A stretch of DNA of 64,000 nt, from the IMG/VR virus record IMGVR_UViG_2690315748_000001, positions 60,652-124,651 of that record. One strand, given 5' to 3'. Made by a program: the position numbers and the translations under genes. This stretch comes from a virus (lineage: Duplodnaviria > Heunggongvirae > Uroviricota > Caudoviricetes). The notes below the pieces were generated by a model that ran no database searches, had not been told where the DNA came from, and was given only the letters and a program-made list of their open reading frames with translations. Positions 1 to 64,000 of this stretch are shown here, one piece after another (within the stretch, counting starts at the first letter, position 1; every line of letters begins with the position of its first letter).

Positions 1-2
1 AG

Positions 3-1091
3 ACTGGCGAAATTACGAGAATCTTTCCTGACGATCTGAAAACTTTTGATGAAATTCCAGTAGGCAATTACAAGGTTGGTTTCCACCCAATGATGGGGTT
101 CTTCTTGGAAGATGCTGATTCCTTCAATGTGAATGAGAAACCTTATGGAAAGCATCCTGACAAAATCGAAAAAGTTATTAGACTTTACAACAACATTGAG
201 CGTAGTGTAGGTGTGATTCTGAGCGGCAGAAAAGGTATGGGCAAATCTATGTTTGCCCGACTCCTTTCAGCTAATTTTGCTGAGACACACAACATGCCAA
301 CGATCATTGTGACCGAAGCATACCCCGGAATTGTTGATTTCATTGAGTCGATTAAGCAAGAGTGTGTTGTTATGTTCGATGAGTTTGAGAAAGTGTTTGA
401 CAATTCTGATAAGAAAGAACCACAAGATAAGCTGCTTAGTTTATTCGATGGACTTTCTCAAACTAAACGCCTGTACGTGGTCACCGTCAACGAGATCAGA
501 CGAGTCAATCAATATATGATCAATCGTCCTGGGCGTTTCCACTATCATTTACAATTCAATTACCCATCTGCTGAGGAAATTGAAATGTACCTGATAGATA
601 AGCTGAGTCCCGAGTATCACAACCAGATCAGCCTTGTTCAGCGCTTCGCTAATCGTTTCGATCTGAACTATGATTCACTAAGAGCAATTGCATTCGAGCT
701 GAATCTTGGATATGGATTCTTAGAAACGATGGAAGATTTGAACATCTCTTCGTCAGAAAATGAAGCTGCTAAATACAATGTGGCTATTCATCACAGCAAT
801 GGAGTTATTGCTAATGCAGAAGTCAATCTTAATTTGCTAAGCTCTCAGACTTCGATTAGATACAGCACTCCTACATCGGAATATGGATACATTGAATTTT
901 CTCCACTTGAAATTGAAATCCAAAGCAAAGAGTCATTTACAGCGCATGCCGATCAAGTACCTATGACAGTAATGTTTGATGAAGAAAATGAAACCATTAC
1001 TGATGAAAATGGAATCAAAGTCGAAAAACTTGTGTTCGCTAAGAAGTACACAACAGTACAATATGGCAAGGAATTTAAAGATTTGGCATAA
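3..1091 (+). CDS. AAA+ family ATPase, 5' partial (reading frame open to window start)
   Basis: Walker A GRKGMGKS, Walker B VVMFDEFE, NRPGRF sensor-like motif; no in-frame stop between position 3 and the ATG at 90. Confidence 0.55.
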   Translation, partial: TGEITRIFPDDLKTFDEIPVGNYKVGFHPMMGFFLEDADSFNVNEKPYGKHPDKIEKVIRLYNNIERSVGVILSGRKGMGKSMFARLLSANFAETHNMPTIIVTEAYPGIVDFIESIKQECVVMFDEFEKVFDNSDKKEPQDKLLSLFDGLSQTKRLYVVTVNEIRRVNQYMINRPGRFHYHLQFNYPSAEEIEMYLIDKLSPEYHNQISLVQRFANRFDLNYDSLRAIAFELNLGYGFLETMEDLNISSSENEAAKYNVAIHHSNGVIANAEVNLNLLSSQTSIRYSTPTSEYGYIEFSPLEIEIQSKESFTAHADQVPMTVMFDEENETITDENGIKVEKLVFAKKYTTVQYGKEFKDLA

Positions 1092-1152
1092 AGTCAATGA
1101 TGTTGATTGTCTACTCCAACCAGCTAGATGTTGATTGGAGTAGACAATCAAA

Positions 1153-1368
1153 ATGGAGGACAAGGCAATGAAATTTGAGTTGAACAATGTAGAGATCGAA
1201 AATTTAAAGCGATTCGATAACGAACACGAATGTATGAACAAGTATGCAGGAGCAATTGGAGGTCGTTTGAGTTTCGTGTTTACTCCAACATCAATTGGAA
1301 GTATGGTAGAGGTCAAGTGCAATATCTGTAAGCGAGTTGAAGATATTACTGATTACGATTGTTTCTAA
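1153..1368 (+). CDS. hypothetical small Cys-containing protein
   Basis: ORF preceded by GGAGGA RBS (aaatggaggacaaggcaatg); CxxC-like pair CNICK near C-terminus. Confidence 0.4.
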   Translation: MEDKAMKFELNNVEIENLKRFDNEHECMNKYAGAIGGRLSFVFTPTSIGSMVEVKCNICKRVEDITDYDCF

Positions 1369-1395
1369 TTAAACATTAAGAATGGAGACACTAAA

Positions 1396-1659
1396 TTGGA
1401 TGTGGGTAGAGGTTGTTTGATATCAGATAAATGGATACCCAAGGGAATATACACAGGAGTTGAAGACCTGAATGGAAAGTCTATTATGACCTCAGACAAG
1501 ATAACATTAACAGGATGTTCTTCTAGGTTTGCTTACGTGGGAAAAGATATGGATGGACTCTTCGTTCTATACTTTGGAAGCAATAGCGGCTCAGTGGCGT
1601 GGGACTTAAACGAAAAAGTTGTACAGAAAAATAAAGTAAGAGTTGTAGAACAAGTCTAA
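1396..1659 (+). CDS. hypothetical protein
   Basis: ORF in dense same-strand array, RBS-like aatggagaca upstream. Confidence 0.35.
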   Translation: MDVGRGCLISDKWIPKGIYTGVEDLNGKSIMTSDKITLTGCSSRFAYVGKDMDGLFVLYFGSNSGSVAWDLNEKVVQKNKVRVVEQV

Positions 1660-1697
1660 ACAAAATGAATCTTCTATTTAGAGTGAGAGTGGTTACA

Positions 1698-1928
1698 ATG
1701 AAAGTTGAACTAATTAGCTGTGATGATTGGGAAGCTTTATATGTTGATGGAAGGAAAATTGTAGAGAATCACAGTCTTTCTGCTTGGCATGTACTTAACG
1801 CATTAGCGAAATCTGGTGTTATTTCAGAGCTTAGTACACTTGACGTTGAACATTTGAGAGATGAAGATAGTGAATCCGTTATTTTTTATGAAGATTCATC
1901 ATTTTTTCACCTAAGCAAGACTAAATAA
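1698..1928 (+). CDS. hypothetical protein
   Basis: ORF; start moved to ATG 1698 which has RBS gagagtgg 6-8 nt upstream (track start 1665 lacks RBS). Confidence 0.4.
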   Translation: MKVELISCDDWEALYVDGRKIVENHSLSAWHVLNALAKSGVISELSTLDVEHLRDEDSESVIFYEDSSFFHLSKTK

Positions 1929-1956
1929 AATACGTGTTCCATTTAGAATTAGGAGG
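1919..1956 (+). repeat. Second repeated intergenic element, copy 1 (gactaaataaaa-N6-TTCCATTTAGAATTAGGAGG)
   Basis: Copies at 1919, 24765, 39554, 61241. Confidence 0.65.
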
Positions 1957-1962
1957 ATGAAA

Positions 1963-2220
1963 ATGAAGGTAGATGTGATGGAAGCGCAGGTAGAATTATC
2001 ACTATATGCTGGAGATGTTGTTGTATTTGGAACTGAACCTTATATATTAATGGAAGTAGCAAATAAATCTGGCGAGTATGAATTGCGCTCATTCAATGGG
2101 GTTTCAGGGGCTTGCGGACGTTGTTCACTCGAAGAGATAAGAGATTATGTAATCGAAAGAAAAGCAAAAGTCTATAGTTCTAACACACATAAACTTATAC
2201 TGAAATCTAAAGTCAATTAA
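1963..2220 (+). CDS. hypothetical protein
   Basis: ORF; AGGAGG at 1951-1956, second ATG at 1963 has better spacing than 1957. Confidence 0.4.
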   Translation: MKVDVMEAQVELSLYAGDVVVFGTEPYILMEVANKSGEYELRSFNGVSGACGRCSLEEIRDYVIERKAKVYSSNTHKLILKSKVN

Positions 2221-2275
2221 GGAGATAGCATATGGAAAAGTATCTGATCGAAATGCCGAAGAAAGTAGTGATAAA

Positions 2276-2920
2276 ATGATACAATGGAAACTAAGCACTG
2301 TAAATCGAAAGCTGAACGAGGAAAAAGAAAAACTCATTAACATTCTTCCATCTCACTTGAGAGAAGAGTTTAATAAAGAAGCATACATTTCTGGTGGATG
2401 TATCTATAGCTTGTACAACTACAAGGAGCCTAAAGACTACGATTTCTTTGTACACAATGAATCTTTCGCTTTAAGTCTGAGGGAATTTTTTATGAGCTTA
2501 GTGATCAACGACGAAGATGATCCAAAAGAGAAAAACATATACGTTGTCCATTATGGTGGAGAGCGAATTGTCATTACGAAGAACGCAATCTCAATAGGTA
2601 AGAAATATCAGATCATCACGAAGTTTTTCGGTACTCCAGCAGAGGTTGTGAATGAGTTTGATTTTAAGCACAATATGTTCTATCACCAAAACGATAATAT
2701 CGAAACTCTAAGCGATTGGGATTTCTTGGATAGCGAGTCCCTTGTATATAACGAACAAAGGGCTAGGGATATATCTGGAACGATCATAAGGGTTCATAGA
2801 TTCTGTGAGCGAGGGATGACAATCACCAATGCTGAGGTGTGCAAGATGCTTCGTAAACTTCGTGAAATCGGATTTACCGAAAGAGAAAACGAAATTATAG
2901 AGAACGTTGGTTCTTATTAA
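2276..2920 (+). CDS. hypothetical protein (214 aa)
   Basis: Long ORF, same-strand array; no recognisable motif. Confidence 0.45.
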   Translation: MIQWKLSTVNRKLNEEKEKLINILPSHLREEFNKEAYISGGCIYSLYNYKEPKDYDFFVHNESFALSLREFFMSLVINDEDDPKEKNIYVVHYGGERIVITKNAISIGKKYQIITKFFGTPAEVVNEFDFKHNMFYHQNDNIETLSDWDFLDSESLVYNEQRARDISGTIIRVHRFCERGMTITNAEVCKMLRKLREIGFTERENEIIENVGSY

Positions 2921-2963
2921 TCTTAAATCTATAAAAAAAATAAATTTTAGGAGATGTTGTTTA

Positions 2964-3464
2964 ATGAGTAAATTCGTAGAAGGTCAAAAAGTAATGGTTC
3001 GTGAAGATTTAGAGAGTGGAAGAAATTATAATGACCTATACTTCGCAGAGAGTATGGAAAAATACAGAGGGAAAGAATTTGAAGTATTAACGGTTAATTG
3101 CGATGATTATATTCTAAGTGGAGACGATGAAGTGGTAGATTGGTACTTTAACGATGAAATGCTAGTCGAAGCAATTCCTGCACCTCCTGCGCTTCCTACT
3201 AAGGTTCTGGAGCTTGGGCAAATCGCTAAACTGGAGATTTATGTTGAACGAGTAATTGTGAATGATCCTGCTACAATTATGTTCTATCGTGTGGCTAACT
3301 TTGATGAAAAAACCAGTGAGTTTATTTCTTGGAGTGACACTAAGAAGGTTGTTGCGAAGGTGAACAAAGATATCGGAGACACGTTTGAAGTTGGAGCTGG
3401 TGTTAATGTTGCATTGCTGAAAGCATACCGCAAGGAGATTGACAAACAGCTACGCAAATTTTAA
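2964..3464 (+). CDS. hypothetical protein
   Basis: ORF; ATG 2964 preceded by ttaggagatg RBS; track start 2907 lies in A-rich intergenic DNA. Confidence 0.45.
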   Translation: MSKFVEGQKVMVREDLESGRNYNDLYFAESMEKYRGKEFEVLTVNCDDYILSGDDEVVDWYFNDEMLVEAIPAPPALPTKVLELGQIAKLEIYVERVIVNDPATIMFYRVANFDEKTSEFISWSDTKKVVAKVNKDIGDTFEVGAGVNVALLKAYRKEIDKQLRKF

Positions 3465-3498
3465 TTGACAGATGTAATTTTAACTAGGGGCGTGTCAA

Positions 3499-3675
3499 AT
3501 GATAAAGTACGAAATGGAAGACGGTAATAACAGTGCTAATATATTTCTCGTTGATGACGAGTTTAACATAAAGATTTTGGTAGCTGTAGTCTTTGACAGG
3601 GCGCATTCCAGAATTATTGTGCGCAAGTTGAATGAGTACATCGTATCTAATCCAGTGAGGACGACTGAGAACTAG
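3499..3675 (+). CDS. hypothetical small protein (58 aa), not in ORF track
   Basis: ATG 3499 preceded by GGGGCGTG RBS-like leader (same leader seen at 12869); ends just before repeated motif at 3681; more plausible than overlapping minus ORF 3484..3717. Confidence 0.3.
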   Translation: MIKYEMEDGNNSANIFLVDDEFNIKILVAVVFDRAHSRIIVRKLNEYIVSNPVRTTEN

Positions 3676-3680
3676 CCAAT

Positions 3681-3724
3681 GAGCCGAAGAAAGTATTGAC
3701 AGTGAGAGGGTTAACATCTATAAT
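3681..3724 (+). promoter_or_regulatory. Repeated motif copy (gagccgaagaaagtat) immediately followed by TTGACA(3696)-17 nt-TATAAT(3719) promoter upstream of Pnkp-like gene
   Basis: Read directly: gagccgaagaaagtaTTGACAgtgagagggttaacatcTATAAT. Confidence 0.6.
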
Positions 3725-3787
3725 GAGAATATAGATGTTAACCTTTTAATTATTTAAAAGAGTTTTAAACATACAAAACATTAGGAG

Positions 3788-6169
3788 ATGATTATTATTC
3801 GTAATTTGGTTCTTTTGCGTGGCGCAATGGGAGCAGGGAAATCATTTTTCATCAAAAAAAACAAGCTGGAACAGTTTGTACTGAGTGCAGATGCAATTCG
3901 CTTGCTTTTCCAAACGCCTGTAATGACTGAATCAGGCAAGTTTTCAATCAACTCAAGAAATGATGGGAAAGTGTGGAAGTTGTTGTTTGAACTTCTCGAA
4001 GAACGTATGAAACGTGGAGAGTTCACGATTATCGACGCTACACACGCTAAACAGGAAATGATTTCACAGTATAAGGATTTAGCACAGAAGTATCGTTATC
4101 GTGTTCATGTGGTTGATTTCTCTGACATTCCTCTGGAAACACTTTTGCTCCAGAACAGAATGAGAGACGAACACAAACATGTTCCTGAACATGTTATCAT
4201 GAATGTTCATGAACGTATGCAAACAGAGCATGTTCCAAAATGGGTTAATGTAATCAAGCCCGAAGAGTTTCATGATACAGTTCAGTTTGAACAAACGATT
4301 TACGAAAACTATGATTACATTCATCATTTTGGAGACATTCATGGAAGTTATGAAGCACTTATGGAGTACTTTGCGAAGACTGGACACGCTTTCTGCCAAG
4401 ATACAGGGTATCCGATTCTAAAGGAAAATGAACTGTATATCTTTGTAGGTGATATCACTGACAGAGGCACACAGAACGCAGAAGTATTAAATTTCTTTCT
4501 AAGTATCTACGCTCTTAAAAATGTTGTAATTCTCGAAGGAAATCATGAAATTCATTTATGGAACTGGGCGAATGACGAAGATGTTCGTAGCAAAGAGTTC
4601 ATCGACTTTACTCAACCACAACTTGAAAAGCCATTCAAGTATTTGATACCAGTTGATGTTGAATTTATTGATGAACTAGAAGAAAAATTGGATGAAGATA
4701 AATTGAAGGAATACAAGAAAGAAGTACGCCAATTCTATCGCAGACTTCGCCAAGTTGTTTGTTATAAGGCTCATGGTAAGGAAGTTGTTGTTACGCATGG
4801 TGGGCTTTCCAAAATGCCCGATAATCTTATGTATCTTGCCACAGAACAACTCATCAAAGGTGTAGGTGACTACGAGGTAGATATCGACAATGCTTGGGAC
4901 AACAATCTTCCATACATTTATGGTGAGTGCATTTACGCAACAGGTGGAGATGGGCTAAAAATTCCTTACGCTTTAGAAGTGTCAAAGAAAGTAGAGTTGT
5001 ATCAAATTCATGGTCATCGCAACATTTTCCGACTGCCTGTACAAGCAGGAAAGTACAGTTTTAACCTTGAAGGACAGGTTGAGTTCGGTGGTCATCTACG
5101 TGTGGTTGCATTAGATGCAGAGGGATTTCATGCGACAGAAGTAAAGAATAACAACTTCAAGATTCGCAAGGGTGTTGTTCCTAAACATATTGACGAGACA
5201 GATACGAGCATTGATCAGCTTATCGCATACATGTCTAATCATGAAATGATTGAAGAGAAGGACTTGGGTGGAAATATCTACTCATACAACTTTACTCGGA
5301 AGGCATTTAAGGATAAAGTTTGGGATGATATCAACGTGAAGGCAAGAGGTTTGTTTATTAACAAGAACACCAAAGAGATCGTTTCTCGATCATACAACAA
5401 GTTCTTCAATGTAAACGAACGCTCTTTCACGAAGATCAATGCGCTTGCCGACAATATGGTATTCCCTGTGCAAGTCTACGACAAACCGAACGGATACCTT
5501 GGAATTGTGGGATATGATTCTGAAAGCGATGAGCTAGTGTTTAGTTCGAAGTCGTCAACTGGTGGAGAATTTGCAGGATGGTTCAAAGAATTGTTTATCG
5601 GTCAGTTTGGAAGTGTTCTGGAAGCGATCAAACAAGAGTTAAAGGACGAAAATATCGCTCTGGTCTTTGAGGTAATCAAAGTGAAAGAAGACCCACACAT
5701 CATTGAATATGCAGAAGACAAATTGGTGCTACTTGATCTGGTGAAACGTACTGTGAAATATGAAAAACTTCCATATGATGATGTAGTTCAATTCGCAAGA
5801 TTCTATGGTTTAGAGCATAAAAATCTCATGCACACATTTGACAATTGGACTGACTTTTATATCTGGTATCGTGATGTGACAAATGACTTTAGTATTGATT
5901 ACAATGAAGGATTTGTTATTGAGGACTCTGCTGGATTCATGACAAAGATCAAGCTTCCTTTCTATAGTTTCTGGAAGCAATTTAGAAACATTAAGGATTT
6001 GTTTGCTAAACGTCACGAGCATACAGTAAAAGGTGGAAGTCTGTACACACCATTGCACAATAGAGTGTTCAAGTGGATGAAGGGTCAAGACCGTCAATGG
6101 TTGAAGAGAACTGATATCATTACTATTCGCAAGGCATACTTACAGGAGCAGTCCAAAGAACTGTTATAG
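3788..6169 (+). CDS. pnkp: Three-domain polynucleotide kinase / 2',3'-phosphoesterase / RNA-ligase-like nucleotidyltransferase (bacterial Pnkp-type RNA repair enzyme)
   Basis: N-term P-loop LRGAMGAGKSF (PNK-type kinase); central calcineurin-like metallophosphoesterase motifs GDIHG, GDITDRG, GNHE; C-term ligase-type motifs KARG (motif I, KxxG variant), EGFVIED (IV), MTKIKLP (V, KxK). Confidence 0.7.
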   Translation: MIIIRNLVLLRGAMGAGKSFFIKKNKLEQFVLSADAIRLLFQTPVMTESGKFSINSRNDGKVWKLLFELLEERMKRGEFTIIDATHAKQEMISQYKDLAQKYRYRVHVVDFSDIPLETLLLQNRMRDEHKHVPEHVIMNVHERMQTEHVPKWVNVIKPEEFHDTVQFEQTIYENYDYIHHFGDIHGSYEALMEYFAKTGHAFCQDTGYPILKENELYIFVGDITDRGTQNAEVLNFFLSIYALKNVVILEGNHEIHLWNWANDEDVRSKEFIDFTQPQLEKPFKYLIPVDVEFIDELEEKLDEDKLKEYKKEVRQFYRRLRQVVCYKAHGKEVVVTHGGLSKMPDNLMYLATEQLIKGVGDYEVDIDNAWDNNLPYIYGECIYATGGDGLKIPYALEVSKKVELYQIHGHRNIFRLPVQAGKYSFNLEGQVEFGGHLRVVALDAEGFHATEVKNNNFKIRKGVVPKHIDETDTSIDQLIAYMSNHEMIEEKDLGGNIYSYNFTRKAFKDKVWDDINVKARGLFINKNTKEIVSRSYNKFFNVNERSFTKINALADNMVFPVQVYDKPNGYLGIVGYDSESDELVFSSKSSTGGEFAGWFKELFIGQFGSVLEAIKQELKDENIALVFEVIKVKEDPHIIEYAEDKLVLLDLVKRTVKYEKLPYDDVVQFARFYGLEHKNLMHTFDNWTDFYIWYRDVTNDFSIDYNEGFVIEDSAGFMTKIKLPFYSFWKQFRNIKDLFAKRHEHTVKGGSLYTPLHNRVFKWMKGQDRQWLKRTDIITIRKAYLQEQSKELL

Positions 6170-6172
6170 CTA

Positions 6173-6190
6173 AGGAGCCGAAGAAAGTAT
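6173..6190 (+). repeat. Repeated motif copy aggagccgaagaaagtat
   Basis: Exact match to family consensus, intergenic downstream of 3788..6169. Confidence 0.7.
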
Positions 6191-6311
6191 TGATTAAAGT
6201 ATAATATTAAGATATAATGGATATAGAAAACATAAGCTGTGAAGAACAGCATCCTAACATGAGCGTGGTTGAGAGAAGATCGAGGTCATAGCAATCATTC
6301 ATTTAGGAGAG

Positions 6312-6899
6312 ATGTTCATGGCAATATTCTGTTTGATCGGTCAGTCTGCAAGTGGGAAGTCAACGGTGGAAAGGCAAATCGAATCATTGGGCTATCCAAG
6401 GATTATCTCATATACTACTCGCCCAATGCGCGAGAAAGAGAAAGATGGAGTCGATTATCACTTTATTAATTACCCCACTTTTACTGAACTGAACGAGTCT
6501 GGATTCTTTGCAGAGAGAGCGCAATACCGCGACTGGCATTATGGGTTGTCTCTGAAAGGTATCGACTACTTGAATAAGAATTACATTGTCGTTGTTACGA
6601 TCCATGGATACGAAGAACTTGTTCGTGTCGTTGGTCAAGAAAATGTAATTGGAATCCATATCAAGGCTGATGAACGAGAGAGAATGATTCGCCAGTTAAA
6701 TCGTGGTGATGATGTAGATGAAGTAATCAGACGCATCCACACCGACAGAGTTGATTTTGCAGGAGTAGAAGATATCTGTCAACATACTGTCGAGAATAGA
6801 CATTTCGATATGACAGTTGATGAAGTGATGGATATTATTTATTTCCAAGGAGCCGAAGAAAGTACTAAGGAGGACTGTTTATGGCTGAACGATATGTGA
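6312..6899 (+). CDS. Guanylate kinase-family nucleoside monophosphate kinase (probable dNMP kinase)
   Basis: P-loop GQSASGKST and TTRPMREKEKDGVDYHF, the guanylate kinase signature. Confidence 0.6.
   Translation: MFMAIFCLIGQSASGKSTVERQIESLGYPRIISYTTRPMREKEKDGVDYHFINYPTFTELNESGFFAERAQYRDWHYGLSLKGIDYLNKNYIVVVTIHGYEELVRVVGQENVIGIHIKADERERMIRQLNRGDDVDEVIRRIHTDRVDFAGVEDICQHTVENRHFDMTVDEVMDIIYFQGAEESTKEDCLWLNDM
6848..6866 (+). repeat. Repeated motif copy aggagccgaagaaagtact (no promoter hexamers; abuts RBS of 6881 gene, lies inside 3' end of 6312..6899)
   Basis: Exact match to family consensus. Confidence 0.7.
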
Positions 6900-7501
6900 A
6901 ATGTCAGTTCTGTGAACAGACAGTCCCTTACAAAGAAAGAGACACCTTAGCCAAAGAAGAGGTTAGGGTGTCCAACAAGGGAAAGACAGCGAACAAGTAC
7001 TGGCACAAAGAATGTTATCCGAAGGAATTGGCTAAACGAGAGTTTCTTTTGGATGAGCAAAAACAGAAGGATGAAATGTACGAAACAGTCAAGAAAATCT
7101 ACAGCATCAACTTCTCTCCCTCTAAAAGTTGGTGGGAGATGATCGCAGATTTGCGAGAGGGAACCAACAGATATCAGAAGTTCTGGAAAAAGCGTTATAA
7201 GCAGGGCGTACCATACAACGTTATCAGAGAAGCCTTTCTTTTAAGCGTGCAAGATATTGAATGGGCGCGAATGAGTAAGAACTTCAAGTCACTAGAACAG
7301 GAAATGCGCTATGGTTTGATGATTATGCAAGGCAAAGTGAATGATGCTTTCCGCAAAATGAAAACGCGAGAGCAACAATCCAAAATCAACGAAGCAATGG
7401 AACAAGTCCACATCGAAGACATGAAGGACAATCGGGAAGTGTCATTCAAGAAGAAACAACAAGAGAATAGAGACTACAGCTATCTTCTTGGAAATGACTA
7501 A
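6881..7501 (+). CDS. hypothetical protein with N-terminal Cys cluster (CQFCEQ ... HKECYPKE)
   Basis: ORF with AGGAGG RBS; possible zinc-binding N-terminus. Confidence 0.45.
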   Translation: MAERYVKCQFCEQTVPYKERDTLAKEEVRVSNKGKTANKYWHKECYPKELAKREFLLDEQKQKDEMYETVKKIYSINFSPSKSWWEMIADLREGTNRYQKFWKKRYKQGVPYNVIREAFLLSVQDIEWARMSKNFKSLEQEMRYGLMIMQGKVNDAFRKMKTREQQSKINEAMEQVHIEDMKDNREVSFKKKQQENRDYSYLLGND

Positions 7502-7513
7502 GGGGTTGATTGT

Positions 7514-9103
7514 TTGAGCATTAAGCAATTGTCTACAGAGAGTTACAACAAGGAAGCAATGTTAGTGGGTATCCTTTGGAATAAACCTGACTTGTTCGAT
7601 GTTTATAACGAAGAGAAGCTTAATAAAAAAACATTTGGTAATGTGATTTGGGCTTTTTATATGGGGATTGCACGAAAACTCCATAAGGATGGCTACATGG
7701 TATTTGACGACATTACTGTTCAAGGCGTTGTAACTGAGCTAAAGCTTAACGAAAAGTTTGAAAAGTATGGTGGGTATTCCATCATTGAAGAGCTGATGGA
7801 AGAAACGAAGAATGCAACAGACAACTTCGAGGGTTATTATGACGAAGTAAAAAAGTACGCATTACTTCGTGAGTATTATCAACTATTCGGTGATAAGGTT
7901 GTCGAGAAAAAAGAAAATTACGATTATAAAACATTAAGTCGTAATGCAATCTCAATGTACTGGAACGATAAATTAAATAGTGTTGACATTGAACACAACG
8001 AGACAAGCATTGTCGCTTACAACCTGTTGGCTAATCTCGACGATTTCATTAATAGGCTGGATATCAATCCTGACTTGGGTATGCCATTCTACAAGGGTAG
8101 AAAGCTTACAGACATTATCAATGGTTGGGCTTATGGGACGCTCAGTATCATCGGAGCATTTTCAGGTAATGGTAAATCGAGTTTTGTAATGGAAAAGCTG
8201 ATCATGTCCTGCATCAAGGAAAGTGAAAAGCTTGCGATTATTGCCAACGAGATGGACTTAGACCAGTATCAGAAGATGTTACTCATTACTGTCATGGGCG
8301 CGGAAATGTATGCCAAGTTTAAAGATTACTTTGAAGAAGATAAAATTCGATTTAATCGTAAATCTATCAATAAAGGTAATTTTACAGCAGCAGAAAAGAT
8401 GAAACTTCAAATGGCTGTCGATTGGGTCAAAGAGATGATCGGTGGAAACGACAGTCTGATTAAGCTGATTCCTCTTGAAGAGTACACGATGGATAATGTT
8501 GAGAAGGTTGTCAAGAAATTCGCTCGTCGTGGCTACAATCGTTGGATTGTTGATACAGCGAAACCATCTGAGGGTGGGCGTAAAGAGCGTTGGCAACAAT
8601 TCGTTGAGGACTTTGACAGACTGTACAAGCTGGCTCGCAAAGATGGTGGCGGTCTTAACTTGGCAATGATGGCGACAGTTCAACAAGCTGATAACTATGT
8701 CGGAAAATACTGGCTGAACGAACAGTGTCTTGCAGATGGTAAGAAGATTAAGAATGTTGCTGATCTTGTGTGGCATTTACGTCCTGTGCATCCACAGGAA
8801 TATCAAGGTGGAGCAAATGAGCTTGAAGTTATCAACTGGATTCGTAAGAGCGATGATATGTTCAACAACGATGAGGTAGATGATGATGTATCGTTCACAA
8901 CTGATGATGGCACTACGCTGATGAAGCAGAAGATCACATTAAAGCAAGGGAAAGTTTATTACTTACTATTCACCAGCAAGAATCGTCGCGGTATGACTAA
9001 CCTGACTGGTCTTGATGTTCTAGTGTTAGAGGTTGACTTTAACTCAAACAGATGGAAAGAGGTTGGCTGGTGTAAGAATGTTAAGCGTGACGATTTTATG
9101 TAG
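7514..9103 (+). CDS. DnaB-like replicative DNA helicase
   Basis: TTG start; Walker A GAFSGNGKSSF, RecA-like core, about 530 aa with N-terminal DnaB-like helical domain. Confidence 0.7.
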   Translation: MSIKQLSTESYNKEAMLVGILWNKPDLFDVYNEEKLNKKTFGNVIWAFYMGIARKLHKDGYMVFDDITVQGVVTELKLNEKFEKYGGYSIIEELMEETKNATDNFEGYYDEVKKYALLREYYQLFGDKVVEKKENYDYKTLSRNAISMYWNDKLNSVDIEHNETSIVAYNLLANLDDFINRLDINPDLGMPFYKGRKLTDIINGWAYGTLSIIGAFSGNGKSSFVMEKLIMSCIKESEKLAIIANEMDLDQYQKMLLITVMGAEMYAKFKDYFEEDKIRFNRKSINKGNFTAAEKMKLQMAVDWVKEMIGGNDSLIKLIPLEEYTMDNVEKVVKKFARRGYNRWIVDTAKPSEGGRKERWQQFVEDFDRLYKLARKDGGGLNLAMMATVQQADNYVGKYWLNEQCLADGKKIKNVADLVWHLRPVHPQEYQGGANELEVINWIRKSDDMFNNDEVDDDVSFTTDDGTTLMKQKITLKQGKVYYLLFTSKNRRGMTNLTGLDVLVLEVDFNSNRWKEVGWCKNVKRDDFM

Positions 9104-9130
9104 AATGCCAAAAAGTATGGTGATAAAAAA

Positions 9131-10219
9131 ATGAACGTAAATGACTTGCCAATAATCAAGGAGAGAATTTATGAGGAAGGTCTGGTAGAGCAAATACTTG
9201 AAGCATTAGAGTGTGAGTATGTTAGACCTATCGGGAATGCAAGATATGAAGCTATGTTGCCTTTACGATTCATGAAAGGGAATAAGAGGGCAGTTCAAGT
9301 GAAAAACACGCCTTCCTTGCCCTCTCACATTTACACAACAGGTGTGAATGGAGATATATTCCTTCTTGTTGGATACATCTTGTATGGAGTGGAAACACAA
9401 GAAGAACTTCAAGATATATTATTTCAATGTAAAGCTTTTGTTTGCAATCTGTTTGGATGGCATGAGTACATCACTTATGAACAAGGCGATGACTTCGAAG
9501 AGATTGTTGAGAAAAGGGATTATCTCGCGTTTTTAAGACCTACTCAGAAAGACAGAAAAAAACGGAATAGGCTTAAAGTTATGAGGGATAAGGAGAACCA
9601 AGTGTTGGACAAAGATACTGTATTCAGTTGGTATCGTCAGATTCCGCAAGGAGCCTTTATTGAGGATGGAATCAGTGTTCGTACACAGAAGGTTTTCGAA
9701 GTAATGTTTGATGAAACAACCATGAGAGTTGTGTTTCCTATCTACAACTCAAATGGTGAATTAGTCTCGATCAAAGGCAGATACATCGGAGATGATGAGT
9801 GGGTTCTTGACGAAATCAAGTATCTATATCTGTATAGCTTCGATAAGAGTATCGAACTATTCAATTATCATAGAGCATTACCATATATCAAAAAATCAGG
9901 TGAAGTAATTGTCTTTGAATCCGAAAAGTCCTGCATGAAAGCATATCAATATGGTTTCAAGAATTGCGTTGCGATTTGCGGCTCTGAATTGAGTCCTGTA
10001 CAGGCACACATGCTCATTATGCTAGGTGTTAATATAACTTTTGCTTTCGACAATGATATGGACGATGAGCATGTAAGAAAGCAAGCGAAGCAGATACGTA
10101 CACGAAAATGCTTCTGGATTAAAGACACCCTCGGACTTCTCGACGAGAAGGACGCGCCTGTCGATAAGGGGAAGATAGCGTGGATAAAATTAATGAACGA
10201 GTGTCGAAGCGTAATTTAG
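9131..10219 (+). CDS. DNA primase (TOPRIM domain)
   Basis: TOPRIM motifs VIVFESEKS ... FAFDNDMDDEH; adjacent to helicase. Confidence 0.6.
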   Translation: MNVNDLPIIKERIYEEGLVEQILEALECEYVRPIGNARYEAMLPLRFMKGNKRAVQVKNTPSLPSHIYTTGVNGDIFLLVGYILYGVETQEELQDILFQCKAFVCNLFGWHEYITYEQGDDFEEIVEKRDYLAFLRPTQKDRKKRNRLKVMRDKENQVLDKDTVFSWYRQIPQGAFIEDGISVRTQKVFEVMFDETTMRVVFPIYNSNGELVSIKGRYIGDDEWVLDEIKYLYLYSFDKSIELFNYHRALPYIKKSGEVIVFESEKSCMKAYQYGFKNCVAICGSELSPVQAHMLIMLGVNITFAFDNDMDDEHVRKQAKQIRTRKCFWIKDTLGLLDEKDAPVDKGKIAWIKLMNECRSVI

Positions 10220-10881
10220 GGTTTACAACACTCGCTATTCTGTTAGCGGTTCTTGCTACTGGATGTGGTCAAAACCATGAAGAAAATAAGGTAGATGTTG
10301 TCGAATCGAATACAGTTGTGTATAATCCAATCTTGGACTTGCAAGTTAAGAAAATCGTGGAAAAGCAAGCTGAGATCGAACGACAAGAGAAGGAAAAGCA
10401 AAAGGCTTTGAAAGCCGCTAAGACCAAAGCAGAAGCTAAGACTAAGGAAAAAGCAGAGAGAAAAGCGGAAGAAAAAACTGTAGCGGCTAAAACGGAAGCT
10501 AAAAAGAAGGCTAGACGAGAGGTAACGACACAAGCAGGAAGTGGTAGTTGGGATTCATATGTTTTAACTCACTATACAGCTACTTGCAGAGGGTGTAGTG
10601 GATTCACTAGAACCGAAATTGATGTTCGTAAAACTACTGAATATCATGGATACAAGGTTTTGTCTGTTGATCCAAGAAGGATTCCTCTCGGTTCGATTGT
10701 AGAGATCAAAGATGGCGATAGAACGTATAAGGCTATTGCTATTGATACAGGTGGTGCGATTAAGGGGAATAAGCTCGACCTACTTGTTGGTAGTAATAAG
10801 GAAGCTGTCAGACTCGGCAAGAAAAATATTAAGTTAAGGATAGTGAGAAGAGGATGGCAAGACGCAAAAAACAAGAGCTAG
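10180..10881 (+). CDS. Lipoprotein with C-terminal 3D (MltA/YabE/Rpf-like) domain
   Basis: Lipobox LAVLATGCGQ; coiled Lys/Ala/Glu-rich linker; 3D-domain signature YTATCRGCSGFT ... AIDTGGAIKGNKLDL. Confidence 0.55.
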   Translation: MDKINERVSKRNLGFTTLAILLAVLATGCGQNHEENKVDVVESNTVVYNPILDLQVKKIVEKQAEIERQEKEKQKALKAAKTKAEAKTKEKAERKAEEKTVAAKTEAKKKARREVTTQAGSGSWDSYVLTHYTATCRGCSGFTRTEIDVRKTTEYHGYKVLSVDPRRIPLGSIVEIKDGDRTYKAIAIDTGGAIKGNKLDLLVGSNKEAVRLGKKNIKLRIVRRGWQDAKNKS

Positions 10882-11117
10882 ACACAGTACCGATTGCAGA
10901 TCATTACGAAACGGTCGTTGCATTCACGCAAAATTGTTTTAAAGATGGTCAGGTAATGTGTATTATGCCGAAGTTTGGCGAGACGTATCAAATAAGTGGC
11001 AAGAATGGAAACTATACTTTTACAGAACAAGTGCTGGAAGACATGCTGGAAACAGGACAAGTGAAGATAACTTGGCGCAATGAAAAAGAAGTAAGTCTCA
11101 TGGGTGTTATAGTATAG
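10854..11117 (+). CDS. hypothetical protein
   Basis: ORF in array. Confidence 0.35.
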   Translation: MARRKKQELDTVPIADHYETVVAFTQNCFKDGQVMCIMPKFGETYQISGKNGNYTFTEQVLEDMLETGQVKITWRNEKEVSLMGVIV

Positions 11118-11139
11118 CCCATGGTTCACTTCTTTTAAT

Positions 11140-11160
11140 GAGCCGAAGAAAGTACTATAA
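11140..11160 (+). repeat. Repeated motif copy gagccgaagaaagtactataat (with TATAAT but weak -35)
   Basis: Exact core; the track ORF start ATG 11138 lies inside this element. Confidence 0.7.
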
Positions 11161-11179
11161 TAATAGGGAGTTGTTGTAT

Positions 11180-12868
11180 TTGGCGAAATGGATAAAGCGC
11201 AACAACGTAAAGGTTAAGAATGATATGTTGCTGATTGAGAAGTTAGCAAAGGTCAGAGGGATTAAGAATCTTGAAGAGTGGATGAACCCTCCTTCTATTT
11301 CAGTGAACAGCCCATACAAGCTGATGAACATTGATTTGATTGTCCAGAGAATCATAAAGGCAATTCACACACAAGAATTGATTGTGATTGTAGCTGACAT
11401 TGATACAGATGGAGTTTGTTCTACAGGAACCATGTTTAACTACCTGAAAGAATTGACTGACAATATCAAGTACATTCACGCACAACGGAGTCATGGTCAT
11501 GGTGTAGAGACTGTAGTAGATCAAATCCAAGAGGATTGTCTGGTGATTATTGTTGACTCGTCATCTAACTCTGTAGAAGGTTGTAAGGTATTGAGCGATA
11601 AGGGCATAGATGTACTCATTATCGACCATCACCAGATAGACGAAGAGAATCCATATGCAACGATTGTGAACTGTCAGCAGGGGGATTATCCAAACAAACA
11701 TCTTTCTGGTAGTGCAATGTGTTATAAGGTGTGTCAGGTTCTTGATGAATACTTAGACATTGATCTTGCTGACGATTTTCTTGATCTTGCGGCAATTGGA
11801 ATCGTAGCAGACATGATGGATATCAGAAACATGGAAAACCGATATCTTATCTACAATGGGATGAATAACATACTCAATCTTGGCATCAGGGAAATTTTGA
11901 AGCAAAGCAAGATTGACTATCAAGATGGCATCACCTCTACCAATATAAGCTTTAAGATTGCACCAATTATAGGCGCTTGCTCTCGTTTTGATAAAATTGA
12001 GTTGGCTCTTGAGCTTGTCACCTGTGAGGATGAAGCAAGAGTGAAAGAATTGGTCAAAGAGATGATTGAGATGAATGAAAAGCGTAAAGTCAATCAGAAG
12101 TTTTATGTTGAAGGTGCTGTCGAAAGTATTGACGATTCTCACAACATTATCGTCTACGTGGATAATGAAATTGATTCTGGCTTTAGAGGATTGATAGCAA
12201 CAGACTTTGTGGAACGATTCAATAAACCAGTATTCGTTCTAGCTGAATTTAAGGATGACGAGGGAAATATTATCGAGTATAAGGGTAGCGCGCGCGCAGT
12301 AGGCGTACTTCCTCTTAAAGAATTATGTGAAAGTACTGGTCTTTTTAATCTGACAAAAGGTCACGAAGGAGCCTTTGGTATTGGTTTTATTGCCGAAAAT
12401 CTCCCTAAGATAATTTCTTTCTTTGATGACACTTTAGATAGTACAGACCTTCAAAAAGTAGTTCAATACGACTTGGAATTGCATTCCAGTGACATTGACG
12501 AGATGGATATTAAACAAGTTGAGAAGTTTTCTCGGATCGTTGGTCAAGGATTCCCTGAACCAAAATTCCTTATAAAAGGATTGGTTGCGGAGGAAGAAGA
12601 AACCAAGAAGCTTGGCAAGTATGTTCGTGCTATACAAGGAGCTAACAAGGATACAATTAAGATTCCTTGCGAAGATGGATTTGCTCTGATGAAGTTCAGA
12701 ACACAAGATACGTATGCGAAGGATGTTGAAGATCATTTCTATGCTAATTTCGCTACTGAAATTGATGCAATCGGAAGCCTCAACATTAATCGTTTCTATC
12801 ATGGCGGTTATAAGCGTTGGATTACAACCAAGCAAGTGTTTTTGGAGGATTACAATATCATTGAATAG
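11180..12868 (+). CDS. DHH-family phosphoesterase, RecJ-like single-strand nuclease
   Basis: DHH motifs VADIDTDG and IIDHHQ, DHHA1-like C-terminal region; start uncertain (track ATG 11138 sits inside repeat/promoter; AGGGAG RBS at 11165 favours TTG 11171-11180). Confidence 0.6.
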   Translation: MAKWIKRNNVKVKNDMLLIEKLAKVRGIKNLEEWMNPPSISVNSPYKLMNIDLIVQRIIKAIHTQELIVIVADIDTDGVCSTGTMFNYLKELTDNIKYIHAQRSHGHGVETVVDQIQEDCLVIIVDSSSNSVEGCKVLSDKGIDVLIIDHHQIDEENPYATIVNCQQGDYPNKHLSGSAMCYKVCQVLDEYLDIDLADDFLDLAAIGIVADMMDIRNMENRYLIYNGMNNILNLGIREILKQSKIDYQDGITSTNISFKIAPIIGACSRFDKIELALELVTCEDEARVKELVKEMIEMNEKRKVNQKFYVEGAVESIDDSHNIIVYVDNEIDSGFRGLIATDFVERFNKPVFVLAEFKDDEGNIIEYKGSARAVGVLPLKELCESTGLFNLTKGHEGAFGIGFIAENLPKIISFFDDTLDSTDLQKVVQYDLELHSSDIDEMDIKQVEKFSRIVGQGFPEPKFLIKGLVAEEEETKKLGKYVRAIQGANKDTIKIPCEDGFALMKFRTQDTYAKDVEDHFYANFATEIDAIGSLNINRFYHGGYKRWITTKQVFLEDYNIIE

Positions 12869-12885
12869 GGGCGTGTGATAGTCAA

Positions 12886-13143
12886 ATGAATGAAGACATT
12901 TTGATTAAGATGTATGTAGAAGCGTCTGATGAAGGTCATGTCATTACAGGCTTAACGGTATCACGATCAGGCTCTATTATCGAGACGATTATTAATGATG
13001 ACAAACATAAAGATATTAGACATTTGAATCAATATGCTGGTGCAGTCATTATGGTTTTTTACAATAGAGAATTTCATGAATCAGGAGTTTTTGAAAAGGC
13101 TGGATTCAATAAAAACTTTGTAACTTCTGTTTATTACAAGTAG
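12886..13143 (+). CDS. hypothetical protein
   Basis: ORF with GGGGCGTG leader. Confidence 0.4.
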   Translation: MNEDILIKMYVEASDEGHVITGLTVSRSGSIIETIINDDKHKDIRHLNQYAGAVIMVFYNREFHESGVFEKAGFNKNFVTSVYYK

Positions 13144-13159
13144 AAAGGGTGATGATGAT

Positions 13160-13534
13160 TTGCTTATCCTTTTCTATTCTAAAACAGGGAATATAAGAAG
13201 ATTTTCAAACAAGCTTACTAAAAGAGGATTTGTTTGTAAAGACATTCTTGAGCATCCAAAAGTTGAAGAGGATTTTGTGCTAATCACGCCTACTCATGGA
13301 TTCGGGCAGATACCAGATGCAGTTCAGTTGTTTCTTAGAAACAATCTTGAACATCTGGTGGCTGTCGCTTCCAGTGGCAATAAGGTGTGGGGGAACGACT
13401 TGTTTGGGAAGAGTGGAGAAACAATTGCAGATGTGTACAATGTTCCCCTTTTACACAAGTTCCAGAGTCAAGGATTTGAATCAGATGTAGATATATTTAT
13501 TGAGAGGGTGTTGAGTCTTGGCAAAATGGATTGA
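13160..13534 (+). CDS. nrdI: NrdI flavodoxin-like protein
   Basis: TTG start; MLILFYSKTGNIRRF N-terminus and size typical of NrdI; immediately upstream of nrdE. Confidence 0.7.
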   Translation: MLILFYSKTGNIRRFSNKLTKRGFVCKDILEHPKVEEDFVLITPTHGFGQIPDAVQLFLRNNLEHLVAVASSGNKVWGNDLFGKSGETIADVYNVPLLHKFQSQGFESDVDIFIERVLSLGKMD

Positions 13535-15647
13535 GTACAATAATGAGGTAAAAATAGCCAAGGATGGCTTGTATCAGTTCGAAAAGGATAAAGAAGCTGT
13601 TAAGGATTACATGGTCAATCATGTAAATCAAAACATGGTATTCTTCCACGATCTTCGTGAGAAAATCAATTACATGATCGAAAACGATTATTATGACGCA
13701 AATCTGTTTGACATGTATACATTCAAGCAAATTAAATCAGTATTTAATAAAGCGTATAGCTTCAAGTTCCGATTCCCATCTTTTATGAGTGCATTCAAGT
13801 TTTATAACAACTATGCGCTCAAGACAGACGATCAGACTAAATTCCTCGAAAGATACGAAGATCGTGTCGCAGTATCTGCGCTTTACTTCGGTAAACTCTA
13901 CGCAAACTCTGACAATCAAGATGATATGTATCAAGAAGCATTGCGTCAGGTTGTTAATATGATGGAGCAAAACTATCAACCAGCAACGCCTACATTCTTG
14001 AATGCTGGAATCAGTAGAGGTGGAGAGAAGGTTTCCTGCTTCCTTTTGAGTACGCCTGATTCTACAGAAGGCATTAACTATGTGAATAATGCTGCATCTC
14101 AATTAAGTCGTCGTGGTGGCGGCGTAGGTATAAACCTTACTAGACTTCGTGCCATTGGTGAACCTATCAATGGTACGGAAGGCGTGTCTGGTGGGGTAGT
14201 TGGGGTAGCCAAACAGCTAGAAGAGCAGTTTAGTTATTTCAATCAGAATGGTAAGCGTGATGGTTCTGGCGTTGCGTATCTAAGCATCTTCCATGCAGAT
14301 ATTAATCGTTTCCTTGATACAAAGAAAGTAAATGCTGATGAAAAGATCAGACTCAAAACTCTCTCTATTGGTATCATTGCACCTAATAAATTCTTTGACT
14401 TAGCTATTGAGGGGAAACCATACTTTGTTTTCTATCCTCACAATGTCTATAAAGAGTATGGCATTGAATTGAATGATATGGATATGGATGAATGGTATGA
14501 CAAACTCGTTAGCAATCATAATATCCGAAAAGATAAGTTAGACCCTCGACAAATGCTAAATAAAGTAGCACAGATTCAACAACAGTCTGGATATCCATAC
14601 TGGATGTTCATCGACAATGCTAATGATGTGCATGTACTTAAAGATATTGGTCGAATCGAAATGTCTAACCTTTGCAACGAAATCTACCAATTATCCAAAC
14701 AAAGTAACATTTCCAAGAATATGTACGATGGAACAAGTGAATGGGGCTACGATGTGTCTTGTAATCTTGGCTCTCTGAACATCGTAAATGTAATGGAAAA
14801 CAAGAAAATCAAAGAAGCTGTTCATCTGGCTGTCAATGCTCTGAATGTTGTTGTGGATGATACAAATATTGAATCAGTTCCTACAGTAGCAAATGGTAAC
14901 AAGAACGTTCGTTCTCTTGGTTTGGGAGTCATGAACCTTCACGGATACTATGCAAAAAACAGCATCTTCTATGACAGTAAAGAAGCGAAAGACTTCGCCA
15001 ACACATTTATGATGAGTGTGAGATTCTATGCTATTCAACGGTCGATGGAGATCGCCAGAGATATGGGTACTGTATTCACAGACTTTGATAAGTCTGAGTA
15101 CGCAAAAGGAAAAGAAGGAAACTTGTTCCCTAAATACTTGAACAATAATTACTCTCCACGAACTGATAAGGTGAAAAAATTGTTTGAGGGAATTTATATT
15201 CCCAATCAATTAGACTGGGAATATTTGATGGAAGATGTTCAGAAGTATGGCATGGCAAATGCATATCTTTTGGCAATCGCTCCTACAGGAAGCATTTCAT
15301 ATATTCAGTCTGCTACTGCTTCGATTTCTCCAATCACTGAGCAAATTGAGACAAGAACTTATGGTGATAGCGTAACTCATTACCCTATGCCTTACATGAC
15401 AAATGACAATATGTTCTTCTATACACCAGCCTATGAGATCGACATGTTTAAGTACATTGATCTGGTGGCAACGATTCAAGAGCATGTATGTCAAGGCATT
15501 TCAACAACGCTGTTCGTTGATAGCAATAAGACAACAGAAGACCTTGCAATGTACTATGTATACGCAAATAAAAAAGGACTGAAAGGTTTGTACTATACGA
15601 GAACAAAGCTTTTGAGCGTAGATGATTGCGTTAGCTGTTCAGTGTAA
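13518..15647 (+). CDS. nrdE: Ribonucleotide reductase class Ib alpha subunit
   Basis: 709 aa; no ATP cone; C-terminal Cys pair CVSCSV; followed by nrdF; uninterrupted (no intron/intein). Confidence 0.85.
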   Translation: MAKWIEYNNEVKIAKDGLYQFEKDKEAVKDYMVNHVNQNMVFFHDLREKINYMIENDYYDANLFDMYTFKQIKSVFNKAYSFKFRFPSFMSAFKFYNNYALKTDDQTKFLERYEDRVAVSALYFGKLYANSDNQDDMYQEALRQVVNMMEQNYQPATPTFLNAGISRGGEKVSCFLLSTPDSTEGINYVNNAASQLSRRGGGVGINLTRLRAIGEPINGTEGVSGGVVGVAKQLEEQFSYFNQNGKRDGSGVAYLSIFHADINRFLDTKKVNADEKIRLKTLSIGIIAPNKFFDLAIEGKPYFVFYPHNVYKEYGIELNDMDMDEWYDKLVSNHNIRKDKLDPRQMLNKVAQIQQQSGYPYWMFIDNANDVHVLKDIGRIEMSNLCNEIYQLSKQSNISKNMYDGTSEWGYDVSCNLGSLNIVNVMENKKIKEAVHLAVNALNVVVDDTNIESVPTVANGNKNVRSLGLGVMNLHGYYAKNSIFYDSKEAKDFANTFMMSVRFYAIQRSMEIARDMGTVFTDFDKSEYAKGKEGNLFPKYLNNNYSPRTDKVKKLFEGIYIPNQLDWEYLMEDVQKYGMANAYLLAIAPTGSISYIQSATASISPITEQIETRTYGDSVTHYPMPYMTNDNMFFYTPAYEIDMFKYIDLVATIQEHVCQGISTTLFVDSNKTTEDLAMYYVYANKKGLKGLYYTRTKLLSVDDCVSCSV

Positions 15648-15699
15648 TGAGTGAGGGGCTTTGCCCCTCAATACTTAAAATAAGGAGAGGTTTAAAAAT

Positions 15700-16695
15700 A
15701 TGACTACATTCCAAGCTGTAAACTGGAATACACCAGAGGATGACTTTACCCTAACGTTTTACGAGCAGAACTTGAAGCAATTTTGGATTGATACTGAGTT
15801 CGTTCCAAGTAAGGATATCAAGGCGTGGGGCAAACTTTCAGACGCAGAAAGGGAAACGTATCGCAAAGTTTTAGGTGGTCTGACTTTGCTGGACACCGAA
15901 CAGAATGGTGTTGGTATGCCGCAAATTTTGGATCACGTTGATGGTTTGCAACGTAAGACTGTTCTTTCATTTATGTCTATGATGGAAGGTATTCACGCTA
16001 AGTCGTACAGCACAATATTTACTACACTAGATTCGAGCGAACAAATTAATGAAGTTTTTGAGTGGGTATCTGAGAATAAGTACCTACAGAAGAAGTTGAA
16101 CATTATTGATGGATACTACAGAAACATTGACTCTCCTAAAAAATTGTATATGGCTATGGTTGCGAGTGTTTTCCTTGAATCCTTCTTATTTTATAGCGGA
16201 TTTTTCTATCCACTGTATCTAGCTGGTCAAGGCAAGATGGTAGCCAGTGGAGAGATTATTAACCTAATTATTCGAGACGAAGCGGTGCATGGCTTGTATG
16301 TTGGGCTACTCGCACAAGAGGTTTATAACAATCTCTCTATTGAAGAGCAAAATGAAATAGAATTTGAAGTCTATGCACTTCTAAGAGAACTGATGGCGAA
16401 TGAAGATTTATATACAGAAGAGATTTACGCTGACATTAACCTTGATGCTGATGTTAAATCATTTCTTCGCTTCAATGCTAATAATGCCTTGATGAACCTT
16501 GGTAGAGAAGCCTTCTATGAAGAGAATGATGTGAATCCAATTGTACTTAATGGTCTTAGTACACAAACCAAAACGTTTGACTTCTTTAGTAATAAGGGGA
16601 ATGGATATCAAAAAGGTAAAGTTGCACCTATCACTGATACTACATTCGCTCATGTGTTTAAAATGCTTGAAAAATCGGAGGATGATAATTTATGA
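15700..16695 (+). CDS. nrdF: Ribonucleotide reductase class Ib beta subunit
   Basis: 331 aa ferritin-like; iron-ligand motifs EGIHAKSY ... RDEAVHG. Confidence 0.85.
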   Translation: MTTFQAVNWNTPEDDFTLTFYEQNLKQFWIDTEFVPSKDIKAWGKLSDAERETYRKVLGGLTLLDTEQNGVGMPQILDHVDGLQRKTVLSFMSMMEGIHAKSYSTIFTTLDSSEQINEVFEWVSENKYLQKKLNIIDGYYRNIDSPKKLYMAMVASVFLESFLFYSGFFYPLYLAGQGKMVASGEIINLIIRDEAVHGLYVGLLAQEVYNNLSIEEQNEIEFEVYALLRELMANEDLYTEEIYADINLDADVKSFLRFNANNALMNLGREAFYEENDVNPIVLNGLSTQTKTFDFFSNKGNGYQKGKVAPITDTTFAHVFKMLEKSEDDNL

Positions 16696-16946
16696 AGATT
16701 GTTAAGTTTGTACAGCCAACTTGCCAACCGTGTCGTATGGTGGATGGGTTTCTGAGTCACTTAGGATTGAAGGTAGATGAAACGATGGATATCGTAGTTG
16801 ATGATAAAGCGTTTGAGTTAGCTACAAGTTTTGGAGTTCGTAGCACTCCAACTCTCATCCTGTTGGACGATGAAGGCAATGAAGTAGATCGTGTTTCTGG
16901 TATGAATCACGAAGGGATTAAGAGATTATTCGAATTGCGTGGTTAA
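16692..16946 (+). CDS. nrdH: NrdH-like glutaredoxin/thioredoxin-fold redoxin
   Basis: CQPC redox motif near N-terminus, 84 aa, adjacent to nrdEF. Confidence 0.6.
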   Translation: MKIVKFVQPTCQPCRMVDGFLSHLGLKVDETMDIVVDDKAFELATSFGVRSTPTLILLDDEGNEVDRVSGMNHEGIKRLFELRG

Positions 16947-16993
16947 AACTTTGTGGCTATGGAGACATAGCCACAATATTCTGGAAGGGGAAT

Positions 16994-18832
16994 GTGAAAA
17001 TGGTCACAGAGAAAAGTTTGATGGAGAAATTTGATGAAATCGTGAGTAGTAACAACAAAGATTTAATTCAAGAAAATGCAAATACAGATGGTATGAGTCC
17101 AATGGGGATGATGTCACTGTTTGCATCAACATCTGCAAAAACATTTGCAGTTGAAAAGCTTCTATCCGAAGAAGCGAGAAATGCTTATCTTGAAGGTTAC
17201 ATTCACATACACGATCTTGATTTCTATGCAACAGGAACTACAACATGTTGTCAAATCCCTCTTGGCAAGCTGCTGAGAAATGGCTTTGATACTGGTCATG
17301 GACATATGAGGGAGCCGAATAACATTATGAGTGCGATGGCATTGACTTCAATTATTCTACAAGCAAATCAAAACCAACAACATGGTGGTCAATCCATTCC
17401 GATGTTTGACTATGACTTGGCTCCATATGTAGAGAAAACATATCAAAAGTGTTTAGAGATGTTGAAGTCTATCGGATTGGTTAATGATATAGAAGAAAAG
17501 GCTTGGAATCTGACTGATAAGCAAGTATATCAAGCCTGTGAAGCATTTGTTCATAATAGTAATTCTATGCATAGTAGGGGCGGTTCTCAAACTCCATTTA
17601 TATCAATTAACCTTGGAACAGATACCTCAAAAGAAGGACGCATGATTACAAAAAATCTCTTGCTTGCAACACAGGCAGGGTTGGGCGATGGAGAAACACC
17701 GATCTTCCCGATCACTGTATTCAAGGTTAAAGATGGAGTTAATTTCAATCCTGACGATCCTAATTACGATTTGTATCAGCTATCACTTGAAACTACATCC
17801 AAACGTTTATTCCCAAACTATGTTTTTATTGATGCGCCTTTTAACCTTCAATATTACAATGGAACACCAGAAAGCGAGATTGCTACGATGGGCTGTAGAA
17901 CAAGAACTATTAGCAATGTTAATGGAGACGAAACCCCTGTCGGAAGAGGGAACCTTTCATTTACATCTATCAATCTTCCTCTATTAGCTATTGAGTCAAG
18001 AGATATTGATGACTTCTTTTTTAAGCTAAATAAATATGTTGATATTAGTATTAAACAGTTATTTGACCGCTATTTATATCAGGCTAGTAAGAGTGTTGCT
18101 AACTTTAAGTTCCTATATAGTCAAGGAATCTGGTCTAATGGAGAGGAACTAGATTCAAACGATAAGCTAGGTGACATTCTCAAGCAAGGAACATTATCTG
18201 TTGGATTCGTAGGCTTGGCAGAAGCACTTGTTGCACTTATTGGAGAGCATCATGGGGAGAGCGAAGAAGCTTGGGAACTTGGGTATAGTATCATTAAATT
18301 TATTCGAGATAAAACAGATGTTGCTACACGAAAATACAATATGAATGTAACAACACTTGCTACCCCCGCTGAATCGTTTGCTGGTAAAGCACTTAAAACC
18401 ACAAGAGAAAAGCATGGAGTCATACAAGGTGTTACAGACAGAGAGTATTTCACAAATGGTTTTCACATCCCTGTGTACTATAAGATCGGTGCATTTAATA
18501 AAATTAAAAAAGAAGCTCCATTTCATAATCTAACTAATGCTGGACATATCACCTACATTGAGCTTGATGGCAATGCTTCCAACAATGTAAAAGCGTTAGA
18601 TGCAATTGTTCGTGCAATGAAGGAGAATGGAATTGGATACGGAAGTATAAATCATCCCGTAGATCGCTGTTTGGACTGCAAACATCAAGGTATCATTAAT
18701 GAAGAATGTCCTAAGTGCGAAAGTAAAAAGATTGAACGCATTCGTAGGATTACAGGATATCTTGTTGGTAGTATGGATAAATGGAACTCAGCCAAACGTG
18801 CGGAAGAAAGAGAACGGGTTAAACACTCATAA
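16994..18832 (+). CDS. nrdD: Anaerobic (class III) ribonucleotide reductase
   Basis: IHIHDLD ... TCCQ N-terminal signature, C-terminal Zn ribbon CLDCKHQ ... CPKCES and glycyl-radical motif RRITGY. Confidence 0.8.
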   Translation: MKMVTEKSLMEKFDEIVSSNNKDLIQENANTDGMSPMGMMSLFASTSAKTFAVEKLLSEEARNAYLEGYIHIHDLDFYATGTTTCCQIPLGKLLRNGFDTGHGHMREPNNIMSAMALTSIILQANQNQQHGGQSIPMFDYDLAPYVEKTYQKCLEMLKSIGLVNDIEEKAWNLTDKQVYQACEAFVHNSNSMHSRGGSQTPFISINLGTDTSKEGRMITKNLLLATQAGLGDGETPIFPITVFKVKDGVNFNPDDPNYDLYQLSLETTSKRLFPNYVFIDAPFNLQYYNGTPESEIATMGCRTRTISNVNGDETPVGRGNLSFTSINLPLLAIESRDIDDFFFKLNKYVDISIKQLFDRYLYQASKSVANFKFLYSQGIWSNGEELDSNDKLGDILKQGTLSVGFVGLAEALVALIGEHHGESEEAWELGYSIIKFIRDKTDVATRKYNMNVTTLATPAESFAGKALKTTREKHGVIQGVTDREYFTNGFHIPVYYKIGAFNKIKKEAPFHNLTNAGHITYIELDGNASNNVKALDAIVRAMKENGIGYGSINHPVDRCLDCKHQGIINEECPKCESKKIERIRRITGYLVGSMDKWNSAKRAEERERVKHS

Positions 18833-18940
18833 AGGCAGTATAAAATTCTTAACTACACCCATAATGTAAAGAATGAAGGTAATTTATGGGGCTTTATATT
18901 CCTGATGCTGGAAAAAATGTAGCCAAAGCACTTGATTTCG

Positions 18941-18996
18941 GAGTATAAGTCCTGTATACTTGTGCAAAGAGCCAAGCACAAGTATACAGGACTTAT
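18941..18996. other. Perfect 23-bp inverted repeat (stem) with 10-nt loop
   Basis: gtataagtcctgtatacttgtgc-aaagagccaa-gcacaagtatacaggacttatac; no T-run. Confidence 0.8.
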
Positions 18997-19141
18997 ACCG
19001 CGCTTTGTTGTTTCACGTATCATATGACGTATAACATGTGAAACTAGGCTCTGCAAGAGAATATTACTCATCAGCCAATCATAAATTATCTCATAATAAA
19101 CATTATGGGGTGAATTTTTGAAAAAGCGGGGAGGGCGTATA

Positions 19142-19321
19142 ATGAGTACTTTGACTATCAAAAGAGGTAATGTATTATTGTTCAAGGAAAGAAATGGTTT
19201 ACATGCAACAAAAAAAACAATACAAGAGTATGTAGAAATGATAAAACCATTTCATCTTCAAAGCGAAGAGTACCAACTTTCAAGCATTGAAGCTATGTAT
19301 GATGATGAGGAAGATGACTGA
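19142..19321 (+). CDS. hypothetical small protein
   Basis: ATG 19142 with GGGGAGGG RBS; TTGAAA..TATAAT-like promoter at 19118-19143. Confidence 0.4.
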   Translation: MSTLTIKRGNVLLFKERNGLHATKKTIQEYVEMIKPFHLQSEEYQLSSIEAMYDDEEDD

Positions 19322-19339
19322 TCTGAAAGGAACAACGCC

Positions 19340-19948
19340 ATGAAGGATATGAATTTTTTTAATCCGTTCACCTATTCTGATAAAGAGCGATGGAAAGACA
19401 TAGAGAAGCAAATGATATTTGAAGCGTGGGTTCCATTTGTATCGAACCGTCCGCTTCAATTTTTTGTGCCTTACCCGAAAAGTGAGGAAGAGGAAGAATC
19501 ACCATTACATACAGGAATTACAAAAGGACACCTTACGAGCATCATCGGTGATGATTCAACATCAAGCACTCATAATGTTGTTAGCACTTTAAAAAGAAGA
19601 AAAGTAGTCGTTCTATCGAGGGACAGCGTGTGCAAAAACGACTATATGCCTGAAATAATAGTGGCAAGGATTTTCTCTATTAAAGATAAACATAGAGAAG
19701 CGCGTTGGTATCCTGATTTGGTGAGTGGAAATCATGAGTGGTTTGTTCATTTGCCAAAACACATTACAGGGAAAGAGTCATATGTTAATATGACGCAAAC
19801 TATGCCAATTGGTAAGAACCTACTGATAGAAAAGTATGGTTTGTTAGATGGAGAACTTATGAAAATGGTAGAAGCAAGATATAAGCATGGGATTGATCTT
19901 GGAGTCATTAAGGAAACAAACGATGGCTTTATGGCATCTAGCGAATAG
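19340..19948 (+). CDS. hypothetical protein (202 aa)
   Basis: ORF with RBS gaaaggaac; no motif recognised. Confidence 0.45.
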   Translation: MKDMNFFNPFTYSDKERWKDIEKQMIFEAWVPFVSNRPLQFFVPYPKSEEEEESPLHTGITKGHLTSIIGDDSTSSTHNVVSTLKRRKVVVLSRDSVCKNDYMPEIIVARIFSIKDKHREARWYPDLVSGNHEWFVHLPKHITGKESYVNMTQTMPIGKNLLIEKYGLLDGELMKMVEARYKHGIDLGVIKETNDGFMASSE

Positions 19949-20034
19949 GAAAGGACAATTGTCCTTTCCTATTTTTTGTTTAGAGTAGACGGTAATCTCG
20001 TTTTCTTTCTTTTTAGGGAGATAATAATAAGTTG

Positions 20035-20064
20035 TTGACAAGGAGCCGAAGAAAGTACTATAAT
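20035..20064 (+). promoter_or_regulatory. Consensus promoter TTGACA-17-TATAAT whose spacer is the repeated motif AGGAGCCGAAGAAAGTA
   Basis: ttgacaaggagccgaagaaagtactataat read directly. Confidence 0.7.
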
Positions 20065-20102
20065 AATAAATGTAAGGAAGAACAAAACAAAGAGGTGAAC
20101 AA

Positions 20103-20300
20103 ATGATCGCAGTAGCTTGTGGAATGGAAGATGATGAAGCGCATAACATCGACAAGAGTTACGCTTCACATAAGTTGCGTCACGAACTTGAAGGCTTAGT
20201 TGTAATGTCAGAGTTTGATTTCATTAATAGGGTTGTAATTAGACGAGAGCCTTTGATACCGCCAATTAGATACTCTCGTAGTCATCGGCAAGGAGAGTAA
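20103..20300 (+). CDS. hypothetical small protein
   Basis: ORF with RBS agaggtg. Confidence 0.4.
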   Translation: MIAVACGMEDDEAHNIDKSYASHKLRHELEGLVVMSEFDFINRVVIRREPLIPPIRYSRSHRQGE

Positions 20301-20302
20301 AT

Positions 20303-21073
20303 ATGATAATTGAGAGAAGTATACTTGTGAAGGCACTGGTTGGCTCACATAACTACAATCTTGCAACGCCAGAGTCAGACAAAGACTACAAGATATTCAC
20401 CATGCCAACGTTCGATGATCTTTACAGAGGTAAAATGTACTCGAAGGCAGATGTTGGATTAGAGTTCGATTTCGATGTGCATGACATTAGGAAAATGGTT
20501 GCTCTGTTCTGGAAAGCAAACATCAACTTCCTTGAAGTCCTCTACTCGAAAGAAAATCACATCTATGATAAAAACATTAAAGAAATATACAATCTGCGGA
20601 AAGATATAGTGAGAATGAATCTACCTTACTTATACAATGCATGTAGAGGAATGCACTTCGAAAAGATGAAGCGTCTGGATAACCCAACAGAAGGAACAGC
20701 ACACTTGATTGAGAAGTATGGCTATAATACCAAAGAAGCATTACATGCTTACAGGGTTCTCGATTTTATTACTCGATTTGCATATACAGACTTCGAGGAT
20801 TTCGAATGGGCAATGACTTACGATGAAAACCTTAGAGAAAGAATGCTTGAAATCAAAAATGGAGAATACCCAAAAGTAACGTTCCAAATGTTGATTCGTC
20901 AAAAGATGAGTCAATTCGAAAAGTTTGACCAAGCATACTATAGTCAAAAGCCCAATGAAGAATTAAAACAGCACATTGATTTAATTATATACAATATGAT
21001 TAAGGAAAATTTTCAAGGAACTAAAGAAAGTACTTTGGGAGGAAATGAAGATGCTCAAACAATTACGCAGTAA
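20303..21073 (+). CDS. Polymerase-beta-superfamily minimal nucleotidyltransferase-domain protein
   Basis: GSHNYNLATPESDKDY matches the hG[GS]x9-13Dh[DE]h NTase signature; 256 aa. Confidence 0.4.
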   Translation: MIIERSILVKALVGSHNYNLATPESDKDYKIFTMPTFDDLYRGKMYSKADVGLEFDFDVHDIRKMVALFWKANINFLEVLYSKENHIYDKNIKEIYNLRKDIVRMNLPYLYNACRGMHFEKMKRLDNPTEGTAHLIEKYGYNTKEALHAYRVLDFITRFAYTDFEDFEWAMTYDENLRERMLEIKNGEYPKVTFQMLIRQKMSQFEKFDQAYYSQKPNEELKQHIDLIIYNMIKENFQGTKESTLGGNEDAQTITQ

Positions 21074-22466
21074 CCCAATTATGTTGACTGACGCATACAA
21101 CTTGTCGCACCAAAACTTGAAGGTTAATACAGATTGGGAAATATCCCATATGTACAATCGTTCCAAGTCAATGATTCTGTTCGGACTTCTTGAAATTATT
21201 AACAACATCTTGGAGACACGAATCAACATGTCAATGATTGACGAAGCTGAATTTCATGCAAATCGTATGGGAATTACATTCCCTAGAAAACTTTGGGAGC
21301 GAGTAGTCAAGGAATGTGGTGGTTATATTCCCTTGGAGATACAAGCTCTACCAGAAGGTACGTACTGCCCTGTAGGAACACCTTTCGCTCAAATTCGTAA
21401 CACAGTTAAGGGTTTTGGTGAAATGGTTACATGGTTCGAGGGCGAATTGATGCACGCTTATTTCCCATCAACCGCTGCTACACAAGCACTTCGTATGCGG
21501 CGTTATCTGGAACAAAAGAAGCGTCAATATGGTTATGATGACAGTTTTATGCTTCGTTTGCACAGCTTTGGATTTCGAGGTCATCGCAGCCTTGAAGACG
21601 CATATTGGGCAGGGATTTCGTGGAATTTATTCTTGTATGGTACAGACGACTTCCACACAGCATTTCACACTCCAAGTGCGAATCTCGTAAGTATCGCAGC
21701 TACTGCACACAAGGTAACACAGCAATTTGACAATGAGTATGAGGGTTATAGACATGTGATCAAGGCAACAGCAGATGTAGGGGAGAAGATCGTAGCAATC
21801 GTAATTGACACATATGATGCATATCGTTTCCTTGATGAATACTTAATTCCATTGGCTAAATACGCCGCATCGCTTGGAGTTCATATGGTAATTCGTCCAG
21901 ACAGTGGCGACACATGGGAACAGGTTGTGATTGCATACAAGAACATTTCTCGTCACTTCATTCCGATCACGAATGTTACTGCTATCATTGGTGAAAGCAT
22001 GGACTTTGAAAATGTGAAAAAGGCAGATGCTTATTTTGAGCAACATGGCGTTCCATTGAACTTCGTATCATATGGAGTTGGTGGAGGATTCTACAACTAT
22101 GCAAATCGAGATACGCTTGGATGGGCAATGAAAACAGCTTACTCTAATGGTAAAGATCGCATGAAATTCTCTGAGAATCCAATCAAACGTAGTATTCCTG
22201 GGGTTGTTGAACTTTATCGCAATGAATATGGTGATTTAGTTGTAGGCAAAGAGAATAGTGTCAAAGAAGGAAAACTCTACGAGACGATCTACTTCCATGA
22301 TGCTGTAGCTGATACGCCGATCATGAAGCAATATTCCGATGAACATTGGTTGTCTGTTCAGGCGACAGCTCTTTCGGCAAACACAGAGCAAGCAAATATC
22401 TATCTCAGCGATGAAGTTCGTACAGAGATTGGCGAGTTCCAAAGACGATACAGAAATCGGGTGTAA
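21051..22466 (+). CDS. nadV: Nicotinamide phosphoribosyltransferase (NadV/Nampt)
   Basis: NPIMLTDAYNLSH N-terminus, FGFRGHRS, IRPDSGD motifs of the type II PRTase/NadV family; start 21051 preferred over 21045 for RBS spacing. Confidence 0.75.
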   Translation: MLKQLRSNPIMLTDAYNLSHQNLKVNTDWEISHMYNRSKSMILFGLLEIINNILETRINMSMIDEAEFHANRMGITFPRKLWERVVKECGGYIPLEIQALPEGTYCPVGTPFAQIRNTVKGFGEMVTWFEGELMHAYFPSTAATQALRMRRYLEQKKRQYGYDDSFMLRLHSFGFRGHRSLEDAYWAGISWNLFLYGTDDFHTAFHTPSANLVSIAATAHKVTQQFDNEYEGYRHVIKATADVGEKIVAIVIDTYDAYRFLDEYLIPLAKYAASLGVHMVIRPDSGDTWEQVVIAYKNISRHFIPITNVTAIIGESMDFENVKKADAYFEQHGVPLNFVSYGVGGGFYNYANRDTLGWAMKTAYSNGKDRMKFSENPIKRSIPGVVELYRNEYGDLVVGKENSVKEGKLYETIYFHDAVADTPIMKQYSDEHWLSVQATALSANTEQANIYLSDEVRTEIGEFQRRYRNRV

Positions 22467-22468
22467 CT

Positions 22469-23086
22469 ATGTCAATGAACCTAAGAAAGTATAAGTTTGG
22501 ATTTGTTATTGGTCGATTCCAGATGCTACATGCAGGACACGAACATCTAATTAATACAGCTTTAGCTCAGTGCGAGAACTTACTAATCCTAGTGGGTTCA
22601 TCGCAAGAGTCTAAAACGTTCAGGAATCCATTTGATGCATTTACTAGAATCCTTATGCTTAAAGAGATTTATGGTGATAATCCAAACGTTTACATTGCAC
22701 ACATTGCAGACCTAACCAATGAAAACGATCATTCACATGATTGGGGTAGGTACTTGTTAAACGAGGTGAATGATTGGGCTGAAATATGCGATATAAAAGA
22801 ACCACTTGACGCGATGTTCTATGGCAATGACGAAGAACGTGAAGACTGGTTTGACCCAAAAGACATTGAAGGAATTGCACAGATTAAGCTTGATCGAGCA
22901 GACATTCTAATCAGTGGGACAACAATGAGAAGCTATCTCGCATGGAACAACTTTACTCTGTGGTCGAAGTTTGCTAATCAGAAGCTTCATAGTTACTTTG
23001 AAACTTTGAGACAAAAACTTTTTGAGGTGGGAAAAGACGATGACGAAGAGACAGTTAAAGATTGGCGACGAAGTAGAGGTAATTAG
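22469..23086 (+). CDS. Nicotinamide-nucleotide adenylyltransferase (NadM/NadR-type NMNAT)
   Basis: GFVIGRFQMLHAGHEHLI, the (H/T)xGH cytidylyltransferase motif in the NadM context, directly downstream of nadV. Confidence 0.7.
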   Translation: MSMNLRKYKFGFVIGRFQMLHAGHEHLINTALAQCENLLILVGSSQESKTFRNPFDAFTRILMLKEIYGDNPNVYIAHIADLTNENDHSHDWGRYLLNEVNDWAEICDIKEPLDAMFYGNDEEREDWFDPKDIEGIAQIKLDRADILISGTTMRSYLAWNNFTLWSKFANQKLHSYFETLRQKLFEVGKDDDEETVKDWRRSRGN

Positions 23087-23579
23087 GAATACGTATAATG
23101 ACTACATCAAAATAGGTATGAAAGGTGTAGTCAAGGATTTACGTTGTAACAATCAGGAAATTGGTGTTTGCTTCAACGAACATGATATTCATGGACACGA
23201 TCTCAATGGAAAGGTCAAATATGGACATGGGTGGTATTTTTATTTAAGTGAGATTAAACATATTGAGCATTCAGAGAAAATCACTGTCATGCTTGAAGGG
23301 AAGAGAACAACTGTCACACTGGAAGATGGAAGTGTTGGTATATCTAATCCAACGTATAAAGATAAATATAATTTAGAAAAAGGCATCGAGATTGCGAAAA
23401 CAAAAGCACTGATTGCACGAAACAAAAAGAAAGGTGAAGAGATGGAAGGGAAGGCACAAAAATTGAGTGTTCAAATTGCTGATCTACAGCGTGAATACTC
23501 AGAAGTAGTGAATCATATCCCATTTATTTACAATGAAATTACTGAATTAGAAGGAAAAGTCAAGGAAATCGGAGGGTAA
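23040..23579 (+). CDS. hypothetical protein with C-terminal coiled coil
   Basis: ORF; GAGGTGG RBS then ATG 23040; overlaps end of NMNAT gene. Confidence 0.4.
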   Translation: MTKRQLKIGDEVEVIRNTYNDYIKIGMKGVVKDLRCNNQEIGVCFNEHDIHGHDLNGKVKYGHGWYFYLSEIKHIEHSEKITVMLEGKRTTVTLEDGSVGISNPTYKDKYNLEKGIEIAKTKALIARNKKKGEEMEGKAQKLSVQIADLQREYSEVVNHIPFIYNEITELEGKVKEIGG

Positions 23580-23582
23580 CAC

Positions 23583-24113
23583 ATGACAACAACACACGAA
23601 TCATTGTACAAGACTCCATGGGTGGAGTTGATGAAACGAACATCGGATGAAGATGGTACATATATCTACATTCGTGAGCCATGGCTAATCAATGGTCAAG
23701 CAATTTCGATTCTTCCATATCGTCTTGATTGCGACGAAATCGAATTGTTGGTTCGATGTGAAGTGGCTGATGTTCCTGTGATGGGTACTATTAAGGGTGG
23801 TTGTGACAAAGAAGGGGAAGCCATTGAAGAAACAGCGGTTCGTGAACTTCTTGAAGAAGCTGGTTACTCAATTCATCCTTCGCAATTAATTCATTTAGGA
23901 ACTGCTAGAACATCGAAGCTCAACACAACAACGATGAATCTGTTTGCAGTCGATCTGACTGATGAAGAGCAAGGTGAAGCAATTGGGGATGGCACGAAGA
24001 ATGAAGCAAATGCTTACTGTAAGTGGATTTCAGAAGAAGAGTCTTTAGATGTACAAGACCCAATCATCCACACTTCGATGGTCAGACTTATAAATCAAAG
24101 TGGAAGATTTTAA
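23583..24113 (+). CDS. Nudix hydrolase (probable ADP-ribose pyrophosphatase)
   Basis: Nudix box GGCDKEGEAIEETAVRELLEEAGY (GX5EX7REUXEEXGU). Confidence 0.7.
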   Translation: MTTTHESLYKTPWVELMKRTSDEDGTYIYIREPWLINGQAISILPYRLDCDEIELLVRCEVADVPVMGTIKGGCDKEGEAIEETAVRELLEEAGYSIHPSQLIHLGTARTSKLNTTTMNLFAVDLTDEEQGEAIGDGTKNEANAYCKWISEEESLDVQDPIIHTSMVRLINQSGRF

Positions 24114-24134
24114 GACGACATAATAGTCTAAATT

Positions 24135-24149
24135 AAAAAAAAAAAAAAA
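24135..24149. repeat. A15 homopolymer tract
   Basis: 15 consecutive A between Nudix gene and next ORF. Confidence 0.9.
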
Positions 24150-24174
24150 TAAATTTATGAATGGAGAATGTTAA

Positions 24175-24462
24175 ATGACTAAAGTATACGCAAATGAAGA
24201 GGTAGTAGTAGTTCAGGATGTAGAATTGGTGCAAGCTGTTGTGGAATTGGCTTTCCTGCGAATGATTGATTATGATGCATACGCTGTAGCTAACAAACTT
24301 CTGGCTGATCTGCTTCGCGAAAGTCTGGAAACAGAATTGGTGATCGGGATTGTGGTTCTGGATGAAGGGACTGTAGGACTGCTGACGTACAACATTCTGG
24401 CTGATGACTATAATCACTTTGTACAGGGTCAAGACGAATACGGATTCTATGTTGAAGTATAA
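24175..24462 (+). CDS. hypothetical acidic protein
   Basis: ORF with RBS atggagaatg. Confidence 0.4.
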   Translation: MTKVYANEEVVVVQDVELVQAVVELAFLRMIDYDAYAVANKLLADLLRESLETELVIGIVVLDEGTVGLLTYNILADDYNHFVQGQDEYGFYVEV

Positions 24463-24465
24463 TTA

Positions 24466-24484
24466 AGGAACCGAAGAAAGTACT
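24466..24484 (+). repeat. Repeated motif copy aggaaccgaagaaagtact
   Basis: One substitution (A for G) from consensus. Confidence 0.65.
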
Positions 24485-24563
24485 TAGTTAATATCTTTGG
24501 AGAGCTAATTCTACTCTCCAAAGAAACAAAAATTTTATTTAGAGTGAAGAGGGTTGGTAAAAA

Positions 24564-24764
24564 TTGAAATGGATTGTTGTAGTAAAAGGTAACTATTATC
24601 CATCTGTAATTGAATGCAAAGATGAGGAAGAAGCGGTAGAAGTATGCGAACAACAGGTTAAACTCCTTGCAGAGCTAGATTCTGATGAATTTCGTGTATA
24701 TATCGCAAAAGTGACGAGATGGGTAGGAAAACACAGTGAAAATGTCGTTCATAGCCTACTTTAA
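24564..24764 (+). CDS. hypothetical small protein
   Basis: ORF with RBS agagggttgg. Confidence 0.4.
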   Translation: MKWIVVVKGNYYPSVIECKDEEEAVEVCEQQVKLLAELDSDEFRVYIAKVTRWVGKHSENVVHSLL

Positions 24765-24802
24765 GACTAAATAAAACTGCGATTCCATTTAGATTTTGGA
24801 GG
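24765..24802 (+). repeat. Second repeated intergenic element, copy 2
   Basis: gactaaataaaactgcgaTTCCATTTAGATTTTGGAGG. Confidence 0.65.
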
Positions 24803-24808
24803 ATAAAA

Positions 24809-25066
24809 ATGCCACATTACAAATTGTTCAAGTACAGCTTAGGTGACTATGAAAGAGAGATAGCGTCTGGAACAGATGAAAATCTAATTGCAGAACATGC
24901 TATTGCTTTATCATCATTTGATGAGCCATACATGTACGCGTACAGACTTGAAGCATGGATTGGTGATAGACAAATTGGTGGATGGAGATTCTTCCAAAAT
25001 GGAAGAGAGTTTACAGAAGATATTCGAAAAGCAGCAATAAAATCATTGAAGGAGATAAATAAATGA
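24809..25066 (+). CDS. hypothetical protein
   Basis: ORF preceded by second repeated element ending in GGAGG. Confidence 0.45.
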   Translation: MPHYKLFKYSLGDYEREIASGTDENLIAEHAIALSSFDEPYMYAYRLEAWIGDRQIGGWRFFQNGREFTEDIRKAAIKSLKEINK

Positions 25067-25287
25067 ACATCTACGAGATTCAAGAATACGCAAAAGATCA
25101 TGGATTTGATTCTCTTAAATTCGCAATGACAAATCGAAATGGAGCTACATTCTATGGACACTTCTTAGATGCTTACTTTGGCATGATTATGATCCCCGAA
25201 ATTGGCGATGGATTCATTGTGATATCTCATCTCATTCAGGAATATGGTTTCGATGAATTTGAATTTACAGTATTAGAGGGGAATTAA
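25063..25287 (+). CDS. hypothetical protein
   Basis: ATGA overlap with previous gene. Confidence 0.4.
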   Translation: MNIYEIQEYAKDHGFDSLKFAMTNRNGATFYGHFLDAYFGMIMIPEIGDGFIVISHLIQEYGFDEFEFTVLEGN

Positions 25288-25290
25288 ACA

Positions 25291-25464
25291 ATGGCACAAA
25301 CACAAGTAACCAATGAATATCTTCTACAATTACAAGAACAACAAGCGAAAGAGTATGGAATGAAGGTTGATGTTTATCACAGTGAAATTGGAAAAACAAT
25401 CGGGGTCTTCCCACATAATGCAATGCCGATACCGCCAAATGCACTTCGAGTAATTAGATATTAA
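25291..25464 (+). CDS. hypothetical small protein (57 aa), not in ORF track
   Basis: ATG 25291 after RBS agaggggaat; fills gap between flanking genes. Confidence 0.35.
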   Translation: MAQTQVTNEYLLQLQEQQAKEYGMKVDVYHSEIGKTIGVFPHNAMPIPPNALRVIRY

Positions 25465-25475
25465 GGAGATGACTG

Positions 25476-25781
25476 TTGAGCATGGATACAAGATATATAG
25501 TGACTAAGGTCACCGAGCTTGATCGAGTTACACCGAAGACTGCTTTGCCTGAACAAAACATGGACTATGATTTAGTCGTGAAATGCGAGTATGCCGCACA
25601 CTTCAATCCATATTTGGGGCGATCAATGGTCTTAATCCCAACAAAACCGAATGACGATATCAATTCAATGAATATCTACACCTCATCTGTATTCAGCATT
25701 GAAGACAATGGAGACGAATTGATTGTAGTGACAAGAAACACAGTTTACTATTTCGAGAAAAGAGAGGTAGGAAACTGTTAA
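25476..25781 (+). CDS. hypothetical protein
   Basis: ORF with RBS aaggagatg. Confidence 0.4.
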   Translation: MSMDTRYIVTKVTELDRVTPKTALPEQNMDYDLVVKCEYAAHFNPYLGRSMVLIPTKPNDDINSMNIYTSSVFSIEDNGDELIVVTRNTVYYFEKREVGNC

Positions 25782-25810
25782 TTATTACTAAATAAAAGGG
25801 GATAAACACA

Positions 25811-26257
25811 ATGACAATCAAGCAACGCCTGACAGATGAAATGAAAGAAGCAATGCGTAACAAGAATAAAGGCACACTAGCTACGATCAGACTGCTTATT
25901 GATCGCATTCAGAAAAAAGAAAAGGATGCATTGCGTGATCTGACAGAAGAAGAAGCTGTTCAAGTGCTTCAAACGTTCAAGAAGCAAGTTCGTGAGGAAG
26001 CTGATGCCTTTGCAAATGCAGGGAAGTTCAGTAGGGAAGCGGAACTGGTTGACTCTATCTTTTTGGTGGACAGGTTCTTGCCACAACAAATGAGCAAAGA
26101 AGAGATTGACATTCAAGTTCAACTTGTAATTTCTGAAATAACTTCAAATGGACAAGTGCCAAATAAAGGTTTGGTTATGAAAAACCTGATGCCATTAGTA
26201 AAAGGAAAGGCTGACAACAAGCTGGTGAATGAGGTTGTCACTGAGACATTGGCATGA
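25811..26257 (+). CDS. GatB/YqeY-domain protein
   Basis: MTIKQRLTDEMKEAMRNKNK ... typical YqeY N-terminus and size. Confidence 0.55.
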   Translation: MTIKQRLTDEMKEAMRNKNKGTLATIRLLIDRIQKKEKDALRDLTEEEAVQVLQTFKKQVREEADAFANAGKFSREAELVDSIFLVDRFLPQQMSKEEIDIQVQLVISEITSNGQVPNKGLVMKNLMPLVKGKADNKLVNEVVTETLA

Positions 26258-26475
26258 TGTTCTGGAAGAAAAAGAAAGCTCAACCTAAACCTATTTGTGA
26301 TCATGAGTGGGTCAACCTTGATGAAGGAATGTCAAGTGCAATGGTTGAAATATATTGTCCAAAATGCACTCAAAGCCGAAATGTAACTAATTCAGAAGCG
26401 AGAAAACAAGTGAAGAAATCAAAGTTGAGAAAGGAATATCTCGACAAGATGAAAGAAGAGAGGTTGTTATCATGA
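26254..26475 (+). CDS. hypothetical small protein with zinc-ribbon-like Cys pairs
   Basis: CDHEW ... CPKC. Confidence 0.35.
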   Translation: MMFWKKKKAQPKPICDHEWVNLDEGMSSAMVEIYCPKCTQSRNVTNSEARKQVKKSKLRKEYLDKMKEERLLS

Positions 26476-26927
26476 AGTATGGTCAGCGAGAAATAATTGA
26501 TTTAACTATTTATGATGAGCTGGGAAATAAAGTTGCACATTTGGATTCTCTCAAAGAAAGCTATCTAGGCAAGCACACTGTATTTGTAAAAGATGCTTTG
26601 CTTGACTTAGACCTTCTTAAATTTATGGGTAAAGCTGAAGACAAATTTGTTAGTGATTATGAATCGGAAAGTTCTCGTGAAAAATACGATACTACAATTG
26701 TATTTAATCATAACACAACAAAACCCTGTAAACTGATTGGCAAAGGTGTTATTAGAAGTCAAGAAACTGGTAGAGATGTTGAGTTTATGTATGAAGTTCC
26801 AAAAGCTGAAATCTCATTAAACTACACTATGATCGTAGAAAGTTCTCCTAACGTTTCAGATCATGATTTCTCTTTCGATATTCTCCCATTCAATGAAGAG
26901 GGAGATATGTATAAGTTGCATATCTAG
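26472..26927 (+). CDS. hypothetical protein
   Basis: ORF, ATGA overlap with upstream. Confidence 0.4.
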   Translation: MKYGQREIIDLTIYDELGNKVAHLDSLKESYLGKHTVFVKDALLDLDLLKFMGKAEDKFVSDYESESSREKYDTTIVFNHNTTKPCKLIGKGVIRSQETGRDVEFMYEVPKAEISLNYTMIVESSPNVSDHDFSFDILPFNEEGDMYKLHI

Positions 26928-26938
26928 GAGGTTGTCAA

Positions 26939-27154
26939 ATGAGTATACAAGTGCCAGTGAAAGTGACCAACTGTGATAAGTGTCCATATGCAGAAGTAAG
27001 GAAGGTATGGACTTTGGATTCTTGGGATGATGTTCGAGCAATCAAATGTACTAAGTTGGACAAGGATGTTTATGGGTATCTTGATTGGTACGATAATTCT
27101 CCTGTTCCTGATGAGTGTCCATTTGTAGTGGAGGTAGGAAATGAAGCTGATTAA
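26939..27154 (+). CDS. hypothetical small Cys-rich protein
   Basis: CDKCPY ... C...C. Confidence 0.35.
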   Translation: MSIQVPVKVTNCDKCPYAEVRKVWTLDSWDDVRAIKCTKLDKDVYGYLDWYDNSPVPDECPFVVEVGNEAD

Positions 27155-27269
27155 CTTCATATTGCATATGTTTGGCGGTTGTCCTGATGAGGATTTAGTT
27201 GAAGCAAAACGTGGAAAGATGAAGTGTTCGAAGTGTGAGCGAGAGTATTTTGTATTCAAAACATATTAA
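27141..27269 (+). CDS. hypothetical 42-aa zinc-ribbon peptide, not in ORF track
   Basis: GGAGGTAGG RBS; CP..D and CSKC pairs. Confidence 0.3.
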   Translation: MKLINFILHMFGGCPDEDLVEAKRGKMKCSKCEREYFVFKTY

Positions 27270-27281
27270 GGAGTGTTAAAC

Positions 27282-27713
27282 ATGGGAGTAGTATTGAAGA
27301 TTAAAGGTGACAATCTAACTATTGAAGATTTGCAGGAAATGAAGGAGAACATAGAAGAAGCTATTACTAAAAAGAAGAAAGAAATGGCTTTAGCTATGTC
27401 TGGATGGCTTGAAGATGTTATCAGGGATGGTAAGGAACGAATTGTTGATCAAGAATACTTTTTAGAAGTTACGGATTTATCAGAAGTTTTATTTATCAAA
27501 TGGTATGTGAATCACAAGTTAAAGCAACGAGATTATCTACCTAAATACATTCACAAATGTACAAGCAAAAAAGTTCCAGAAACTACTTATGTATTTGATG
27601 ATAGCAAGAAAAGTATCGGATTGAGCGCTGGCAAGAAACATGCTTTAGTGATTCATGACGAAAGTCTCCCTTATTTGAAAGAAGAGTTTGAAGAATGGAG
27701 CTGGAAGCAATGA
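27282..27713 (+). CDS. hypothetical protein
   Basis: ATG 27282 after taaggagtg RBS. Confidence 0.4.
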   Translation: MGVVLKIKGDNLTIEDLQEMKENIEEAITKKKKEMALAMSGWLEDVIRDGKERIVDQEYFLEVTDLSEVLFIKWYVNHKLKQRDYLPKYIHKCTSKKVPETTYVFDDSKKSIGLSAGKKHALVIHDESLPYLKEEFEEWSWKQ

Positions 27714-27928
27714 GTGAATATGCAAAGATTTATGCTTATATTGAGATAGGAAAATACTTGTATCGAGATGGAACGAGCAAATTCTATAACGACTTGAAGG
27801 AAGTTTACGGACTGCAAGATCATCCTAAGTTTGACCTTCTGTACAGCATTTCGTGGGAGCGTGGACATGCATATGGATTAACTGATGTACTTGGAGTGTT
27901 TAATGATCTGGTGGAGTTGATTCGATAG
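27695..27928 (+). CDS. hypothetical protein
   Basis: ORF overlapping upstream gene end. Confidence 0.35.
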   Translation: MELEAMSEYAKIYAYIEIGKYLYRDGTSKFYNDLKEVYGLQDHPKFDLLYSISWERGHAYGLTDVLGVFNDLVELIR

Positions 27929-27940
27929 GAGTGATTTCTT

Positions 27941-28246
27941 ATGTTCTATAGACACTATAAGGGTGGTATTTATTACACTTTAGGGTTGACTTCGCTCTAC
28001 GAAGGAACAGGTTTGGAAAGAGAGTGGACACACAACTATTTAAGCGCTATCCACACAGAAACAGGGAGAAAGATTGCTGTATCGCTGATTGATGGTAGAT
28101 TCCATGTGCTAGATGAAGAGGATACAAACTTGGTTCTTTATTTAGATATGGTTGGTCGTTTCTGGCTCAGACCAAGAGACATTTTCTTTGAAACAGTAAA
28201 AGTGGATGGAAAAGAAATAAGACGCTTTTTAAATTATTATAAGTGA
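27941..28246 (+). CDS. hypothetical protein
   Basis: ORF with RBS taggagtg. Confidence 0.4.
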   Translation: MFYRHYKGGIYYTLGLTSLYEGTGLEREWTHNYLSAIHTETGRKIAVSLIDGRFHVLDEEDTNLVLYLDMVGRFWLRPRDIFFETVKVDGKEIRRFLNYYK

Positions 28247-28270
28247 CAAAGAAAGTATTGGGGGAGTTAT

Positions 28271-29563
28271 ATGCAGACTGTGATGGAAATATTTAGGGAG
28301 ATTAAAGAAACATCAAGCAGAACAGGCAAGGAAGCTATTCTAAAAGCAAATGTTGATAATCAAGATTTTCGTAAAATTTTGGAGTTTCTCTACAATCCAT
28401 TCGTCCTGACAGGAATTAAAGCAAAGAAGTTACAGAAGTTCTCTGATTATAACGCTCATCACATTCAATTTTTTAATGTTTTTGAAGCTATTAACTTCAT
28501 CGTTAAGAATAATACAGGTCGAGATGAAGATGTTAAGGCGATTGCTAACTTCATTAATAGTCGCACAGGTGAAGTTCATGATTTCCTCCAAGATATGTTC
28601 ACGAAGGATTACAAGTGTGGCATCACTGCCAGTACGATCAACAAGGTATATGGCAAGGGAACAATCCCTGAGTTCGATGTATTGCTTGCTAAAGCGTACA
28701 AAGATCATGGTCATAAGCTAAAAGGTCGCTTCTACATTACGTTAAAACTTGATGGAATCCGATGTGTTGCGATTAAGAAGAATGGTGTAGTTCAGTTCTT
28801 CACTCGTCAAGGTCAACCTATTGACGATCTGGTTGATATTGAGGATGAGATTACACGCAACTTCCCTGACAACTTCGTTTACGATGGAGAATTGCTTCTG
28901 AAAAATCCTCTTGGACTGCCAAGTGATACTCTGTTCCGAGCAACGCAGAAAGTTGTTCGGAAGGATGGAGTCAAGAAGGACTTAGAGTTCCATGTATTTG
29001 ATGGACTTCCAATTGATGAGTTTATGGAAGGAAAGTCTAAGCTGACATATGAGCAACGTAGATCAGAATTGGATAGTGGGATATTCAGTACAAGCCATGA
29101 ACATGTACATTATCTGCCGATCCTTTACGTGGGTGAAGATAAGACTGTTATCAGTGATATCCTAGCAGAAGTTGTCTCATTGGGTCATGAAGGTCTGATG
29201 ATTAATACAGCCAAAGGACACTATGTAACCAAACGATCTGATGTGTTATTAAAGGTTAAAGAGATGCACACAGTTGACCTGAAAGTCCTTGGACTTGAAG
29301 AGGGTAGTGGTAAGTATAAAGGTACTCTAGGCGCTATCATCGTAGATTACAAAGGGTACGAAGTTAGAGTTGGTTCTGGATTCACCGATCCCGAACGAAA
29401 CATGCTGTGGAACACTAAAAATATCAAGGAATTGAGTCTTGTAAATAAGATAGCTGAAATTCAATATTTCGAGGAATCGACAAATCAGGATGGCGGTATC
29501 TCGCTGAGATTCCCTGTATTTTTACGCATCAGAGATGACAAGACGGAGCCTAGTCTACATTGA
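28271..29563 (+). CDS. ATP-dependent DNA ligase
   Basis: Adenylation motif I KLDGIRC (KxDG) plus downstream nucleotidyltransferase/OB region; 430 aa. Confidence 0.75.
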   Translation: MQTVMEIFREIKETSSRTGKEAILKANVDNQDFRKILEFLYNPFVLTGIKAKKLQKFSDYNAHHIQFFNVFEAINFIVKNNTGRDEDVKAIANFINSRTGEVHDFLQDMFTKDYKCGITASTINKVYGKGTIPEFDVLLAKAYKDHGHKLKGRFYITLKLDGIRCVAIKKNGVVQFFTRQGQPIDDLVDIEDEITRNFPDNFVYDGELLLKNPLGLPSDTLFRATQKVVRKDGVKKDLEFHVFDGLPIDEFMEGKSKLTYEQRRSELDSGIFSTSHEHVHYLPILYVGEDKTVISDILAEVVSLGHEGLMINTAKGHYVTKRSDVLLKVKEMHTVDLKVLGLEEGSGKYKGTLGAIIVDYKGYEVRVGSGFTDPERNMLWNTKNIKELSLVNKIAEIQYFEESTNQDGGISLRFPVFLRIRDDKTEPSLH

Positions 29564-29805
29564 TGAAGGCAGAGATTCGCAAGGAAAGACTGCGGTTGTT
29601 GTCGGAAATAGACACCATAGAGAAAGCTTGTGAAGGTTGCCCAACACGCGCTCATTTCAACAACCTGAAAGACGCTACAGGGTTAATTCAAGCCTGTAGA
29701 GAGTGTCCTGTATTTGCTGATTTAAGTCAGTATGGTGAGAGGTTATTGAAGTTGTCTGAACCGAGAAAAAAGATATCTATAGGAACCGAAGAAAGTATTG
29801 ACTAG
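29560..29805 (+). CDS. hypothetical Cys-containing protein
   Basis: CEGCP ... CRECP. Confidence 0.35.
   Translation: MMKAEIRKERLRLLSEIDTIEKACEGCPTRAHFNNLKDATGLIQACRECPVFADLSQYGERLLKLSEPRKKISIGTEESID
29781..29803 (+). repeat. Repeated motif copy aggaaccgaagaaagtat followed by TTGACT
   Basis: Read directly. Confidence 0.65.
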
Positions 29806-29862
29806 ATGTAAAAACAATGATAAGATATTAAATATAAGGCGGTCGTGATAAAGAATCATTCA

Positions 29863-29882
29863 AGGAGCCGAAGAAAGTACTA
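29863..29882 (+). repeat. Repeated motif copy aggagccgaagaaagtacta (second copy 80 bp after the first, upstream of dUTPase)
   Basis: Exact consensus. Confidence 0.7.
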
Positions 29883-29900
29883 TTAACTGGAGGAATGTAA

Positions 29901-30641
29901 ATGTCAACACAAAACACAGCAAAGCGATACTATAAGGTTGAAGAAACAGTTTGGGTGAAACCTGAAAGCAAGCTTGGAGTAATTAAGGAACTGAAAATTG
30001 ATCCAAAGTTAAATATTTATGAAGCTATCGTTCATTTGATTGACCCAAGAGGGGAAGAGTACACCAGCGATGTTATCAAAGTAAACCTTTGGGAAATTGA
30101 TAAGAACAAGAAGGCTCAGTTTAAGGTGAAAGAGAAGGGCTATGTGAAGCAAAAGAAACCGACTATTCTTTTTGCAAAGGTAGCTGAGGATGCGATTATT
30201 CCATCGAAGATCGAAGAGAATGCTGGATACGATATCTATGCAAACTTTGAGAATGAGTTCCTTACATTTGCACCTCATGAAACAAAGCTTGTTCCAACTG
30301 GCATTGCGTCTAGTGTGACAAAAGAATATACTCTTGTCGCTAAAGAGCGTGGTTCTACTGGTAGCAAAGGAATGGGATTGCGAGCAGGGGTTGTTGACTC
30401 TGGATATCGCGGTGAAATCTTCATTGGAATGACGAATGAGAACGACAAAACTCTGGTAATCGCAAAGAACCCTGAGCTGTTCGATGCAGAAAAAAACATC
30501 GTGTATCCTTATGCGAAAGCAATTGCTCAACTTCTTCTCCTTCCAGTTATCGACGCGTATGTGAAAGAGATTCCCCTTGAATCACTTCAAGCAATCCCTT
30601 CTGTTCGCGGTAAAGGCAAAGTAGGGTCTTCTGGTAAATAG
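29901..30641 (+). CDS. dut: dUTP diphosphatase (dUTPase) with N-terminal extension
   Basis: AGYDIYA, GVVDSGYRGEI, trimeric dUTPase motifs; about 90-aa extra N-terminal domain. Confidence 0.7.
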   Translation: MSTQNTAKRYYKVEETVWVKPESKLGVIKELKIDPKLNIYEAIVHLIDPRGEEYTSDVIKVNLWEIDKNKKAQFKVKEKGYVKQKKPTILFAKVAEDAIIPSKIEENAGYDIYANFENEFLTFAPHETKLVPTGIASSVTKEYTLVAKERGSTGSKGMGLRAGVVDSGYRGEIFIGMTNENDKTLVIAKNPELFDAEKNIVYPYAKAIAQLLLLPVIDAYVKEIPLESLQAIPSVRGKGKVGSSGK

Positions 30642-30646
30642 CGTTA

Positions 30647-30684
30647 AGGAGCTAAAGAAAGTACTAACGGGGAGTTCGCTCCCC
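30647..30684 (+). repeat. Variant motif copy aggagctaaagaaagtacta followed by GGGGAG-ttcg-CTCCCC hairpin
   Basis: Read directly after dUTPase stop. Confidence 0.55.
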
Positions 30685-30714
30685 TTAAATTATGCTTATG
30701 AGGTGAAACAACGA

Positions 30715-31008
30715 ATGACAATTACGAGGGGAACAAAACGAAACTCGTATCGCATCACCAAGAAGACATTGGGGGAAAGGCAAACCCAAGTATTAAATGA
30801 GCTGATGCTACATCCAGATGGTGTGACAGCTAGTGAATTAGCTCTAAGTATGTGGGATAAGGGATTCTTCGTAATGCCTGACAGAAACAATGTTCATCCA
30901 CGATTGAATGAACTTGTCGAACTAATGTTAGTCGAAGTCACTGGTAAACGATCTTGTAGCGTAACTAACAGGACTGTCGCAGTTTACCAAGTAAAGGGAG
31001 AGATTTAA
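30715..31008 (+). CDS. hypothetical protein
   Basis: GAGGTG RBS then ATG 30715. Confidence 0.4.
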   Translation: MTITRGTKRNSYRITKKTLGERQTQVLNELMLHPDGVTASELALSMWDKGFFVMPDRNNVHPRLNELVELMLVEVTGKRSCSVTNRTVAVYQVKGEI

Positions 31009-31009
31009 T

Positions 31010-31261
31010 ATGGCAAGAATCACAGTCAAATCAAGAAGTCGAATTGATGCAAGGTTTACACAAGCGGAGATCAACACTCTAACTATCGCACTTGCATTGC
31101 TGGACATTGAAACAATGGAGACAGAGCTAAAAGAACAAGGAATCGACTTTTCTAAGGCTGAGTACGACCACTTGACTTTGTTCAAGAAACTAACAGATGT
31201 AACAGGTTTATATCCTCAAGTACAGCTTGATGATCAACCACAGGAGGATGAGACAACATGA
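31010..31261 (+). CDS. hypothetical protein
   Basis: ORF in array. Confidence 0.4.
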   Translation: MARITVKSRSRIDARFTQAEINTLTIALALLDIETMETELKEQGIDFSKAEYDHLTLFKKLTDVTGLYPQVQLDDQPQEDETT

Positions 31262-31452
31262 AGATTTGTGGAGTTTGCAAGGGTTCAGGAGCTCTAAATC
31301 AAGACATTTGTGAAGCATGTGATGGCGAAGGTATTGATAGCAATTCGACATTCGCAGTGGGCAAGGTTCAACGCCGAAAGAGTGCAGAGTTCGAGGTCGA
31401 ACAGAAGAAGGTCAAGTTTGACAAGAAAAATGCAAGTAGGAGTGAAGCTTAA
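31258..31452 (+). CDS. hypothetical zinc-ribbon protein
   Basis: CGVCKGSG ... CEACDGEG. Confidence 0.4.
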   Translation: MKICGVCKGSGALNQDICEACDGEGIDSNSTFAVGKVQRRKSAEFEVEQKKVKFDKKNASRSEA

Positions 31453-31589
31453 TGTTCTACATTATGTTCTGGCTTGTAGCAGTAGCTTTTTTCATTTTGC
31501 TGATCGCTGGTGGAGCGCACAAGAAGGTTCAGGATAAAACAACTAAATTCATTGAAAAAATCTTCGAAGACGAAAAGGAGAATGTATAA
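31452..31589 (+). CDS. small membrane protein (45 aa), not in ORF track; NfeD-like partner candidate of the SPFH protein
   Basis: TAATG overlap with upstream stop; hydrophobic FYIMFWLVAVAFFILLIAGGA; directly precedes band-7 gene. Confidence 0.4.
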   Translation: MFYIMFWLVAVAFFILLIAGGAHKKVQDKTTKFIEKIFEDEKENV

Positions 31590-32414
31590 ATGAGTAAACG
31601 TATCGTAGGTATCGCAGGGGTTGGAGCGGCAGTGATTATCGGTGGAATTTTCACGCTTATGTCTTTAACTACCATTGATCAAGGACATGTAGGTGTTATT
31701 TACAACCGAAATGGTGGTGTAGAAAACCAAACATTGCCACAAGGTATGCACTTGATATCTCCAATGAAGAAGGTTACTCAATATCCTGTAGCTCTAGAAA
31801 CAGTTGAATATAAAGATGTTCAACTCGCTACAAAAGATGGTAAACCCCTCACAATGGGTATGACATTCAACTATATGAATGACCCTACCGAAGTTGTTGA
31901 TATTTTCAACAAATTTAAGGGTGCAAAACCAGAGGATATCGAACAATCCTTTATCCTTTCTCGAATCAAGGAAGCTGCGCTATCTGTAACATCTAAATAT
32001 ACAATTCTCGAAATCTTCCAAAACCGCGAACAGATCAAAATTGAGATTTCTAAAGAATTTACTGAGGACATGAAAAAGCAAGGTTTCACTGTTACTGACT
32101 TTGTTCTTGGTACGCCAACTCCTGACCAAAGTACAGCTAAAGCAATTCAAGCAGTTGTAGACGCTCAACAGCAACTTGAAGCGCTAAAAGTTGAGAAGCA
32201 AAAAGCTAAAGAAGTTGCCGAAAAACAAAAGATTGAAGCAGAGGGTAAAGCACAAGCAGCTATTGCAGAAGCAAAAGGTACAGCAGAAGCCAATCGTCTA
32301 ATGCAGCAATCCATCACTCCTGAACTTCTGAAAAAAATGGAGATGGAAGCACGTATGAAGTGGGGATGGGTCACTATCCAAGGTGCTAATGCTGTCGTAA
32401 CTGAAAAGAAGTAA
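31590..32414 (+). CDS. SPFH/band-7 (stomatin/prohibitin/HflK-like) membrane protein
   Basis: N-terminal TM helix, SPFH core, C-terminal Ala/Glu/Lys coiled coil. Confidence 0.65.
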   Translation: MSKRIVGIAGVGAAVIIGGIFTLMSLTTIDQGHVGVIYNRNGGVENQTLPQGMHLISPMKKVTQYPVALETVEYKDVQLATKDGKPLTMGMTFNYMNDPTEVVDIFNKFKGAKPEDIEQSFILSRIKEAALSVTSKYTILEIFQNREQIKIEISKEFTEDMKKQGFTVTDFVLGTPTPDQSTAKAIQAVVDAQQQLEALKVEKQKAKEVAEKQKIEAEGKAQAAIAEAKGTAEANRLMQQSITPELLKKMEMEARMKWGWVTIQGANAVVTEKK

Positions 32415-32428
32415 TACATTAATTTCGA

Positions 32429-32460
32429 TAAAGCCCACTATAGAAAGGTGGGCTTTTCTA
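32429..32460 (+). terminator. Rho-independent terminator
   Basis: aaagcccac-tatagaaag-gtgggcttttc. Confidence 0.6.
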
Positions 32461-32474
32461 CTAGGAGGTTTTAC

Positions 32475-32633
32475 ATGAAAAAAGTGACTAAAAGAAGATT
32501 ATCAGTGTTTGCATTCTACTTTTTTGTTTTCGTGTCGCTTGTGCAGGGCGTGTATCCATACAGCATTCCTCCTGCGATCCTTGAAGAAACCAAAGATCAC
32601 ACACCACATCCGAAAGTAGTGAAACGAAAATGA
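32475..32633 (+). CDS. small membrane protein
   Basis: ATG 32475 after AGGAGG; hydrophobic segment. Confidence 0.4.
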   Translation: MKKVTKRRLSVFAFYFFVFVSLVQGVYPYSIPPAILEETKDHTPHPKVVKRK

Positions 32634-33466
32634 ATAAATCTGATAGATATTTCCTAACCAATCTGGACTTGATTCTTGAATATGGTAGTGAGGATGTAAA
32701 CCCAAGACCAAAGTATGAAGATGGAACTCCTGCTCATACAATCTACATTACACAGGTATTTGAAAAGTACGATCTAACTGATAACGAATTTCCTATCACA
32801 ACACTTAGACCTATTCCGATCAAAAATGGGATCAAAGAGGTTCAATGGATTTATCAAGATCAGTCTTCCGACCTGTCCAGATTAGAAGGGGAGTATGGGA
32901 TTAAATGGTGGCGACCATGGAATATTGGTGATGGCACAATTGGTCAAAGATATGGAGCAACAGTCAGGAAATATGATTTGATGAACAACCTTCTGAAAGG
33001 TCTTCTTAATGACCCGTTTGGTCGAAGACATATTATATCTCTTTGGCAAGAAGACGACTTTAACGAATCAGAAGGATTGCTACCTTGTGCGTTCCAAACA
33101 ATTTTCTCTGTTCGAAGAAAAAATGGTTACATGTATTTGGACATGACACTTATTCAACGTAGCTCAGACTATCTGGTAGCTGGTCACATTAACAAAATGC
33201 AATATGTAGCGTTTCAGATGATGATTGCTAAACACTGTGGCTATGAAGTAGGGACATTTGCTCATTTTGTTCAGAACCTTCATATATATGATCGTCATAT
33301 CGAACAGGCAGGAGAGATTCTTTGGAGAGATGCTTCAAAGAAAAACCCAATTTTGCAGCTTAACGTTCCTGATGGGACTAACTTCTATGATATTAGCGCG
33401 AAGCACTTCGAACTGATTGACTATGAGCCAGTCGAACCACAATTGAAATTTGAGTTAGGAGTGTGA
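32630..33466 (+). CDS. thyA: Thymidylate synthase-family protein (ThyA-like; active-site region PCAFQ instead of canonical PCH)
   Basis: FPITTLR, DPFGRRHIISLW, LLPCAFQ, QRSSDYLVAGHINKMQY align to ThyA core; followed by DHFR. Confidence 0.65.
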   Translation: MNKSDRYFLTNLDLILEYGSEDVNPRPKYEDGTPAHTIYITQVFEKYDLTDNEFPITTLRPIPIKNGIKEVQWIYQDQSSDLSRLEGEYGIKWWRPWNIGDGTIGQRYGATVRKYDLMNNLLKGLLNDPFGRRHIISLWQEDDFNESEGLLPCAFQTIFSVRRKNGYMYLDMTLIQRSSDYLVAGHINKMQYVAFQMMIAKHCGYEVGTFAHFVQNLHIYDRHIEQAGEILWRDASKKNPILQLNVPDGTNFYDISAKHFELIDYEPVEPQLKFELGV

Positions 33467-33470
33467 TTAT

Positions 33471-33707
33471 ATGACGTGGATAGGATGCATTGCGTATCTG
33501 ATAATTGGTTTTTGGTTTCTATTCATTATTAAAGGTTATGGTAACATCTTACCACCAATGCGATTTGTTCCTGCTGATAATGGTGGATACAAGCTCAAAG
33601 AGTGGATTCCAATGCCATTATGGTTGTGGAACGTTGTACTGACGGTCATTTGGCTCCCATATATTATTTATTACTTAATTATGATTCTCAAAGAGTTTAA
33701 ACTATAA
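33471..33707 (+). CDS. small membrane protein
   Basis: Two hydrophobic helices. Confidence 0.4.
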   Translation: MTWIGCIAYLIIGFWFLFIIKGYGNILPPMRFVPADNGGYKLKEWIPMPLWLWNVVLTVIWLPYIIYYLIMILKEFKL

Positions 33708-33718
33708 GGAGAATAGAT

Positions 33719-34246
33719 ATGAAGGAAGTAATCGCAATAACAGCAATGGACGAAAATAATGCAATTGGCAAGGACAACAAACTACTTTGCACTCTAAAAG
33801 ACGACATGGAATACTTTCGATCAGTGACCGAGGGACACATTGTTGTCATGGGAAGGAACACATATCGGAGTATTGGCAGACCTTTGCCGAACAGGATCAA
33901 TATAATCCTGACCAAAGATAAAAACTTTCCTATTCCTAAATGCCTTGGATGTAGAGTCATGCATTCAGTGAGCGAAGTGTTAAGCTTTCATAGCAATCTG
34001 AACAACGATAAAGATATGTTCATTATAGGTGGAGAACAGGTATACGAGTCGTTTCTGCCATACTGCAACAAGCTTATCGTGAGTCATATACTGGCATCTT
34101 TCGATGACGTTGATGCACACTTTCCAGAGGTAGACTGGACAAAATGGGAGCCTATAGGTCATCCATTAGGTGAAGAAGGATGGGTTTCTGCCGATGATCG
34201 GAATGAATATGCATTCAGTACAGTTATATATAGGAAGACCGTCTAA
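33719..34246 (+). CDS. folA: Dihydrofolate reductase
   Basis: VIAITAMDENNAIGKDNKLLC ... MGRNTYRSIG ... typical DHFR. Confidence 0.8.
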   Translation: MKEVIAITAMDENNAIGKDNKLLCTLKDDMEYFRSVTEGHIVVMGRNTYRSIGRPLPNRINIILTKDKNFPIPKCLGCRVMHSVSEVLSFHSNLNNDKDMFIIGGEQVYESFLPYCNKLIVSHILASFDDVDAHFPEVDWTKWEPIGHPLGEEGWVSADDRNEYAFSTVIYRKTV

Positions 34247-34272
34247 CAGGGGAGTAATCCCCTGTTTTTTAT
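34246..34272 (+). terminator. Rho-independent terminator
   Basis: caggggagtaatcccctg + TTTTTT. Confidence 0.75.
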
Positions 34273-34293
34273 TTAAAATTATCCTAACAACCG

Positions 34294-34323
34294 TTGACAA
34301 GGAACCGAAGAAAGTACTATAAT
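34294..34323 (+). promoter_or_regulatory. Consensus promoter TTGACA-17-TATAAT with repeated-motif spacer
   Basis: ttgacaaggaaccgaagaaagtactataat. Confidence 0.7.
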
Positions 34324-34361
34324 GAATACATAAGTTAAATGAATGGAAGGGGGCAACTAAG

Positions 34362-35042
34362 TTGGGCAAAACGAGAGAGCGGCGTTATGCAAAACCGATA
34401 GGCGAATATGAGAAACAATTTAATATACATATTCGCGAGATGATAGAAATGATTAAGCACGAACGAGTGAAAACCAATTTGTATGTAAAAGCAGTAAAGT
34501 TGTCAGCCCACGCTTTTGCGCGAATGGAAGAACACTTTGATATTTCTAATCTTGCTACAGCAACAAAGCTGGCGAAAGATATGTTGAAACACGCTGTTCG
34601 AATTGGCACAGTGTTGTCCTACGATGGTCGTATCAATGTCTTGTATGCTTATCGACAAACAGCATTCTTCCTGTCTCCTGACTTGAAGACAGTAGTAACA
34701 GTCAACAAGTTTCAAAAAGTTTCTTACAAACCATTCATGAAGATCGCCAAAGAGGGTGCAGATCGTGACACATTGCTTGAAATGCACTTTAACCTTCTCC
34801 GTGAGATCGAACAGAAAGAAGAAGATCAAATTCGTCTGATTCTTTCAATTGAACAGAAGGTAAGAGAAGCGAATGAACAATGTACTACAATGTTGAAACT
34901 GATCAAAGGTGGAGGACGCAAGAGAAGCATCAAGCAACTCATATCCGAACAGAACCATCAATTAAAGATGGAAGGTCGTAAACTGTTTGATTTAAAAATT
35001 AAGAAACGTCATTTGTGTAAGTCTATTGTTTCCTTACATTAA
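34362..35042 (+). CDS. hypothetical protein (226 aa, TTG start)
   Basis: ORF with GGGGGCAACTAAG leader. Confidence 0.45.
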   Translation: MGKTRERRYAKPIGEYEKQFNIHIREMIEMIKHERVKTNLYVKAVKLSAHAFARMEEHFDISNLATATKLAKDMLKHAVRIGTVLSYDGRINVLYAYRQTAFFLSPDLKTVVTVNKFQKVSYKPFMKIAKEGADRDTLLEMHFNLLREIEQKEEDQIRLILSIEQKVREANEQCTTMLKLIKGGGRKRSIKQLISEQNHQLKMEGRKLFDLKIKKRHLCKSIVSLH

Positions 35043-35061
35043 GGAGCCGAAGAAAGTACTA
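35042..35061 (+). repeat. Repeated motif copy aggagccgaagaaagtacta abutting RBS
   Basis: Exact consensus; no promoter hexamers. Confidence 0.7.
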
Positions 35062-35077
35062 AGGAAAGGTGATATAA

Positions 35078-35383
35078 ATGAATACAGTAGAAGTAATGAC
35101 TAAAGAAATTGAAGTGAAACATATTGACATTACCAGAGAAGCGAAATTTATCTTTGGGGAAATTGTTGAACAGGCTTATATAGCAATGCCCAAATGGTCT
35201 GATGAACATGATTTCCTACGGAACAACAAGGTTGCCTGTGAAGTTGCGATTGAGCCAGAGGATGGTTATCCTGTGTTGGTTAAGTTCGGCAATGGTAAGG
35301 CTGTCAAACTTACTTCCTCGGAATGGGGTGGGGTTTACTCAATTACAGAAGACGATTATCTCAGAGATACATTCGCAGATTAA
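35078..35383 (+). CDS. hypothetical protein
   Basis: ORF. Confidence 0.4.
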   Translation: MNTVEVMTKEIEVKHIDITREAKFIFGEIVEQAYIAMPKWSDEHDFLRNNKVACEVAIEPEDGYPVLVKFGNGKAVKLTSSEWGGVYSITEDDYLRDTFAD

Positions 35384-35396
35384 AGGAGATGTGTAA

Positions 35397-35690
35397 ATGT
35401 TTTTGTTTTTCTTGTTTTGGATAGTATCCACAGTAATAGTGTTCTTCCTGCTATTTCTCATTTTTAATCTCGATGAGAAATATGCTTATGGATTAACAAG
35501 AAACTTGGTTGAAGATAAATGGGTGTTATTTTTGATCTTATCAATTATACCCTATATTCAGCTTGTTGTAGTCCTCTTTACGCTTGTAATCTTCGTCATC
35601 ATATGGATTTTAGAGATGATAGATGACTACGACTTAGATGGCGAGGATGTACTAAAAAAAATCTTCTTTATAAAGGATGAAAAGAATTAA
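35397..35690 (+). CDS. membrane protein (two TM helices)
   Basis: Hydrophobic FLFFLFWIVSTVIVFFLLFLIF. Confidence 0.4.
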   Translation: MFLFFLFWIVSTVIVFFLLFLIFNLDEKYAYGLTRNLVEDKWVLFLILSIIPYIQLVVVLFTLVIFVIIWILEMIDDYDLDGEDVLKKIFFIKDEKN

Positions 35691-36277
35691 TGACAACATA
35701 TCAGCAAGAGCGTGTAGGCGATTATATTCAAGTAAACTCTGGTCGAAGATTTTATGTACTCGATCCAAGAGCAGAAGACATTACGATGATTGATATCGCT
35801 CATGCTCTATCAAACTTGTGTCGATTCACTGGACATGGTGATCGCTTTTACTGTGTAGGAGAACATTCAATCCAATGTGCAAGGGTAGCGCGTAAGCTTG
35901 GATACTCCACACTGATCCAATTATATTGTCTTCTACATGATGGAAGCGAAGCAGTTGTGAACGACTTGGCACGACCTGTGAAACAGAATATTCCACAGTA
36001 CAAAGAGGTTGAAGATCGAATCATGGCAGTCGTTTGGGGAGTAGCTGGACTTCCGAGTCCTACAGAGGATGACTATAAAATAGTTAAGACCATAGACAAT
36101 ACGCTGTTGGTTAATGAAATGGAACAGTTGATGAAGCGTAGCGACATTCCTGACGTTGAACATGAAAAGGTATTTGTTGATCTGTCTGTTGGATACAATG
36201 CAGGAGAGTCTAAGATGCCTTTCTTGAATATGTATGTTTCACTGATGGAAGAGTTTATCGAAGGGATTGAAGTTTAA
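35690..36277 (+). CDS. HD-domain phosphohydrolase (YfbR-like 5'-deoxynucleotidase family)
   Basis: H..H and LLHDGSEA (HD) metal-binding motifs, about 195 aa. Confidence 0.6.
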   Translation: MTTYQQERVGDYIQVNSGRRFYVLDPRAEDITMIDIAHALSNLCRFTGHGDRFYCVGEHSIQCARVARKLGYSTLIQLYCLLHDGSEAVVNDLARPVKQNIPQYKEVEDRIMAVVWGVAGLPSPTEDDYKIVKTIDNTLLVNEMEQLMKRSDIPDVEHEKVFVDLSVGYNAGESKMPFLNMYVSLMEEFIEGIEV

Positions 36278-36278
36278 G

Positions 36279-36524
36279 ATGTATCAATGCTCACATCCCG
36301 ATTGCTCTCATGTTGCCGAGTTTATCACTAACATACATTGCGTTGATACTCATGGCAAATCAAAGGCGGCTATACATGCTGAATTTGGCAAACCAGAAAA
36401 GCTAGTTGTAAATGGCATTAAGCTCAGTCAGAACACTAAGCGAGAGAAAGAAACAAATCCCTTTGCAAGAAGAGGGAGCGGAAGAAGTGACGTACAAAGA
36501 CGAATGGATAGATACTACAGTTAG
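36279..36524 (+). CDS. hypothetical protein
   Basis: ORF; Cys/His-containing N-terminus. Confidence 0.35.
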   Translation: MYQCSHPDCSHVAEFITNIHCVDTHGKSKAAIHAEFGKPEKLVVNGIKLSQNTKREKETNPFARRGSGRSDVQRRMDRYYS

Positions 36525-36535
36525 GAGATAAAAGA

Positions 36536-36811
36536 ATGAGTAAACAAATGGCGAAAAAAGAAATACTCAATCTATACTCTTTGATGATAATGATTTCCGT
36601 TAGCAAGAATGGTGAATCTGTTATCGAAGCGACTGGATTTACAGAAGAAAACATGGATAAAATGATGCGTGTTCTCGTGAGTTCGTTCGATGAAGATGAA
36701 GTAAAGGCAAATAAGTATATTGTCAAAGAAGTAAATAAGCTTTTGAAAAAGCTTGATGATCATGAAGTGTCAGAGAACCAAAGAAAGTACTTTCCAAAAG
36801 GAGATAAATAA
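36536..36811 (+). CDS. hypothetical protein
   Basis: ORF. Confidence 0.4.
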   Translation: MSKQMAKKEILNLYSLMIMISVSKNGESVIEATGFTEENMDKMMRVLVSSFDEDEVKANKYIVKEVNKLLKKLDDHEVSENQRKYFPKGDK

Positions 36812-36813
36812 AA

Positions 36814-37170
36814 ATGAAAACATTTGCTACTGCTGAATTGCTAGACAAGTTGGATATTGGTCAACAGGCTGAGATGTTGGAGCCTGTAACAGATATTGTC
36901 ATAAAAAGAACTAATGATGGAATTGTCGTAGTGAAGGATGCAATGTCTTCCAAACACATTGGTCTTCCCTTACCGCTTTCACCAACAGTATTGAGAGCAA
37001 CTTGGAGATTGGAGCGTAAACAGATTAGCTTTGATCGAGCGCTCACCTATCTTCGTGTAGGCAGAAAGGTAAGTTGTGAATATGATAGTCAGCTTATAAC
37101 CTATGAAAGCCTGGGAGACATTATTTTCATTGCAGAAGCGGTTGATGGTAAATGGTATTTGGAGGAATAA
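36814..37170 (+). CDS. hypothetical protein
   Basis: ORF. Confidence 0.4.
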   Translation: MKTFATAELLDKLDIGQQAEMLEPVTDIVIKRTNDGIVVVKDAMSSKHIGLPLPLSPTVLRATWRLERKQISFDRALTYLRVGRKVSCEYDSQLITYESLGDIIFIAEAVDGKWYLEE

Positions 37171-37173
37171 CAA

Positions 37174-37695
37174 ATGGCGAAAGAGATTCATCTTTGGGGC
37201 GATGGCTCAAGCGTGAATAATGGAAAAGAAAAAGGTCTTGGTGGGTATGGATATACTCTCTTGTTCGGTGAATTTGAGGGTGTAGATATTAAGACAGAAT
37301 ATGGTGACAGAAATAAGATGCTTACAGGTTGGGATGGATTTACAAATACTACTAACCAAAAAGAGGAAATTAAAGCGATTATTTATGGACTAAAGCGTAT
37401 AAAGCCAAGCGCTTATAACATACCTATTCAAGTTTTTTCTGATTCAGCATATCTTGTGAATTGTATGAATGATCGTTGGTATGATCATTGGAGAACCCAT
37501 GACTGGAATACAAAAGGAAAGAAGCCTGTAGATAGTCCTGAATTATGGAAAGAATTATTGCAAATTATAGAGGATAATTTCTTGCGAATACACTTCAATA
37601 AAGTTAAGGGACATTCAAAAATATTTTATAACGAACAATGCGATAAGCTTGCAAGACAAGGCTTAGACAGAGCTAGAGAAATGGTGAGCCTATGA
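37174..37695 (+). CDS. rnhA: Ribonuclease H
   Basis: WGDGSS N-terminal catalytic Asp region; KGHS ... NEQCDKLA C-terminal RNase HI motifs. Confidence 0.65.
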   Translation: MAKEIHLWGDGSSVNNGKEKGLGGYGYTLLFGEFEGVDIKTEYGDRNKMLTGWDGFTNTTNQKEEIKAIIYGLKRIKPSAYNIPIQVFSDSAYLVNCMNDRWYDHWRTHDWNTKGKKPVDSPELWKELLQIIEDNFLRIHFNKVKGHSKIFYNEQCDKLARQGLDRAREMVSL

Positions 37696-37937
37696 GAAGA
37701 TGTTCAATATACGATGTTCTTGATGCTGTTGACGCGAAGACTGGTAGAGCATTCGTTTATACAAGTTTAAAAGGTTTTAAACAATTAAAAGGTGGCGACT
37801 CCTTCTATATATGGACTCCTATGTACTGTAAAGAAGGCGATATTGCCTTAGAGGTCTTCGAGAAGGACTTGGCAGAAGACAGCAACGGGTATGTTTACTG
37901 TGTTGATGGATTGGATGTAATTGTTTTAGAAGGGTAA
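37692..37937 (+). CDS. hypothetical protein
   Basis: ORF. Confidence 0.4.
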   Translation: MRRCSIYDVLDAVDAKTGRAFVYTSLKGFKQLKGGDSFYIWTPMYCKEGDIALEVFEKDLAEDSNGYVYCVDGLDVIVLEG

Positions 37938-38089
37938 GGTGACAGTTATGAGACTTAACGAGCTTGATATTGAAGGGAAACATGTCGCAGAAATAACGTT
38001 TGTTGATCTTCACAGCAACAAGACTGTTCTGCATCTTCGCACCTTGAAAGCCATAGATGTTGAGATAAAGAAAAATGAGGTGCGAACAT

Positions 38090-38671
38090 ATGGCGAAATT
38101 GATATTTAGGTATGGCTCCATGAATGCCAGCAAATCTGCAAACCTTATCATGGACTGGTATGGTCATAAAGCTAATGGTAAAAGTGTTTTAACCTTCAAG
38201 TCCACCTTGGATGCTAGAGATTATGGCTACATAACATCCAGAGCAATCGAAACAAAGATTCCAGCGAGTCTTATTGCTCCTGATATGGATGGTGTGATGT
38301 TCAATATGACAGAGACATTCATGCCGAGAATGGTTTTCATTGATGAGGTTCAATTCCTGACTGCCAAACAGATCGAGGAACTATCTGCGATTGTTGACAA
38401 GCTTGGCGTAACTGTACAGGCATATGGGTTAATGACAGACTTCAAACGCGAACTATTTGAAGGTAGTAAAAGGCTTGTAGAACTAGCTGACGTTGTAGAG
38501 CGTATTCGATCTGAATGCACTGAATGTTCTAATGAAGGGCTAATGAATGCTCGATTCATAGACGGTGTGTTGCAATCAGAGGGGCAGACGGTAATGATTG
38601 GTGCAGAGCAAACATATAAGGTTCTTTGTCGGAGTTGTTATGCGAAATCAATAGAAAGGCTAACCGTCTAA
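38090..38671 (+). CDS. tdk: Thymidine kinase
   Basis: P-loop YGSMNASKS; C-terminal zinc motif CTEC ... CRSC; GAGGTG RBS before ATG 38090. Confidence 0.8.
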   Translation: MAKLIFRYGSMNASKSANLIMDWYGHKANGKSVLTFKSTLDARDYGYITSRAIETKIPASLIAPDMDGVMFNMTETFMPRMVFIDEVQFLTAKQIEELSAIVDKLGVTVQAYGLMTDFKRELFEGSKRLVELADVVERIRSECTECSNEGLMNARFIDGVLQSEGQTVMIGAEQTYKVLCRSCYAKSIERLTV

Positions 38672-38700
38672 GGAGAGATAAAGTGTCTCTCCTTTTCTTA
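38671..38700 (+). terminator. Rho-independent terminator
   Basis: aggagaga-taaagtg-tctctcct + TTTTCTT. Confidence 0.7.
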
Positions 38701-38708
38701 TTAAAACA

Positions 38709-38738
38709 TTGACAAGGAGCCGAAGAAAGTACTATAAT
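38709..38738 (+). promoter_or_regulatory. Consensus promoter TTGACA-17-TATAAT with repeated-motif spacer
   Basis: ttgacaaggagccgaagaaagtactataat. Confidence 0.7.
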
Positions 38739-38768
38739 AAATGTATACAAAATGAAAGGAAGAACAAC

Positions 38769-39071
38769 ATGGGAATCAGCAATATGGCAAGAGACTTGAA
38801 GGGACATGCTGGCGTTCTGATCGAACAGTGGGCAGATGGAAAGTTCTATATTGTGAAGAACCGATATAGCGGATATTCATCCATAAATCAAGAGAAGATA
38901 TCGCCAATTCACCCAAACGAAGTCATCAAAATGCTAACTAATTACAATGATGTTGTTGTTGTGAATTACAAGTCGATTAAAGGCTACAACCACAGACCTA
39001 TTTCAGCGGAAATGGCAGAGCCGCTATGGTTGCAGCTTGAAGATTTTGATGAGGACGATTGGGGTCTTTAA
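38769..39071 (+). CDS. hypothetical protein
   Basis: ATG 38769 with RBS aaaggaag; track start 38709 lies inside promoter. Confidence 0.45.
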   Translation: MGISNMARDLKGHAGVLIEQWADGKFYIVKNRYSGYSSINQEKISPIHPNEVIKMLTNYNDVVVVNYKSIKGYNHRPISAEMAEPLWLQLEDFDEDDWGL

Positions 39072-39099
39072 TTAAATTTAGGTCAGGAGTGAAGTTAAT

Positions 39100-39270
39100 A
39101 TGTTCTTAGAGATGCTTATTGAGTTTCTTATTGGATTCCTTATGTATGTAGCAATTACAGTTGTTTGGCAGATCACAGAAAAGCTAATCTATGGAAAAAC
39201 ATCACCTAGATTAATAGATGATGTGGTCGCTGTCATTTTGTCAATCTCGTTGTACCATAACTTTTTCTAA
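39100..39270 (+). CDS. small membrane peptide (56 aa), not in ORF track
   Basis: RBS caggagtgaag; hydrophobic LIEFLIGFLMYVAITVVW. Confidence 0.3.
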   Translation: MFLEMLIEFLIGFLMYVAITVVWQITEKLIYGKTSPRLIDDVVAVILSISLYHNFF

Positions 39271-39356
39271 AGGAGAATGGTTTTCTTGTTACTTTAAATT
39301 TGAGACTAAATGAAACAAATCTTCAATTTAGATAGGAGAAATGAGGTGGGATATTA

Positions 39357-39566
39357 ATGGCAAATACCATTAAATTAACTGGTGTTGTCAAGAGTGATGA
39401 AGAGGGTGTTAGTAAGCGTGGCTACAAAATTGTTAAGTTATTTGAGACAAACGAGGAAGCGGTGCTATTTCTCAACGAAAAACAAGCAGAGGTTGATGAA
39501 ACTAATAAAAGTAGATTTTCATTGAAGAATTTTGCAATGACTATACTTTCAGTCTCAATAAAATAA
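39357..39566 (+). CDS. hypothetical protein
   Basis: RBS gaggtgg. Confidence 0.4.
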   Translation: MANTIKLTGVVKSDEEGVSKRGYKIVKLFETNEEAVLFLNEKQAEVDETNKSRFSLKNFAMTILSVSIK

Positions 39567-39590
39567 GGGTTCCATTTAGAAATTAGGAGG
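39554..39590 (+). repeat. Second repeated intergenic element, copy 3
   Basis: ctcaataaaataagggTTCCATTTAGAAATTAGGAGG. Confidence 0.65.
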
Positions 39591-39749
39591 GAAGCAGATG
39601 ACAGAAGAACAGCGGAGCGAATTTGTTAAGGCGCTTGAAAACAGACAAATTTTCAACGACTATCATAAAAGACATTTAGTGCGTTTGTTGTGGGAGGAAA
39701 ATCAAGAACTTCGCAAAAAGTTAGAACAACATGGGGAGGGGTGAAATAA

Positions 39750-39932
39750 GTGAGCGCCCACAAAGATGTTTGTGATCTATTCAACGAAGTGCTTGAAGAA
39801 CTCAAGAAAGAATATGCGGCATATAACTTTGAGCGCGGAATCTGCAACGTAAACAAGGATGGAATTACAGAAAGAGAAAGACTGCATCTGCATAATTATA
39901 GAGAGAAGCTTAGTCAAATTTATATTCCATGA
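39750..39932 (+). CDS. hypothetical protein
   Basis: ORF. Confidence 0.35.
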   Translation: MSAHKDVCDLFNEVLEELKKEYAAYNFERGICNVNKDGITERERLHLHNYREKLSQIYIP

Positions 39933-39944
39933 TGGAGGAATTGG

Positions 39945-40205
39945 ATGCATATACAAGAACGCATTGCTAAGATTATCGAAGCTGTCCGAAAAGAAATAAA
40001 AAGTAATGAGACAATGGCTGATTATGAAATGAGAGGTTCTAGCAGATACAAACACCGCGCAGAACTTTTATTCAATCAGATAAAGTTTTTTGAGTATGGT
40101 AGAGAGGGTGTTGTTCCTCCTGAATGGAATCACGAATATGGTCATTTGCTAGATGATGAATGGACTGAATACCAACGTCTAAAAGAGAAATTCAATGGTA
40201 AGTAG
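39945..40205 (+). CDS. hypothetical protein
   Basis: RBS tggaggaattgg. Confidence 0.4.
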   Translation: MHIQERIAKIIEAVRKEIKSNETMADYEMRGSSRYKHRAELLFNQIKFFEYGREGVVPPEWNHEYGHLLDDEWTEYQRLKEKFNGK

Positions 40206-40208
40206 TTA

Positions 40209-40436
40209 ATGACCAGATTCATGAAAAATGATGAAAGTCTTGGTGCAGTTCATCTTTACACCTCTCTGGATGATCGAATACTTCGGGTTCGAAGACAAAA
40301 GAGAAATAAGCTTGAACATCAATGTGAATATTGCAAGTCAGTTATTGAAGCAGGGAATGGATCATATTACATTACAGGCATGAGTGCTGGAAGGTTTTAC
40401 AACTTTCATACTTGTCTGAATTGCTATGAAGAATAG
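40209..40436 (+). CDS. hypothetical zinc-finger protein
   Basis: CEYCK ... CLNC. Confidence 0.4.
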   Translation: MTRFMKNDESLGAVHLYTSLDDRILRVRRQKRNKLEHQCEYCKSVIEAGNGSYYITGMSAGRFYNFHTCLNCYEE

Positions 40437-40461
40437 AACAAAAACATTTGGAGGTAATAAG

Positions 40462-40638
40462 ATGAAGCCAAACGATATTGTTTATGTTTTGTATCAGGAT
40501 ATGTGGGGTGGGTACAGAGACTATTACACAGATCATGCAACAGAAGCAGAAGCACGTAAGGCACAACGAAAACATCCGAACAACGTATCTCTCATTATCA
40601 TGACCAAGGAAGAGTATGACAATTTAGAGGATTTCTAA
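40462..40638 (+). CDS. hypothetical protein
   Basis: ATG 40462 after tggaggtaataag. Confidence 0.4.
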   Translation: MKPNDIVYVLYQDMWGGYRDYYTDHATEAEARKAQRKHPNNVSLIIMTKEEYDNLEDF

Positions 40639-40656
40639 GGAGCGGAAGAAAGTATT
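40638..40656 (+). repeat. Variant motif copy aggagcggaagaaagtat
   Basis: One substitution (G for C). Confidence 0.6.
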
Positions 40657-40680
40657 GATATGTAGAGGTGAAAAAATGAA

Positions 40681-40911
40681 ATGTTCGTAAAATTAACTCA
40701 TGATTATTCAGGCGAGATGATGTATGTCAAAGCGGACACAATCCATACGATCAGGGTTAAGGAAGATGGAAGAACACTGATTGTTGGTGAGCGAGGAATG
40801 TATGTAAGAGAAGATGCTGATCTTGTCAGAGACATGGTTGAAGCAATTGTGTCTAATGCAATAAACATTCAAGTTGAAAGGACGATGGAAAGTGTTCAAG
40901 AAAAAGGGTAA
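40681..40911 (+). CDS. hypothetical protein
   Basis: ORF. Confidence 0.4.
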   Translation: MFVKLTHDYSGEMMYVKADTIHTIRVKEDGRTLIVGERGMYVREDADLVRDMVEAIVSNAINIQVERTMESVQEKG

Positions 40912-41281
40912 GGATGCTAGTCAGAATGCAGGAGCTAATGTCGATAATAATAAGTATGAATTTATTGCCAAGGTTCAATATAGCAACGAAACGAGTTTTA
41001 CAAAAACGATAGAGTTACATTTAAAATATAGATTGTTAAATAGTAACTCTTCTTATAAATCGAAAAGATTTGTGATCGTTTCCGAGTTTACTGATACAGA
41101 AGAGCAGTTTGTCAAGAGGGGTAATGAATTTATGGATAACTTTAAGGATAGAGTTATTGAGTATGCCAAGAGAATTATTTTGTCGAACAGGAAAGAAATA
41201 CAGAGCAAGGAAGACAAAAAATATCTATTAAAAAGAATTGCTTCGATGAATGAATATGAATTTGTGATTGAAGTTGACTAA
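40874..41281 (+). CDS. hypothetical protein (start uncertain)
   Basis: ORF overlapping previous by 38 nt. Confidence 0.35.
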   Translation: MKGRWKVFKKKGKDASQNAGANVDNNKYEFIAKVQYSNETSFTKTIELHLKYRLLNSNSSYKSKRFVIVSEFTDTEEQFVKRGNEFMDNFKDRVIEYAKRIILSNRKEIQSKEDKKYLLKRIASMNEYEFVIEVD

Positions 41282-41293
41282 GGAGAATGAAAA

Positions 41294-41617
41294 ATGAAGC
41301 TGAAACTCACAGAAGAACAAAGAAAATCAATCTTGCTTGAAAAAGACATTGAAGGCTTTGACTATGAAAGTGTAGAGCAATCTGATTGGGAAGACCAAGG
41401 CAAGTTCCAATCTTGCGAAGTGATCTTTAAGCATGAAGGAAAATATTATGCATTCTACGCATATCGTCATGGAAGCTATTGGTCTAGCTATGAGATTGAT
41501 TTTTATGACGACGATGTTACAGAGGTTACAAAGGAAGCTTACACTTCATATCGTTGGGTTCAGGTTAAAGCGGAAGAGAATCCTCCTGAATCAGTCTCTT
41601 GCTATTCAGAAGAATAA
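41294..41617 (+). CDS. hypothetical protein
   Basis: RBS aaggagaatg. Confidence 0.45.
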   Translation: MKLKLTEEQRKSILLEKDIEGFDYESVEQSDWEDQGKFQSCEVIFKHEGKYYAFYAYRHGSYWSSYEIDFYDDDVTEVTKEAYTSYRWVQVKAEENPPESVSCYSEE

Positions 41618-41620
41618 CTA

Positions 41621-41638
41621 AGGTGCTAAAGAAAGTAC
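41621..41638 (+). repeat. Variant motif copy aggtgctaaagaaagtac
   Basis: Degenerate. Confidence 0.5.
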
Positions 41639-41651
41639 AAGGAGTGATAAT

Positions 41652-41900
41652 ATGGTTAAGGAACAGAATTATTCACAGTGTTATGGTCGATGTGAGCGAC
41701 TTGCAGAATTGCATCGTGATTATTTAGTACCTCGCGAAGAGTATGACAAGATGATGGAGCAAATGCAGTCGCCAACAACATTGACTACAACAGTCAATAT
41801 CACAATCAATAATGATGTTAATAGCGATCCTGATGCAATAGCAAAACAAATAGTGAATGCCATTCACGAAAGGGTTAGACGAGGTGGTTCTATTGTCTAA
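41652..41900 (+). CDS. hypothetical protein
   Basis: RBS aaggagtg. Confidence 0.4.
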   Translation: MVKEQNYSQCYGRCERLAELHRDYLVPREEYDKMMEQMQSPTTLTTTVNITINNDVNSDPDAIAKQIVNAIHERVRRGGSIV

Positions 41901-42204
41901 AAGAAAATCAACAAAAGGCACACAGCTAACAGATGATCAGATCGAGTTGATTCGCGTGAAACCAGAAGATACAGCCAAGCGATTGGCTAGTCTTCCTTAC
42001 ACAATCACACCTCGACCTGACGAGAAGCCACCAAAAGGCAAGTTGTGGTGTCCATACGATGCTTCTTGGCAGAAGTTCATAACGAATCATCCTAAAGTTC
42101 CGCTGTCATCGTATCCAAGGTGTGAATGCTGTGGCATATCGACTGAGGATTATTACATCAAGACTGAGAACAAACTTTGGGGCGACAAAATCAAAGAAAG
42201 ATAA
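41857..42204 (+). CDS. hypothetical protein (start uncertain)
   Basis: ORF. Confidence 0.35.
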   Translation: MPFTKGLDEVVLLSKRKSTKGTQLTDDQIELIRVKPEDTAKRLASLPYTITPRPDEKPPKGKLWCPYDASWQKFITNHPKVPLSSYPRCECCGISTEDYYIKTENKLWGDKIKER

Positions 42205-42219
42205 AAGTGAGGAATGAAC

Positions 42220-42693
42220 ATGAAGGGTTGCACAATCTGTAACGTAAGGAATCGGGCTTTCTACGTTTCCTCTAAAGGTGTGTACATGTGTCCAAAACAT
42301 AGAACGATGTTTCTTGACGAGAAGTTGGAAGAAGCATTGCAATTCAAGAAGAATAAATTCACTCCTATTGACAAGTGGACTGCCGAAATGTCTGTCTACA
42401 ACAAAAGGTATGAGGAAAAGTCATACAAGGTACTCGTTGATATCGAAGACATTCCTTTATTACAGGAAGTTCGATGGAGACAGTATGCTGATGGCTTTGT
42501 AGTAACCACTGTCAATAGGAATGGTCAATATCTGACTGTGAATATGATTGACTTCCTTATGTATATGACGATGGGGATTGAATCACCTACATATCATGGG
42601 AATCAGAAAAAACTTGATTGTCGGAAAGTCAATATCCGCGTCAAGAAAGACAGGAGAACTGACAAGTCCTCAATCAAGAACCTCATATATTAG
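42220..42693 (+). CDS. HNH-family endonuclease (possible homing endonuclease)
   Basis: N-terminal zinc ribbon CTICN ... CPKH and HNH motif YHGNQKKLDCRKVNIR (H-N-D-R-N pattern). Confidence 0.45.
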   Translation: MKGCTICNVRNRAFYVSSKGVYMCPKHRTMFLDEKLEEALQFKKNKFTPIDKWTAEMSVYNKRYEEKSYKVLVDIEDIPLLQEVRWRQYADGFVVTTVNRNGQYLTVNMIDFLMYMTMGIESPTYHGNQKKLDCRKVNIRVKKDRRTDKSSIKNLIY

Positions 42694-42704
42694 GAGATGA
42701 TTGA

Positions 42705-43019
42705 ATGGGCTATTGCACTAGCTATGAGTTGAGTATTGTAGGTGGTCATTACGATTTACTGGAGAGCATTATTGATTCTGATAAAGAGATGTTCTATGGT
42801 TTGGAGCCAGACGGAAGTACTTACGATTCTGTTAAGTGGTATGACCATGAACAGGACATGAAATATATCTCAAAGTTATACTCCAACCATATTTTTAAGT
42901 TGTGTGGCGAAGGCGAAGATAACAGCGACATTTGGGTCAAATACTTCAAGGATGGAAAGATGCAGGTGTGTCGAGCGAAGATAACCTTCGATGAATATGA
43001 CGAAAAAAAATTGGTTTAG
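42705..43019 (+). CDS. hypothetical protein
   Basis: RBS taggagatg. Confidence 0.4.
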   Translation: MGYCTSYELSIVGGHYDLLESIIDSDKEMFYGLEPDGSTYDSVKWYDHEQDMKYISKLYSNHIFKLCGEGEDNSDIWVKYFKDGKMQVCRAKITFDEYDEKKLV

Positions 43020-43031
43020 GGGGCGATTGAT

Positions 43032-43352
43032 ATGGGGGTAGACTTTTACACTTGTAATAACTGTAGAGATACATTTCCTGATTGTGGAGACTTCACAGGC
43101 TGCGAATGCGGAAAACACTGGTGTTGCGATGAATGTGCTGAATCACAGGGATATAGATGGGAAGAGGATGGCTATCTTCCAAAGGGTGCTAATTATGAAC
43201 AAACCACGAGCTGTAGTTATTGTAGAAATGAAAATTATCCAGACGAAGATTTGCTGGAGTTTGCATTGCATAAACTGCGACTTACGAGAGATGAACTTAT
43301 CGTAGAGTATACGAGGTTCGCTGACTATCCACATCAAGAAGAAGGTGCTTAA
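43032..43352 (+). CDS. hypothetical Cys-rich protein
   Basis: CNNC ... C.C ... CC.EC ... CSYC. Confidence 0.4.
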   Translation: MGVDFYTCNNCRDTFPDCGDFTGCECGKHWCCDECAESQGYRWEEDGYLPKGANYEQTTSCSYCRNENYPDEDLLEFALHKLRLTRDELIVEYTRFADYPHQEEGA

Positions 43353-43354
43353 TA

Positions 43355-46300
43355 TTGTGTCAGACTTGCGGCAATGCATTATTAGTCCACGCGACACCAA
43401 AGGATTATGATGGATTTGTCAACCTTCATCTTCACACAGCTTACTCTTTGCTTGATGGCATGAGTAAGCCAGAAGATGTAATTAAAAAGGTGGCAAGCCT
43501 AAAACAGACTTCTGTAGCAGTAACAGAACATGGCAATGTGTTCTCTGCTGTGAAAGTTCACAAACTGGCGAAAGAAGCCAATATAAAGCACATCTATGGT
43601 GCTGAGTTCTATGTCACTGACGACAGGTTCGCTCAGGATAAGACAAAGAAGTACTTCCATATAACTGTTCTTGCAAAGAATGAGCAGGGGAGACGAAATA
43701 TTAATAAACTTGCTTCACTTGGTTATCTTGAAGGGTTCTATTTCAAACCACGTATCGACCATAGCCTTCTTAAACAATACAGTGAAGGGCTTATTGTTAT
43801 GTCGGGCTGTATGGCTAGTGAAGTTCAGCAAGCACTAGCAGGAGGTAAAATTGGTGATGGTGATATTGAAATCACTGATGCGAATATCCAAAATGCTAAA
43901 GAGATTATATGCATGTATAGAAAGATATTCGGTAATGATTATTATCTTGAAGTTCAGGCTCACAGGGACAGTAGGCAGCAACAACTCAATCGGGCAATCG
44001 TTGACATTGCTCTGGAATTGGGCATTGAGTATGTGGCTACAACGGACTCACACTTCGTAGACGAAGAAGACTTTGAATTGCATGGTATCTTCATTCAGAT
44101 CGGAACTAATCGTGAGACAGGAGAGACTTATCAAGACACTCACATCATGGGCGCTGATGAGGTAACTGTTAAGCTGCTTGGGTCTATGACTAATGACGAA
44201 GCGGAGTTGGCAGTAAGAACTTCATTGCTGATCGCTGACAAATGTAATGTTAGTCTACCACTGTCTGAGCCTATCATTCCTCACGTTGATATTCCAGAAG
44301 GCTTCCCCGATGAGATGAGTTACCTGAAAGAACTTATCAATAAAGGCTGGAAGCGAAGAGAAATCAAGAAAAGAAAGAATGTTCAAGAGTACAAAGGGCG
44401 CTTAAACTATGAGTTCAATTCCATTACCAAGATGGGATTTGAAGGATACTTTCTCCTTGTAGAAAGCTACGTAAACTCTGTTAAGCGTAGAGGTATTGCG
44501 CGTGGTTCTTCTGGCGGCAGCTTGATTGCTTACTTGTTAGGGATCACTGAGATTGACCCTATTCCATATGGTCTGTACTTCGAACGTTTCATAGACGTGG
44601 GCGCACTTGATCTTTTAGCAGATGGGACGATTACTCGTAAAGAGTTAAAAATCCCTGACGTTGATTCTGACTTTGGAGCGACAGATCGTGATAAGGTTGT
44701 TGATTTCATCACCAAGCGATATGGAGAAGAGAAGTTCGCTGCTATCGGACAATTCGGATATATTTGGGATAAATCTGCTGTTAAAGACGTTGGTCGAGTA
44801 CTTAACATTCCTTACACTGTAACAAATACAATGACTCAACAGATGGGTGATTTGACGATCACTTACATGAGAGAAGCAGGATTATTTCCTCATTGGTTTG
44901 AAGAGTATCCCAAACTGTTTGAATATGCTGAGAAAATTGCAGGACTGCCCAAAAGCTTTGGTGTCCATCCATGCGGCAAGATCATTTCGATTCAGGATGT
45001 TGACTACTACACAGCTATTGCATCTAATGATGGAACAATTGTCTTTCAGGGCGATATGGATGACACTGATGATCTTGGCTTGGTAAAGGTTGACCTTCTT
45101 GGGTTGAAGTCGATTGACGTTATCTATGACACATTAGAGATGATCGGCAAAGACTACGATTACATTAATCCTGATAAACTAGACTTTGCTGATGAAAACA
45201 TCCTCAAGCTATTCAGAGAGGGAAGAACAGATGGAGTGTTCCAATTTGAGTCCATTGGTATGAAGGAAACACTTCGACAAGTACTTCCTGATGGAATCTC
45301 TGACTTGGGTGTGTGTAATGCGTTGTTCAGACCAGCATCTATGAAGCATATTGAACATTATGCGAAGCGCAAGAAGGGTGCTGAAAAGTTCAAGTATCTT
45401 CATCCTGACCTTGAAGATGTTCTCAACCCAACCTATGGTATTTTGGTCTTCCAAGAGCAGTTGATCGAAATTGGAAGAATCGCCAAGATGAGAAACCCTG
45501 ACGAAATTCGTCAAGCAACAGCCAAGAAGAAAATCGAGAAGATGAAAAAGGTTCGTAAAGAACTGTTTGCTGGTCTTAAAGCAAGAGGATGGACAACTGA
45601 GCAACTTGAAACTCTATGGGAAATCATGATTGATTTTGCATCCTACTCCTTTAACAAATCTCATGCGTTGGCTTATGCGATCATCGCTTGGCAAATGGCA
45701 AAGCTGAAACACTACCATCCAGTAGAGTTCATGACAGCCTTGCTTAACAGTAAAATTGGTAAGATAGAAGAATTGTCTCACTATCTTAGTGAATGTAAGC
45801 GAATGGGCATTAAAGTGAATGTTCCAGATATCAATGAGAGCCAAAGAAAGTTCACAGCAAAAAAAGGTGAGATTGTTTTTGGACTTACAGCTATTCGTGC
45901 AATAGGCGATCCTACTGTTGACTTGATAGAAGAGTTACGAGTAAATTTCAGAAAAATTAACAAAAGAAACTTTGAATCATTCAAAGAGTTCTATGACTTC
46001 AACCGCGAGTTGCCTTTAGTTGAAATGATGCCATCTGACGCAATCATTAACCTTATCAAGTCTGGTGCGTTTGGTGATAACAAGAACGAAATGCTGACTC
46101 AATATGCTGAAACCTTGTACATTTCATTGAAGTGGATTCCGAAGAAGGGCGTACCTTCCAAGAAAGACTTCGACACCAAAGGATATAAGATCAGTGAAGA
46201 ACACTTTGCTGACAAAGCTATCAGATGTGAAATCTTTAATGCACTCAAGCTGGCAGAACACATCGAAAAAGATAAAGCGAGAAGACAGAAGCACATTGAC

Positions 46301-46738
46301 ACCTTCTTCGATAAGTATGTAGGCGATCCTGAGTGTTATGAGTTCGATACGATGGGTGCTTATCTTACAATCAGCCCATTTGACAAATACATCAAGTCAA
46401 TCAAAGACTTCTACACTTATGAAGATGGAACTGACAAGGTTCTGGTTGTTGGAACAATTGTGAGCAAAGACGTTAAGAAATCTGGTAGAGGTGGACAATA
46501 TGCCAAGCTGAAAGTCCTTACTCCACATGGAGTTGTTAACGCCAAAGCTTACTCCAACCAATACAGTGAGTTCAAGCACATGCTTGATAAAGGCACATCT
46601 GTTGTCATTCTGGCGAAGCGTAGCAAAGACGAAGCGATTGTTTCTAAGATGAAGACATTTGATGAATGGACGATCATCATCGAAAGAAAGATGGCGAAGA
46701 AAATTCAAGATAAAACTAAAGGGGTTGCTGTTAAATGA
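43355..46738 (+). CDS. DNA polymerase III alpha-type (PolC/DnaE-family) replicative polymerase with N-terminal PHP domain
   Basis: PHP motifs HLHTAYSLLDG, AVTEHGN; polymerase-core motifs (GSSGGSL, FERFIDVG) and 1127 aa; TTG start. Confidence 0.8.
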   Translation: MCQTCGNALLVHATPKDYDGFVNLHLHTAYSLLDGMSKPEDVIKKVASLKQTSVAVTEHGNVFSAVKVHKLAKEANIKHIYGAEFYVTDDRFAQDKTKKYFHITVLAKNEQGRRNINKLASLGYLEGFYFKPRIDHSLLKQYSEGLIVMSGCMASEVQQALAGGKIGDGDIEITDANIQNAKEIICMYRKIFGNDYYLEVQAHRDSRQQQLNRAIVDIALELGIEYVATTDSHFVDEEDFELHGIFIQIGTNRETGETYQDTHIMGADEVTVKLLGSMTNDEAELAVRTSLLIADKCNVSLPLSEPIIPHVDIPEGFPDEMSYLKELINKGWKRREIKKRKNVQEYKGRLNYEFNSITKMGFEGYFLLVESYVNSVKRRGIARGSSGGSLIAYLLGITEIDPIPYGLYFERFIDVGALDLLADGTITRKELKIPDVDSDFGATDRDKVVDFITKRYGEEKFAAIGQFGYIWDKSAVKDVGRVLNIPYTVTNTMTQQMGDLTITYMREAGLFPHWFEEYPKLFEYAEKIAGLPKSFGVHPCGKIISIQDVDYYTAIASNDGTIVFQGDMDDTDDLGLVKVDLLGLKSIDVIYDTLEMIGKDYDYINPDKLDFADENILKLFREGRTDGVFQFESIGMKETLRQVLPDGISDLGVCNALFRPASMKHIEHYAKRKKGAEKFKYLHPDLEDVLNPTYGILVFQEQLIEIGRIAKMRNPDEIRQATAKKKIEKMKKVRKELFAGLKARGWTTEQLETLWEIMIDFASYSFNKSHALAYAIIAWQMAKLKHYHPVEFMTALLNSKIGKIEELSHYLSECKRMGIKVNVPDINESQRKFTAKKGEIVFGLTAIRAIGDPTVDLIEELRVNFRKINKRNFESFKEFYDFNRELPLVEMMPSDAIINLIKSGAFGDNKNEMLTQYAETLYISLKWIPKKGVPSKKDFDTKGYKISEEHFADKAIRCEIFNALKLAEHIEKDKARRQKHIDTFFDKYVGDPECYEFDTMGAYLTISPFDKYIKSIKDFYTYEDGTDKVLVVGTIVSKDVKKSGRGGQYAKLKVLTPHGVVNAKAYSNQYSEFKHMLDKGTSVVILAKRSKDEAIVSKMKTFDEWTIIIERKMAKKIQDKTKGVAVK

Positions 46739-46974
46739 AGGTACTTACAGAAGTGCAATCGAAGGCTCTGTTTCTAAGTTTGTTGATCGAACTATTCGAA
46801 AGAGGACTTGGGATTCCAATCCTGACAGAAGAAGAGATGGAAAAACTGCTGTTGAAGATTGATGAGGTAAACGAAGGTCAATCTCAAACCGAAACGTCAG
46901 AGCGGACATTAGGCACCATTAAACTTTTGCTTATTGAGTTGGGGATTCACGATGAGCAAAAAATACTCCATTAA
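46735..46974 (+). CDS. hypothetical protein
   Basis: ATGA overlap with polymerase stop. Confidence 0.4.
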   Translation: MKVLTEVQSKALFLSLLIELFERGLGIPILTEEEMEKLLLKIDEVNEGQSQTETSERTLGTIKLLLIELGIHDEQKILH

Positions 46975-47218
46975 AGCTAACGAAAGACTGTTCGAGGATT
47001 GGATGAGGGTTTCAGCAAGCCCTCATTCCAAACTTGGATTACATGGTGCTTGGATTGTCCAGAACGACATGGAACTGACTGGACAAGAATTGAACGACTG
47101 GTATAAGGAAACTGGTCGCCTAATAGAAACGACAGAAGAACACTTTGAACAAGTGATAAGCGACATGAAAGCACTTCGCGAACGATCTGTGAAATACATT
47201 AAACAATTAAATAAATAA
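46934..47218 (+). CDS. hypothetical protein
   Basis: ORF. Confidence 0.35.
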   Translation: MSWGFTMSKKYSIKANERLFEDWMRVSASPHSKLGLHGAWIVQNDMELTGQELNDWYKETGRLIETTEEHFEQVISDMKALRERSVKYIKQLNK

Positions 47219-47230
47219 TTAGGAGATGAT

Positions 47231-47413
47231 TTGATGCATCATTATTTTATCTACTACAAAGGTAAAAAGAATGGAGAAGTTTTTGATGGTATGGCTGGAT
47301 TTGATTTGGAATATCCTATCGCTACCTTTGGCGACATTCAAGCTATCTCAGAAAAGATAACCGAAGAGACTGACACTGACAATGTTATTATTTCTAATTT
47401 TATCAAATTGTAA
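47231..47413 (+). CDS. hypothetical protein
   Basis: RBS aggagatg. Confidence 0.4.
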   Translation: MMHHYFIYYKGKKNGEVFDGMAGFDLEYPIATFGDIQAISEKITEETDTDNVIISNFIKL

Positions 47414-47427
47414 TGGAGATGATTTTA

Positions 47428-47694
47428 ATGAACGAAATCAAACGAGGGCAAATGGTAAAAGTGGTTGACACAGGAGAGACTTACAGCACTTACACAGATA
47501 TGTTTAATCATATGAGAGCAAAACTCGGATTTGCAGACTTCACACATGCGCGTGGACTCCAACCAGAAAAAGATAAAGTATATATGGTGCTTGCTGTCGA
47601 AAAACACTTTAATAATAACGATTCAGTGGCATTGATTCACAATGACAACCAAAAAGGCTACCTGATTTCAATTGATGGACTTGAATTAATTTAA
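47428..47694 (+). CDS. hypothetical protein
   Basis: ATG 47428 after tggagatg. Confidence 0.4.
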   Translation: MNEIKRGQMVKVVDTGETYSTYTDMFNHMRAKLGFADFTHARGLQPEKDKVYMVLAVEKHFNNNDSVALIHNDNQKGYLISIDGLELI

Positions 47695-47700
47695 GCTTTA

Positions 47701-47723
47701 CCTCCTAGTACTTTCTTGGCTTC
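47701..47723 (-). repeat. Repeated motif copy in inverted orientation (minus strand reads gaagccaagaaagtactaggagg)
   Basis: Only minus-strand copy of the family seen in the window. Confidence 0.55.
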
Positions 47724-47766
47724 TACACTCCTACACGCCAAATGAAATTACTAGGAGTGGTTATAA

Positions 47767-48348
47767 ATGGAACTTAATCTTACTTTGCCTGTACCAACAT
47801 CAATCAATAAATTATACATTAACGAGTATCAGTATGACGCAAGGATAAAACAGCGTGTGCCAACTGGACGAAGAATCCTCTCTAAAGATGGTCGAAAAGT
47901 GAAAGCACAAATTCAAGGTCGTGCAAGGATACAGTTGCTTGACCAGCCTGATTGGGATTATGAATGGACAAAGGAAAACTTTGTTTATCAGGATGCAGTC
48001 ATTTATTTCGCAAGACGCGGTAGTGATGACAATAATATCTACAAACTTCTGAACGATTCTCTTGAAGGTATTGTGTATGACAATGACTCTAGGGTTTTAG
48101 TTCGGACTCAGCACATTGTATATGACTCTAGTAATCCTCGTATCGAGGTTTCCATTAAACCCGTTGACTTTGTTGGCATCTTCAAAGACAAAGACGTTTA
48201 CAAAGAGTTCTCTGCTAAATGTACTGGATGTTCCAGATATCGCAACGGGTCTTGTTCGATCTTAAAGGATTCGGTTGCAGGAACCGTCAGAGAGGAAATC
48301 GGAAGCATTAATAGTCCGATATGTACAAGCTTCAAAGCCAAAAAGTAG
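47767..48348 (+). CDS. RusA-like Holliday-junction resolvase with C-terminal Cys-rich extension
   Basis: PVPTSINKLY and DDNNIYKLLNDSLEGIVYDND match RusA catalytic Asp motifs; CTGCSRYRNGSC tail. Confidence 0.55.
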   Translation: MELNLTLPVPTSINKLYINEYQYDARIKQRVPTGRRILSKDGRKVKAQIQGRARIQLLDQPDWDYEWTKENFVYQDAVIYFARRGSDDNNIYKLLNDSLEGIVYDNDSRVLVRTQHIVYDSSNPRIEVSIKPVDFVGIFKDKDVYKEFSAKCTGCSRYRNGSCSILKDSVAGTVREEIGSINSPICTSFKAKK

Positions 48349-48376
48349 ACTGCCGCCTATGGCAGTCTTTTTATTT
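48347..48376 (+). terminator. Rho-independent terminator
   Basis: agactgccgcctatggcagtct + TTTTTATTT. Confidence 0.8.
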
Positions 48377-48392
48377 ATATAAGATTATTGAC

Positions 48393-48470
48393 GAGGAAAA
48401 TTCTGGAGTTTATACTATAGCTAGTAACCATTGTTACTATAGTAATACATGTTACTATAGTAACATGAGA
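48393..48470 (+). promoter_or_regulatory. Promoter TTGACG-17-TATACT followed by two tandem palindromic operator-like sites with core TTACTATAGTAA (second is the 18-bp perfect palindrome ATGTTACTATAGTAACAT)
   Basis: Read directly; sites lie between -10 and RBS of the RHH gene. Confidence 0.65.
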
Positions 48471-48472
48471 AG

Positions 48473-48676
48473 GTGGTATGTGTTATGGCTAGAAGAAAAA
48501 CTTTCCCGTTAAAATTTGAAGATAATTTTTCAGAGAAGATTAACTGGTTTGTATTCCACATGAAATCAGAATCAAAACAACAATACATTATTGATGCAAT
48601 ACGAGATAAGATGGAAAAAGATGAGATTGCCCTTAGAAAAAAGGGGATAATTTATGATGAAACATTGGGAATATGA
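48473..48676 (+). CDS. Ribbon-helix-helix (CopG/Arc-like) DNA-binding protein, probable autoregulator
   Basis: N-terminal beta-strand KTFPLKF followed by two helices; 67 aa; directly downstream of palindromic sites. Confidence 0.5.
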   Translation: MVCVMARRKTFPLKFEDNFSEKINWFVFHMKSESKQQYIIDAIRDKMEKDEIALRKKGIIYDETLGI

Positions 48677-49526
48677 AAAGTTATTCAACGATGATGTTCG
48701 TGAAAAGAAGCGTGTAGCTAACAACATTCACAAAAGAGTTGCCACTAGAAAAGGTGGTAAAAATTCACCTTTGCGGACTCCATATTATTTCATGTCCAAC
48801 AAAGATAAAAAGACTTTAAATGGAAAGGTGACGACGATCAAATTGAAAGAAGTAATGAGTAATGCTGAATTTAAAAAATTAGATGATGAGACTCAAAAGT
48901 TATTGCTGACTGAGTGGAGAGATAATTTTCAAATGAAAGAAATAGTTGAAAAGATGGGGGTTTCTCCTGAGACATTCTATTCCCATATGAGAAGGCTTGA
49001 CATTCCAAGAACAATGCGGTCTAAACCCACATTTAGTGGAGATAAACCATTCAAGGTCAATGACTATTATACGTTGACCTACAATGAATTTAAAAAAATG
49101 AAGAAGAAGCATAAAGTTGATGTAGCCAAGATTATCTTTGATAAATATACTACAGCGGAAATCGTTGAAAAATGGGGAGTTACCGAAAAAGCAGTATGCA
49201 GTTTAAGGTGGAGGTTACTTGGGAATATCAATGACAATGAACAAAAAAATGATACGATTAACGAAGGAACGCTGAATGAGAATCTATCTAACGATACAAG
49301 GTTGATTGTCGAAGTTGCTCCAGAAAAAAATGAGATTGTTAGCACACATGATTCTGGATCAACCAATGAAATTTTAGAGGATTTCTTTTTCACTTTTAAC
49401 AAAAGAGGTGGAGACAGAAAAGCAATAATACGAAAATTAAAATATCTTATAGAAGAGATGGAAGAAACAAATGAAAGCACTGTTTTTGATATCCATGTTA
49501 CAGTGAGAGGAATAGATAAAAAATGA
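48654..49526 (+). CDS. DNA-binding protein with two HTH-like segments
   Basis: EIVEKMGVSPETFYSHMRRL and EIVEKWGVTEKAVCSLRWRL resemble sigma-70 region-4/terminase-small-subunit-type HTH. Confidence 0.4.
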   Translation: MMKHWEYEKLFNDDVREKKRVANNIHKRVATRKGGKNSPLRTPYYFMSNKDKKTLNGKVTTIKLKEVMSNAEFKKLDDETQKLLLTEWRDNFQMKEIVEKMGVSPETFYSHMRRLDIPRTMRSKPTFSGDKPFKVNDYYTLTYNEFKKMKKKHKVDVAKIIFDKYTTAEIVEKWGVTEKAVCSLRWRLLGNINDNEQKNDTINEGTLNENLSNDTRLIVEVAPEKNEIVSTHDSGSTNEILEDFFFTFNKRGGDRKAIIRKLKYLIEEMEETNESTVFDIHVTVRGIDKK

Positions 49527-50113
49527 AGTTAAATAAAAAGTTCTTTGAATCTACATTTGACAGCACAAAGAGAATGTTTGAGAGTAAAATGATGAAGATT
49601 CCACATGAGGTAATCATCAAGTTTCAATCGAAAGAAGATTACCTTGTCGCAGTCAAAGAAAATCCTCTTATTCAAACTCAAATCAATCTTGGATTTTACA
49701 AGGATATCGAGAAAGAATATGTTGGCTTCGCTGTGGTTTATGCCAATGATAAATTAGAGTTACGCACTATCATGGGGTTGCCTTACGCGATAACTATCTG
49801 TGATGAGATTGCAAAAGATGTGTTGAAGCCTTTTACTTCAACAGAAATAAAGGCGTATTTAACCCATGTATATCTTCACGAATTGACCCATATTTTCGAT
49901 AATAAACTAAAGGAAACTTTTCCAGATATGTGGCAAGAAAATCTTTCCAAGACCAATCAAAATGTGCCAATGGCTAATGAATTGTTTGCAGAGAGTATTC
50001 CACCAATCGTTATGGGTGAGAAAGACATTTCCATTTATAAAAGCGTTGAAAAGAAACTCTGGTCTAAAGTTATTCTTAGGGCAGAACAAGCAAAAAGACA
50101 GAGGAGATTATAA
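49523..50113 (+). CDS. HEXXH zinc metallopeptidase-motif protein (ImmA/IrrE-like candidate)
   Basis: VYLHELTHIFD contains HExxH; about 196 aa. Confidence 0.45.
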   Translation: MKLNKKFFESTFDSTKRMFESKMMKIPHEVIIKFQSKEDYLVAVKENPLIQTQINLGFYKDIEKEYVGFAVVYANDKLELRTIMGLPYAITICDEIAKDVLKPFTSTEIKAYLTHVYLHELTHIFDNKLKETFPDMWQENLSKTNQNVPMANELFAESIPPIVMGEKDISIYKSVEKKLWSKVILRAEQAKRQRRL

Positions 50114-50727
50114 TGGACGATATAGAATTATGTGAGATTAAAGTTGGAGAAAGGTTTCCTCTTTTTGCTAACAGCATAGAAAAACTTAAAGGAATTGACG
50201 GAGCAAAATTTGAAGCAACCGATTTCAATCAAGGTTATTTCTTCTGCATACATTTAACTGACATTAGCTTTATGGATAAACAATCGTTCCGAAACGACAA
50301 GATCGCGGTCAAAGTGTTACAAGGTGATGGTGGAATGATTCTTCCGATGATCATGTTTGGGAAGTCTATGATATTTGAAATGAAATTTGATCCAACTCTA
50401 TATGATGATGAAAGAGTTTTTCAGCTTGCGGAAGGGTACAATATTCTTACGATATTCCTAATCGAGAGTAATAATGGGGTCGTCAAGGCAATCCGTCAAT
50501 GCAACTTACCTTTAAAAATGGTTCAAATTTGCAAAGAAGCTTGGGGTAGAGCAATGCTTGACTTAGACTTCTCAAGCAAATTTCAAGCATGGACAACACG
50601 TTTGAACAATTATTCTTTACAAACCTTATGGGACAGAGCGACTAAGGTTGGCTCCATGGGGGAGACATATGATCTAAACGAAATAAAAACACCAAACGCC
50701 TATAGACCACAAGGAGACATAGAATGA
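50113..50727 (+). CDS. hypothetical protein
   Basis: ORF, ATGA-type overlap. Confidence 0.45.
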   Translation: MDDIELCEIKVGERFPLFANSIEKLKGIDGAKFEATDFNQGYFFCIHLTDISFMDKQSFRNDKIAVKVLQGDGGMILPMIMFGKSMIFEMKFDPTLYDDERVFQLAEGYNILTIFLIESNNGVVKAIRQCNLPLKMVQICKEAWGRAMLDLDFSSKFQAWTTRLNNYSLQTLWDRATKVGSMGETYDLNEIKTPNAYRPQGDIE

Positions 50728-51164
50728 AGAAGGCGATTATAATTTTAACGCTATTATCATTATCACTTACAGCCTGTGCATCGGCGGAAAAAGAGAAAAA
50801 AGAAGAAGAGCTTCAAAAATCATATGAGCAAATGCAAGAAGAATCACGAATTAAGAATCAACAGAAAAAGGAGTCAAGCGAATATCTATTTGGATTTTTG
50901 CAAATTGACGACTTCACTATTGACAATTCAGGAAGTAAACCCAAAGCTAAAGCAAGATTGACTAACAATTATAGTGGAACATTAGTTGGTCATATCGGTT
51001 TGGTTGTTTATGATAAGGATATGAACATCCTTGACACTCAATATGTCGCTTTGCCAAGCGTTGGAGTTAAATATGATGAATCCTTCTTAGTCGATGAATA
51101 TATTCAAAAAGAAGACTACTACACACTAAAGTTTGCTGATGCAGATATGCTTCGTTTGAAGTAG
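50724..51164 (+). CDS. lipoprotein
   Basis: Signal peptide with lipobox LSLTACAS. Confidence 0.55.
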   Translation: MKKAIIILTLLSLSLTACASAEKEKKEEELQKSYEQMQEESRIKNQQKKESSEYLFGFLQIDDFTIDNSGSKPKAKARLTNNYSGTLVGHIGLVVYDKDMNILDTQYVALPSVGVKYDESFLVDEYIQKEDYYTLKFADADMLRLK

Positions 51165-51205
51165 TATAAAAGATTATTATTTCGTTTTCGAGAGAAGAGA
51201 TATGA

Positions 51206-51418
51206 ATGAGCAATAAGATACTTTCATGTAATTTAAAGAATATTTTACGAGAAAAGGGTTTAGATCAGAAAGATCTATCTCAAATGACTGGAGTCAGAGA
51301 AGCTACAATTTCTGAAATGGTCAGAAATAAAAACAAGATGTTTTCTCGACAAGTCCTTGAAAAAATAATGAATGCCTTGGACATAGACGATATTGGAAAA
51401 CTGCTAGAGATTAAATGA
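51206..51418 (+). CDS. XRE/Cro-C1-family HTH transcriptional regulator
   Basis: LKNILREKGLDQKDLSQMTGVREATISEMVRNKN canonical HTH_3. Confidence 0.65.
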   Translation: MSNKILSCNLKNILREKGLDQKDLSQMTGVREATISEMVRNKNKMFSRQVLEKIMNALDIDDIGKLLEIK

Positions 51419-51454
51419 TTGAAAATGACGTTTTGAACATGATATACTAAAAAA

Positions 51455-51645
51455 GAGCAGGGATGCGCAAACATCCCCACTCTTTTACAACAGCCGCCTT
51501 GAAGAGCGGTCAGCAGTAGGCTTGGTTCAGAAATAGACCGTTACCTTTGGATGAGGCGGTCAGCCGTGTTCTGGTTCAACGAAATAGACCGTTTACCTTT
51601 GCACAGGGCGGTCTATTTCTTTTTGTTTTTTTGTAAAAACTTGTC
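51455..51645 (+). ncRNA. Candidate structured RNA / repeat-containing leader ending in terminator
   Basis: Promoter TTGAAA-18-TATACT at 51419; two ~49-nt tandem units (GCGGTCAGC..CTGGTTCA..AAATAGACCGTT.ACCTTTG); terminal hairpin gaaatagaccg/cggtctatttc + TTTTTGTTTTTTT. Confidence 0.35.
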
Positions 51646-51668
51646 ACCAAATATACTTAACTAAGTAA

Positions 51669-51697
51669 TTGACCGCTGCCTAAATATGTTATAGTAT
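51669..51697 (+). promoter_or_regulatory. Promoter TTGACC-17-TAGTAT upstream of 51729 gene
   Basis: Read directly. Confidence 0.5.
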
Positions 51698-51728
51698 GGT
51701 TAAAAATGTAATCAGGAGGTAAAGCTAC

Positions 51729-52610
51729 ATGTTCAAATCAGCAATTTTGGAATCAGTAAGCGACATAAACCTTTTGACAGACATATTAAAAGAAGAGTTT
51801 TCTAACGAAAACTGGGAATCTATGGTGCATATTGCGGACAAGCTTTATACGTCGATTAAAGGATTGTACGAAGAAAACCAACTTCGGCAAGCAAAAGAAC
51901 AGCCGAGAGTTGATACTGGAAGACTTAAAAGAAGTGTCGCTTTCTATTTCGGGTTTTCGATGGTAATGAAAGGTATTGCATTACAGAAGATGGGTGATTA
52001 CGAAGGAACCCGTGACTGCATTGAAAAATACTCTGAGTTGGGATGGATGTACGGGTTGGGCGAGGAAGGTCAAGCTGATGTGGCTCATTTCAAGATGCTT
52101 GCACGAGCAAATACATACGTCCTTGACTTACTAGAGGGAAAAATGGATGTGCTCCCTGAGTACGTTCAATTCATACACAATGCCGAGGAAGTAGAGTTGC
52201 TGCCGGGAATTATAACAATTCTGGAATCAGCTATAAAAAATAATCATAATGTTGATTGGGCATTAGAAGAATTTGAAATTCAGCTAAACGCTCTGGACGG
52301 AGAGTACGAAGAGGAAGCCAATATACGTTATTATATAGACCATCTATATCTTATGGCACTATATAACTTTAAAAATGGGAGATATTTCAATGCACTAAAC
52401 ATTACACTTAATGGTTTGCGAATGTCTGATAAACTTAAAGATGATACAGGGTATAAAAAAATCAATGCATTATTTGTTACATTTAGTACCCATGCAACTA
52501 AAGAGCAGCTAAATGAATATAATGCATTGAACAAAACTATCCTTGAAAGGGTGTTAAAAGATGAAAAAGGCATTAGGTTTGATGGTAGTAGCTTTGTTTC
52601 TGTTCGGTAG
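51729..52610 (+). CDS. TPR-like all-helical protein (Rap-like receptor candidate, no HTH)
   Basis: 293 aa, repeated helical hairpins rich in Y/L/A/N; 3' end overlapped by a signal-peptide pro-peptide gene. Confidence 0.45.
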   Translation: MFKSAILESVSDINLLTDILKEEFSNENWESMVHIADKLYTSIKGLYEENQLRQAKEQPRVDTGRLKRSVAFYFGFSMVMKGIALQKMGDYEGTRDCIEKYSELGWMYGLGEEGQADVAHFKMLARANTYVLDLLEGKMDVLPEYVQFIHNAEEVELLPGIITILESAIKNNHNVDWALEEFEIQLNALDGEYEEEANIRYYIDHLYLMALYNFKNGRYFNALNITLNGLRMSDKLKDDTGYKKINALFVTFSTHATKEQLNEYNALNKTILERVLKDEKGIRFDGSSFVSVR

Positions 52611-52698
52611 CGTGAGCGGTATCGGAGGGTTCGCCCCGAACAATCATGGAGCGAATAGCTTCCAACTCCAACCTTATAATCATGGAGCGAATAGCTAA
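52561..52698 (+). CDS. Secreted pre-pro-peptide (45 aa) with tandem NHGANS repeats (Phr-like candidate), not in ORF track
   Basis: Signal peptide MKKALGLMVVALFLFGSVSG; C-terminal PNNHGANSFQLQPYNHGANS; 19-nt exact DNA duplication aatcatggagcgaatagct; overlaps 3' end of TPR gene in another frame. Confidence 0.5.
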   Translation: MKKALGLMVVALFLFGSVSGIGGFAPNNHGANSFQLQPYNHGANS

Positions 52699-52863
52699 TT
52701 TCAATCATCTCTTGAAGCCCCTTCATAGTGGAAGGGGTTTTTATTTTGGTAAAATAGTTCCAAAGAATCATTTTCCAAAATTCTTATATTTTTATACAGA
52801 CATTTCCTTTTATTGTGGTATAATGGCTAAGTATTCCACATATTATAGAAAAGGAAGTGCTCG

Positions 52864-53610
52864 TTGAAAATGAAGAAAACAGCAATTATCCTTACTGGTG
52901 TCTTAGCTCTTATGGCAGTAGCTCCGATGGCTGCTTCTGCCCAAACAACAAGCATTGAACCCACTACTGAACAGACTACCTCTAAAACACAACAACAGCA
53001 AGTCGAAATTAACTCTCCGTCAGATTACATTAAATGGCTTAAAGGTCAAGATGGTGCCGAGGAAACTTTAGAACAATTTTCCAAGTTGTCTGAATCTGAT
53101 CAAGATAAGTTCATTAAGTATTTGAACGATGTGGATGTACAAAAGCAAGTTGTAAAAGCGTTCGGTAGCGAGAAGGACGTTTCACTTTTTGGTGGAGATA
53201 TTGTAGTAAGCCATAAAGAGGACGCTCCGTCCAAAGATACTTCATCTAAAGTCACTCCGCAGGCAATGAATTATACGGTTTCTGATAGTTCCAAAGGAAC
53301 GTTTTTAGGTATAACCGTAAGTGAACTTCGGTCTACTGTTACCTACAGAGTAAGCGGTACTCCAGGCAACCAACAGATTGAGGTGCTTAGTGGAGGTGGT
53401 ATGGTCGTACGCAATTACAACCCTATTATCGGCATTACAGTAAACCAAGAAAGACCTTACACATCAGCAGATCGCCAGTATGCTTACCAAGTCAACTACT
53501 TTGCACATGACTTTAAAGGTACATGGGGATTGACTTACGGAACAGTTAAACACACTTTGTCAGGTGATACACAAGGAAGAGAGGTAAGACTTATCTCTGA
53601 AACGCTCTAA
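52864..53610 (+). CDS. secreted protein (248 aa)
   Basis: Signal peptide MKMKKTAIILTGVLALMAVAPMAASAQ; extended -10 TGGTATAAT promoter at about 52819. Confidence 0.55.
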   Translation: MKMKKTAIILTGVLALMAVAPMAASAQTTSIEPTTEQTTSKTQQQQVEINSPSDYIKWLKGQDGAEETLEQFSKLSESDQDKFIKYLNDVDVQKQVVKAFGSEKDVSLFGGDIVVSHKEDAPSKDTSSKVTPQAMNYTVSDSSKGTFLGITVSELRSTVTYRVSGTPGNQQIEVLSGGGMVVRNYNPIIGITVNQERPYTSADRQYAYQVNYFAHDFKGTWGLTYGTVKHTLSGDTQGREVRLISETL

Positions 53611-53640
53611 TGCTACACTGACAACAGGGGGGGTGCTGGA

Positions 53641-53757
53641 TTGAATAAGAAAAAAGTATGGAAGATTGTGGGATTTTCTGTTTTGGGTATTGTTGTGATT
53701 TATCTTTTTCTGGTCGTTGTAGGGATCTCGCAATTTGTCACCAATGTAAAACCTTGA
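53641..53757 (+). CDS. possible small membrane protein (38 aa, TTG start)
   Basis: GGGGGGTG RBS-like then TTG; hydrophobic core. Confidence 0.25.
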   Translation: MNKKKVWKIVGFSVLGIVVIYLFLVVVGISQFVTNVKP

Positions 53758-53791
53758 CTTTATATAGTTGCAGTAAAAAAAACAACAAAGC

Positions 53792-53829
53792 AAAAGGATT
53801 GCCTGAGCTTCATACTAGGCAATCCTTTT
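53792..53829 (+). terminator. Terminator hairpin aaaaggattgcct-loop-aggcaatcctttt
   Basis: Read directly; related hairpins at 56243 and 56571. Confidence 0.55.
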
Positions 53830-53857
53830 GCCATTATTCAGCAGGAGGATTTTAACT

Positions 53858-54313
53858 GTGAAAAGCACTGGAATGACTCGCCCATTAGACAACCTTGGAA
53901 GAATAGTAATTCCAAAAGAAATGAGAGAAACGATGGGGATTGACATCGGTGATCCATTAGAAATATTTGTAGACAAAGATTCTGGAATGCTGGCTTTTAG
54001 ACAATATATTGGAGTCGCCTGTAAAACTTGTGGTTCGATTGATAGATTATTATATTTTAAAGATAGTTTTATTTGCTCTGATTGTGCATACGATTTGAAG
54101 GAAGGTAAAATTTCTCCAAAAATATCAAATGACAAAATATCTAAAGTTGAAAAACCGAAGAGACGCATTTATCAGAAGCCTGAAATAATGCTTAAAAAAC
54201 TCAACGATTTAATGCTGGAACACCCATCGTATACGCAAAAGCAATACGCAGAAATATTGGGTGTATCTCAATGTCGTGTAAGTCAACTAAAAGGTAAATT
54301 AAGAGAGCAATAA
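53858..54313 (+). CDS. AbrB/MazE/SpoVT-type swapped-hairpin DNA-binding domain fused to a zinc ribbon and C-terminal HTH
   Basis: GTG start after AGGAGG; KSTGMTRPLDNLGRIVIPKEMRETMGIDIGDPLEI (AbrB-N signature); CKTCGS...CSDC; YTQKQYAEILGVSQCRVSQLKGK HTH. Confidence 0.55.
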   Translation: MKSTGMTRPLDNLGRIVIPKEMRETMGIDIGDPLEIFVDKDSGMLAFRQYIGVACKTCGSIDRLLYFKDSFICSDCAYDLKEGKISPKISNDKISKVEKPKRRIYQKPEIMLKKLNDLMLEHPSYTQKQYAEILGVSQCRVSQLKGKLREQ

Positions 54314-54598
54314 TAATAAAAGACTAACTATCCTTGTAGTTAGTCTTTTATTATTATTTTATAAATTCTTTTTTAGAATATCTTCAAACGAATTGTAGCT
54401 TTTTCTTCCGATACTTTTAATCATAAAATCCTCGAAAAACTATCCTAAAGGTATCTAAAATACATATATGAAATGTATATGATTTTATTCCAAAAGATGG
54501 TACAATCAAGAAGGGTATTCTACTACTTGTTTCAGAACTACATAATAATTTTAACTATGCATCGTATTGTTAGTCTACGTTGAAAGGGTGGTTTATTG

Positions 54599-56014
54599 AT
54601 GAAAATTGCACCCACGATTCGAGCAGAATTAGACAGATTTCTACAACAAGAAAGCTTAACATTATCGCAATTTGGACAAATCGCAGGGATGAATAGGGGA
54701 GCAGTAAGCGCTATTGTAACAGGGAATAAGCCTTTGTCTGTTAACCAGCTTGACTTAATTACTAAGGCTATGGGTTTGCCAGAGGGTCACTTTTACGACT
54801 TGTTCGCGGAAAATTACATCATAGATCACCCTCCAAATATGAAACGAATTGAGCCATTTTTGTTTCGCTGTGCAGAGTTGGACAAGTTAGATGCGATCCG
54901 TCGAGTGGTGGGAGCCATCATGGACAATCTAATGTATTCGCCCAAACTATTTGAAATTGCAGAAGGATTGTTGGCGCAGAAAAAGCTAGAAGCTGCATTG
55001 ATACTCTATGAAGGGGTAGCCGAAGCGGAGAGATATCAACATTCTGAACGTTTAGCCATCTGTCAATATCGGATTTTCAAAATCCAAATTGGAGATGATC
55101 AAAACCGTAATCTTAGTGCAGCTACGATTTTTGAAGTTTTTGTTGAGCGCCTTAATGAAATAGACCAACTTGACGCATTGAAGGATTTAGCAAACGTATA
55201 CAGGTCTTTACGTAAATGGGATAAGGTTGAGGAAATCGCTAAAAAAATGAGAGCTAAGGCGGAAATCCAATACACTTTGAAACATCAACAGAACAGTCGA
55301 GAACGTGATGAATCTACTAAAAGTCTAACTCGTCCCTTGTTTGTATACATCACCTATGCTGATCTATTGTGTGCTAGTGTCTGCGAAGCCAAAGGCGATT
55401 ATCAACAAGCTCTACAATATACTTACGCCTACGCCAATTTAGATTGGGTCAAAGAGACTGACGAAGATACCCAATACTGGATCGATTTGTACAAAACTTG
55501 GGCAGAAGGTAATACTCACGTTAATAAGCTCCTGTCTGGAGATACCAGTGTGCTAACGGAGTATGTTGAATACATTGCTGTTTCAGCCAATAAAGCAGAT
55601 AAAGAAATGGTCACCAAACTGTTAAATGTTTTGATGGCGGCTAATCGTTATAAGCTGGATGTAGATGACATACTTCGGCGCTTTGAAATTGATTCTTTTA
55701 CTCAGCAGCAACAGCCGTCAACGGATATGTATACGAAACAAGTTATACCAGAGCAATCCGCACGTTTGAGTTATGAATTAGCTTATTACCATCTACATCG
55801 AGGTTCATACGATGATGGTTTTAAATACTTGATGTATTCGTTGGTAAGTTACCATATACTAAACAACGAGAGCTATTATATAAACTGTATAGGGCTGTTT
55901 GAGCATTTCCGTACTCATGCGGTTCCTGAGACATTGAGCGAGTTCTCAAAAATAATTGAAAAGGTGTGGTTAGATAATGTTGAAAAAGGTTGCTTTTCTG
56001 ATCATCGCGACTAG
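54599..56014 (+). CDS. RRNPP-family (AimR/NprR/PlcR-like) HTH plus TPR peptide-sensing transcriptional regulator
   Basis: N-terminal XRE-type HTH LSQFGQIAGMNRGAVSAIVTGNKPLS; about 400-aa helical/TPR-like C-terminus; small secreted peptide gene overlaps its 3' end. Confidence 0.55.
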   Translation: MKIAPTIRAELDRFLQQESLTLSQFGQIAGMNRGAVSAIVTGNKPLSVNQLDLITKAMGLPEGHFYDLFAENYIIDHPPNMKRIEPFLFRCAELDKLDAIRRVVGAIMDNLMYSPKLFEIAEGLLAQKKLEAALILYEGVAEAERYQHSERLAICQYRIFKIQIGDDQNRNLSAATIFEVFVERLNEIDQLDALKDLANVYRSLRKWDKVEEIAKKMRAKAEIQYTLKHQQNSRERDESTKSLTRPLFVYITYADLLCASVCEAKGDYQQALQYTYAYANLDWVKETDEDTQYWIDLYKTWAEGNTHVNKLLSGDTSVLTEYVEYIAVSANKADKEMVTKLLNVLMAANRYKLDVDDILRRFEIDSFTQQQQPSTDMYTKQVIPEQSARLSYELAYYHLHRGSYDDGFKYLMYSLVSYHILNNESYYINCIGLFEHFRTHAVPETLSEFSKIIEKVWLDNVEKGCFSDHRD

Positions 56015-56093
56015 CTTTTTGTTATTTGTCACTGTACCTGTTCAGTTGCATAGTCAGGTTATTCATCTTAACGATCAAATTGGAGGTTCTTAA
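55977..56093 (+). CDS. Secreted signalling pre-pro-peptide candidate (38 aa; C-terminus LNDQIGGS), not in ORF track
   Basis: RBS aaaggtg; signal-peptide-like MLKKVAFLIIATSFLLFVTVPVQL; overlaps end of regulator gene in a different frame. Confidence 0.45.
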   Translation: MLKKVAFLIIATSFLLFVTVPVQLHSQVIHLNDQIGGS

Positions 56094-56146
56094 ACGTGTA
56101 TTAAATTTCGCTAAATGTTGCTTGTTTCACTGAACAAAAATCGGAC

Positions 56147-56290
56147 TTGACTCATTACTTACAACTATTGTATATTATATAAGTAGGGTTGCCAAACTTT
56201 TCGACGGGTCGGGTAATCCGATGACTAAAGAAAAAATGTAGAGGATTACCAAACTTTGGCGGGTGGGGTAGTCCTCTTTTATTATCTACA
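56147..56290 (+). ncRNA. Candidate small RNA (AimX-like position): promoter TTGACT-17-TGTATATTAT then about 110-nt transcript with two direct repeat units and terminator
   Basis: Repeats ttgccaaacttttcgacgggtcgggtaatcc / ttaccaaactttggcgggtggggtagtcc; hairpin gaggattacc...ggtagtcctc + TTTTATT. Confidence 0.35.
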
Positions 56291-56313
56291 TAGAAATAAG
56301 GAGTTGAACTGTT

Positions 56314-56517
56314 GTGAAAATGAGCGTACAGGACGTTCAATGGGTTGCTGGTCAACTAGAAAATATAGCTAACAGTATGACTGATTCCCTAAAGGCTAGA
56401 CAAGATTTAGGTGAGCTTGTAGATGACCATCACATTCGTATTTGTCTAAAGCAAGCTTTAGAGTTGTCTAAAGAAGCTATTGAAAAACATTATTACCAGT
56501 CGAAAGAAGTTGAATAA
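56314..56517 (+). CDS. hypothetical small protein
   Basis: AAGGAG RBS, GTG start; terminator at 56571. Confidence 0.4.
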   Translation: MKMSVQDVQWVAGQLENIANSMTDSLKARQDLGELVDDHHIRICLKQALELSKEAIEKHYYQSKEVE

Positions 56518-56570
56518 TCTGTTTGTTATAGGGTATAATAGTTACATCAATACAAAAGAAATTCCCGATA

Positions 56571-56610
56571 AAAGGATTACCTGAGCAATTAGGTAGTCCT
56601 TTTATTTTTC
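56571..56610 (+). terminator. Rho-independent terminator aaaaggattacct-loop-aggtagtcctttt + TTTTTC
   Basis: Read directly. Confidence 0.65.
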
Positions 56611-56616
56611 TCCCAT

Positions 56617-56654
56617 AAACATATGCACAAAAGTCGTGTTTTGTACATATGTTT
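56617..56654. other. Near-perfect 16-bp-arm palindrome aaacatatgcacaaaa-gtcgtg-ttttgtacatatgttt at the convergent junction
   Basis: One mismatch between arms. Confidence 0.7.
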
Positions 56655-56778
56655 ATATATGTAACTATAGACATATTAGATCAGACAAAATAAAACACGC
56701 CCTATCAAGGACGTGTCTGGTTAAGGGGAAAATTCTAAGGTGTACTAATATAATACCCATTTTTTCGTTACGTAAACA

Positions 56779-57132
56779 TCAAAATGCTCCAGCGGCTTTG
56801 CCGCTTTCTCTTATATAGGAGAAAGTCATATCCTTTTTATTTATAAGTATCCCAAGTTGCGTGAAACGTGCATCCATGTCTTTGGATATAAGAAGGATTT
56901 CTTCTTCGCTCATTCTTTCAAGCAGAGCTTTTAAAAGCTTCCGATCAGAGGGTTCGCTGCTATCTTCGTTATATGGAAACAATCCATCCTCAAACACTGT
57001 GCTAGGAGTCAACGTTGAAAGTTGTTCCTTTGTAAGCCCAAGAAACGTACCTAACAGTAACGCTATGTCTTCTTGCTTTTCTAATTCGGTTATAAAATTA
57101 AAAAATTCAATTCTCTTCATTGGTTCGTTCAT
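56779..57132 (-). CDS. hypothetical protein
   Basis: ORF; minus-strand terminator agcggcaaagccgct+T-run just downstream of its stop. Confidence 0.45.
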   Translation of the reverse strand: MNEPMKRIEFFNFITELEKQEDIALLLGTFLGLTKEQLSTLTPSTVFEDGLFPYNEDSSEPSDRKLLKALLERMSEEEILLISKDMDARFTQLGILINKKDMTFSYIRESGKAAGAF

Positions 57133-57242
57133 TTGGTATTCTCTCCTTTGAGCAATATACGAACGATTTATGTACTTCCGGAATTTGAATGTTCGGTTAT
57201 ATAGATTTTGGCCACCAGGAATGAGCTGATGATTGTTCGTGT

Positions 57243-57518
57243 TTAACGAGAAAAGTATTCATCGGCATCCGTGAGCTGAAATTCCTCTACAAGCTCCACA
57301 TCACCATCTAATTTGAGTTCGATTTTTGCCATCACGTCTTGGCAATCACTAATAATCGCTTTAAGCAAATGATAAGATTCCTTGTATTTTTCACTCTTTG
57401 TCATTTCTTTTAATTTAGAAGATTGATCGTCTAAATTACCAATCATTTTTTCTAAAGTAGCATTCAAGTTAAGATCGTTTTTATACGCTTCTATAAATTT
57501 TCTTTTTGCTTCACCCAT
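57243..57518 (-). CDS. hypothetical coiled-coil protein
   Basis: ORF with RBS on minus strand (agaggtgaaaag). Confidence 0.45.
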   Translation of the reverse strand: MGEAKRKFIEAYKNDLNLNATLEKMIGNLDDQSSKLKEMTKSEKYKESYHLLKAIISDCQDVMAKIELKLDGDVELVEEFQLTDADEYFSR

Positions 57519-57778
57519 TCTCTTTTCACCTCTTTATATTTATATTAACAAAAGCCCTCCTATGGGATGGAAGGCTTTTGGGTGGAACTCTGAATATGGC
57601 AATTCAGCTTAATTATAAGTATGAGAAAGTGTAAAGTCAAACTTTATTCCGAACCCTTAACATAAAAATAAATCCATACCATCACTATATCTATCTTTGA
57701 TTTCTTTTTCCTCTTTAAATTTCTCAAAATCCTCTTGTGTTTTTAAAGAAAACCTAGACAAATAATCACCTCATATAA

Positions 57779-57815
57779 AAAAATGGTCTGCCTTTCAAAA
57801 AGTCAGACCATTAAC
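57779..57815 (-). terminator. Rho-independent terminator on minus strand
   Basis: Minus strand reads aatggtctgactttttgaaaggcagaccatt + TTTTTTT. Confidence 0.7.
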
Positions 57816-58193
57816 ATTGGGTAATAATGTTGAATATGCACTATCCTTTATTTTAGCATAACCCCCTTCCTTAGTCAAAGGGTTTGGTGAACTTTACTTT
57901 TGTGAATTTTTCAAAGCCTGAAAATTTCATTATAGTTTTATTAATTCGGTTCTTGTTACTACTGTCTATGAATCATCATGCCATCATACCTAAACGAATA
58001 AAAGACGGTAGCAATTTTTGACCACATAAATAGCCGAAACTATATGGTGGATTCGCTACCGTCCTCTTGCTCAATATACCCTCCAAATAAGGTACAAAAG
58101 TATTATGTCCGCTCTGATCATTTTATATTCATTATTTAATCACTCTATAAACGACAAAATTGCACCCTCCCATTTAAGGGAAGGTGCTTAGTT

Positions 58194-58454
58194 TTACTTA
58201 GTGCTTTCTTTCTTGCCAAGAAGGTCAGCGACGATTTCGATGGTGAAGCTTACGATTTCTGCGACAGTCTTGGAATCGACCTTATCTTTAATACTCTGAG
58301 GGAGTTTATTATACAACCCATAGACAATCTCGCCTTCTTTACTCTGTAGAGTCCCTACCAACGAACCGATCACAACGTCATACACCTTGTTTGGCTGTTT
58401 GATGTAGAGGATAACAATAATAGCGATAATCAATAAAGCAACAATATATTCCAT
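58194..58454 (-). CDS. small membrane protein (possible holin-like)
   Basis: N-terminal TM helix IVALLIIAIIVILYI. Confidence 0.4.
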   Translation of the reverse strand: MEYIVALLIIAIIVILYIKQPNKVYDVVIGSLVGTLQSKEGEIVYGLYNKLPQSIKDKVDSKTVAEIVSFTIEIVADLLGKKESTK

Positions 58455-58469
58455 CTTGAATCATCTCCT

Positions 58470-58709
58470 TTATTTCATTTGTACAAGAATCTTTTGTAGC
58501 AGTTGAACGTAGTCACGCAAATCAGGCTTGCTCATCGTTTGAACAACCGAGAAAGAAACCGATTCGTCAATGCTTTCCAGCTTGACGATATCGGCATCTC
58601 CTGCTTGGTTGGATTCAATGCTGATGACATTACGTTTATCTGCGTCAATAGGAATCTGAACCTCTTTGATCACTTCCGAAAAATCAGAATATCGAACTAC
58701 AACTTCCAT
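58470..58709 (-). CDS. hypothetical protein
   Basis: ORF. Confidence 0.4.
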   Translation of the reverse strand: MEVVVRYSDFSEVIKEVQIPIDADKRNVISIESNQAGDADIVKLESIDESVSFSVVQTMSKPDLRDYVQLLQKILVQMK

Positions 58710-58724
58710 TGACGATCACCCACC

Positions 58725-58988
58725 TTAATTAATCTTCTTCAAAAGCAGGAACAGCTTGGACACAAGACCTCTATCTGTGAGCCATTCATCACCTTTGTCT
58801 TCGAGAATGTCAAGCTGTTCACCCTGCTCAATTCCCTTGCCATCAACGATAAGGTTGGTTGTAGCGATACCCAAAGAAATAGGTTTAGCTTTCACTTCTA
58901 CCCCTACTTCCACTTCAACCTTCTCTACGACCTCTGATTCCTGAACTGCCTTAGCGCGTGGTTTTCTTGTCTGTACTTTCTCCTGCAT
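58725..58988 (-). CDS. hypothetical protein
   Basis: ORF. Confidence 0.4.
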   Translation of the reverse strand: MQEKVQTRKPRAKAVQESEVVEKVEVEVGVEVKAKPISLGIATTNLIVDGKGIEQGEQLDILEDKGDEWLTDRGLVSKLFLLLKKIN

Positions 58989-59002
58989 TTAAAGCCCTCC
59001 TT

Positions 59003-59947
59003 TTAGTTCTGTGTTCTGCTAACGATTGCGAATGTCAGTGTAGCCAATTCACCAGCAGTAAGTGTTCCTTTATTAACCTTGTCAATCCACGTTTGCGGAC
59101 TGTTGATTACAGGCTCACCATCAACGATCACTTTGTTATACTTCTTGACTCCTTCGATGATTGTGGTTTTCTGCCATTGTGCCAGCTCCATAGGTTCATC
59201 ATCTCCCTTGTCTGTCTTAGTATCAATATTGCTTTCAGTCTTAGTCTTAGCAGCGTCCAATACAGCATTAAGCTTTTTCAGTGTTGTTTGACCAGCAATA
59301 CCATCAGCGGTTAAAGCATATTTTTTCTGGAAACTTGCTACAGCATCATAAGTAGCTTTTCCAAAATCACCATCAGCAGCAAGACTATAACCAACAGCAT
59401 TAAGCTTCTGTTGTAGAGCAACAACATTGTTATTATTGTCTCCCATTTGAATTACACCACTTGAACTGGCTGAGTTGCTTGTGCCACTTGTTGAAGGAAC
59501 AGATGTAGGTGGCATTGCTCCTGCTCTCAACTGTGCTGTAGTAAGACCAAATGTGAGCTGGAAGTGAGGAATATCTTTAATTGACTTAAAATCTCCACCC
59601 CATTCAAGACCCAACGATTTACCAATTGCACCAACTCGTTTCCATCTGCTGTCTATAGTCCAATTGATGGTTTTACCATCAGAATTATATACTGCAAAAT
59701 CAAACGCCAGTCCAAAGTTGTGGTAGCTTGTACCACCCTTTGCATTTGTCACGATCTTGCCAGATGTTGTTCTTCCTTGGGCATACAATGCATTTTGCTC
59801 TGCAATTGTTCTTAGCCCTTGTGTAACTAAAATCCAAATACCTTCGGAGTAAGCTTTTTCAATTAATTGAATGGCTTTAGCTTTCAGTGTGGGGTTAATT
59901 GCATTCAATTTTGTCTCACTCTTTTTGAGTAATGACTGCAAGTCCAT
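59003..59947 (-). CDS. Endolysin: M15 (VanY/CwlK-type) L-alanyl-D-glutamate peptidase with C-terminal PG_binding_1 domain
   Basis: SYHNFGLAFDF ... DIPHF LAS-type zinc motifs; C-terminal GYSLAADGDFGKATYDAVASFQKKYALTADGIAG peptidoglycan-binding repeat. Confidence 0.7.
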   Translation of the reverse strand: MDLQSLLKKSETKLNAINPTLKAKAIQLIEKAYSEGIWILVTQGLRTIAEQNALYAQGRTTSGKIVTNAKGGTSYHNFGLAFDFAVYNSDGKTINWTIDSRWKRVGAIGKSLGLEWGGDFKSIKDIPHFQLTFGLTTAQLRAGAMPPTSVPSTSGTSNSASSSGVIQMGDNNNNVVALQQKLNAVGYSLAADGDFGKATYDAVASFQKKYALTADGIAGQTTLKKLNAVLDAAKTKTESNIDTKTDKGDDEPMELAQWQKTTIIEGVKKYNKVIVDGEPVINSPQTWIDKVNKGTLTAGELATLTFAIVSRTQN

Positions 59948-60000
59948 ACACCATTACCTCCTTTTATTATAGTACTTTCTTTAGCTCCCTTAAAAGTTAA

Positions 60001-60261
60001 TTACGGAAGCTTTGTGCCTGTGTCGTCCATACTTGATGAATCATCGTATGTAACGACACTCTTCTTCGTTGTGAATGTCTCTGCAACTTTGATGCCTGTG
60101 AATGCTCCTAGCTCGTAGGCAAGTAACATCAGCATATTGTCTGAAATATCACCAAAATTTACAGCCTGATACAGAGCAACCACCAATGTAATGAAGAAAG
60201 CTAGAATCAATGCCGATATTTTAGTTTCATCCATCGACAGACCATCCTTAATCCATTTCAT
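60001..60261 (-). CDS. holin-like membrane protein
   Basis: Two TM helices; adjacent to endolysin. Confidence 0.5.
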   Translation of the reverse strand: MKWIKDGLSMDETKISALILAFFITLVVALYQAVNFGDISDNMLMLLAYELGAFTGIKVAETFTTKKSVVTYDDSSSMDDTGTKLP

Positions 60262-60267
60262 AGGTCA

Positions 60268-60612
60268 TCACACCTCTCTGCCTTTGAACGCTTGCAGTTC
60301 AGTACGCAAATCGTCAACCTTCACTTGCAGACGCTTGTTCTCCAACGTCAAATCAAGATTGATTTTATGAAGCTGTGTAACTTCTTCGCTCAAAGTCCTG
60401 ATTTCTTCCCTTGCTTCGTCAAGGTCATTCTTATACCCATTAAGAGTATCCATCAAGCCTTGCCTAAACGCTTTCTCATCCTCGGATAATGACATTCTAT
60501 CGTTCAGCGTTATATCTTTCTTGTTAGTGTTTTTTGTTGCCAAAAACGTACCAACAGATGCAACAATCGCTGTCAGTGCAGGAACGACGATTTGCATAAC
60601 CTCTGGTGTCAT
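60268..60612 (-). CDS. XhlA-like membrane/coiled-coil lysis-associated protein
   Basis: N-terminal TM helix then long coiled coil; position upstream of holin/endolysin. Confidence 0.45.
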   Translation of the reverse strand: MTPEVMQIVVPALTAIVASVGTFLATKNTNKKDITLNDRMSLSEDEKAFRQGLMDTLNGYKNDLDEAREEIRTLSEEVTQLHKINLDLTLENKRLQVKVDDLRTELQAFKGREV

Positions 60613-60762
60613 CGGGAATCACACCCCTTTACTAGAAAATTAGTTTATCACTCCCTCTCTCTATATAAAGTGATGAGGGGTTATTCTGTTTGATGTATTG
60701 ACAACGATTCTGTACAAACAAAAATAAGAGGAATGCCACATTGGACATTCCTCTTATTTGCC

Positions 60763-61131
60763 TTACAGTTGTACTTCTGTAGTACCAGTGAAGCTATCCG
60801 ATTTCGCTTTCAAAGCTGTGATAGCAGTTTGTACTCGTTCAGAGATTGTGTCTGCGAATGCATTTGCAACAACTTGCGCTTTATCGCCATATTGCGCTTG
60901 CGTGAATACACGAACAATCGGAAAGTCCGTTGGAAGATACTTGAAGGAATCACCAATGGTTGCTTCTGGTGTGGTACCACCAGTAACCTTTAGTTCACCG
61001 CCGATGTTGATCTGAATCTTGCCATAATCATTAAAGAGTTCAGTTTCAACTTCCTGAATGTCGGCAACTGCGATACTCACCTCGTAGTTATTGTTCGCCA
61101 ACTTCTTCTCGATAACCAATTTCATATGCAC
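60763..61131 (-). CDS. hypothetical protein
   Basis: ORF. Confidence 0.45.
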   Translation of the reverse strand: MHMKLVIEKKLANNNYEVSIAVADIQEVETELFNDYGKIQINIGGELKVTGGTTPEATIGDSFKYLPTDFPIVRVFTQAQYGDKAQVVANAFADTISERVQTAITALKAKSDSFTGTTEVQL

Positions 61132-61240
61132 TACCTCGCTTCATTGTCAATTTAGGGTTCAATATAGAAAGTGTTTACTGGAGTCTATATTCCCCTATTT
61201 TTAGACCCTAGTAATTTACTGCATTTTCTCTCCTATACTT

Positions 61241-61275
61241 CTCAATAAAATCCAGATTCCATTTAGAAATTAATC
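61241..61275 (+). repeat. Second repeated intergenic element, copy 4 (plus-strand orientation inside a minus-strand gene cluster; lacks GGAGG)
   Basis: ctcaataaaatccagaTTCCATTTAGAAATTAATCCTCG. Confidence 0.6.
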
Positions 61276-61665
61276 CTCGAAATGAGGAAGGAACGAACCT
61301 GTAATGCTCACTATCTTTTGATCACTTTTCGATTGGAAAACCATACAATTATATCTCTTGTTTTCACCTCGAACACCACCAACATAACATTTTATAGGCA
61401 CTCCCGAACTTTCAAGCTGACGATTAAACTCATCTACAAGGTCAGCCCTTCGTACTACGCCATTAAAACCATAAGTACCAGCAGGAATACCTACGGTGTA
61501 TGTTGTACCATCTGCCACTTCGAACGTTAGTAAATTCATTGATGCAGGAATGTCTATACTATTTGTGATATCTCCATCTCCCCAAACACGATTATATGCA
61601 TCAACATATTGAGTCATATGAACATCTCCTTCAATAATAATGATAGCCCTATAGCTTTTCGCCAT
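61270..61665 (-). CDS. hypothetical protein
   Basis: ORF. Confidence 0.45.
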   Translation of the reverse strand: MAKSYRAIIIIEGDVHMTQYVDAYNRVWGDGDITNSIDIPASMNLLTFEVADGTTYTVGIPAGTYGFNGVVRRADLVDEFNRQLESSGVPIKCYVGGVRGENKRYNCMVFQSKSDQKIVSITGSFLPHFED

Positions 61666-61677
61666 AGGGCTTGTTTG

Positions 61678-63399
61678 TTAAATGATGAAGTAGTAAGCCC
61701 CCATCAATCCTCCAACACTCAGGTATGATCCAAGGTCACTTGCATCTCTTGCTCTTATATAGGCAAACGTCTCTATATCATCTTCTCCACTAATTCTAGG
61801 ATACAGGAATCCATGGAGATTTTTCTTACTGACAGTAAGTGTGCCATCGACTTGAACCATGTATTTAACATCCATTGTCGATATCAACTCTGTTACACTT
61901 CTGACAAACATTGTTCCAGTCATGTATTCACGTTCTTTTACATACAGCGTTGCGTCTTTCTGCTCTACATTATGAATATCAAAGAAACCAAGAAGCTCAT
62001 CCCTTGATACTCCAATCGTACTTTCTACATAACTGTAGTTTGGAACCTCAATAATCGCTTCCAGAGGTGATTCATTAATACCAATGATTCGCATTGTACC
62101 AACAAGCTCTTCTCTTGAAACAGCAAATGTAGCTTCACGATCTTCATTCAGATCATAGCGAACCATTAGCGTTGCTTCGAGACTAATATTAGGGTCAACC
62201 GTAAGTCTCGCTGCGAAGTCTGGTTTACTGATGCCTAGTTTAGATTGTTTGTCTTCGTTTCTATATCCATATACAGTCAGCGTTGCTGGTCTACTATCTT
62301 CATCACGAATGGTGATTTTCATAGTAGCGTGTTGATCTGGCTTAGACGCAATCAAGTTAGCCTTCACATCATAAGGAACTGGATACTCGGCTCTGTGAAC
62401 ATAGAGTGAAGCAGTAAATTGATCGTCGTTAGTGTAAGTACTATCTACAGTCAACCTACCATTTATATCAACATCTCCTCCACCAATGATGAACATTGTA
62501 GAGTTTATATCAGCTCTACCAGGACTGTAGATTTTGTTGGAGATGTACTTTATATCTATGAAAGGCTTCATTCTACCTTCTCTTGTGTAGAAGCTTGTTG
62601 CATACTTATTGTTCGATGCGATAATTAAACCAAAGTTGTCCGTTTGTTCATTACGCCATCTCATTACCAATTCCTTGATATCAAACTCAACATACCTTTC
62701 GACAGTATTGATGGTGTAGGAGCTAGTAATCAATTCAATTGGGCTTGGTCTGTTTGCATGTGTGATACCATACTCATACCAGATTTTGTCTGGAAGGTAC
62801 AACGAAAGGTCAACGTCTTCTATGAAGTCACCTACATAGTACAATCTTAGGTTTGCTTTCTCTAGGAGTTGCAAGTCTTGAAGATAATCTTTGATGTTCC
62901 CAAACTTAATGAATGATTCCATGTACTCTTCACCATCAGTAGTTGAGGTTGATCTACCAACCATCATACGTTGAGAATCACCATAGTTAATCGTCATTAG
63001 GTCTGGTCTACTACGAGTTGTTGAATCTTCTGTGCTAAACGCTTCTTTTAATACTCTTGGAGGTGGTAGGATTTCAAATATACCAAACATCCTATTGTTA
63101 GGTCTGATTTCTAAATAAGAATCAAGGTATGTTGATCCTATAACTTCTAGGAAACTTTCAAATTGATCGTCGTTTCCACGATACTTGATATCCATTGTCG
63201 CCCTTAAATCTGACTCTTTTTGAGTCCTAACTGAAAGGTGAGAGACAAGAGGATTTTCATCTTTAATCTTGACAATCATGGTTGAATCCATGTCTTTGTC
63301 GTCCACTTGATACAGCTTAAAAACACCCTCCATTCTGTTAGAGGGTGTCCTTATCATTAAGGTGCTGTTTACATCATCATAGAACCAAATGTCGTTCAT
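61678..63399 (-). CDS. large phage structural protein (tail/baseplate candidate)
   Basis: 573 aa, beta-rich, late-module position. Confidence 0.4.
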   Translation of the reverse strand: MNDIWFYDDVNSTLMIRTPSNRMEGVFKLYQVDDKDMDSTMIVKIKDENPLVSHLSVRTQKESDLRATMDIKYRGNDDQFESFLEVIGSTYLDSYLEIRPNNRMFGIFEILPPPRVLKEAFSTEDSTTRSRPDLMTINYGDSQRMMVGRSTSTTDGEEYMESFIKFGNIKDYLQDLQLLEKANLRLYYVGDFIEDVDLSLYLPDKIWYEYGITHANRPSPIELITSSYTINTVERYVEFDIKELVMRWRNEQTDNFGLIIASNNKYATSFYTREGRMKPFIDIKYISNKIYSPGRADINSTMFIIGGGDVDINGRLTVDSTYTNDDQFTASLYVHRAEYPVPYDVKANLIASKPDQHATMKITIRDEDSRPATLTVYGYRNEDKQSKLGISKPDFAARLTVDPNISLEATLMVRYDLNEDREATFAVSREELVGTMRIIGINESPLEAIIEVPNYSYVESTIGVSRDELLGFFDIHNVEQKDATLYVKEREYMTGTMFVRSVTELISTMDVKYMVQVDGTLTVSKKNLHGFLYPRISGEDDIETFAYIRARDASDLGSYLSVGGLMGAYYFII

Positions 63400-63430
63400 C
63401 TATCTCACTTCCGATCTCATTGTATTGAGA

Positions 63431-63916
63431 CTAAATAACTCTGTCTGCATTTACCCGAATATCAAACTTGCCAGATGGTTCTTCATCTGCCGTAATTGTA
63501 GTTGCAATCCGCACAGCAAATCCCACTGAATCCCCTGTCGAAAGCACATCTGGATAAAAGAGTTCAGGAAGTGGAATAAATGGCGTTTGTTCTTTTGACA
63601 ACTCGACAGTTACACCATTAAGTGGGGTGCCATTACGCATTGGCTGTATAGCCGTAAGCGATACGTTTTCCACATCGTAACCAATGTTATTTACCAATAG
63701 AACCTTATAATCAACTGTTGTTTGTCCTGCAATGATCTGACCGAAGTCTAGGTTCTTCAACACTTCGCCAAATGCTGTGGTGTAGAAGCTGCCCGACTCA
63801 TCTGTAAACACCAATCCAGAGTGAGTTCCGATAAAAGTCATCGTCCAAGCGTCTACAAGACCCCAATAATCCTGAAACTCTACTTTTACTGTATTGTTTA
63901 CACCAAAGTTAATCAT
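63431..63916 (-). CDS. phage structural protein candidate
   Basis: ORF in late module. Confidence 0.4.
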   Translation of the reverse strand: MINFGVNNTVKVEFQDYWGLVDAWTMTFIGTHSGLVFTDESGSFYTTAFGEVLKNLDFGQIIAGQTTVDYKVLLVNNIGYDVENVSLTAIQPMRNGTPLNGVTVELSKEQTPFIPLPELFYPDVLSTGDSVGFAVRIATTITADEEPSGKFDIRVNADRVI

Positions 63917-64000
63917 CCTATCATCGACAACGATGTTAATGTCGTATGGAGAAGCAAGTAACTCCGTAAAATGACCAGTCGCAGGATAGTATGGGTTTCC
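63914..64000 (-). CDS. 3' end of another minus-strand gene (partial, continues past window)
   Basis: Open frame to window edge ending in TGA overlapping ATG of 63431..63916 gene (ATGA overlap). Confidence 0.3.

What the first reader, a model, noticed from the sequence alone, without database searches (positions are those of the whole stretch)
48393..51418. Autoregulated six-gene operon: RHH protein with tandem TTACTATAGTAA operators, double-HTH protein, HEXXH (ImmA-like) peptidase, unknown protein, lipoprotein, XRE regulator
After a strong terminator, a TTGACG/TATACT promoter is followed by two adjacent palindromes. One is the perfect 18-mer ATGTTACTATAGTAACAT; the other differs by 2 nt. They lie between -10 and the RBS of a 67-aa ribbon-helix-helix protein, the textbook self-repressed arrangement. 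Downstream genes include a protein with the HELTH zinc-peptidase motif, reminiscent of ImmA-type anti-repressor proteases, which pair with XRE repressors. A lipoprotein is a candidate superinfection-exclusion factor, and an XRE HTH protein follows. None carry the genome-wide early-promoter element, so this cassette is regulated separately. It could be a lysis-lysogeny switch, a defence island or a moron.
Basis: partly seen in the sequence, partly recalled or inferred. Interest (0 to 1): 0.65.

Follow-up and report, generated by a model that had tools for sequence, protein, structure and literature searches.

The report
Self-repressed operon in a Paenibacillus phage
A small ribbon-helix-helix-type protein of a large Paenibacillus phage most likely switches off its own six-gene operon by binding a row of 9-bp-spaced sites at the promoter; this is a textbook arrangement, and the suggested protease/repressor switch is not supported.

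Summary
After an intrinsic terminator, a sigma-A-type promoter (TTGACG-17-TATACT) is followed by five GTWAC-type units spaced exactly 9 bp apart (48424-48464). They include a perfect 20-bp palindrome and form the only such array in the 64 kb window. Six tightly packed genes follow.

Seven related Sundance-like Paenibacillus phage contigs that carry the small leader gene each have exactly one such array, always just upstream of that gene. Two relatives without the gene have the same promoter but no array. The leader protein (63 aa, not 67) belongs to an unannotated family whose distant members weakly match ribbon-helix-helix (RHH) families.

The HExxH protein models confidently as a zincin-fold metallohydrolase, but it matches no ImmA/IrrE (M78) model. 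The XRE gene is a strain-specific ~250-bp insertion found in no relative, so an ImmA/ImmR-like switch is not supported.

The unit is mosaic. The 204-aa protein is a core Sundance gene (gp067, 58% identical) with no recognisable fold. The gene-2 slot holds non-homologous proteins in different relatives. No defence-system model matches.

Verdict: a real, RHH-autoregulated, host-RNA-polymerase-driven unit at the early/late junction. The regulatory design is ordinary and the cargo function is unknown. Interest is modest.

The parts
48347..48368 (+). Intrinsic terminator closing the upstream RusA/replication operon
   Evidence: stem plus T-run, -14.1 kcal/mol, z -4.2. An equivalent terminator is present in all relatives.
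48388..48416 (+). Sigma-A-type promoter TTGACG-17 nt-TATACT
   Evidence: Relatives have TTGACA/G, 17-18 nt, then TATAAT, TAGACT or TATTAT at the same place.
48422..48467 (.). Operator array. Five 9-bp units with GTAAC/GTTAC/GTAAT cores starting at 48424, 48433, 48442, 48451 and 48460. Includes the perfect 20-bp palindrome 48448-48467 and a near-copy centred 18 bp upstream. Covers the expected transcription start.
   Evidence: unique in 64 kb. One equivalent array lies upstream of the leader gene in each of 7 loci.
48470..48477 (+). Ribosome-binding site AAGGTGG for the leader gene
   Evidence: Direct reading; 7 nt before ATG 48485.
48485..48676 (+). Leader gene: 63-aa RHH-like DNA-binding protein, the proposed autorepressor
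   Evidence: The family has no Pfam model. Distant members weakly hit HicB, TacA1, ParD, RHH_1, TraY and NikA-like. hhalign aligns it in register with CopG and Arc.
48654..49526 (+). 290-aa protein with two sigma-region-4-like HTH motifs (about residues 90-114 and 161-183), a conserved N-terminal 125-aa domain and a separate C-terminal domain
   Evidence: 458 cluster representatives were found. This slot is non-homologous in L002, L003, L005 and L008.
49523..50113 (+). 196-aa HExxH protein with a zincin (gluzincin-like) fold: H119, E120, H123 and E153
50113..50727 (+). 204-aa protein, orthologue of Brevibacillus phage Sundance gp067. Core gene with an unassigned fold.
50724..51164 (+). 146-aa lipoprotein (signal peptide with lipobox LTAC)
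   Evidence: Direct reading. Searches match only residues 1-66. Homologues in L002, L005 and L004.
51206..51418 (+). 70-aa XRE/Cro-C1-type HTH protein; strain-specific insertion
   Evidence: HTH_26, 4e-13; about 250 bp in the window is replaced by 18 bp in L002.
51451..51486 (+). First hairpin after the operon; probable terminator
   Evidence: -16.7 kcal/mol, z -6.5, followed by CUUUUAC.
51581..51632 (+). Strong intrinsic terminator ending the structured 51450-51632 stretch; outer limit of the transcription unit
   Evidence: -19.3 kcal/mol, followed by a long T-run.

Best explanation
This is a stand-alone transcription unit at the junction between the early/replication genes and the convergent late/lysis genes. 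The host genome is a Sundance-like Paenibacillus phage, probably a phage-plasmid.

Proposed mechanism:
1. Host sigma-A RNA polymerase starts at TTGACG-17-TATACT.
2. The first product is a 63-aa RHH-type protein.
3. Dimers of this protein bind side by side on five 9-bp-phased GTWAC units that begin 6 nt after the -10 and span the transcription start.
4. Binding shuts the promoter. The result would be a brief burst of expression followed by a low, buffered level of the whole operon. This is negative autoregulation, as with Arc at Pant of phage P22 or CopG at the copG-repB promoter.

The regulated cargo is mosaic:
- an exchangeable DNA-binding regulator (here a double-HTH protein);
- a new zincin-fold metallohydrolase;
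- the core gp067-like protein;
- a lipoprotein;
- in this strain only, an inserted XRE gene.

Shown: sequence anatomy, uniqueness of the array, co-occurrence of array and gene, fold of the HExxH protein, and mosaicism. Inferred: binding of the protein to the array, repression, and timing. The unit is not an ImmA/ImmR-type switch.
For: - Anatomy and uniqueness of the array.
- Co-occurrence: under one rule (GTWAN or NTWAC, three or more in a row at exactly 9 bp), each of the 7 RHH-bearing loci (window, L002, L003, L004, L005, L008, L042) has exactly one array in 8-64 kb. Each array ends 20-47 nt upstream of the leader gene. Shuffles give 0.05-0.6 arrays per locus.
- The two loci without the gene (L007 and Sundance L001) keep the terminator, promoter and gp067 but have no array.
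- Unit sequence and orientation vary between relatives: palindromic in the window and L005, direct CTAAC repeats in L003 and L042. The 9-bp phasing is kept.
- The leader-gene and gene-2 segment has been swapped between otherwise 91-99% identical genomes. RHH identity is 60% over 42 aa and gene 2 is non-homologous. This is as expected for a regulator exchanged together with its operator.
- RHH assignment: profile hits to proteins carrying Pfam HicB and TacA1. Family members give weak hits only to RHH-type families (by my knowledge of these folds): HicB, TacA1, PSK_trans_fac, ParD, RHH_1, TraY and NikA-like. hhalign aligns the family in register with CopG and Arc.
- Operon structure: overlapping genes, and terminators only at both ends.
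- Separate regulation: no copy of the genome-wide GCCGAAGAAAGTAYT element.
Against: - There are no binding or expression data.
- The window protein itself hits no curated RHH model, and a profile search of PDB sequences finds no RHH.
- The 9-bp rule was formulated after looking at these same loci, and the loci are related by descent, so the co-occurrence statistic is not independent.
- The promoter call alone is not significant.
- The function of four of the six products is unknown.
Confidence: 0.65

Rival explanations
1. Timing switch of the arc-ant type. The RHH limits a burst of the gene-2 regulator. That regulator (here the double-HTH protein) would be the real effector, for example a late-gene activator or anti-repressor acting elsewhere in the genome. 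This refines the best explanation rather than contradicting it.
For: - Homologues of the 290-aa protein sit as the last gene of the early operon, right after RusA or RuvC-like genes and facing the lysis genes, in unrelated phage contigs (L013 and L022).
- In Rossellomorea phage phiT1 the homologue lies about 800 bp upstream of the terminase genes. This is the usual position of late activators in Firmicutes phages (my knowledge).
- Weak sigma-70 region 4, ECF and phage sigma-factor hits.
Against: - The slot is filled by non-homologous proteins in the closest relatives, and Sundance has no gene there at all.
- Other family members lie next to lysis or integrase genes (L011, L012, L025).
- No target sites were identified, and no RinA/ArpU-type model matches.
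Confidence: 0.2
2. ImmA/ImmR-like switch. The HExxH protein would be an anti-repressor protease that cleaves the XRE repressor encoded at the end of the operon, controlling lysis versus lysogeny.
For: - HExxH plus a downstream invariant Glu on a zincin fold.
- An XRE protein is encoded in the same operon.
Against: - No Peptidase_M78 match for any of 9 family members, even at E<=10.
- The best structural neighbours are 3cmn, YbeY, minigluzincins, M48 and M13, not IrrE/ImmA.
- The XRE gene is an indel absent from all other HExxH-bearing loci.
- The two genes are not adjacent.
- The XRE protein is only 70 aa, with no C-terminal domain to be cleaved.
Confidence: 0.04
3. The palindromes act as RNA, not DNA. 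They would form a stable 5'-leader hairpin that controls mRNA stability or translation of the leader gene.
For: The array lies downstream of the -10, so it is transcribed. The window leader folds at -22.3 kcal/mol, z -3.3, with a stem of about 15 bp.
Against: Leaders of six relatives show no unusual folding, with z from -1.5 to +1.9. In L003 and L042 the units are direct repeats that cannot pair. What is conserved is the 9-bp phasing of a pentamer, which is a DNA-binding signature.
Confidence: 0.06
4. Type II toxin-antitoxin or plasmid copy-control module. The RHH would be an antitoxin or a CopG-like repressor, and the next gene a toxin or a replication initiator of the plasmid prophage.
For: - The distant family hits are to antitoxin DNA-binding domains: HicB, TacA, ParD.
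- The RHH gene is first, overlaps gene 2 and is autoregulated.
- Short RHH homologues in small temperate Paenibacillus phages directly precede a replisome organiser (Lin1244_N) and DnaB.
- Gene 2 of L008 has a weak DnaB_2 hit.
- Sundance carries ParA (PMC4909266).
Against: - Gene 2 is not conserved as a partner and matches no toxin or Rep family.
- The RHH has almost no C-terminal tail for toxin binding.
- There are no iterons or AT-rich origin in or beside the operon.
Confidence: 0.05

Closest known systems
Arc repressor and the Pant arc-ant operon (immI) of Salmonella phage P22
   Same: A small RHH protein is encoded as the first gene of a phage operon and represses that operon's own promoter through a palindromic operator. 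A roughly 300-aa regulator gene follows. (My knowledge of P22; the arrangement here is.)
   Different: No detectable sequence homology beyond a weak in-register hhalign match. The Arc operator is a single 21-bp site between -35 and -10, whereas here five 9-bp units lie downstream of the -10. Gene 2 is not an Ant, KilA or Bro-type protein.
CopG (RepA) and the copG-repB operon of plasmid pMV158
   Same: A 45-aa RHH encoded first, translationally coupled to the next gene, and autorepressing the promoter. (My knowledge; hhalign in register.)
   Different: Gene 2 here is not a Rep protein and no origin is nearby. The operator architecture differs.
Omega repressor of pSM19035 (7-bp heptad arrays) and MetJ (8-bp met boxes)
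   Same: RHH dimers bind cooperatively to short units repeated head-to-tail or head-to-head with fixed phasing. Unit orientation varies between operators. (My knowledge; the same behaviour is seen here across relatives.)
   Different: The unit length is 9 bp and the core is GTWAC. There is no sequence relationship. Binding has not been tested.
ImmR/ImmA of ICEBs1 and Bacillus phage phi105; IrrE/DdrO (Peptidase_M78, COG2856)
   Same: An HExxH metallohydrolase and an XRE-family protein are encoded in one mobile-element operon.
   Different: There is no M78 signature. The pair is not adjacent and not conserved. The fold neighbours are other zincins.
Brevibacillus phage Sundance gp067 and its locus (NC_028749)
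   Same: The 204-aa protein is 58% identical. It occupies the same position after PolIII-alpha and RusA, behind the same terminator and a consensus sigma-A promoter.
   Different: Sundance has no RHH gene, no operator array, no gene 2, no HExxH gene and no lipoprotein gene. There gp067 stands alone.

Membership tests
Ribbon-helix-helix (MetJ/Arc/CopG) superfamily | Significant match to a curated RHH family model | tested here: inconclusive
   The window protein has no Pfam hit at E<=0.1. Its profile reaches proteins carrying Pfam HicB and TacA1. Of 37 family members, 9 hit HicB, 5 TacA1, 4 ParD, 4 PSK_trans_fac, 3 RHH_1 and 3 TraY, with best E-values from 1e-5 to 1e-2.
Ribbon-helix-helix (MetJ/Arc/CopG) superfamily | About 45-aa beta-strand, helix, turn, helix layout with an N-terminal strand of alternating residues | tested here: inconclusive
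   The conserved pattern KTFPLRL / FSEEID..VF / SKHQYIxDAIxEK aligns in register with CopG and Arc by hhalign (P 0.008 and 0.003, probability 5-10%). No structure model was made. A PDB sequence search finds no RHH.
Ribbon-helix-helix (MetJ/Arc/CopG) superfamily | Binds repeated or palindromic operator units as dimers | not testable with these tools
   Candidate units are present and co-occur with the gene. Binding itself needs EMSA or footprinting.
ImmA/IrrE metalloprotease (Peptidase_M78, PF06114, COG2856) | Match to the M78 family model | tested here: not met
   No PF06114 hit for the window protein or any of its 8 homologues, even at E<=10. No NCBIfam or PHROG hit.
ImmA/IrrE metalloprotease (Peptidase_M78, PF06114, COG2856) | Conserved pairing with an adjacent XRE-family repressor substrate | tested here: not met
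   XRE is present only in the window. It is separated from the HExxH gene by two genes, and it is a clean indel relative to L002.
ImmA/IrrE metalloprotease (Peptidase_M78, PF06114, COG2856) | Closest structural neighbours are IrrE/ImmA-type domains | tested here: not met
Zincin / gluzincin metallohydrolase fold | HExxH on a helix, a further metal ligand downstream, and structural similarity to zincins | tested here: met
XRE / Cro-C1 HTH family | Match above the curated cut-off | tested here: met
   HTH_26 49.9 bits (cut-off 22) and HTH_3 33.9 bits (cut-off 23).
Bacterial lipoprotein | Signal peptide ending in a lipobox L-[AST]-[GA]-C | tested here: met
   MKKAIIILTLLSLSLTAC is read directly. 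Family hits (Cor, EexN, TrsH and others) cover only residues 1-66 and fall below their cut-offs, so no exclusion family is assigned.
Type II toxin-antitoxin module | Conserved antitoxin-toxin gene pair with a recognisable toxin | tested here: not met
   The gene after the RHH is non-homologous among relatives. No toxin model matches.
Known anti-phage defence systems (PADLOC) | Match of the non-regulatory proteins to a defence model | tested here: not met
   Only generic HTH matches were found. The HExxH, 204-aa and lipoprotein products have no hit.

The most novel reading that the evidence does not exclude
The RHH, its operator and gene 2 would form an exchangeable specificity cassette, acting as a second, heteroimmunity-like control point of Sundance-like phage-plasmids. 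This cassette would gate a conserved effector set: the orphan-fold gp067-like protein, assisted in some lineages by a new zincin enzyme and a lipoprotein. The effector set would have a new function, for example exclusion of related phages or counter-defence, and would be expressed from the host polymerase in the carrier state.
Probability: 0.12. Interest if true: 0.6.

Novelty: new member of a known kind. Interest (0 to 1): 0.3.

Why it matters
The regulatory logic, an RHH protein repressing its own promoter, is textbook, so the main value is annotation. The analysis yields four things:
- A previously unannotated RHH subfamily of Paenibacillus and Brevibacillus phages, with a predicted recognition code (GTWAC units every 9 bp).
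- A new, very rare zincin family: 9 homologues in 5.8 billion proteins, with no Pfam model.
- A confidently modelled core protein of Sundance-like phages with no structural relative.
- A correction that prevents a wrong 'ImmA/ImmR switch' annotation.

If the cargo proves to act in the carrier state, the locus would be a convenient entry point into the biology of these poorly studied 135-155 kb phages.

Tried and rejected
- DNA search of the phage collection with the cassette: no match. tblastn with the HExxH protein: no match.
- Pfam, PHROGs, NCBIfam and PADLOC on all products: nothing beyond HTH and signal-peptide matches.
- PDB sequence searches with the RHH and HExxH profiles: only chance hits.
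- Iteron or origin search in the operon: nothing.
- Rfam on 47.5-57 kb: only chance-level hits.
- Leader-RNA hairpin idea: rejected because it is not conserved.
- Assumption that the 290-aa gene is merely split in L002, L003 and L005: rejected, since those ORFs are not homologous to it.
- Search of the IMG/VR loci of the 290-aa family for an upstream RHH: none found, so that pairing is not general.
- The search for related loci with the broad alignment A5 failed for lack of conserved stretches. A narrower alignment worked.
Full report
**Source and setting.**
The six products have 100%-identical database entries from Paenibacillus sp. Mc5Re-14, on a 154,442-bp contig. The nearest named phage is Brevibacillus siphovirus Sundance (134 kb). 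Its PolIII-alpha is 71% identical and the gene order PolIII-alpha, small genes, RusA is the same. Sundance carries ParA and a putative integrase (PMC4909266). Relatives of the window sit on contigs of 134-143 kb. The window therefore most likely comes from a Sundance-like phage or phage-plasmid.

The cassette lies after RusA (47767-48348), at the end of the rightward early/replication genes. It faces leftward late/lysis genes further on.

**Checking the observation.**
The terminator (48347-48368), the promoter (TTGACG 48388-93, 17 nt, TATACT 48411-16) and the palindromes are all there.
- GTTACTATAGTAAC matches with 0 or 1 mismatch only at 48451 and 48433 in 64 kb.
- The perfect palindrome is 20 bp (48448-48467).
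- Viewed as half-sites, GTAAC/GTTAC/GTAAT cores start at 48424, 48433, 48442, 48451 and 48460, an exact 9-bp phasing. No other 66-nt stretch of the window holds three or more exact cores. TRF reports the array independently.
- The array begins 6 nt after the -10, so it spans the expected transcription start. It ends 5 nt before the ribosome-binding site.
- The leader ORF is best read from ATG 48485 (63 aa), not from the GTG that gives 67 aa.
- Genes 1-5 overlap by 1-23 nt. Gene 6 follows after 41 nt without a promoter or terminator call. Hairpins with T-runs follow at 51451-51486 and 51581-51632.
It is absent from 47.8-58.9 kb.

**Comparative evidence for an operator.**
I fetched the equivalent loci of relatives through the HExxH, 204-aa and leader proteins: L002-L009 and L042. 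Each has a terminator after RusA and a near-consensus sigma-A promoter.

I then applied one rule: a pentamer GTWAN or NTWAC, three or more in a row at exactly 9 bp. Every locus that encodes the leader protein has exactly one such array in the whole 8-64 kb, and the array ends 20-47 nt upstream of the leader gene.
- Window: 5 units.
- L002: 4 units.
- L003: 4 units.
- L004: 3 units.
- L005: 3 units.
- L008: 3 units.
- L042: 6 units.

Composition-matched shuffles give 0.05-0.6 arrays per locus. The two loci without the leader gene (the Brevibacillus prophage L007 and Sundance itself) have the same promoter in front of gp067 but no array.

The units differ between relatives. The window and P. alvei L005 have palindromes. 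L003 and L042 have direct CTAAC or TATNNTAAC repeats. L004 and L008 have mixed orientation. The phasing is kept throughout.

Caveats: I formulated the rule after seeing these sequences, and the loci share ancestry.

An RNA reading was tested. The window leader can form a stem of about 15 bp (z -3.3), but the leaders of six relatives fold no better than shuffles (z -1.5 to +1.9). The conserved feature is therefore at the DNA level.

**The leader protein.**
It has no curated family. A profile of six orthologues finds 65 proteins. The most distant carry Pfam HicB or TacA1, or are named HicB-family or DUF1778 by their sources. Scanning 37 members individually gives weak hits dominated by HicB, TacA1, PSK_trans_fac, ParD, RHH_1, TraY and NikA-like. 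By my knowledge of these folds, those are all ribbon-helix-helix families.

I rate the RHH assignment at about 80%.

**The cargo.**
- *Gene 2 (290 aa).* It has two HTH motifs that are an internal duplication. It gives weak sigma-70 region 4, ECF, HTH_23 and phage sigma-factor hits. Its N-terminal 125 aa define a sizeable unannotated family (458 cluster representatives). Members of that family sit at module junctions. Some are last in the early operon after RusA, facing the lysis genes (L013, L022). Some lie after the endolysin, near the integrase (L011, L012, L025). One lies about 800 bp upstream of terminase in Rossellomorea phage phiT1. In the closest relatives this slot holds unrelated proteins: 105 + 141 aa in L002, L003 and L005, and 276 aa in L008.
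- *Gene 5.* It has a textbook lipobox. All family matches are confined to the signal peptide.
- *Gene 6.* It is a bona fide XRE protein. In L002, whose flanking genes are 94-99% identical, the roughly 250 bp carrying it are replaced by 18 bp. No other relative has it.

**Mosaicism.**
Against L002, protein identities are:
- PolIII-alpha: 96%
- RusA: 91%
- HExxH protein: 85%
- 204-aa protein: 94%
- lipoprotein: 99%
- leader protein: 60% over 42 aa
- gene 2: not homologous

 The regulator-operator segment has therefore been exchanged as a block. The HExxH gene is present in four loci and absent from L005, L008, L007 and Sundance. The lipoprotein is also patchy. G+C is lowest in the leader gene (30%), gene 2 (33%) and the XRE gene (31.5%), against 38% overall.

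**Interpretation.**
The best-supported reading is a host-polymerase-driven unit that is negatively autoregulated by its first product. That product would be an RHH protein coating a 9-bp-phased array over the transcription start. This works like Arc at Pant of P22 or CopG at the copG-repB promoter. The array architecture recalls the omega repressor and MetJ (my knowledge). What the unit delivers is unknown.

I consider most likely that gene 2 is a DNA-binding regulator with targets elsewhere, possibly in late transcription given where its family sits. The gp067-like protein would be the conserved effector, and the zincin, lipoprotein and XRE would be lineage-specific additions.

Alternative readings and how they fared:
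- The ImmA/ImmR reading fails three membership tests.
- The toxin-antitoxin and copy-control readings lack a conserved partner or an origin.
- The defence-island reading has no PADLOC support.

**Novelty and score.**
The design is a known kind. The members (an RHH subfamily with a GTWAC/9-bp code, a rare zincin family, and an orphan-fold core protein) are new but uncharacterised. Interest is 0.3.

Noticed in passing
window 2255-41639, + strand (e.g. 3683, 6177, 6852, 11142, 20045, 29867, 35046, 38719): The repeated element GCCGAAGAAAGTAYT often continues into TATAAT. There are 25 matches with 3 or fewer mismatches against 3.1 expected, nearly all on the + strand upstream of early or replication genes. 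It looks like a phage-specific promoter class, which implies a phage-encoded or modified specificity factor.
   Followed up: partly
window 51729-52698 and 54596-56014: A 293-aa protein is a paralogue of the C-terminal part of a 472-aa HTH_3 + TPR protein. Its 3' end overlaps a 45-aa ORF, MKKALGLMVVALFLFGSVSGIGGFAPNNHGANSFQLQPYNHGANS, which has a signal peptide and two NHGANS repeats. The ORF is 91% conserved in L002. This looks like an RRNPP/Alo-type peptide quorum-sensing pair with an HTH-less receptor (compare PMC10075063 and PMC7425212). The P. alvei relative L005 instead has a 426-aa HTH receptor followed by a Spo0E-like gene.
   Followed up: partly
window 51419-51632: A promoter-like site (TTGAAA-18-TATACT with an upstream TG) is followed by a structured stretch of about 170 nt. 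The stretch has two direct repeats of about 52 nt and ends in a strong terminator. MFE z is -3.5, there is no Rfam match, and it is conserved in L002. It is a candidate small RNA or compound terminator between the operon and the quorum-sensing genes.
   Followed up: partly
window 51165-51418 versus L002 7643-7660: The XRE gene sits in a segment of about 250 bp that replaces 18 bp in L002, exactly between the lipoprotein stop codon and the next promoter. It is a single-gene insertion or deletion. Its start, TATAAAAGATTATT, resembles TATATAAGATTATT just upstream of the operon's -35 at 48376.
   Followed up: partly
L039 4001-4159; L040 4001-4162; L041 1787-1948: Short (52-53 aa) homologues of the leader protein occur in 37-47 kb temperate-phage-like Paenibacillus contigs. 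They directly precede a replisome-organiser-like gene (Lin1244_N) and DnaB, and face a divergent 68-aa HTH_26 gene. L040 has GTAAC-N6-GTTAC overlapping the likely -10.
   Followed up: partly
L008/L009 1-3932: In one relative the PolIII-alpha gene is interrupted by a 282-aa LAGLIDADG/HTH_38 ORF. This is probably an intein or an intron-encoded homing endonuclease.
   Followed up: no
L042 3927-3976: In this 137-kb relative the operator consists of direct 9-bp units TATNNTAAC. The first unit is the -10 hexamer itself (TATACTAAC), so repressor and polymerase would compete directly for it.
   Followed up: partly

Follow-up and report, generated by a model that had tools for sequence, protein, structure and literature searches.

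Results

The window analysed here (the whole stretch of DNA, 64,000 nt, from a large Paenibacillus phage) carries genes for a DNA polymerase, ribonucleotide reductases, a helicase, a ligase and an endolysin; no tRNAs were found in it. At 51419-51632 on the + strand, between an XRE gene immediately upstream and a gene for a TPR protein, lies a run of elements comprising a promoter, a 5' hairpin, two diverged units of ~50 nt with part of a third, and a strong terminator. A preliminary description of the region had listed all of these elements, each of which we find where it was placed, and had offered three ways of reading them: as a stand-alone sRNA of ~180-190 nt with its own promoter and terminator, as an attenuator or riboswitch, or as iterated binding sites for neighbouring regulators. 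The first fits the evidence.

The putative sRNA promoter (51419..51448, + strand, as are all features below unless stated otherwise) is of the sigma-A type, with 10/12 matches in a consensus scan: a -35 box TTGAAA (51419-51424) and a -10 box TATACT (51443-51448), 18 nt apart, with an extended -10 TG at 51440-51441. The predicted transcription start lies near 51455. A first stem-loop, H1 (51451..51486), is found both as an inverted repeat (I3) and in the MFE fold, and has arms of 15 nt each (51451-51465 and 51472-51486) that are 87% complementary. It is followed by a short conserved stem-loop, H2 (51493..51510), which reads (G)CCGC-cttgaaga-GCGG(T) and whose 3' side, GCGGTC, forms the left boundary of unit 1.

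The two units, delimited by repeats D1/D3/D5, occupy 51506..51555 and 51556..51607. Unit 1 consists of GCGGTCAGC, a variable linker, GAAATAGACCG (51530-51540) and the loop TTACCTTTGGATGAG; unit 2 consists of GCGGTCAGC, a linker, GAAATAGACCG (51581-51591) and the loop TTTACCTTTGCACAGG. Direct repeats between them are GCGGTCAGC.GT (starting at 51506 and 51556), GAAATAGACCGTT (51530 and 51581) and TTACCTTTG...GGCGGTC (51541 and 51593). The partial third unit, GCGGTCTATTTC (51608-51619), is the 3' arm of the candidate intrinsic terminator (51581..51632; inverted repeats I2 and I4 plus fold), in whose 11-bp stem the GAAATAGACCG of unit 2 pairs with CGGTCTATTTC (51609-51619) across a 17-nt loop with an inner CCT/AGG stem, ahead of a T-run at 51620-51632. 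Terminator and promoter alike are called from consensus matches. Unit 1 is itself a terminator-like module with its 3' arm cut to CGGTC (51557-51561); its hairpin has a stem of only 5 bp and is not formed in the MFE fold. The 183-nt RNA as a whole folds better than its shuffles (z = -3.56). Note that the main terminator escaped a simple terminator scan on account of its 17-nt loop, and that Tandem Repeats Finder reported no array in the region because the units are ~80% alike and differ by indels. A 37-aa + strand ORF (51551-51664) was dismissed; it has no ribosome-binding site and is antisense to the toxin frame of the relatives described below.

The TPR gene (51729-52610) belongs to an independent cassette (51645..52741; promoter and terminator scans) that is not part of the RNA. 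The cassette has its own promoter (TTGACC at 51669-51674 and TAGTAT at 51692-51697), which lies downstream of the sRNA terminator, a conserved 45-aa secreted-peptide ORF that overlaps the TPR gene (52561-52698), and a terminator (52714-52741). Cassette promoter and TPR gene also occur without the RNA, in L002, L003 and L119-L125, and a blastn-short search of the region against 58 Paenibacillus loci with TPR homologues gave chance matches only, so RNA and TPR gene do not go together. The encoded 293-aa protein matches 0 Pfam families and is a helical-repeat paralogue of an HTH-TPR protein; neither the TPR family nor the 472-aa HTH-TPR protein gave anything useful in sequence searches of the PDB.

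Searching Rfam with the region at E up to 10 gave chance-level matches only, none past the gathering score, and searching it with the whole 64-kb window at gathering scores gave nothing. Nothing was found in the GenBank phage collection either, whether the DNA query was the region itself or the surrounding 24 kb. Relatives of the RNA are present in Paenibacillus, where ~25 prophage and chromosomal loci carry the same RNA with a single unit, in the order H1, H2, variable linker, terminator. In these ~25 complete loci the sRNA is convergent with an ORF for a toxin of 29-39 aa whose stop codon lies inside the sRNA terminator (MPVEVKDALTLMMMFGTLIVALIGLIVTIVIALNQNKKK, for example, ends at a TAG within the terminator). 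The 3' UTR of the toxin mRNA is the complement of the entire sRNA, all ~25 loci are cis-overlapping pairs, and H1 on the opposite strand, followed by TTTTTT, constitutes the toxin-mRNA terminator. The toxin peptides match Pfam Hol_Tox with 49.1 and 37.9 bits (cutoff 23.3), and at NCBI they go by the name 'putative holin-like toxin' throughout the P. polymyxa group. The host clade commonly carries Hol_Tox toxins, one of them at a conserved chromosomal site in P. polymyxa; the query of the large protein search was the 39-aa toxin plus three additional upstream residues. A synteny comparison of the window with the toxin-bearing viral loci showed no shared neighbours and thus gave no sign that those prophages are relatives of this phage.

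How closely does the RNA in the window resemble these single-unit sRNAs? A profile of 22 of them matches the window twice (nhmmer), at 51443-51561 (profile positions 2-122, E=1e-24) and, over unit 2, at 51555-51625 (profile positions 64-134, E=1e-17), which shows that the duplication is not due to chance. A covariance model comprising H1, H2 and the terminator aligns at full length over 51445-51626 (134.5 bits, E=2.8e-31) and reads unit 1 as an insertion of ~50 nt relative to the single-unit relatives. The H2 stem is present in every relative, its core four pairs being invariant in 40 sequences; the terminator stem is likewise kept in all relatives, although part of this invariance is a product of how the relatives were collected. 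A hairpin at the H1 position occurs in 24/24 family members, with at least seven unrelated stem sequences. In a model-guided alignment from the hand-structured covariance model, all 15 pairs of H1 have changed on both sides, and 90% of cells are paired compared with 42-52% in slid controls. RNAalifold on a plain MAFFT alignment recovered the terminator alone, because H1 is misaligned between subfamilies. Keep in mind that the covariation of H1 could stem from its role as toxin-mRNA terminator in complete loci and not from a role in the sRNA.

[quoted passage not shown] The toxin strands of L076, L126, L064 and L061 can each be aligned over their full extent with Rfam BsrG (RF01412), at 51.6, 34.4, 31.6 and 30.6 bits, respectively (E=1e-9 to 6e-4), all four below the gathering score of 55, and the alignment puts the toxin-mRNA terminator at H1. 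Conversely, the Paenibacillus sRNA model R1 matches SPbeta on the strand opposite bsrG (23.3 bits, E ~1e-5), at locus positions 704-840, across the end of the bsrG ORF. SR4 is reported to overlap the 3' end of bsrG (PMC6562991). Judged by these scores, homology of the whole family to the bsrG/SR4 pair holds, albeit weakly.

The window lacks the toxin. What is left of it is a remnant on the - strand (51613..51636), consisting of the last seven codons (LQKNKKK; 51616-51636) and the TAG stop at 51613-51615, inside the terminator stem; the rest of the ORF upstream is deleted. Its stop-to-stop translation is LSIFGDKFLQKNKKK, compared with full toxins of 29-39 aa in the relatives. A tblastn search of the whole 64-kb window with the relatives' toxin found the 7-codon fragment only and no toxin homologue, bearing in mind that the window represents about half of a ~140-kb phage and that a toxin could lie outside it. 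The stub indicates that the cognate toxin gene was deleted in place. Homology to complete loci breaks at ~51441 and ~51637, the native promoter has been lost, and the left end of the TPR cassette marks the site where the toxin gene was replaced. Single-unit relatives have another upstream promoter, a TG-extended TAAAAT, so that the TTGAAA/TATACT promoter is specific to the toxin-less version. With no convergent hydrophobic toxin ORF beside it, the RNA is an antitoxin homologue and not a complete system, and we regard it as close to certain that it is an SR4-family homologue that has parted from its toxin.

Its two units are two alleles. By sequence comparison with single-unit loci, the RNA is a chimera whose units come from different natural alleles: unit 1 is identical over 35 nt to the sRNA gene of L073 and matches L097 at 32/33 positions over the loop region, and unit 2 is identical to L062 at 50/52 positions, with exact matches of unit 2 plus the 3' tail extending over 44 nt in L078, 37 nt in L062 and 36 nt in L127. 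Complementarity to toxin 3' regions is perfect over 35 nt with L073 and over 44 nt with L078. The duplicated piece consists of the linker, the 5' arm of the terminator and the terminator loop, and its two copies meet at the short repeat GCGGTC. In a set of 14 chromosomal alleles of P. polymyxa, only the terminator loop and linker vary, making the duplicated linker and loop the sole hypervariable part of the locus among strains of this species. Binding in bsrG/SR4 begins at the SR4 terminator loop L4 (PMC6562991). The common chromosomal allele of P. polymyxa has a hypervariable segment that corresponds to neither unit; the alleles that do match are prophage-borne.

A second copy of the toxin-less two-unit layout, with other alleles, is found on a related phage contig, L098, the closest relative. 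The downstream flank of L098 is 100% identical to the window and its TPR protein 98% identical, whereas the RNA region has diverged far more. Even so, promoter, both units and terminator are retained. The promoter has the same -35, spacing and TG and carries 5 substitutions in 30 nt, one outcome of which is a -10 improved to TATAAT; H1 differs from that of the window by compensatory GG/CC to AA/TT changes. The XRE gene is absent from L098. The two-unit form occurs in these two genomes only: scanning for the two-unit pattern gave 0 matches in IMG/VR and 15 in JGI metagenomes, all unrelated repeats or CRISPR-like arrays, and a looser scan for a unit followed by GCGGTCRGC gave 5 loci, all unrelated. 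A scan for the window-specific promoter gave 0 matches, and one for H2 plus terminator returned already-known loci only.

Discussion

What might an antitoxin RNA do without its toxin? The best overall explanation, and one that we hold to be somewhat probable, is that the locus is an SR4-like antitoxin RNA gene which has lost its toxin, has been doubled and acts in trans. The RNA would be made as a transcript of ~175-180 nt and would act on toxin mRNAs of related loci on the host chromosome or on co-resident prophages. If it works as SR4 does, the terminator-type loops would be where pairing begins, to spread from there to a long duplex that blocks translation, triggers RNase III decay of the toxin mRNA, or both. 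With two recognition modules, a single RNA may cover two classes of toxin-mRNA alleles. In this way the phage might be shielded from the toxin that is released when host transcription collapses (abortive infection) or, alternatively, from addiction to a resident prophage. Taken in its parts, the claim that we are looking at a working trans-acting antitoxin rather than a relic falls a little short of an even chance. The fullest version, a bivalent RNA antitoxin wielded as a counter-defence or anti-addiction weapon, assembled from two cassettes that recombined at GCGGTC, is tentative and, on present evidence, rather unlikely. Its targets would be Hol_Tox toxin mRNAs of the host or of rival SPbeta-like prophages, and the hypervariability of the cassette among host strains might be the other side of an arms race with phage-borne antitoxin mimics.

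The most serious competitor is simple decay. One or two adjacent TA loci may have lost their toxins by deletion and insertion of the TPR-peptide cassette, leaving hairpins that have no antitoxin role and at most stop transcripts of the upstream operon short of the next promoter. The ends of homology on both sides and the disappearance of the native promoter are what such erosion would leave behind. Relics of this kind evidently arise readily: toxin-dead copies that keep the sRNA are found on a bacterial chromosome, in P. albidus (L039), and the terminator module alone has been reused behind unrelated genes in L074 (1277-1351) and L095 (167-206). Two-unit forms are also rare. Several observations speak against decay, however: a new, good promoter sits exactly before H1 and is kept and improved in L098, the pairing of H1 has been maintained between the two phages through compensatory changes, and units and terminator are intact in the window and in L098 alike, for all that this stretch has diverged far more than the identical flank. 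That said, the differences between the window and L098 could also arise by gene conversion with resident loci, with no functional selection. On balance we think decay a fairly unlikely account of the locus.

Could the RNA instead be one half of a complete system, a trans-encoded antitoxin whose toxin lies elsewhere in the phage, outside the 64-kb window? There is room for one in a genome of ~140 kb (the L098 contig measures 143 kb), related large prophages carry complete modules, and trans-encoded type I antitoxins do exist, RalA for RalR being an example (PMC4041452). Against this, ~25/~25 complete loci are cis-overlapping, the 7-codon stub shows the cognate gene to have been deleted in place, and the 64 kb in hand contain no toxin. 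We consider this arrangement improbable.

The remaining readings, two of which go back to the preliminary description, have very little left to commend them. A cis-acting leader, that is, a riboswitch or attenuator controlling read-through into the TPR gene by alternative pairing between the units and the 3' arm, draws on the observation that the 3' arm of the terminator is complementary to both units (12/12 for unit 1 and 13/14 for unit 2), so that alternative folds exist. Yet the region matches no Rfam family at any threshold, the TPR gene has a promoter of its own placed after the terminator, all other genomes checked have this gene and promoter but lack the RNA, and in the related loci the RNA faces a toxin gene of the opposite strand rather than a gene downstream; the comparative data already contradict a leader, and we give it next to no credence. 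Equally far-fetched are DNA operator sites for XRE/TPR regulators, suggested by the XRE gene directly upstream here and by one upstream of the sRNA in L096 (XRE 40% identical), and a ToxI-like (type III) RNA neutralising the downstream protein, suggested by a superficially similar order of repeats, terminator and gene: L098 retains the RNA without the XRE gene, the units belong to a conserved, folded transcript with covarying stems, and the 293-aa protein in the position of a ToxN/CptN/TenpN-type toxin has no nuclease or toxin domain, has its own promoter and is found without the repeats.

Returning to a toxin-less, doubled antitoxin that acts in trans, several known systems are instructive. 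SR4 is the closest (bsrG/SR4, type I; PMC6562991). It too is carried by a large phage of the SPbeta type, it is a multi-hairpin RNA that ends in a terminator, the loop of which serves as recognition loop, and the sRNAs of the relatives are likewise convergent with a small hydrophobic toxin gene, with a 3' overlap that takes in all of the sRNA; even B. subtilis bsrG shares the stop-codon region AAAUAGACC...GGUCUAUU. The window differs in having no toxin gene, in a recognition segment doubled as two alleles and in its replaced promoter, and similarity to SR4 itself is weak (23 bits), with the BsrG matches of the relatives under the gathering score. The B. subtilis systems txpA/RatA and bsrE/SR5 also reside on prophage-like elements and involve pairing of an antisense RNA with the toxin mRNA at its 3' end, followed by RNase III cleavage of the duplex, but each is a complete pair in cis that has one recognition region. 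No Rfam family matches the region in the window. The toxins of these type I systems belong to the TxpA group, termed 'holin-like' (Fozo et al. 2010, PMC2887945).

As regards function, the nearest parallel is the pseudo-ToxI of phage PhiTE, a phage-borne, toxin-less RNA antitoxin of repeated units (Blower et al. 2012, PMC3475682), which evolves as its repeats expand and recombine with the locus of the host, so that they become mosaic, and by which the phage escapes toxin-mediated abortive infection (PMC3475682). The RNA in the window is similarly phage-borne, toxin-less and mosaic, with 2.2 units from different alleles. The RNA families are nevertheless unrelated, ToxI binds the ToxN protein as a pseudoknot where the RNA described here would base-pair with an mRNA, and counter-defence has been demonstrated for PhiTE but is proposed here by inference. 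Anti-addiction offers a further comparison. Chromosomal antitoxins can neutralise the toxins of mobile elements, whether incoming or resident, as does chromosomal ccd against F-plasmid ccd, and here, too, an antitoxin would be kept without benefit to a toxin of its own, cancelling the addiction or killing module of another element. Known cases involve protein antitoxins of complete type II systems, in contrast to an RNA without toxin and with two specificities on a phage; our literature searches turned up no such RNA version of an anti-addiction module on a phage.

Even if the element in the window is a relic, the analysis brings to light an SR4-like sRNA family across Paenibacillus that is previously undescribed and absent from Rfam, and whose toxins are annotated merely as 'putative holin-like toxin'. 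Type I TA systems are abundant on prophages and their role is debated, with addiction, abortive infection and stress response all having been proposed. If the RNA does act as a bivalent antitoxin in trans, it would provide direct evidence that type I systems take part in phage-host or phage-phage conflicts, and would show that RNA mimicry can be turned against them, a countermeasure for which the type III system ToxIN is so far the only known case. It would also account for fast evolution at this locus being confined to the terminator loop and linker, and would be an example from nature of antisense RNAs whose specificity is modular and recombinable.

The window RNA and its single-unit relatives

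The intergenic element at 51419-51632 lies between the XRE gene (51206-51418), whose 70-aa product matches Pfam HTH_26/HTH_3, and the 293-aa TPR gene (51729-52610), and it contains, as the preliminary description had it, a promoter, a hairpin, two repeats with a third partial copy, and a terminator. All are on the plus strand: the promoter TTGAAA-18-TATACT with a TG-extended -10 (51419-51448; consensus scan), the 15-bp hairpin H1 (arms 51451-51465 and 51472-51486; inverted-repeat search), two diverged direct repeats of ~50 nt, unit 1 (51506-51555) and unit 2 (51556-51607), the partial copy GCGGTCTATTTC directly after unit 2, and an 11-bp terminator stem (51581-51591 with 51609-51619) followed by a long T-run. 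Tandem Repeats Finder did not report the repeat in this region because its copies differ by indels. The RNA fold is more stable than that of shuffled sequences (z = -3.56), and an Rfam search returned no family for the window RNA.

Scanning IMG/VR with the repeat core and then with the terminator yielded ~25 loci, each with a homologous RNA that has one unit only. These relatives are laid out as promoter, H1, the short stem-loop H2 (CCGC...GCGG), a variable linker and a AAATAGACCG...CGGTCTATTT terminator; just downstream, on the opposite strand, are a Shine-Dalgarno sequence and a hydrophobic ORF of 29-39 aa, whose TAG stop falls within the sRNA terminator stem. Their peptides score 49.1 and 37.9 bits against Pfam Hol_Tox (cutoff 23.3), and NCBI applies the label 'putative holin-like toxin' in P. 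polymyxa, P. jamilae, P. peoriae, P. terrae, P. kribbensis and P. brasilensis. Fozo et al. 2010 (PMC2887945) equate holin-like toxins with the type I TxpA family, and the loci share their architecture with B. subtilis type I systems having 3'-overlapping antisense RNAs (PMC6562991).

An nhmmer profile of the single-unit relatives matches the window RNA twice (51443-51561 to profile 2-122, E=1e-24; 51555-51625 to profile 64-134, E=1e-17), and the covariance model covers 51445-51626 at 134.5 bits, handling unit 1 as an insertion. Structure and covariance in relatives had been proposed as a check, and the paired stems do covary: in an alignment of 46 distinct sequences, itself fitted to the model, 90% of cells pair as against 42-52% in slid controls, 23 of 36 pairs (among them all 15 in H1) show both-sided changes, and no shuffle attains the observed pairing or covariation values. 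Since H1 is, on the other strand, the toxin-mRNA terminator of complete loci, its covariation is silent on which strand is selected.

Several loci differ from this basic layout. Paenibacillus albidus (L039, 3900-6500) has four complete toxin-sRNA modules arrayed with two copies in which the toxin ORF is collapsed (…MVFFK*) yet the sRNA is intact; the array immediately follows a TPR homologue, whose 3' end is also present as a partial duplicate. In L096 (7200-8120), an unrelated viral contig that has kept the toxin, the sRNA is immediately preceded by a co-oriented gene for a 73-aa XRE protein, 40% identical to that of the window, and ATGATAT(A/C)(C/A)T at the sRNA -10 is common to both. The XRE-sRNA association may be recurrent, although the 143-kb ENA contig L098 has the RNA without XRE. 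Brevibacillus phage SecTim467 (L001, 5640-5760 and 5993-6118) gives weak sRNA-profile matches (E=2.4e-5), with a hairpin resembling H1 and a GAAATAGAC motif ~1 kb downstream of its HTH-TPR gene and small ORF; a clear toxin ORF could not be made out at these matches. The AAATAGACCG...CGGTCTATTT terminator also stands alone behind unrelated genes (contigs L074 1277-1351, L095 167-206 and L087 13598-13650), without H1/H2 or toxin, and behaves as a reusable terminator cassette.

Relationship to bsrG/SR4

The Rfam BsrG model, which describes the toxin mRNA of the bsrG/SR4 pair of B. subtilis prophage SPbeta, aligns end to end with the toxin strand of four relatives (E=1e-9 to 6e-4, below the gathering score); in this alignment a stop-codon stem AAAUAGACC...GGUCUAUU is conserved, and the complement of H1 is the toxin-mRNA terminator. 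A covariance model built from 12 Paenibacillus sRNAs with H1, H2 and terminator matches the SPbeta strand opposite bsrG, spanning the end of its ORF (23.3 bits, E ~1e-5 in 1.3 kb); SR4 overlaps the 3' end of bsrG (PMC6562991). Taken together, these matches make the Paenibacillus sRNA family SR4-like.

In toxin mRNAs of relatives (e.g. the P. polymyxa-group locus L126, 1463-1475 and 1613-1622), the Rfam BsrG structure pairs GACCGCCC, at the stop codon, with the 5' UTR motif GGGCGGTC, which immediately precedes a hairpin sequestering the Shine-Dalgarno sequence. The GGCGGTC motif of the 5' UTR is also present in the sRNA, three times in the window RNA, so that the sRNA would compete with the 5' UTR for the stop-codon site; such competition would fit the refolding that SR4 induces near the ribosome-binding site.

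Two toxin variants led to 20 P. polymyxa-group loci (L126-L145), 18 of which have a complete Hol_Tox/sRNA module at one constant position in the chromosome, next to an amylase gene (locus positions 1440-1760). Among its 14 distinct alleles, promoter, 5' UTR, toxin ORF, H2 and H1 are almost invariant, and variation is almost wholly limited to the linker joining H2 to the terminator and to the terminator loop. Pairing of SR4 with bsrG RNA begins between SR4 terminator loop L4 and bsrG loop L3 (PMC6562991). From these two observations we infer, by analogy, that the window RNA would bear two different specificity modules.

Toxin loss, a new promoter and a chimeric duplication

By tblastn, no toxin homologue was found across the 64 kb of the window; the remnant is LQKNKKK plus TAG (51613-51636, minus strand). 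Some 14 nt past the T-run a different module starts (promoter, TPR gene, small peptide ORF, terminator), and in P. brasilensis (L002) and at loci L003 and L119-L125 the TPR promoter and gene occur with no such RNA. The relatives' native sRNA promoter, a TG-extended TAAAAT ~25 nt upstream of the conserved ATATACTAAAAAAGAG, is absent from the window, where homology begins at ~51441 and a new -35 and TG convert the conserved TATACT into a -10.

The two units resemble different comparison loci: the unit 1 loop region is identical to L073 over 32-35 nt and to L097 at 32/33 positions, while unit 2 is identical to L062 at 50/52 positions and, with its tail, matches L078 exactly over 44 nt. The joint between them, GCGGTC, also occurs at the H2 3' side and in the terminator 3' arm. 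The duplicated piece is a chimera of two alleles, for which recombination between two adjacent or allelic loci would be a simple origin; tandem arrays of toxin-sRNA loci do exist (L039, L081).

The same toxin-less two-unit RNA is present in L098, whose TPR protein is 98% identical. Its promoter shares the -35, spacing and TG and has TATAAT as -10; the right junction is as in the window, and the next 130 bp are 100% identical. The toxin was thus lost a single time, in a common ancestor of the two loci. H1 differs by compensatory changes (GG/CC to AA/TT), unit 1 belongs to the type of locus L083 and the loop of unit 2 to the L088/L061 type. Recognition parts were swapped after the toxin was lost, with the architecture left intact. 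Such a pattern agrees with maintenance by selection; gene conversion with resident loci could also have produced it. Scans of IMG/VR and JGI metagenomes found no more two-unit copies.

Phage, host and neighbouring genes

The window encodes a large-phage gene set: DNA polymerase, DnaB-like helicase, RecJ-like exonuclease, DNA ligase, endolysin, aerobic and anaerobic ribonucleotide reductases, and RNA ligase/kinase. Homologues of the 293-aa protein in the Paenibacillus polymyxa group, which is the host clade, are 62-80% identical. A nicotinamide phosphoribosyltransferase-like gene (21045-22466, +) and a large RNA ligase/polynucleotide kinase-phosphatase fusion gene (3788-6169, +) are present; such gene types are tied elsewhere to phage counter-defence (NAD+ restoration and tRNA repair, respectively).

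Overlapping the end of the TPR gene is a 45-aa ORF, MKKALGLMVVALFLFGSVSG...NNHGANSFQLQPYNHGANS (52561-52698, +; terminator 52714-52741), with a signal peptide and then two NHGANS copies. A counterpart with 1-3 NHG[A/M]N[S/H] copies follows every TPR homologue examined, even ~50% identical ones. The pair looks like a receptor/secreted-peptide (Rap-Phr/RNPP-like) communication cassette whose receptor has no DNA-binding domain. Further downstream are genes for a 161-aa AbrB/MazE-type plus HTH protein (53828-54313, +) and a 472-aa HTH-TPR protein (54596-56014, +), the latter a full-length paralogue of the TPR gene product (25% identity across the repeats, E=1e-19); its SecTim467 homologue, too, has a small overlapping ORF behind it. 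The genes at 53828-56014 may form a phage lysis-lysogeny signalling region.

Proposed function

The element is real, and sequence comparison resolves it as an SR4-family type I antitoxin sRNA gene of a Paenibacillus phage: toxin-less, re-promoted and carrying two recognition modules. The family is first sighted here and is not yet in Rfam.

The main rival holds that the element is a relic, useful at most as a terminator, and the toxin-dead copies of P. albidus show that such relics arise. Operator sites for XRE, also suggested initially, were rejected on the evidence of L098, which has the RNA and no XRE gene. A riboswitch or attenuator was rejected too: it finds no Rfam match, and the downstream gene, with a promoter of its own, is not linked to the RNA. 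A type III antitoxin was rejected, the 293-aa protein having no toxin domain and being a helical-repeat paralogue of the HTH-TPR protein. The closest functional precedent is of type III, the pseudo-ToxI repeat RNA of phage PhiTE, which expands and recombines and thereby escapes ToxIN (PMC3475682).

On the antitoxin reading, the window RNA, whose promoter and terminator are consensus matches, would be transcribed from ~51455 to ~51630 and, given its long perfect complementarity to toxin 3' regions of other loci, would pair in trans with Hol_Tox mRNAs, from the host or from co-resident prophages, whose allele class matches, leading to a translation block and/or RNase III decay, as for SR4. We consider any trans antitoxin activity quite possible, if somewhat short of an even chance, and the full arms-race reading, a bivalent trans-acting antitoxin, plausible though less likely than not. 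Were it to act so, no toxin would be released upon phage shutdown of host transcription; the phage could also be freed from the addiction module of a resident element.

Follow-up and report, generated by a model that had tools for sequence, protein, structure and literature searches.

Which kind of peptide-signalling system does a large phage carry at 51729-52698 of the 64,000-nt stretch of DNA analyzed here (the window), and how might its receptor act without a DNA-binding domain? A preliminary description had read this locus as a Rap-Phr-like module, composed of a TPR-only receptor and an overlapping secreted pre-peptide, next to an AimR-like cassette. The 293-aa open reading frame (ORF) of the receptor gene (aloR17, 51729..52610, plus strand), the 45-aa signal-peptide ORF overlapping it (aloP17, 52561..52698, plus strand; MKKALGLMVVALFLFGSVSGIGGFAPNNHGANSFQLQPYNHGANS), and the exact 19-nt duplication within the latter were all present as described. 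The smaller ORF had been said to be missing from the program-made ORF list, which was incorrect, as the list shows it once the length cut-off is lowered.

The locus proved to be already catalogued. AloR17 is an exact match to WP_090739438.1 from the 154,442-bp contig of Paenibacillus sp. Mc5Re-14. Voichek et al. (2020, PMC7425212), who described peptide quorum sensing by Alo (AloR-AloP) pairs in Paenibacillaceae, list the P. polymyxa Mc5Re-14 gene Ga0124138_13185 as 293 aa long and assign it to clade Alo17; the peptide given for it is exactly that of the 45-aa ORF (Table S1), and the gene lies at 112380-113261 of scaffold Ga0124138_13 (Table S2). The same tables place the 471-aa Ga0124138_13189 at 115250-116665, in clade Alo20, with the peptide MLKKVAFLIIATSFLLFVTVPVQLHSQVIHLNDQIGGS. 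Both peptides and the 2870-nt gene spacing agree exactly between the window and these tables; the pair and the neighboring “AimR-like cassette” are therefore Alo17 and Alo20 of the catalogue. Contrary to the novelty that the preliminary description implied, the gene pair, its peptide, and its neighbor have thus been known since 2020 (PMC7425212). The AimR assignment of the neighbor fell as well, since the AimR model NF038310 was matched by neither the 293-aa nor the 472-aa protein; its only match, sub-threshold and confined to the HTH, was to an unrelated 70-aa Xre-type protein discussed below. The experiments in PMC7425212 concern Alo13 only, Alo receptors are treated there as transcription factors, and phage location, tandem peptide units, and short HTH-less receptors are not discussed.

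Alo membership is defined operationally by BLAST or profile homology, and AloR17 matches AloRs at E-values that reach 1e-19 for AloR20. Directly downstream lies an ORF with an N-terminal hydrophobic signal whose length, 45 aa, falls in the 32-50-aa range of Alo peptides, and all named relatives are Paenibacillus, one “Bacillota bacterium” MAG excepted, in keeping with the restriction of Alo to Paenibacillaceae. A TPR-fold receptor gene adjoining a putative secreted pro-peptide gene is also the arrangement expected of RRNPP(A) systems. The N-terminal HTH ascribed to Alo receptors was not found in AloR17 by Pfam, by NCBIfam, in any of 48 clade members, or in the predicted model. Because the authors of PMC7425212 themselves list the 293-aa gene as Alo17, the HTH is taken here as a descriptive statement rather than an inclusion criterion; its absence is not disqualifying, and aloR17-aloP17 is therefore filed as a member of the Alo family belonging to an HTH-less sub-lineage. 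The existence of this clade contradicts both the N-terminal HTH stated for Alo receptors without exception (PMC7425212) and the description of AloR as HTH-9TPR (PMC12700828).

Homology searches placed AloR17 within this family more precisely. No match was obtained in Pfam or NCBIfam and no meaningful one in PHROG, but the whole length of AloR17 aligned to residues 186-469 of the 472-aa AloR20 (BLASTP, 25% identity). When 1.8 billion representatives were searched with a profile built from 48 homologues, 332 proteins in two size classes were recovered: a short class of ~265-295 aa, matched end to end, and a long class of ~440-490 aa, matched from about residue 185 onward with E-values down to 1e-63. 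In a midpoint-rooted neighbor-joining tree of the shared domain, built from a match set biased towards short forms, the short AloRs formed one clade of ~265-305-aa proteins (113 short, 1 intermediate, and 0 long members). HTH models matched 0 of 48 short-clade proteins, TPR_2 matched 20 of the 48, and the model predicted for AloR17, compact and of high confidence, consists of TPR-like helices only. The earlier claim of a TPR-only receptor without an HTH thus held: AloR17 is a cytoplasmic TPR-only protein equivalent to the C-terminal ~280 residues of full-length, HTH-bearing AloRs, and judging from the alignments it lacks the HTH and the next ~120 N-terminal residues, i.e., roughly the first 185 of the long forms. 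The dN/dS of AloR17 against four relatives was 0.07-0.21. Given the monophyly of the short clade, its lack of HTH matches, and these ratios, AloR17 is considered a conserved, intact receptor within a short clade under purifying selection.

Of 86 matches, those with names were all Paenibacillus apart from the MAG mentioned above, and the rest were metagenome sequences. The genome scan relied on a profile built from 17 sequences, and the loci examined comprised 57 genome loci, 57 of 57 from Paenibacillus, together with one metagenome contig and one IMG/VR contig. Alo7, a chromosomal short form, is conserved throughout the 14 P. polymyxa strains that were checked. Among INPHARED phages, a megablast search with the aloR17-aloP17 locus found nothing, and the only tblastn match was a long-form AloR in Brevibacillus phage SecTim467, a 130-kb phage in which a spo0E-like gene precedes the gene for a 474-aa homologue of the long AloR form, itself overlapped by a 45-aa ORF (L060; KT151957.1, 67307-69130).

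These affiliations bear directly on the Rap-Phr homology that had been claimed, under which AloR17 would be a response-regulator aspartate phosphatase or binder controlled by a Phr peptide. The layout is that of Rap-Phr, with an HTH-less TPR protein and a downstream secreted pro-peptide ending in a C-terminal hexapeptide, and the top Foldseek match of AloR17 is the pLS20 Rap; the E-value of that match is only 0.02, however, and unrelated TPR proteins score similarly. Although RRNPP receptors are among the best structural matches, the likeness is that of a generic TPR superhelix. At the sequence level, AloR17 matched none of the Pfam models Rap, RapH_N, and TPR_12 and no Rap model of NCBIfam, a PDB sequence search with the family profile returned nothing, solved Raps included, and the sequence relatives of AloR17 are all Paenibacillus AloR proteins; at 293 aa, it is also shorter than Raps (~375 aa). 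A true Rap-Phr module, already contradicted by sequence homology because no Rap is matched and all relatives are AloRs, is therefore highly improbable.

The signals surrounding the two genes suggest an independent transcription unit. An AGGAGG Shine-Dalgarno sequence (51715..51720, plus strand), read off the sequence, precedes the aloR17 ATG by 8 nt, and an in-frame TAA directly upstream (51720-51722) leaves no possible upstream extension of the ORF. A sigma-70-like promoter candidate found by consensus scan (TTGACC-17-TAGTAT, 51669..51697, plus strand) is kept in a relative with 98% identity (L001, below), and an intrinsic terminator follows aloP17 (52714..52741, plus strand), its hairpin and T-run being kept in 5/5 aligned Alo17 loci. 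With a promoter before aloR17 and a terminator after aloP17, the pair looks like a self-contained two-gene operon. Just upstream of the promoter, at 51506-51632, lies a tandem direct repeat of two ~51-nt units (GCGGTCAGC...GAAATAGACCGTT(T)ACCTTTG) that closes with a strong terminator hairpin (51578-51622) and T-run and is also kept in L001 (about 9800-9905); a known RNA element was rejected here, with no Rfam match and a folding z-score of only -1.8, and the region is treated as a duplicated terminator.

Within the operon, aloP17 starts 50 nt before the aloR17 stop codon. Its Shine-Dalgarno-like sequence AAAGGGTG (52546..52553, plus strand), read off the sequence, lies at the usual spacing inside the aloR17 coding region, and an equivalent purine-rich site with equal spacing was seen in homologous loci. 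The encoded pro-peptide opens with a signal peptide (about residues 1-20, with an MKK start and a hydrophobic core), followed by two NHGANS units, the first at residues 28-33 (52642..52659, plus strand) and the second at the C-terminus, residues 40-45 (52678..52695, plus strand). Both are encoded by the 19-mer AATCATGGAGCGAATAGCT, which occurs exactly twice, at 52642-52660 and 52678-52696; 100 shuffles gave 0 matches. By analogy with AloP13, whose mature peptide SHGRGG is its C-terminal 6 aa and is active at 10 nM-5 uM (PMC7425212), the NHGANS hexapeptide is most likely the mature signal, present twice per precursor, and the HG core of SHGRGG is common to the AloP17 units. Mass spectrometry in PMC7425212 detected 9 Alo peptides, not including AloP7, the closest peptide in the strain studied; that strain lacks Alo17.

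An overlapping signal-peptide ORF at the 3′ end of the receptor gene recurs at 30 homologous loci, the window counted, and in nearly all of them it begins 43-55 nt before the receptor stop; this recurrence places the aloR17-aloP17 pairing beyond chance and bears out its earlier reading as a cognate receptor and pro-peptide. A C-terminal xHGxx(x) motif ends 29 of the 30 overlapping pro-peptides of the short clade, as YHGANH (Alo7), NHGMGH, SHGMGH, NHGMNH, NHGVDY, DHGAEH, LHGENH, and others. Among the loci examined, multiple peptide units are confined to the Alo17 clade, where relatives carry 1-3 copies. Thus, aloP17 is conserved in L001-L004, with two units in L001-L003: NHGANS twice in the window and in L001, NHGMNS twice in L002, NHGANS plus NHGANY in L003, and a single NHGMNH in L004. 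Among the other Alo17 entries of the catalogue, the peptide of strain WLY78 contains NNHGMNS twice and that of NRRL B-30509 contains NNHGANS three times (PMC7425212), and the proposal that the repeat unit is the probable mature signal is thereby strengthened. The two NHGMNS units of L002 differ at 3 synonymous sites and 0 amino acids, from which it follows that selection preserves both copies, the repeat not being merely a recent slip, and that the peptide unit is under purifying selection. In Phr and NprX, autoinducer units have been documented to duplicate within the gene and diverge (PMC5199041), and the NHGANS/NHGANY pair of L003 fits this behavior.

The absence of the HTH and of the first ~185 residues of the long form would also suit a decaying remnant or passive peptide sink, that is, an N-terminally truncated AloR without signalling output that would at most sequester peptide. 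Clade-wide conservation, purifying selection, and intact expression signals make such decay very unlikely: the truncated length is shared across 113 cluster representatives, the dN/dS values are low, aloR17 has its own candidate promoter, strong Shine-Dalgarno sequence, and terminator, the predicted fold is compact and confident, Alo7 is kept in 14/14 P. polymyxa strains, and both peptide units have stayed identical through synonymous change.

The carrier of the operon is a large phage of 143-154 kb of P. polymyxa Mc5Re-14. The window encodes a phage-type DNA polymerase III alpha, aerobic and anaerobic ribonucleotide reductases, a DnaB-type helicase, RecJ, an ATP-dependent ligase, an RNA ligase/kinase, and an endolysin, with nearly all genes on one strand, and a large phage follows from these replication genes and this layout. 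The 98%-identical copy of AloR17 comes from a metagenomic contig of 143 kb that shares this gene order (L001). In Mc5Re-14, the phage occupies its own 154-kb scaffold, Ga0124138_13, apart from a chromosome scaffold of >5 Mb; window position 1 corresponds to about position 60,652 of Ga0124138_13. Instead of being an integrated prophage, it could be a phage with a complete genome that is possibly episomal or in active replication. After the aloP17 terminator, a 248-aa secreted-protein gene (52864-53610) is replaced in L001 by an unrelated gene for a 210-aa secreted protein (11156-11788), although promoter region and signal peptide are almost the same in both; this looks like a swapped cargo (moron) cassette. 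Between Alo17 and Alo20 lies a gene (53828-54313) whose 161-aa product combines an N-terminal domain of the AbrB/SpoVT type with an HTH at the C-terminus; it has been proposed that an abrB or spo0E neighbor marks phage quorum-sensing systems that hijack sporulation (PMC10075063).

The second system, Alo20, confirms that the phage encodes two peptide-signalling pairs. The paralogue aloR20 (54596..56014, plus strand, start at 54596/54599; Ga0124138_13189) encodes a 472-aa long-form Alo receptor with HTH and TPRs, and aloP20 (55977..56093, plus strand) a 38-aa pro-peptide ending in DQIGGS that is identical to the Table S1 entry. The aloP20 C-terminus is DQIGGS in the window (54596-56093) and DQIGGA in L001 (13034-14537), a difference between near-identical phages that could reflect a change in signal specificity. 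Mobile elements with two RRNPP systems, and AloR systems borne by phages or prophages, have been reported previously (bioRxiv 10.1101/2021.07.15.452460; PMC10075063). Directly 3′ of aloP20, at 56314-56517, lies a 67-aa helical ORF. In related systems, aimX or spo0E-like targets occupy the position after the pro-peptide gene, and a downstream Spo0E-like gene is typical of several Alo systems; a Spo0E-like target after aloP20 was rejected, as the 67-aa ORF has no significant family match.

In the window as in L001, ~2 kb separate the receptor genes aloR17 and aloR20, and AloR17 is paralogous to the C-terminal two-thirds of AloR20, with the TPR and dimerisation region kept. AimR dimerises via its C-terminal end. 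Together with the position of AimR as the sister family of AloR in a structural phylogeny (PMC12700828), these features are consistent with AloR17 being a dominant-negative or modulatory partner of HTH-bearing AloRs such as AloR20, forming DNA-binding-defective heterodimers under NHGANS control. This arrangement is nonetheless unlikely: the two proteins are only 25% identical, Alo17 occurs in L002 and L003 without a long AloR within 4-6 kb, and the chromosomal short form Alo7 does not adjoin a long AloR.

DNA binding might instead be supplied in trans, by a 70-aa Xre/Cro-type HTH protein whose gene (51206-51418) adjoins aloR17 directly on its 5′ side and on the same strand, the two acting as a two-protein regulator. 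A parallel exists in the peptide-less, Alo18-like short AloRs, in which a divergently transcribed SinR-like Xre gene (~115 aa) always lies beside the TPR gene, conserved at 24 loci. The 70-aa Xre gene, however, is replaced in L001 by unrelated non-coding sequence, and none of the other peptide-bearing short-AloR loci has it; a terminator-like hairpin (51460-51477) and the strong hairpin plus T-run at 51578-51622 separate it from aloR17, and its product shows no similarity to the AloR HTH, all of which make this partnership quite unlikely. A separate idea, that the 70-aa or the ~115-aa Xre is the detached N-terminus of a split long AloR, was rejected, neither being similar to the AloR N-terminal region. 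The Xre-paired peptide-less loci include L028, L030-L032, L034, L035, L037, L039, L040, L042-L052, and L057 (about 3430-3840, minus strand). Their receptor and ~115-aa Xre may form a two-protein TPR/HTH regulatory module, and the pairing is a hint of cooperation between the short clade and small HTH proteins. Among the loci examined, this Xre lies beside no peptide-bearing short AloR, and no conserved partner gene was found beside peptide-bearing short AloRs. A host regulator was considered as a third possible partner of AloR17, with no candidate emerging from sequence.

The reading preferred here, and considered probable though far from certain, is that of a phage-borne Alo-family operon with a secreted NHGANS signal and with AloR17 as a Rap-like, peptide-gated, protein-binding regulator. 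Lacking an HTH, AloR17 cannot fill the role of a peptide-controlled transcription factor of the Alo13 type, and it is because it cannot bind DNA that a protein-binding mode is proposed. AloP17 would be secreted by way of its Sec-type signal peptide and cleaved to release two NHGANS hexapeptides per precursor, which would be re-imported by an oligopeptide permease and would bind the concave TPR groove of AloR17. The conserved residues N128, Q86, K87, R95, E156, Y201, Y212, K244, and Q260 may line this groove. The receptor would hold or release a protein partner, the most plausible candidates being small HTH regulators and other receptors of phage or host origin, in a manner altered once NHGANS fills the groove, and a phage or host decision would come to depend on the density of cells carrying the phage. 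A broader scenario is offered only tentatively as a whole: within the nine-TPR RRNPPA receptors, the DNA-binding domain would have been lost a second time, independently, on the branch that is sister to AimR, and the short AloRs (Alo7/17/18 type) would be the outcome, a Rap-like class of peptide-gated protein-protein regulators in Paenibacillaceae. A large phage would have captured one of these, with a multi-copy pheromone precursor, and would use it beside a conventional HTH-bearing Alo system to direct a decision of phage or host such as lysogeny, sporulation, or defence.

The discovery value of the locus is small, as the pair, peptide, and neighbor are already published, Bacillus provides precedents for phages with two RRNPP systems, and Phr and NprX do so for duplicated autoinducer units. 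New in this analysis are the HTH-less monophyletic lineage, the clade-wide conservation of xHGxx(x), and the location on a large phage; the residual interest, which is modest, lies in the undescribed HTH-less AloR lineage and its partner. Since a sizeable, conserved AloR clade has no HTH, the family’s model of peptide-controlled transcription factors does not apply to that clade. An HTH-less and a conventional AloR side by side on one phage form a compact system for asking what an HTH-less AloR binds and whether peptide signals serve Paenibacillus phages in lysis-lysogeny or in manipulating the host.

Two known systems invite comparison. The arbitrium system of Bacillus phages, AimR-AimP, resembles Alo17 in being phage-borne and of RRNPP type, with an overlapping or adjacent pro-peptide gene. 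AimR has an HTH, however, and AloR17, lacking one, cannot act like AimR on an aimX-type promoter. Rap-Phr of Bacillus (e.g., the phi3T and pLS20 Raps) is closer in organization, with an HTH-less TPR receptor, a secreted pro-peptide encoded downstream of it that has its last five or six residues as the signal, and frequent carriage on mobile elements with a second peptide system. This likeness is a functional analogy only, without detectable sequence homology; Raps of ~375 aa comprise an N-terminal three-helix bundle and 7 TPRs, compared with the 293 aa of AloR17, and the bundle through which Raps engage their targets is missing in AloR17, which counts against a Rap-like mode. The peptides differ as well, being of the xHGxxx type in the Alo17 clade and of the Phr type in Rap-Phr, and relative to the Raps the loss of the HTH in AloR17 is an independent event inside the AloR lineage.
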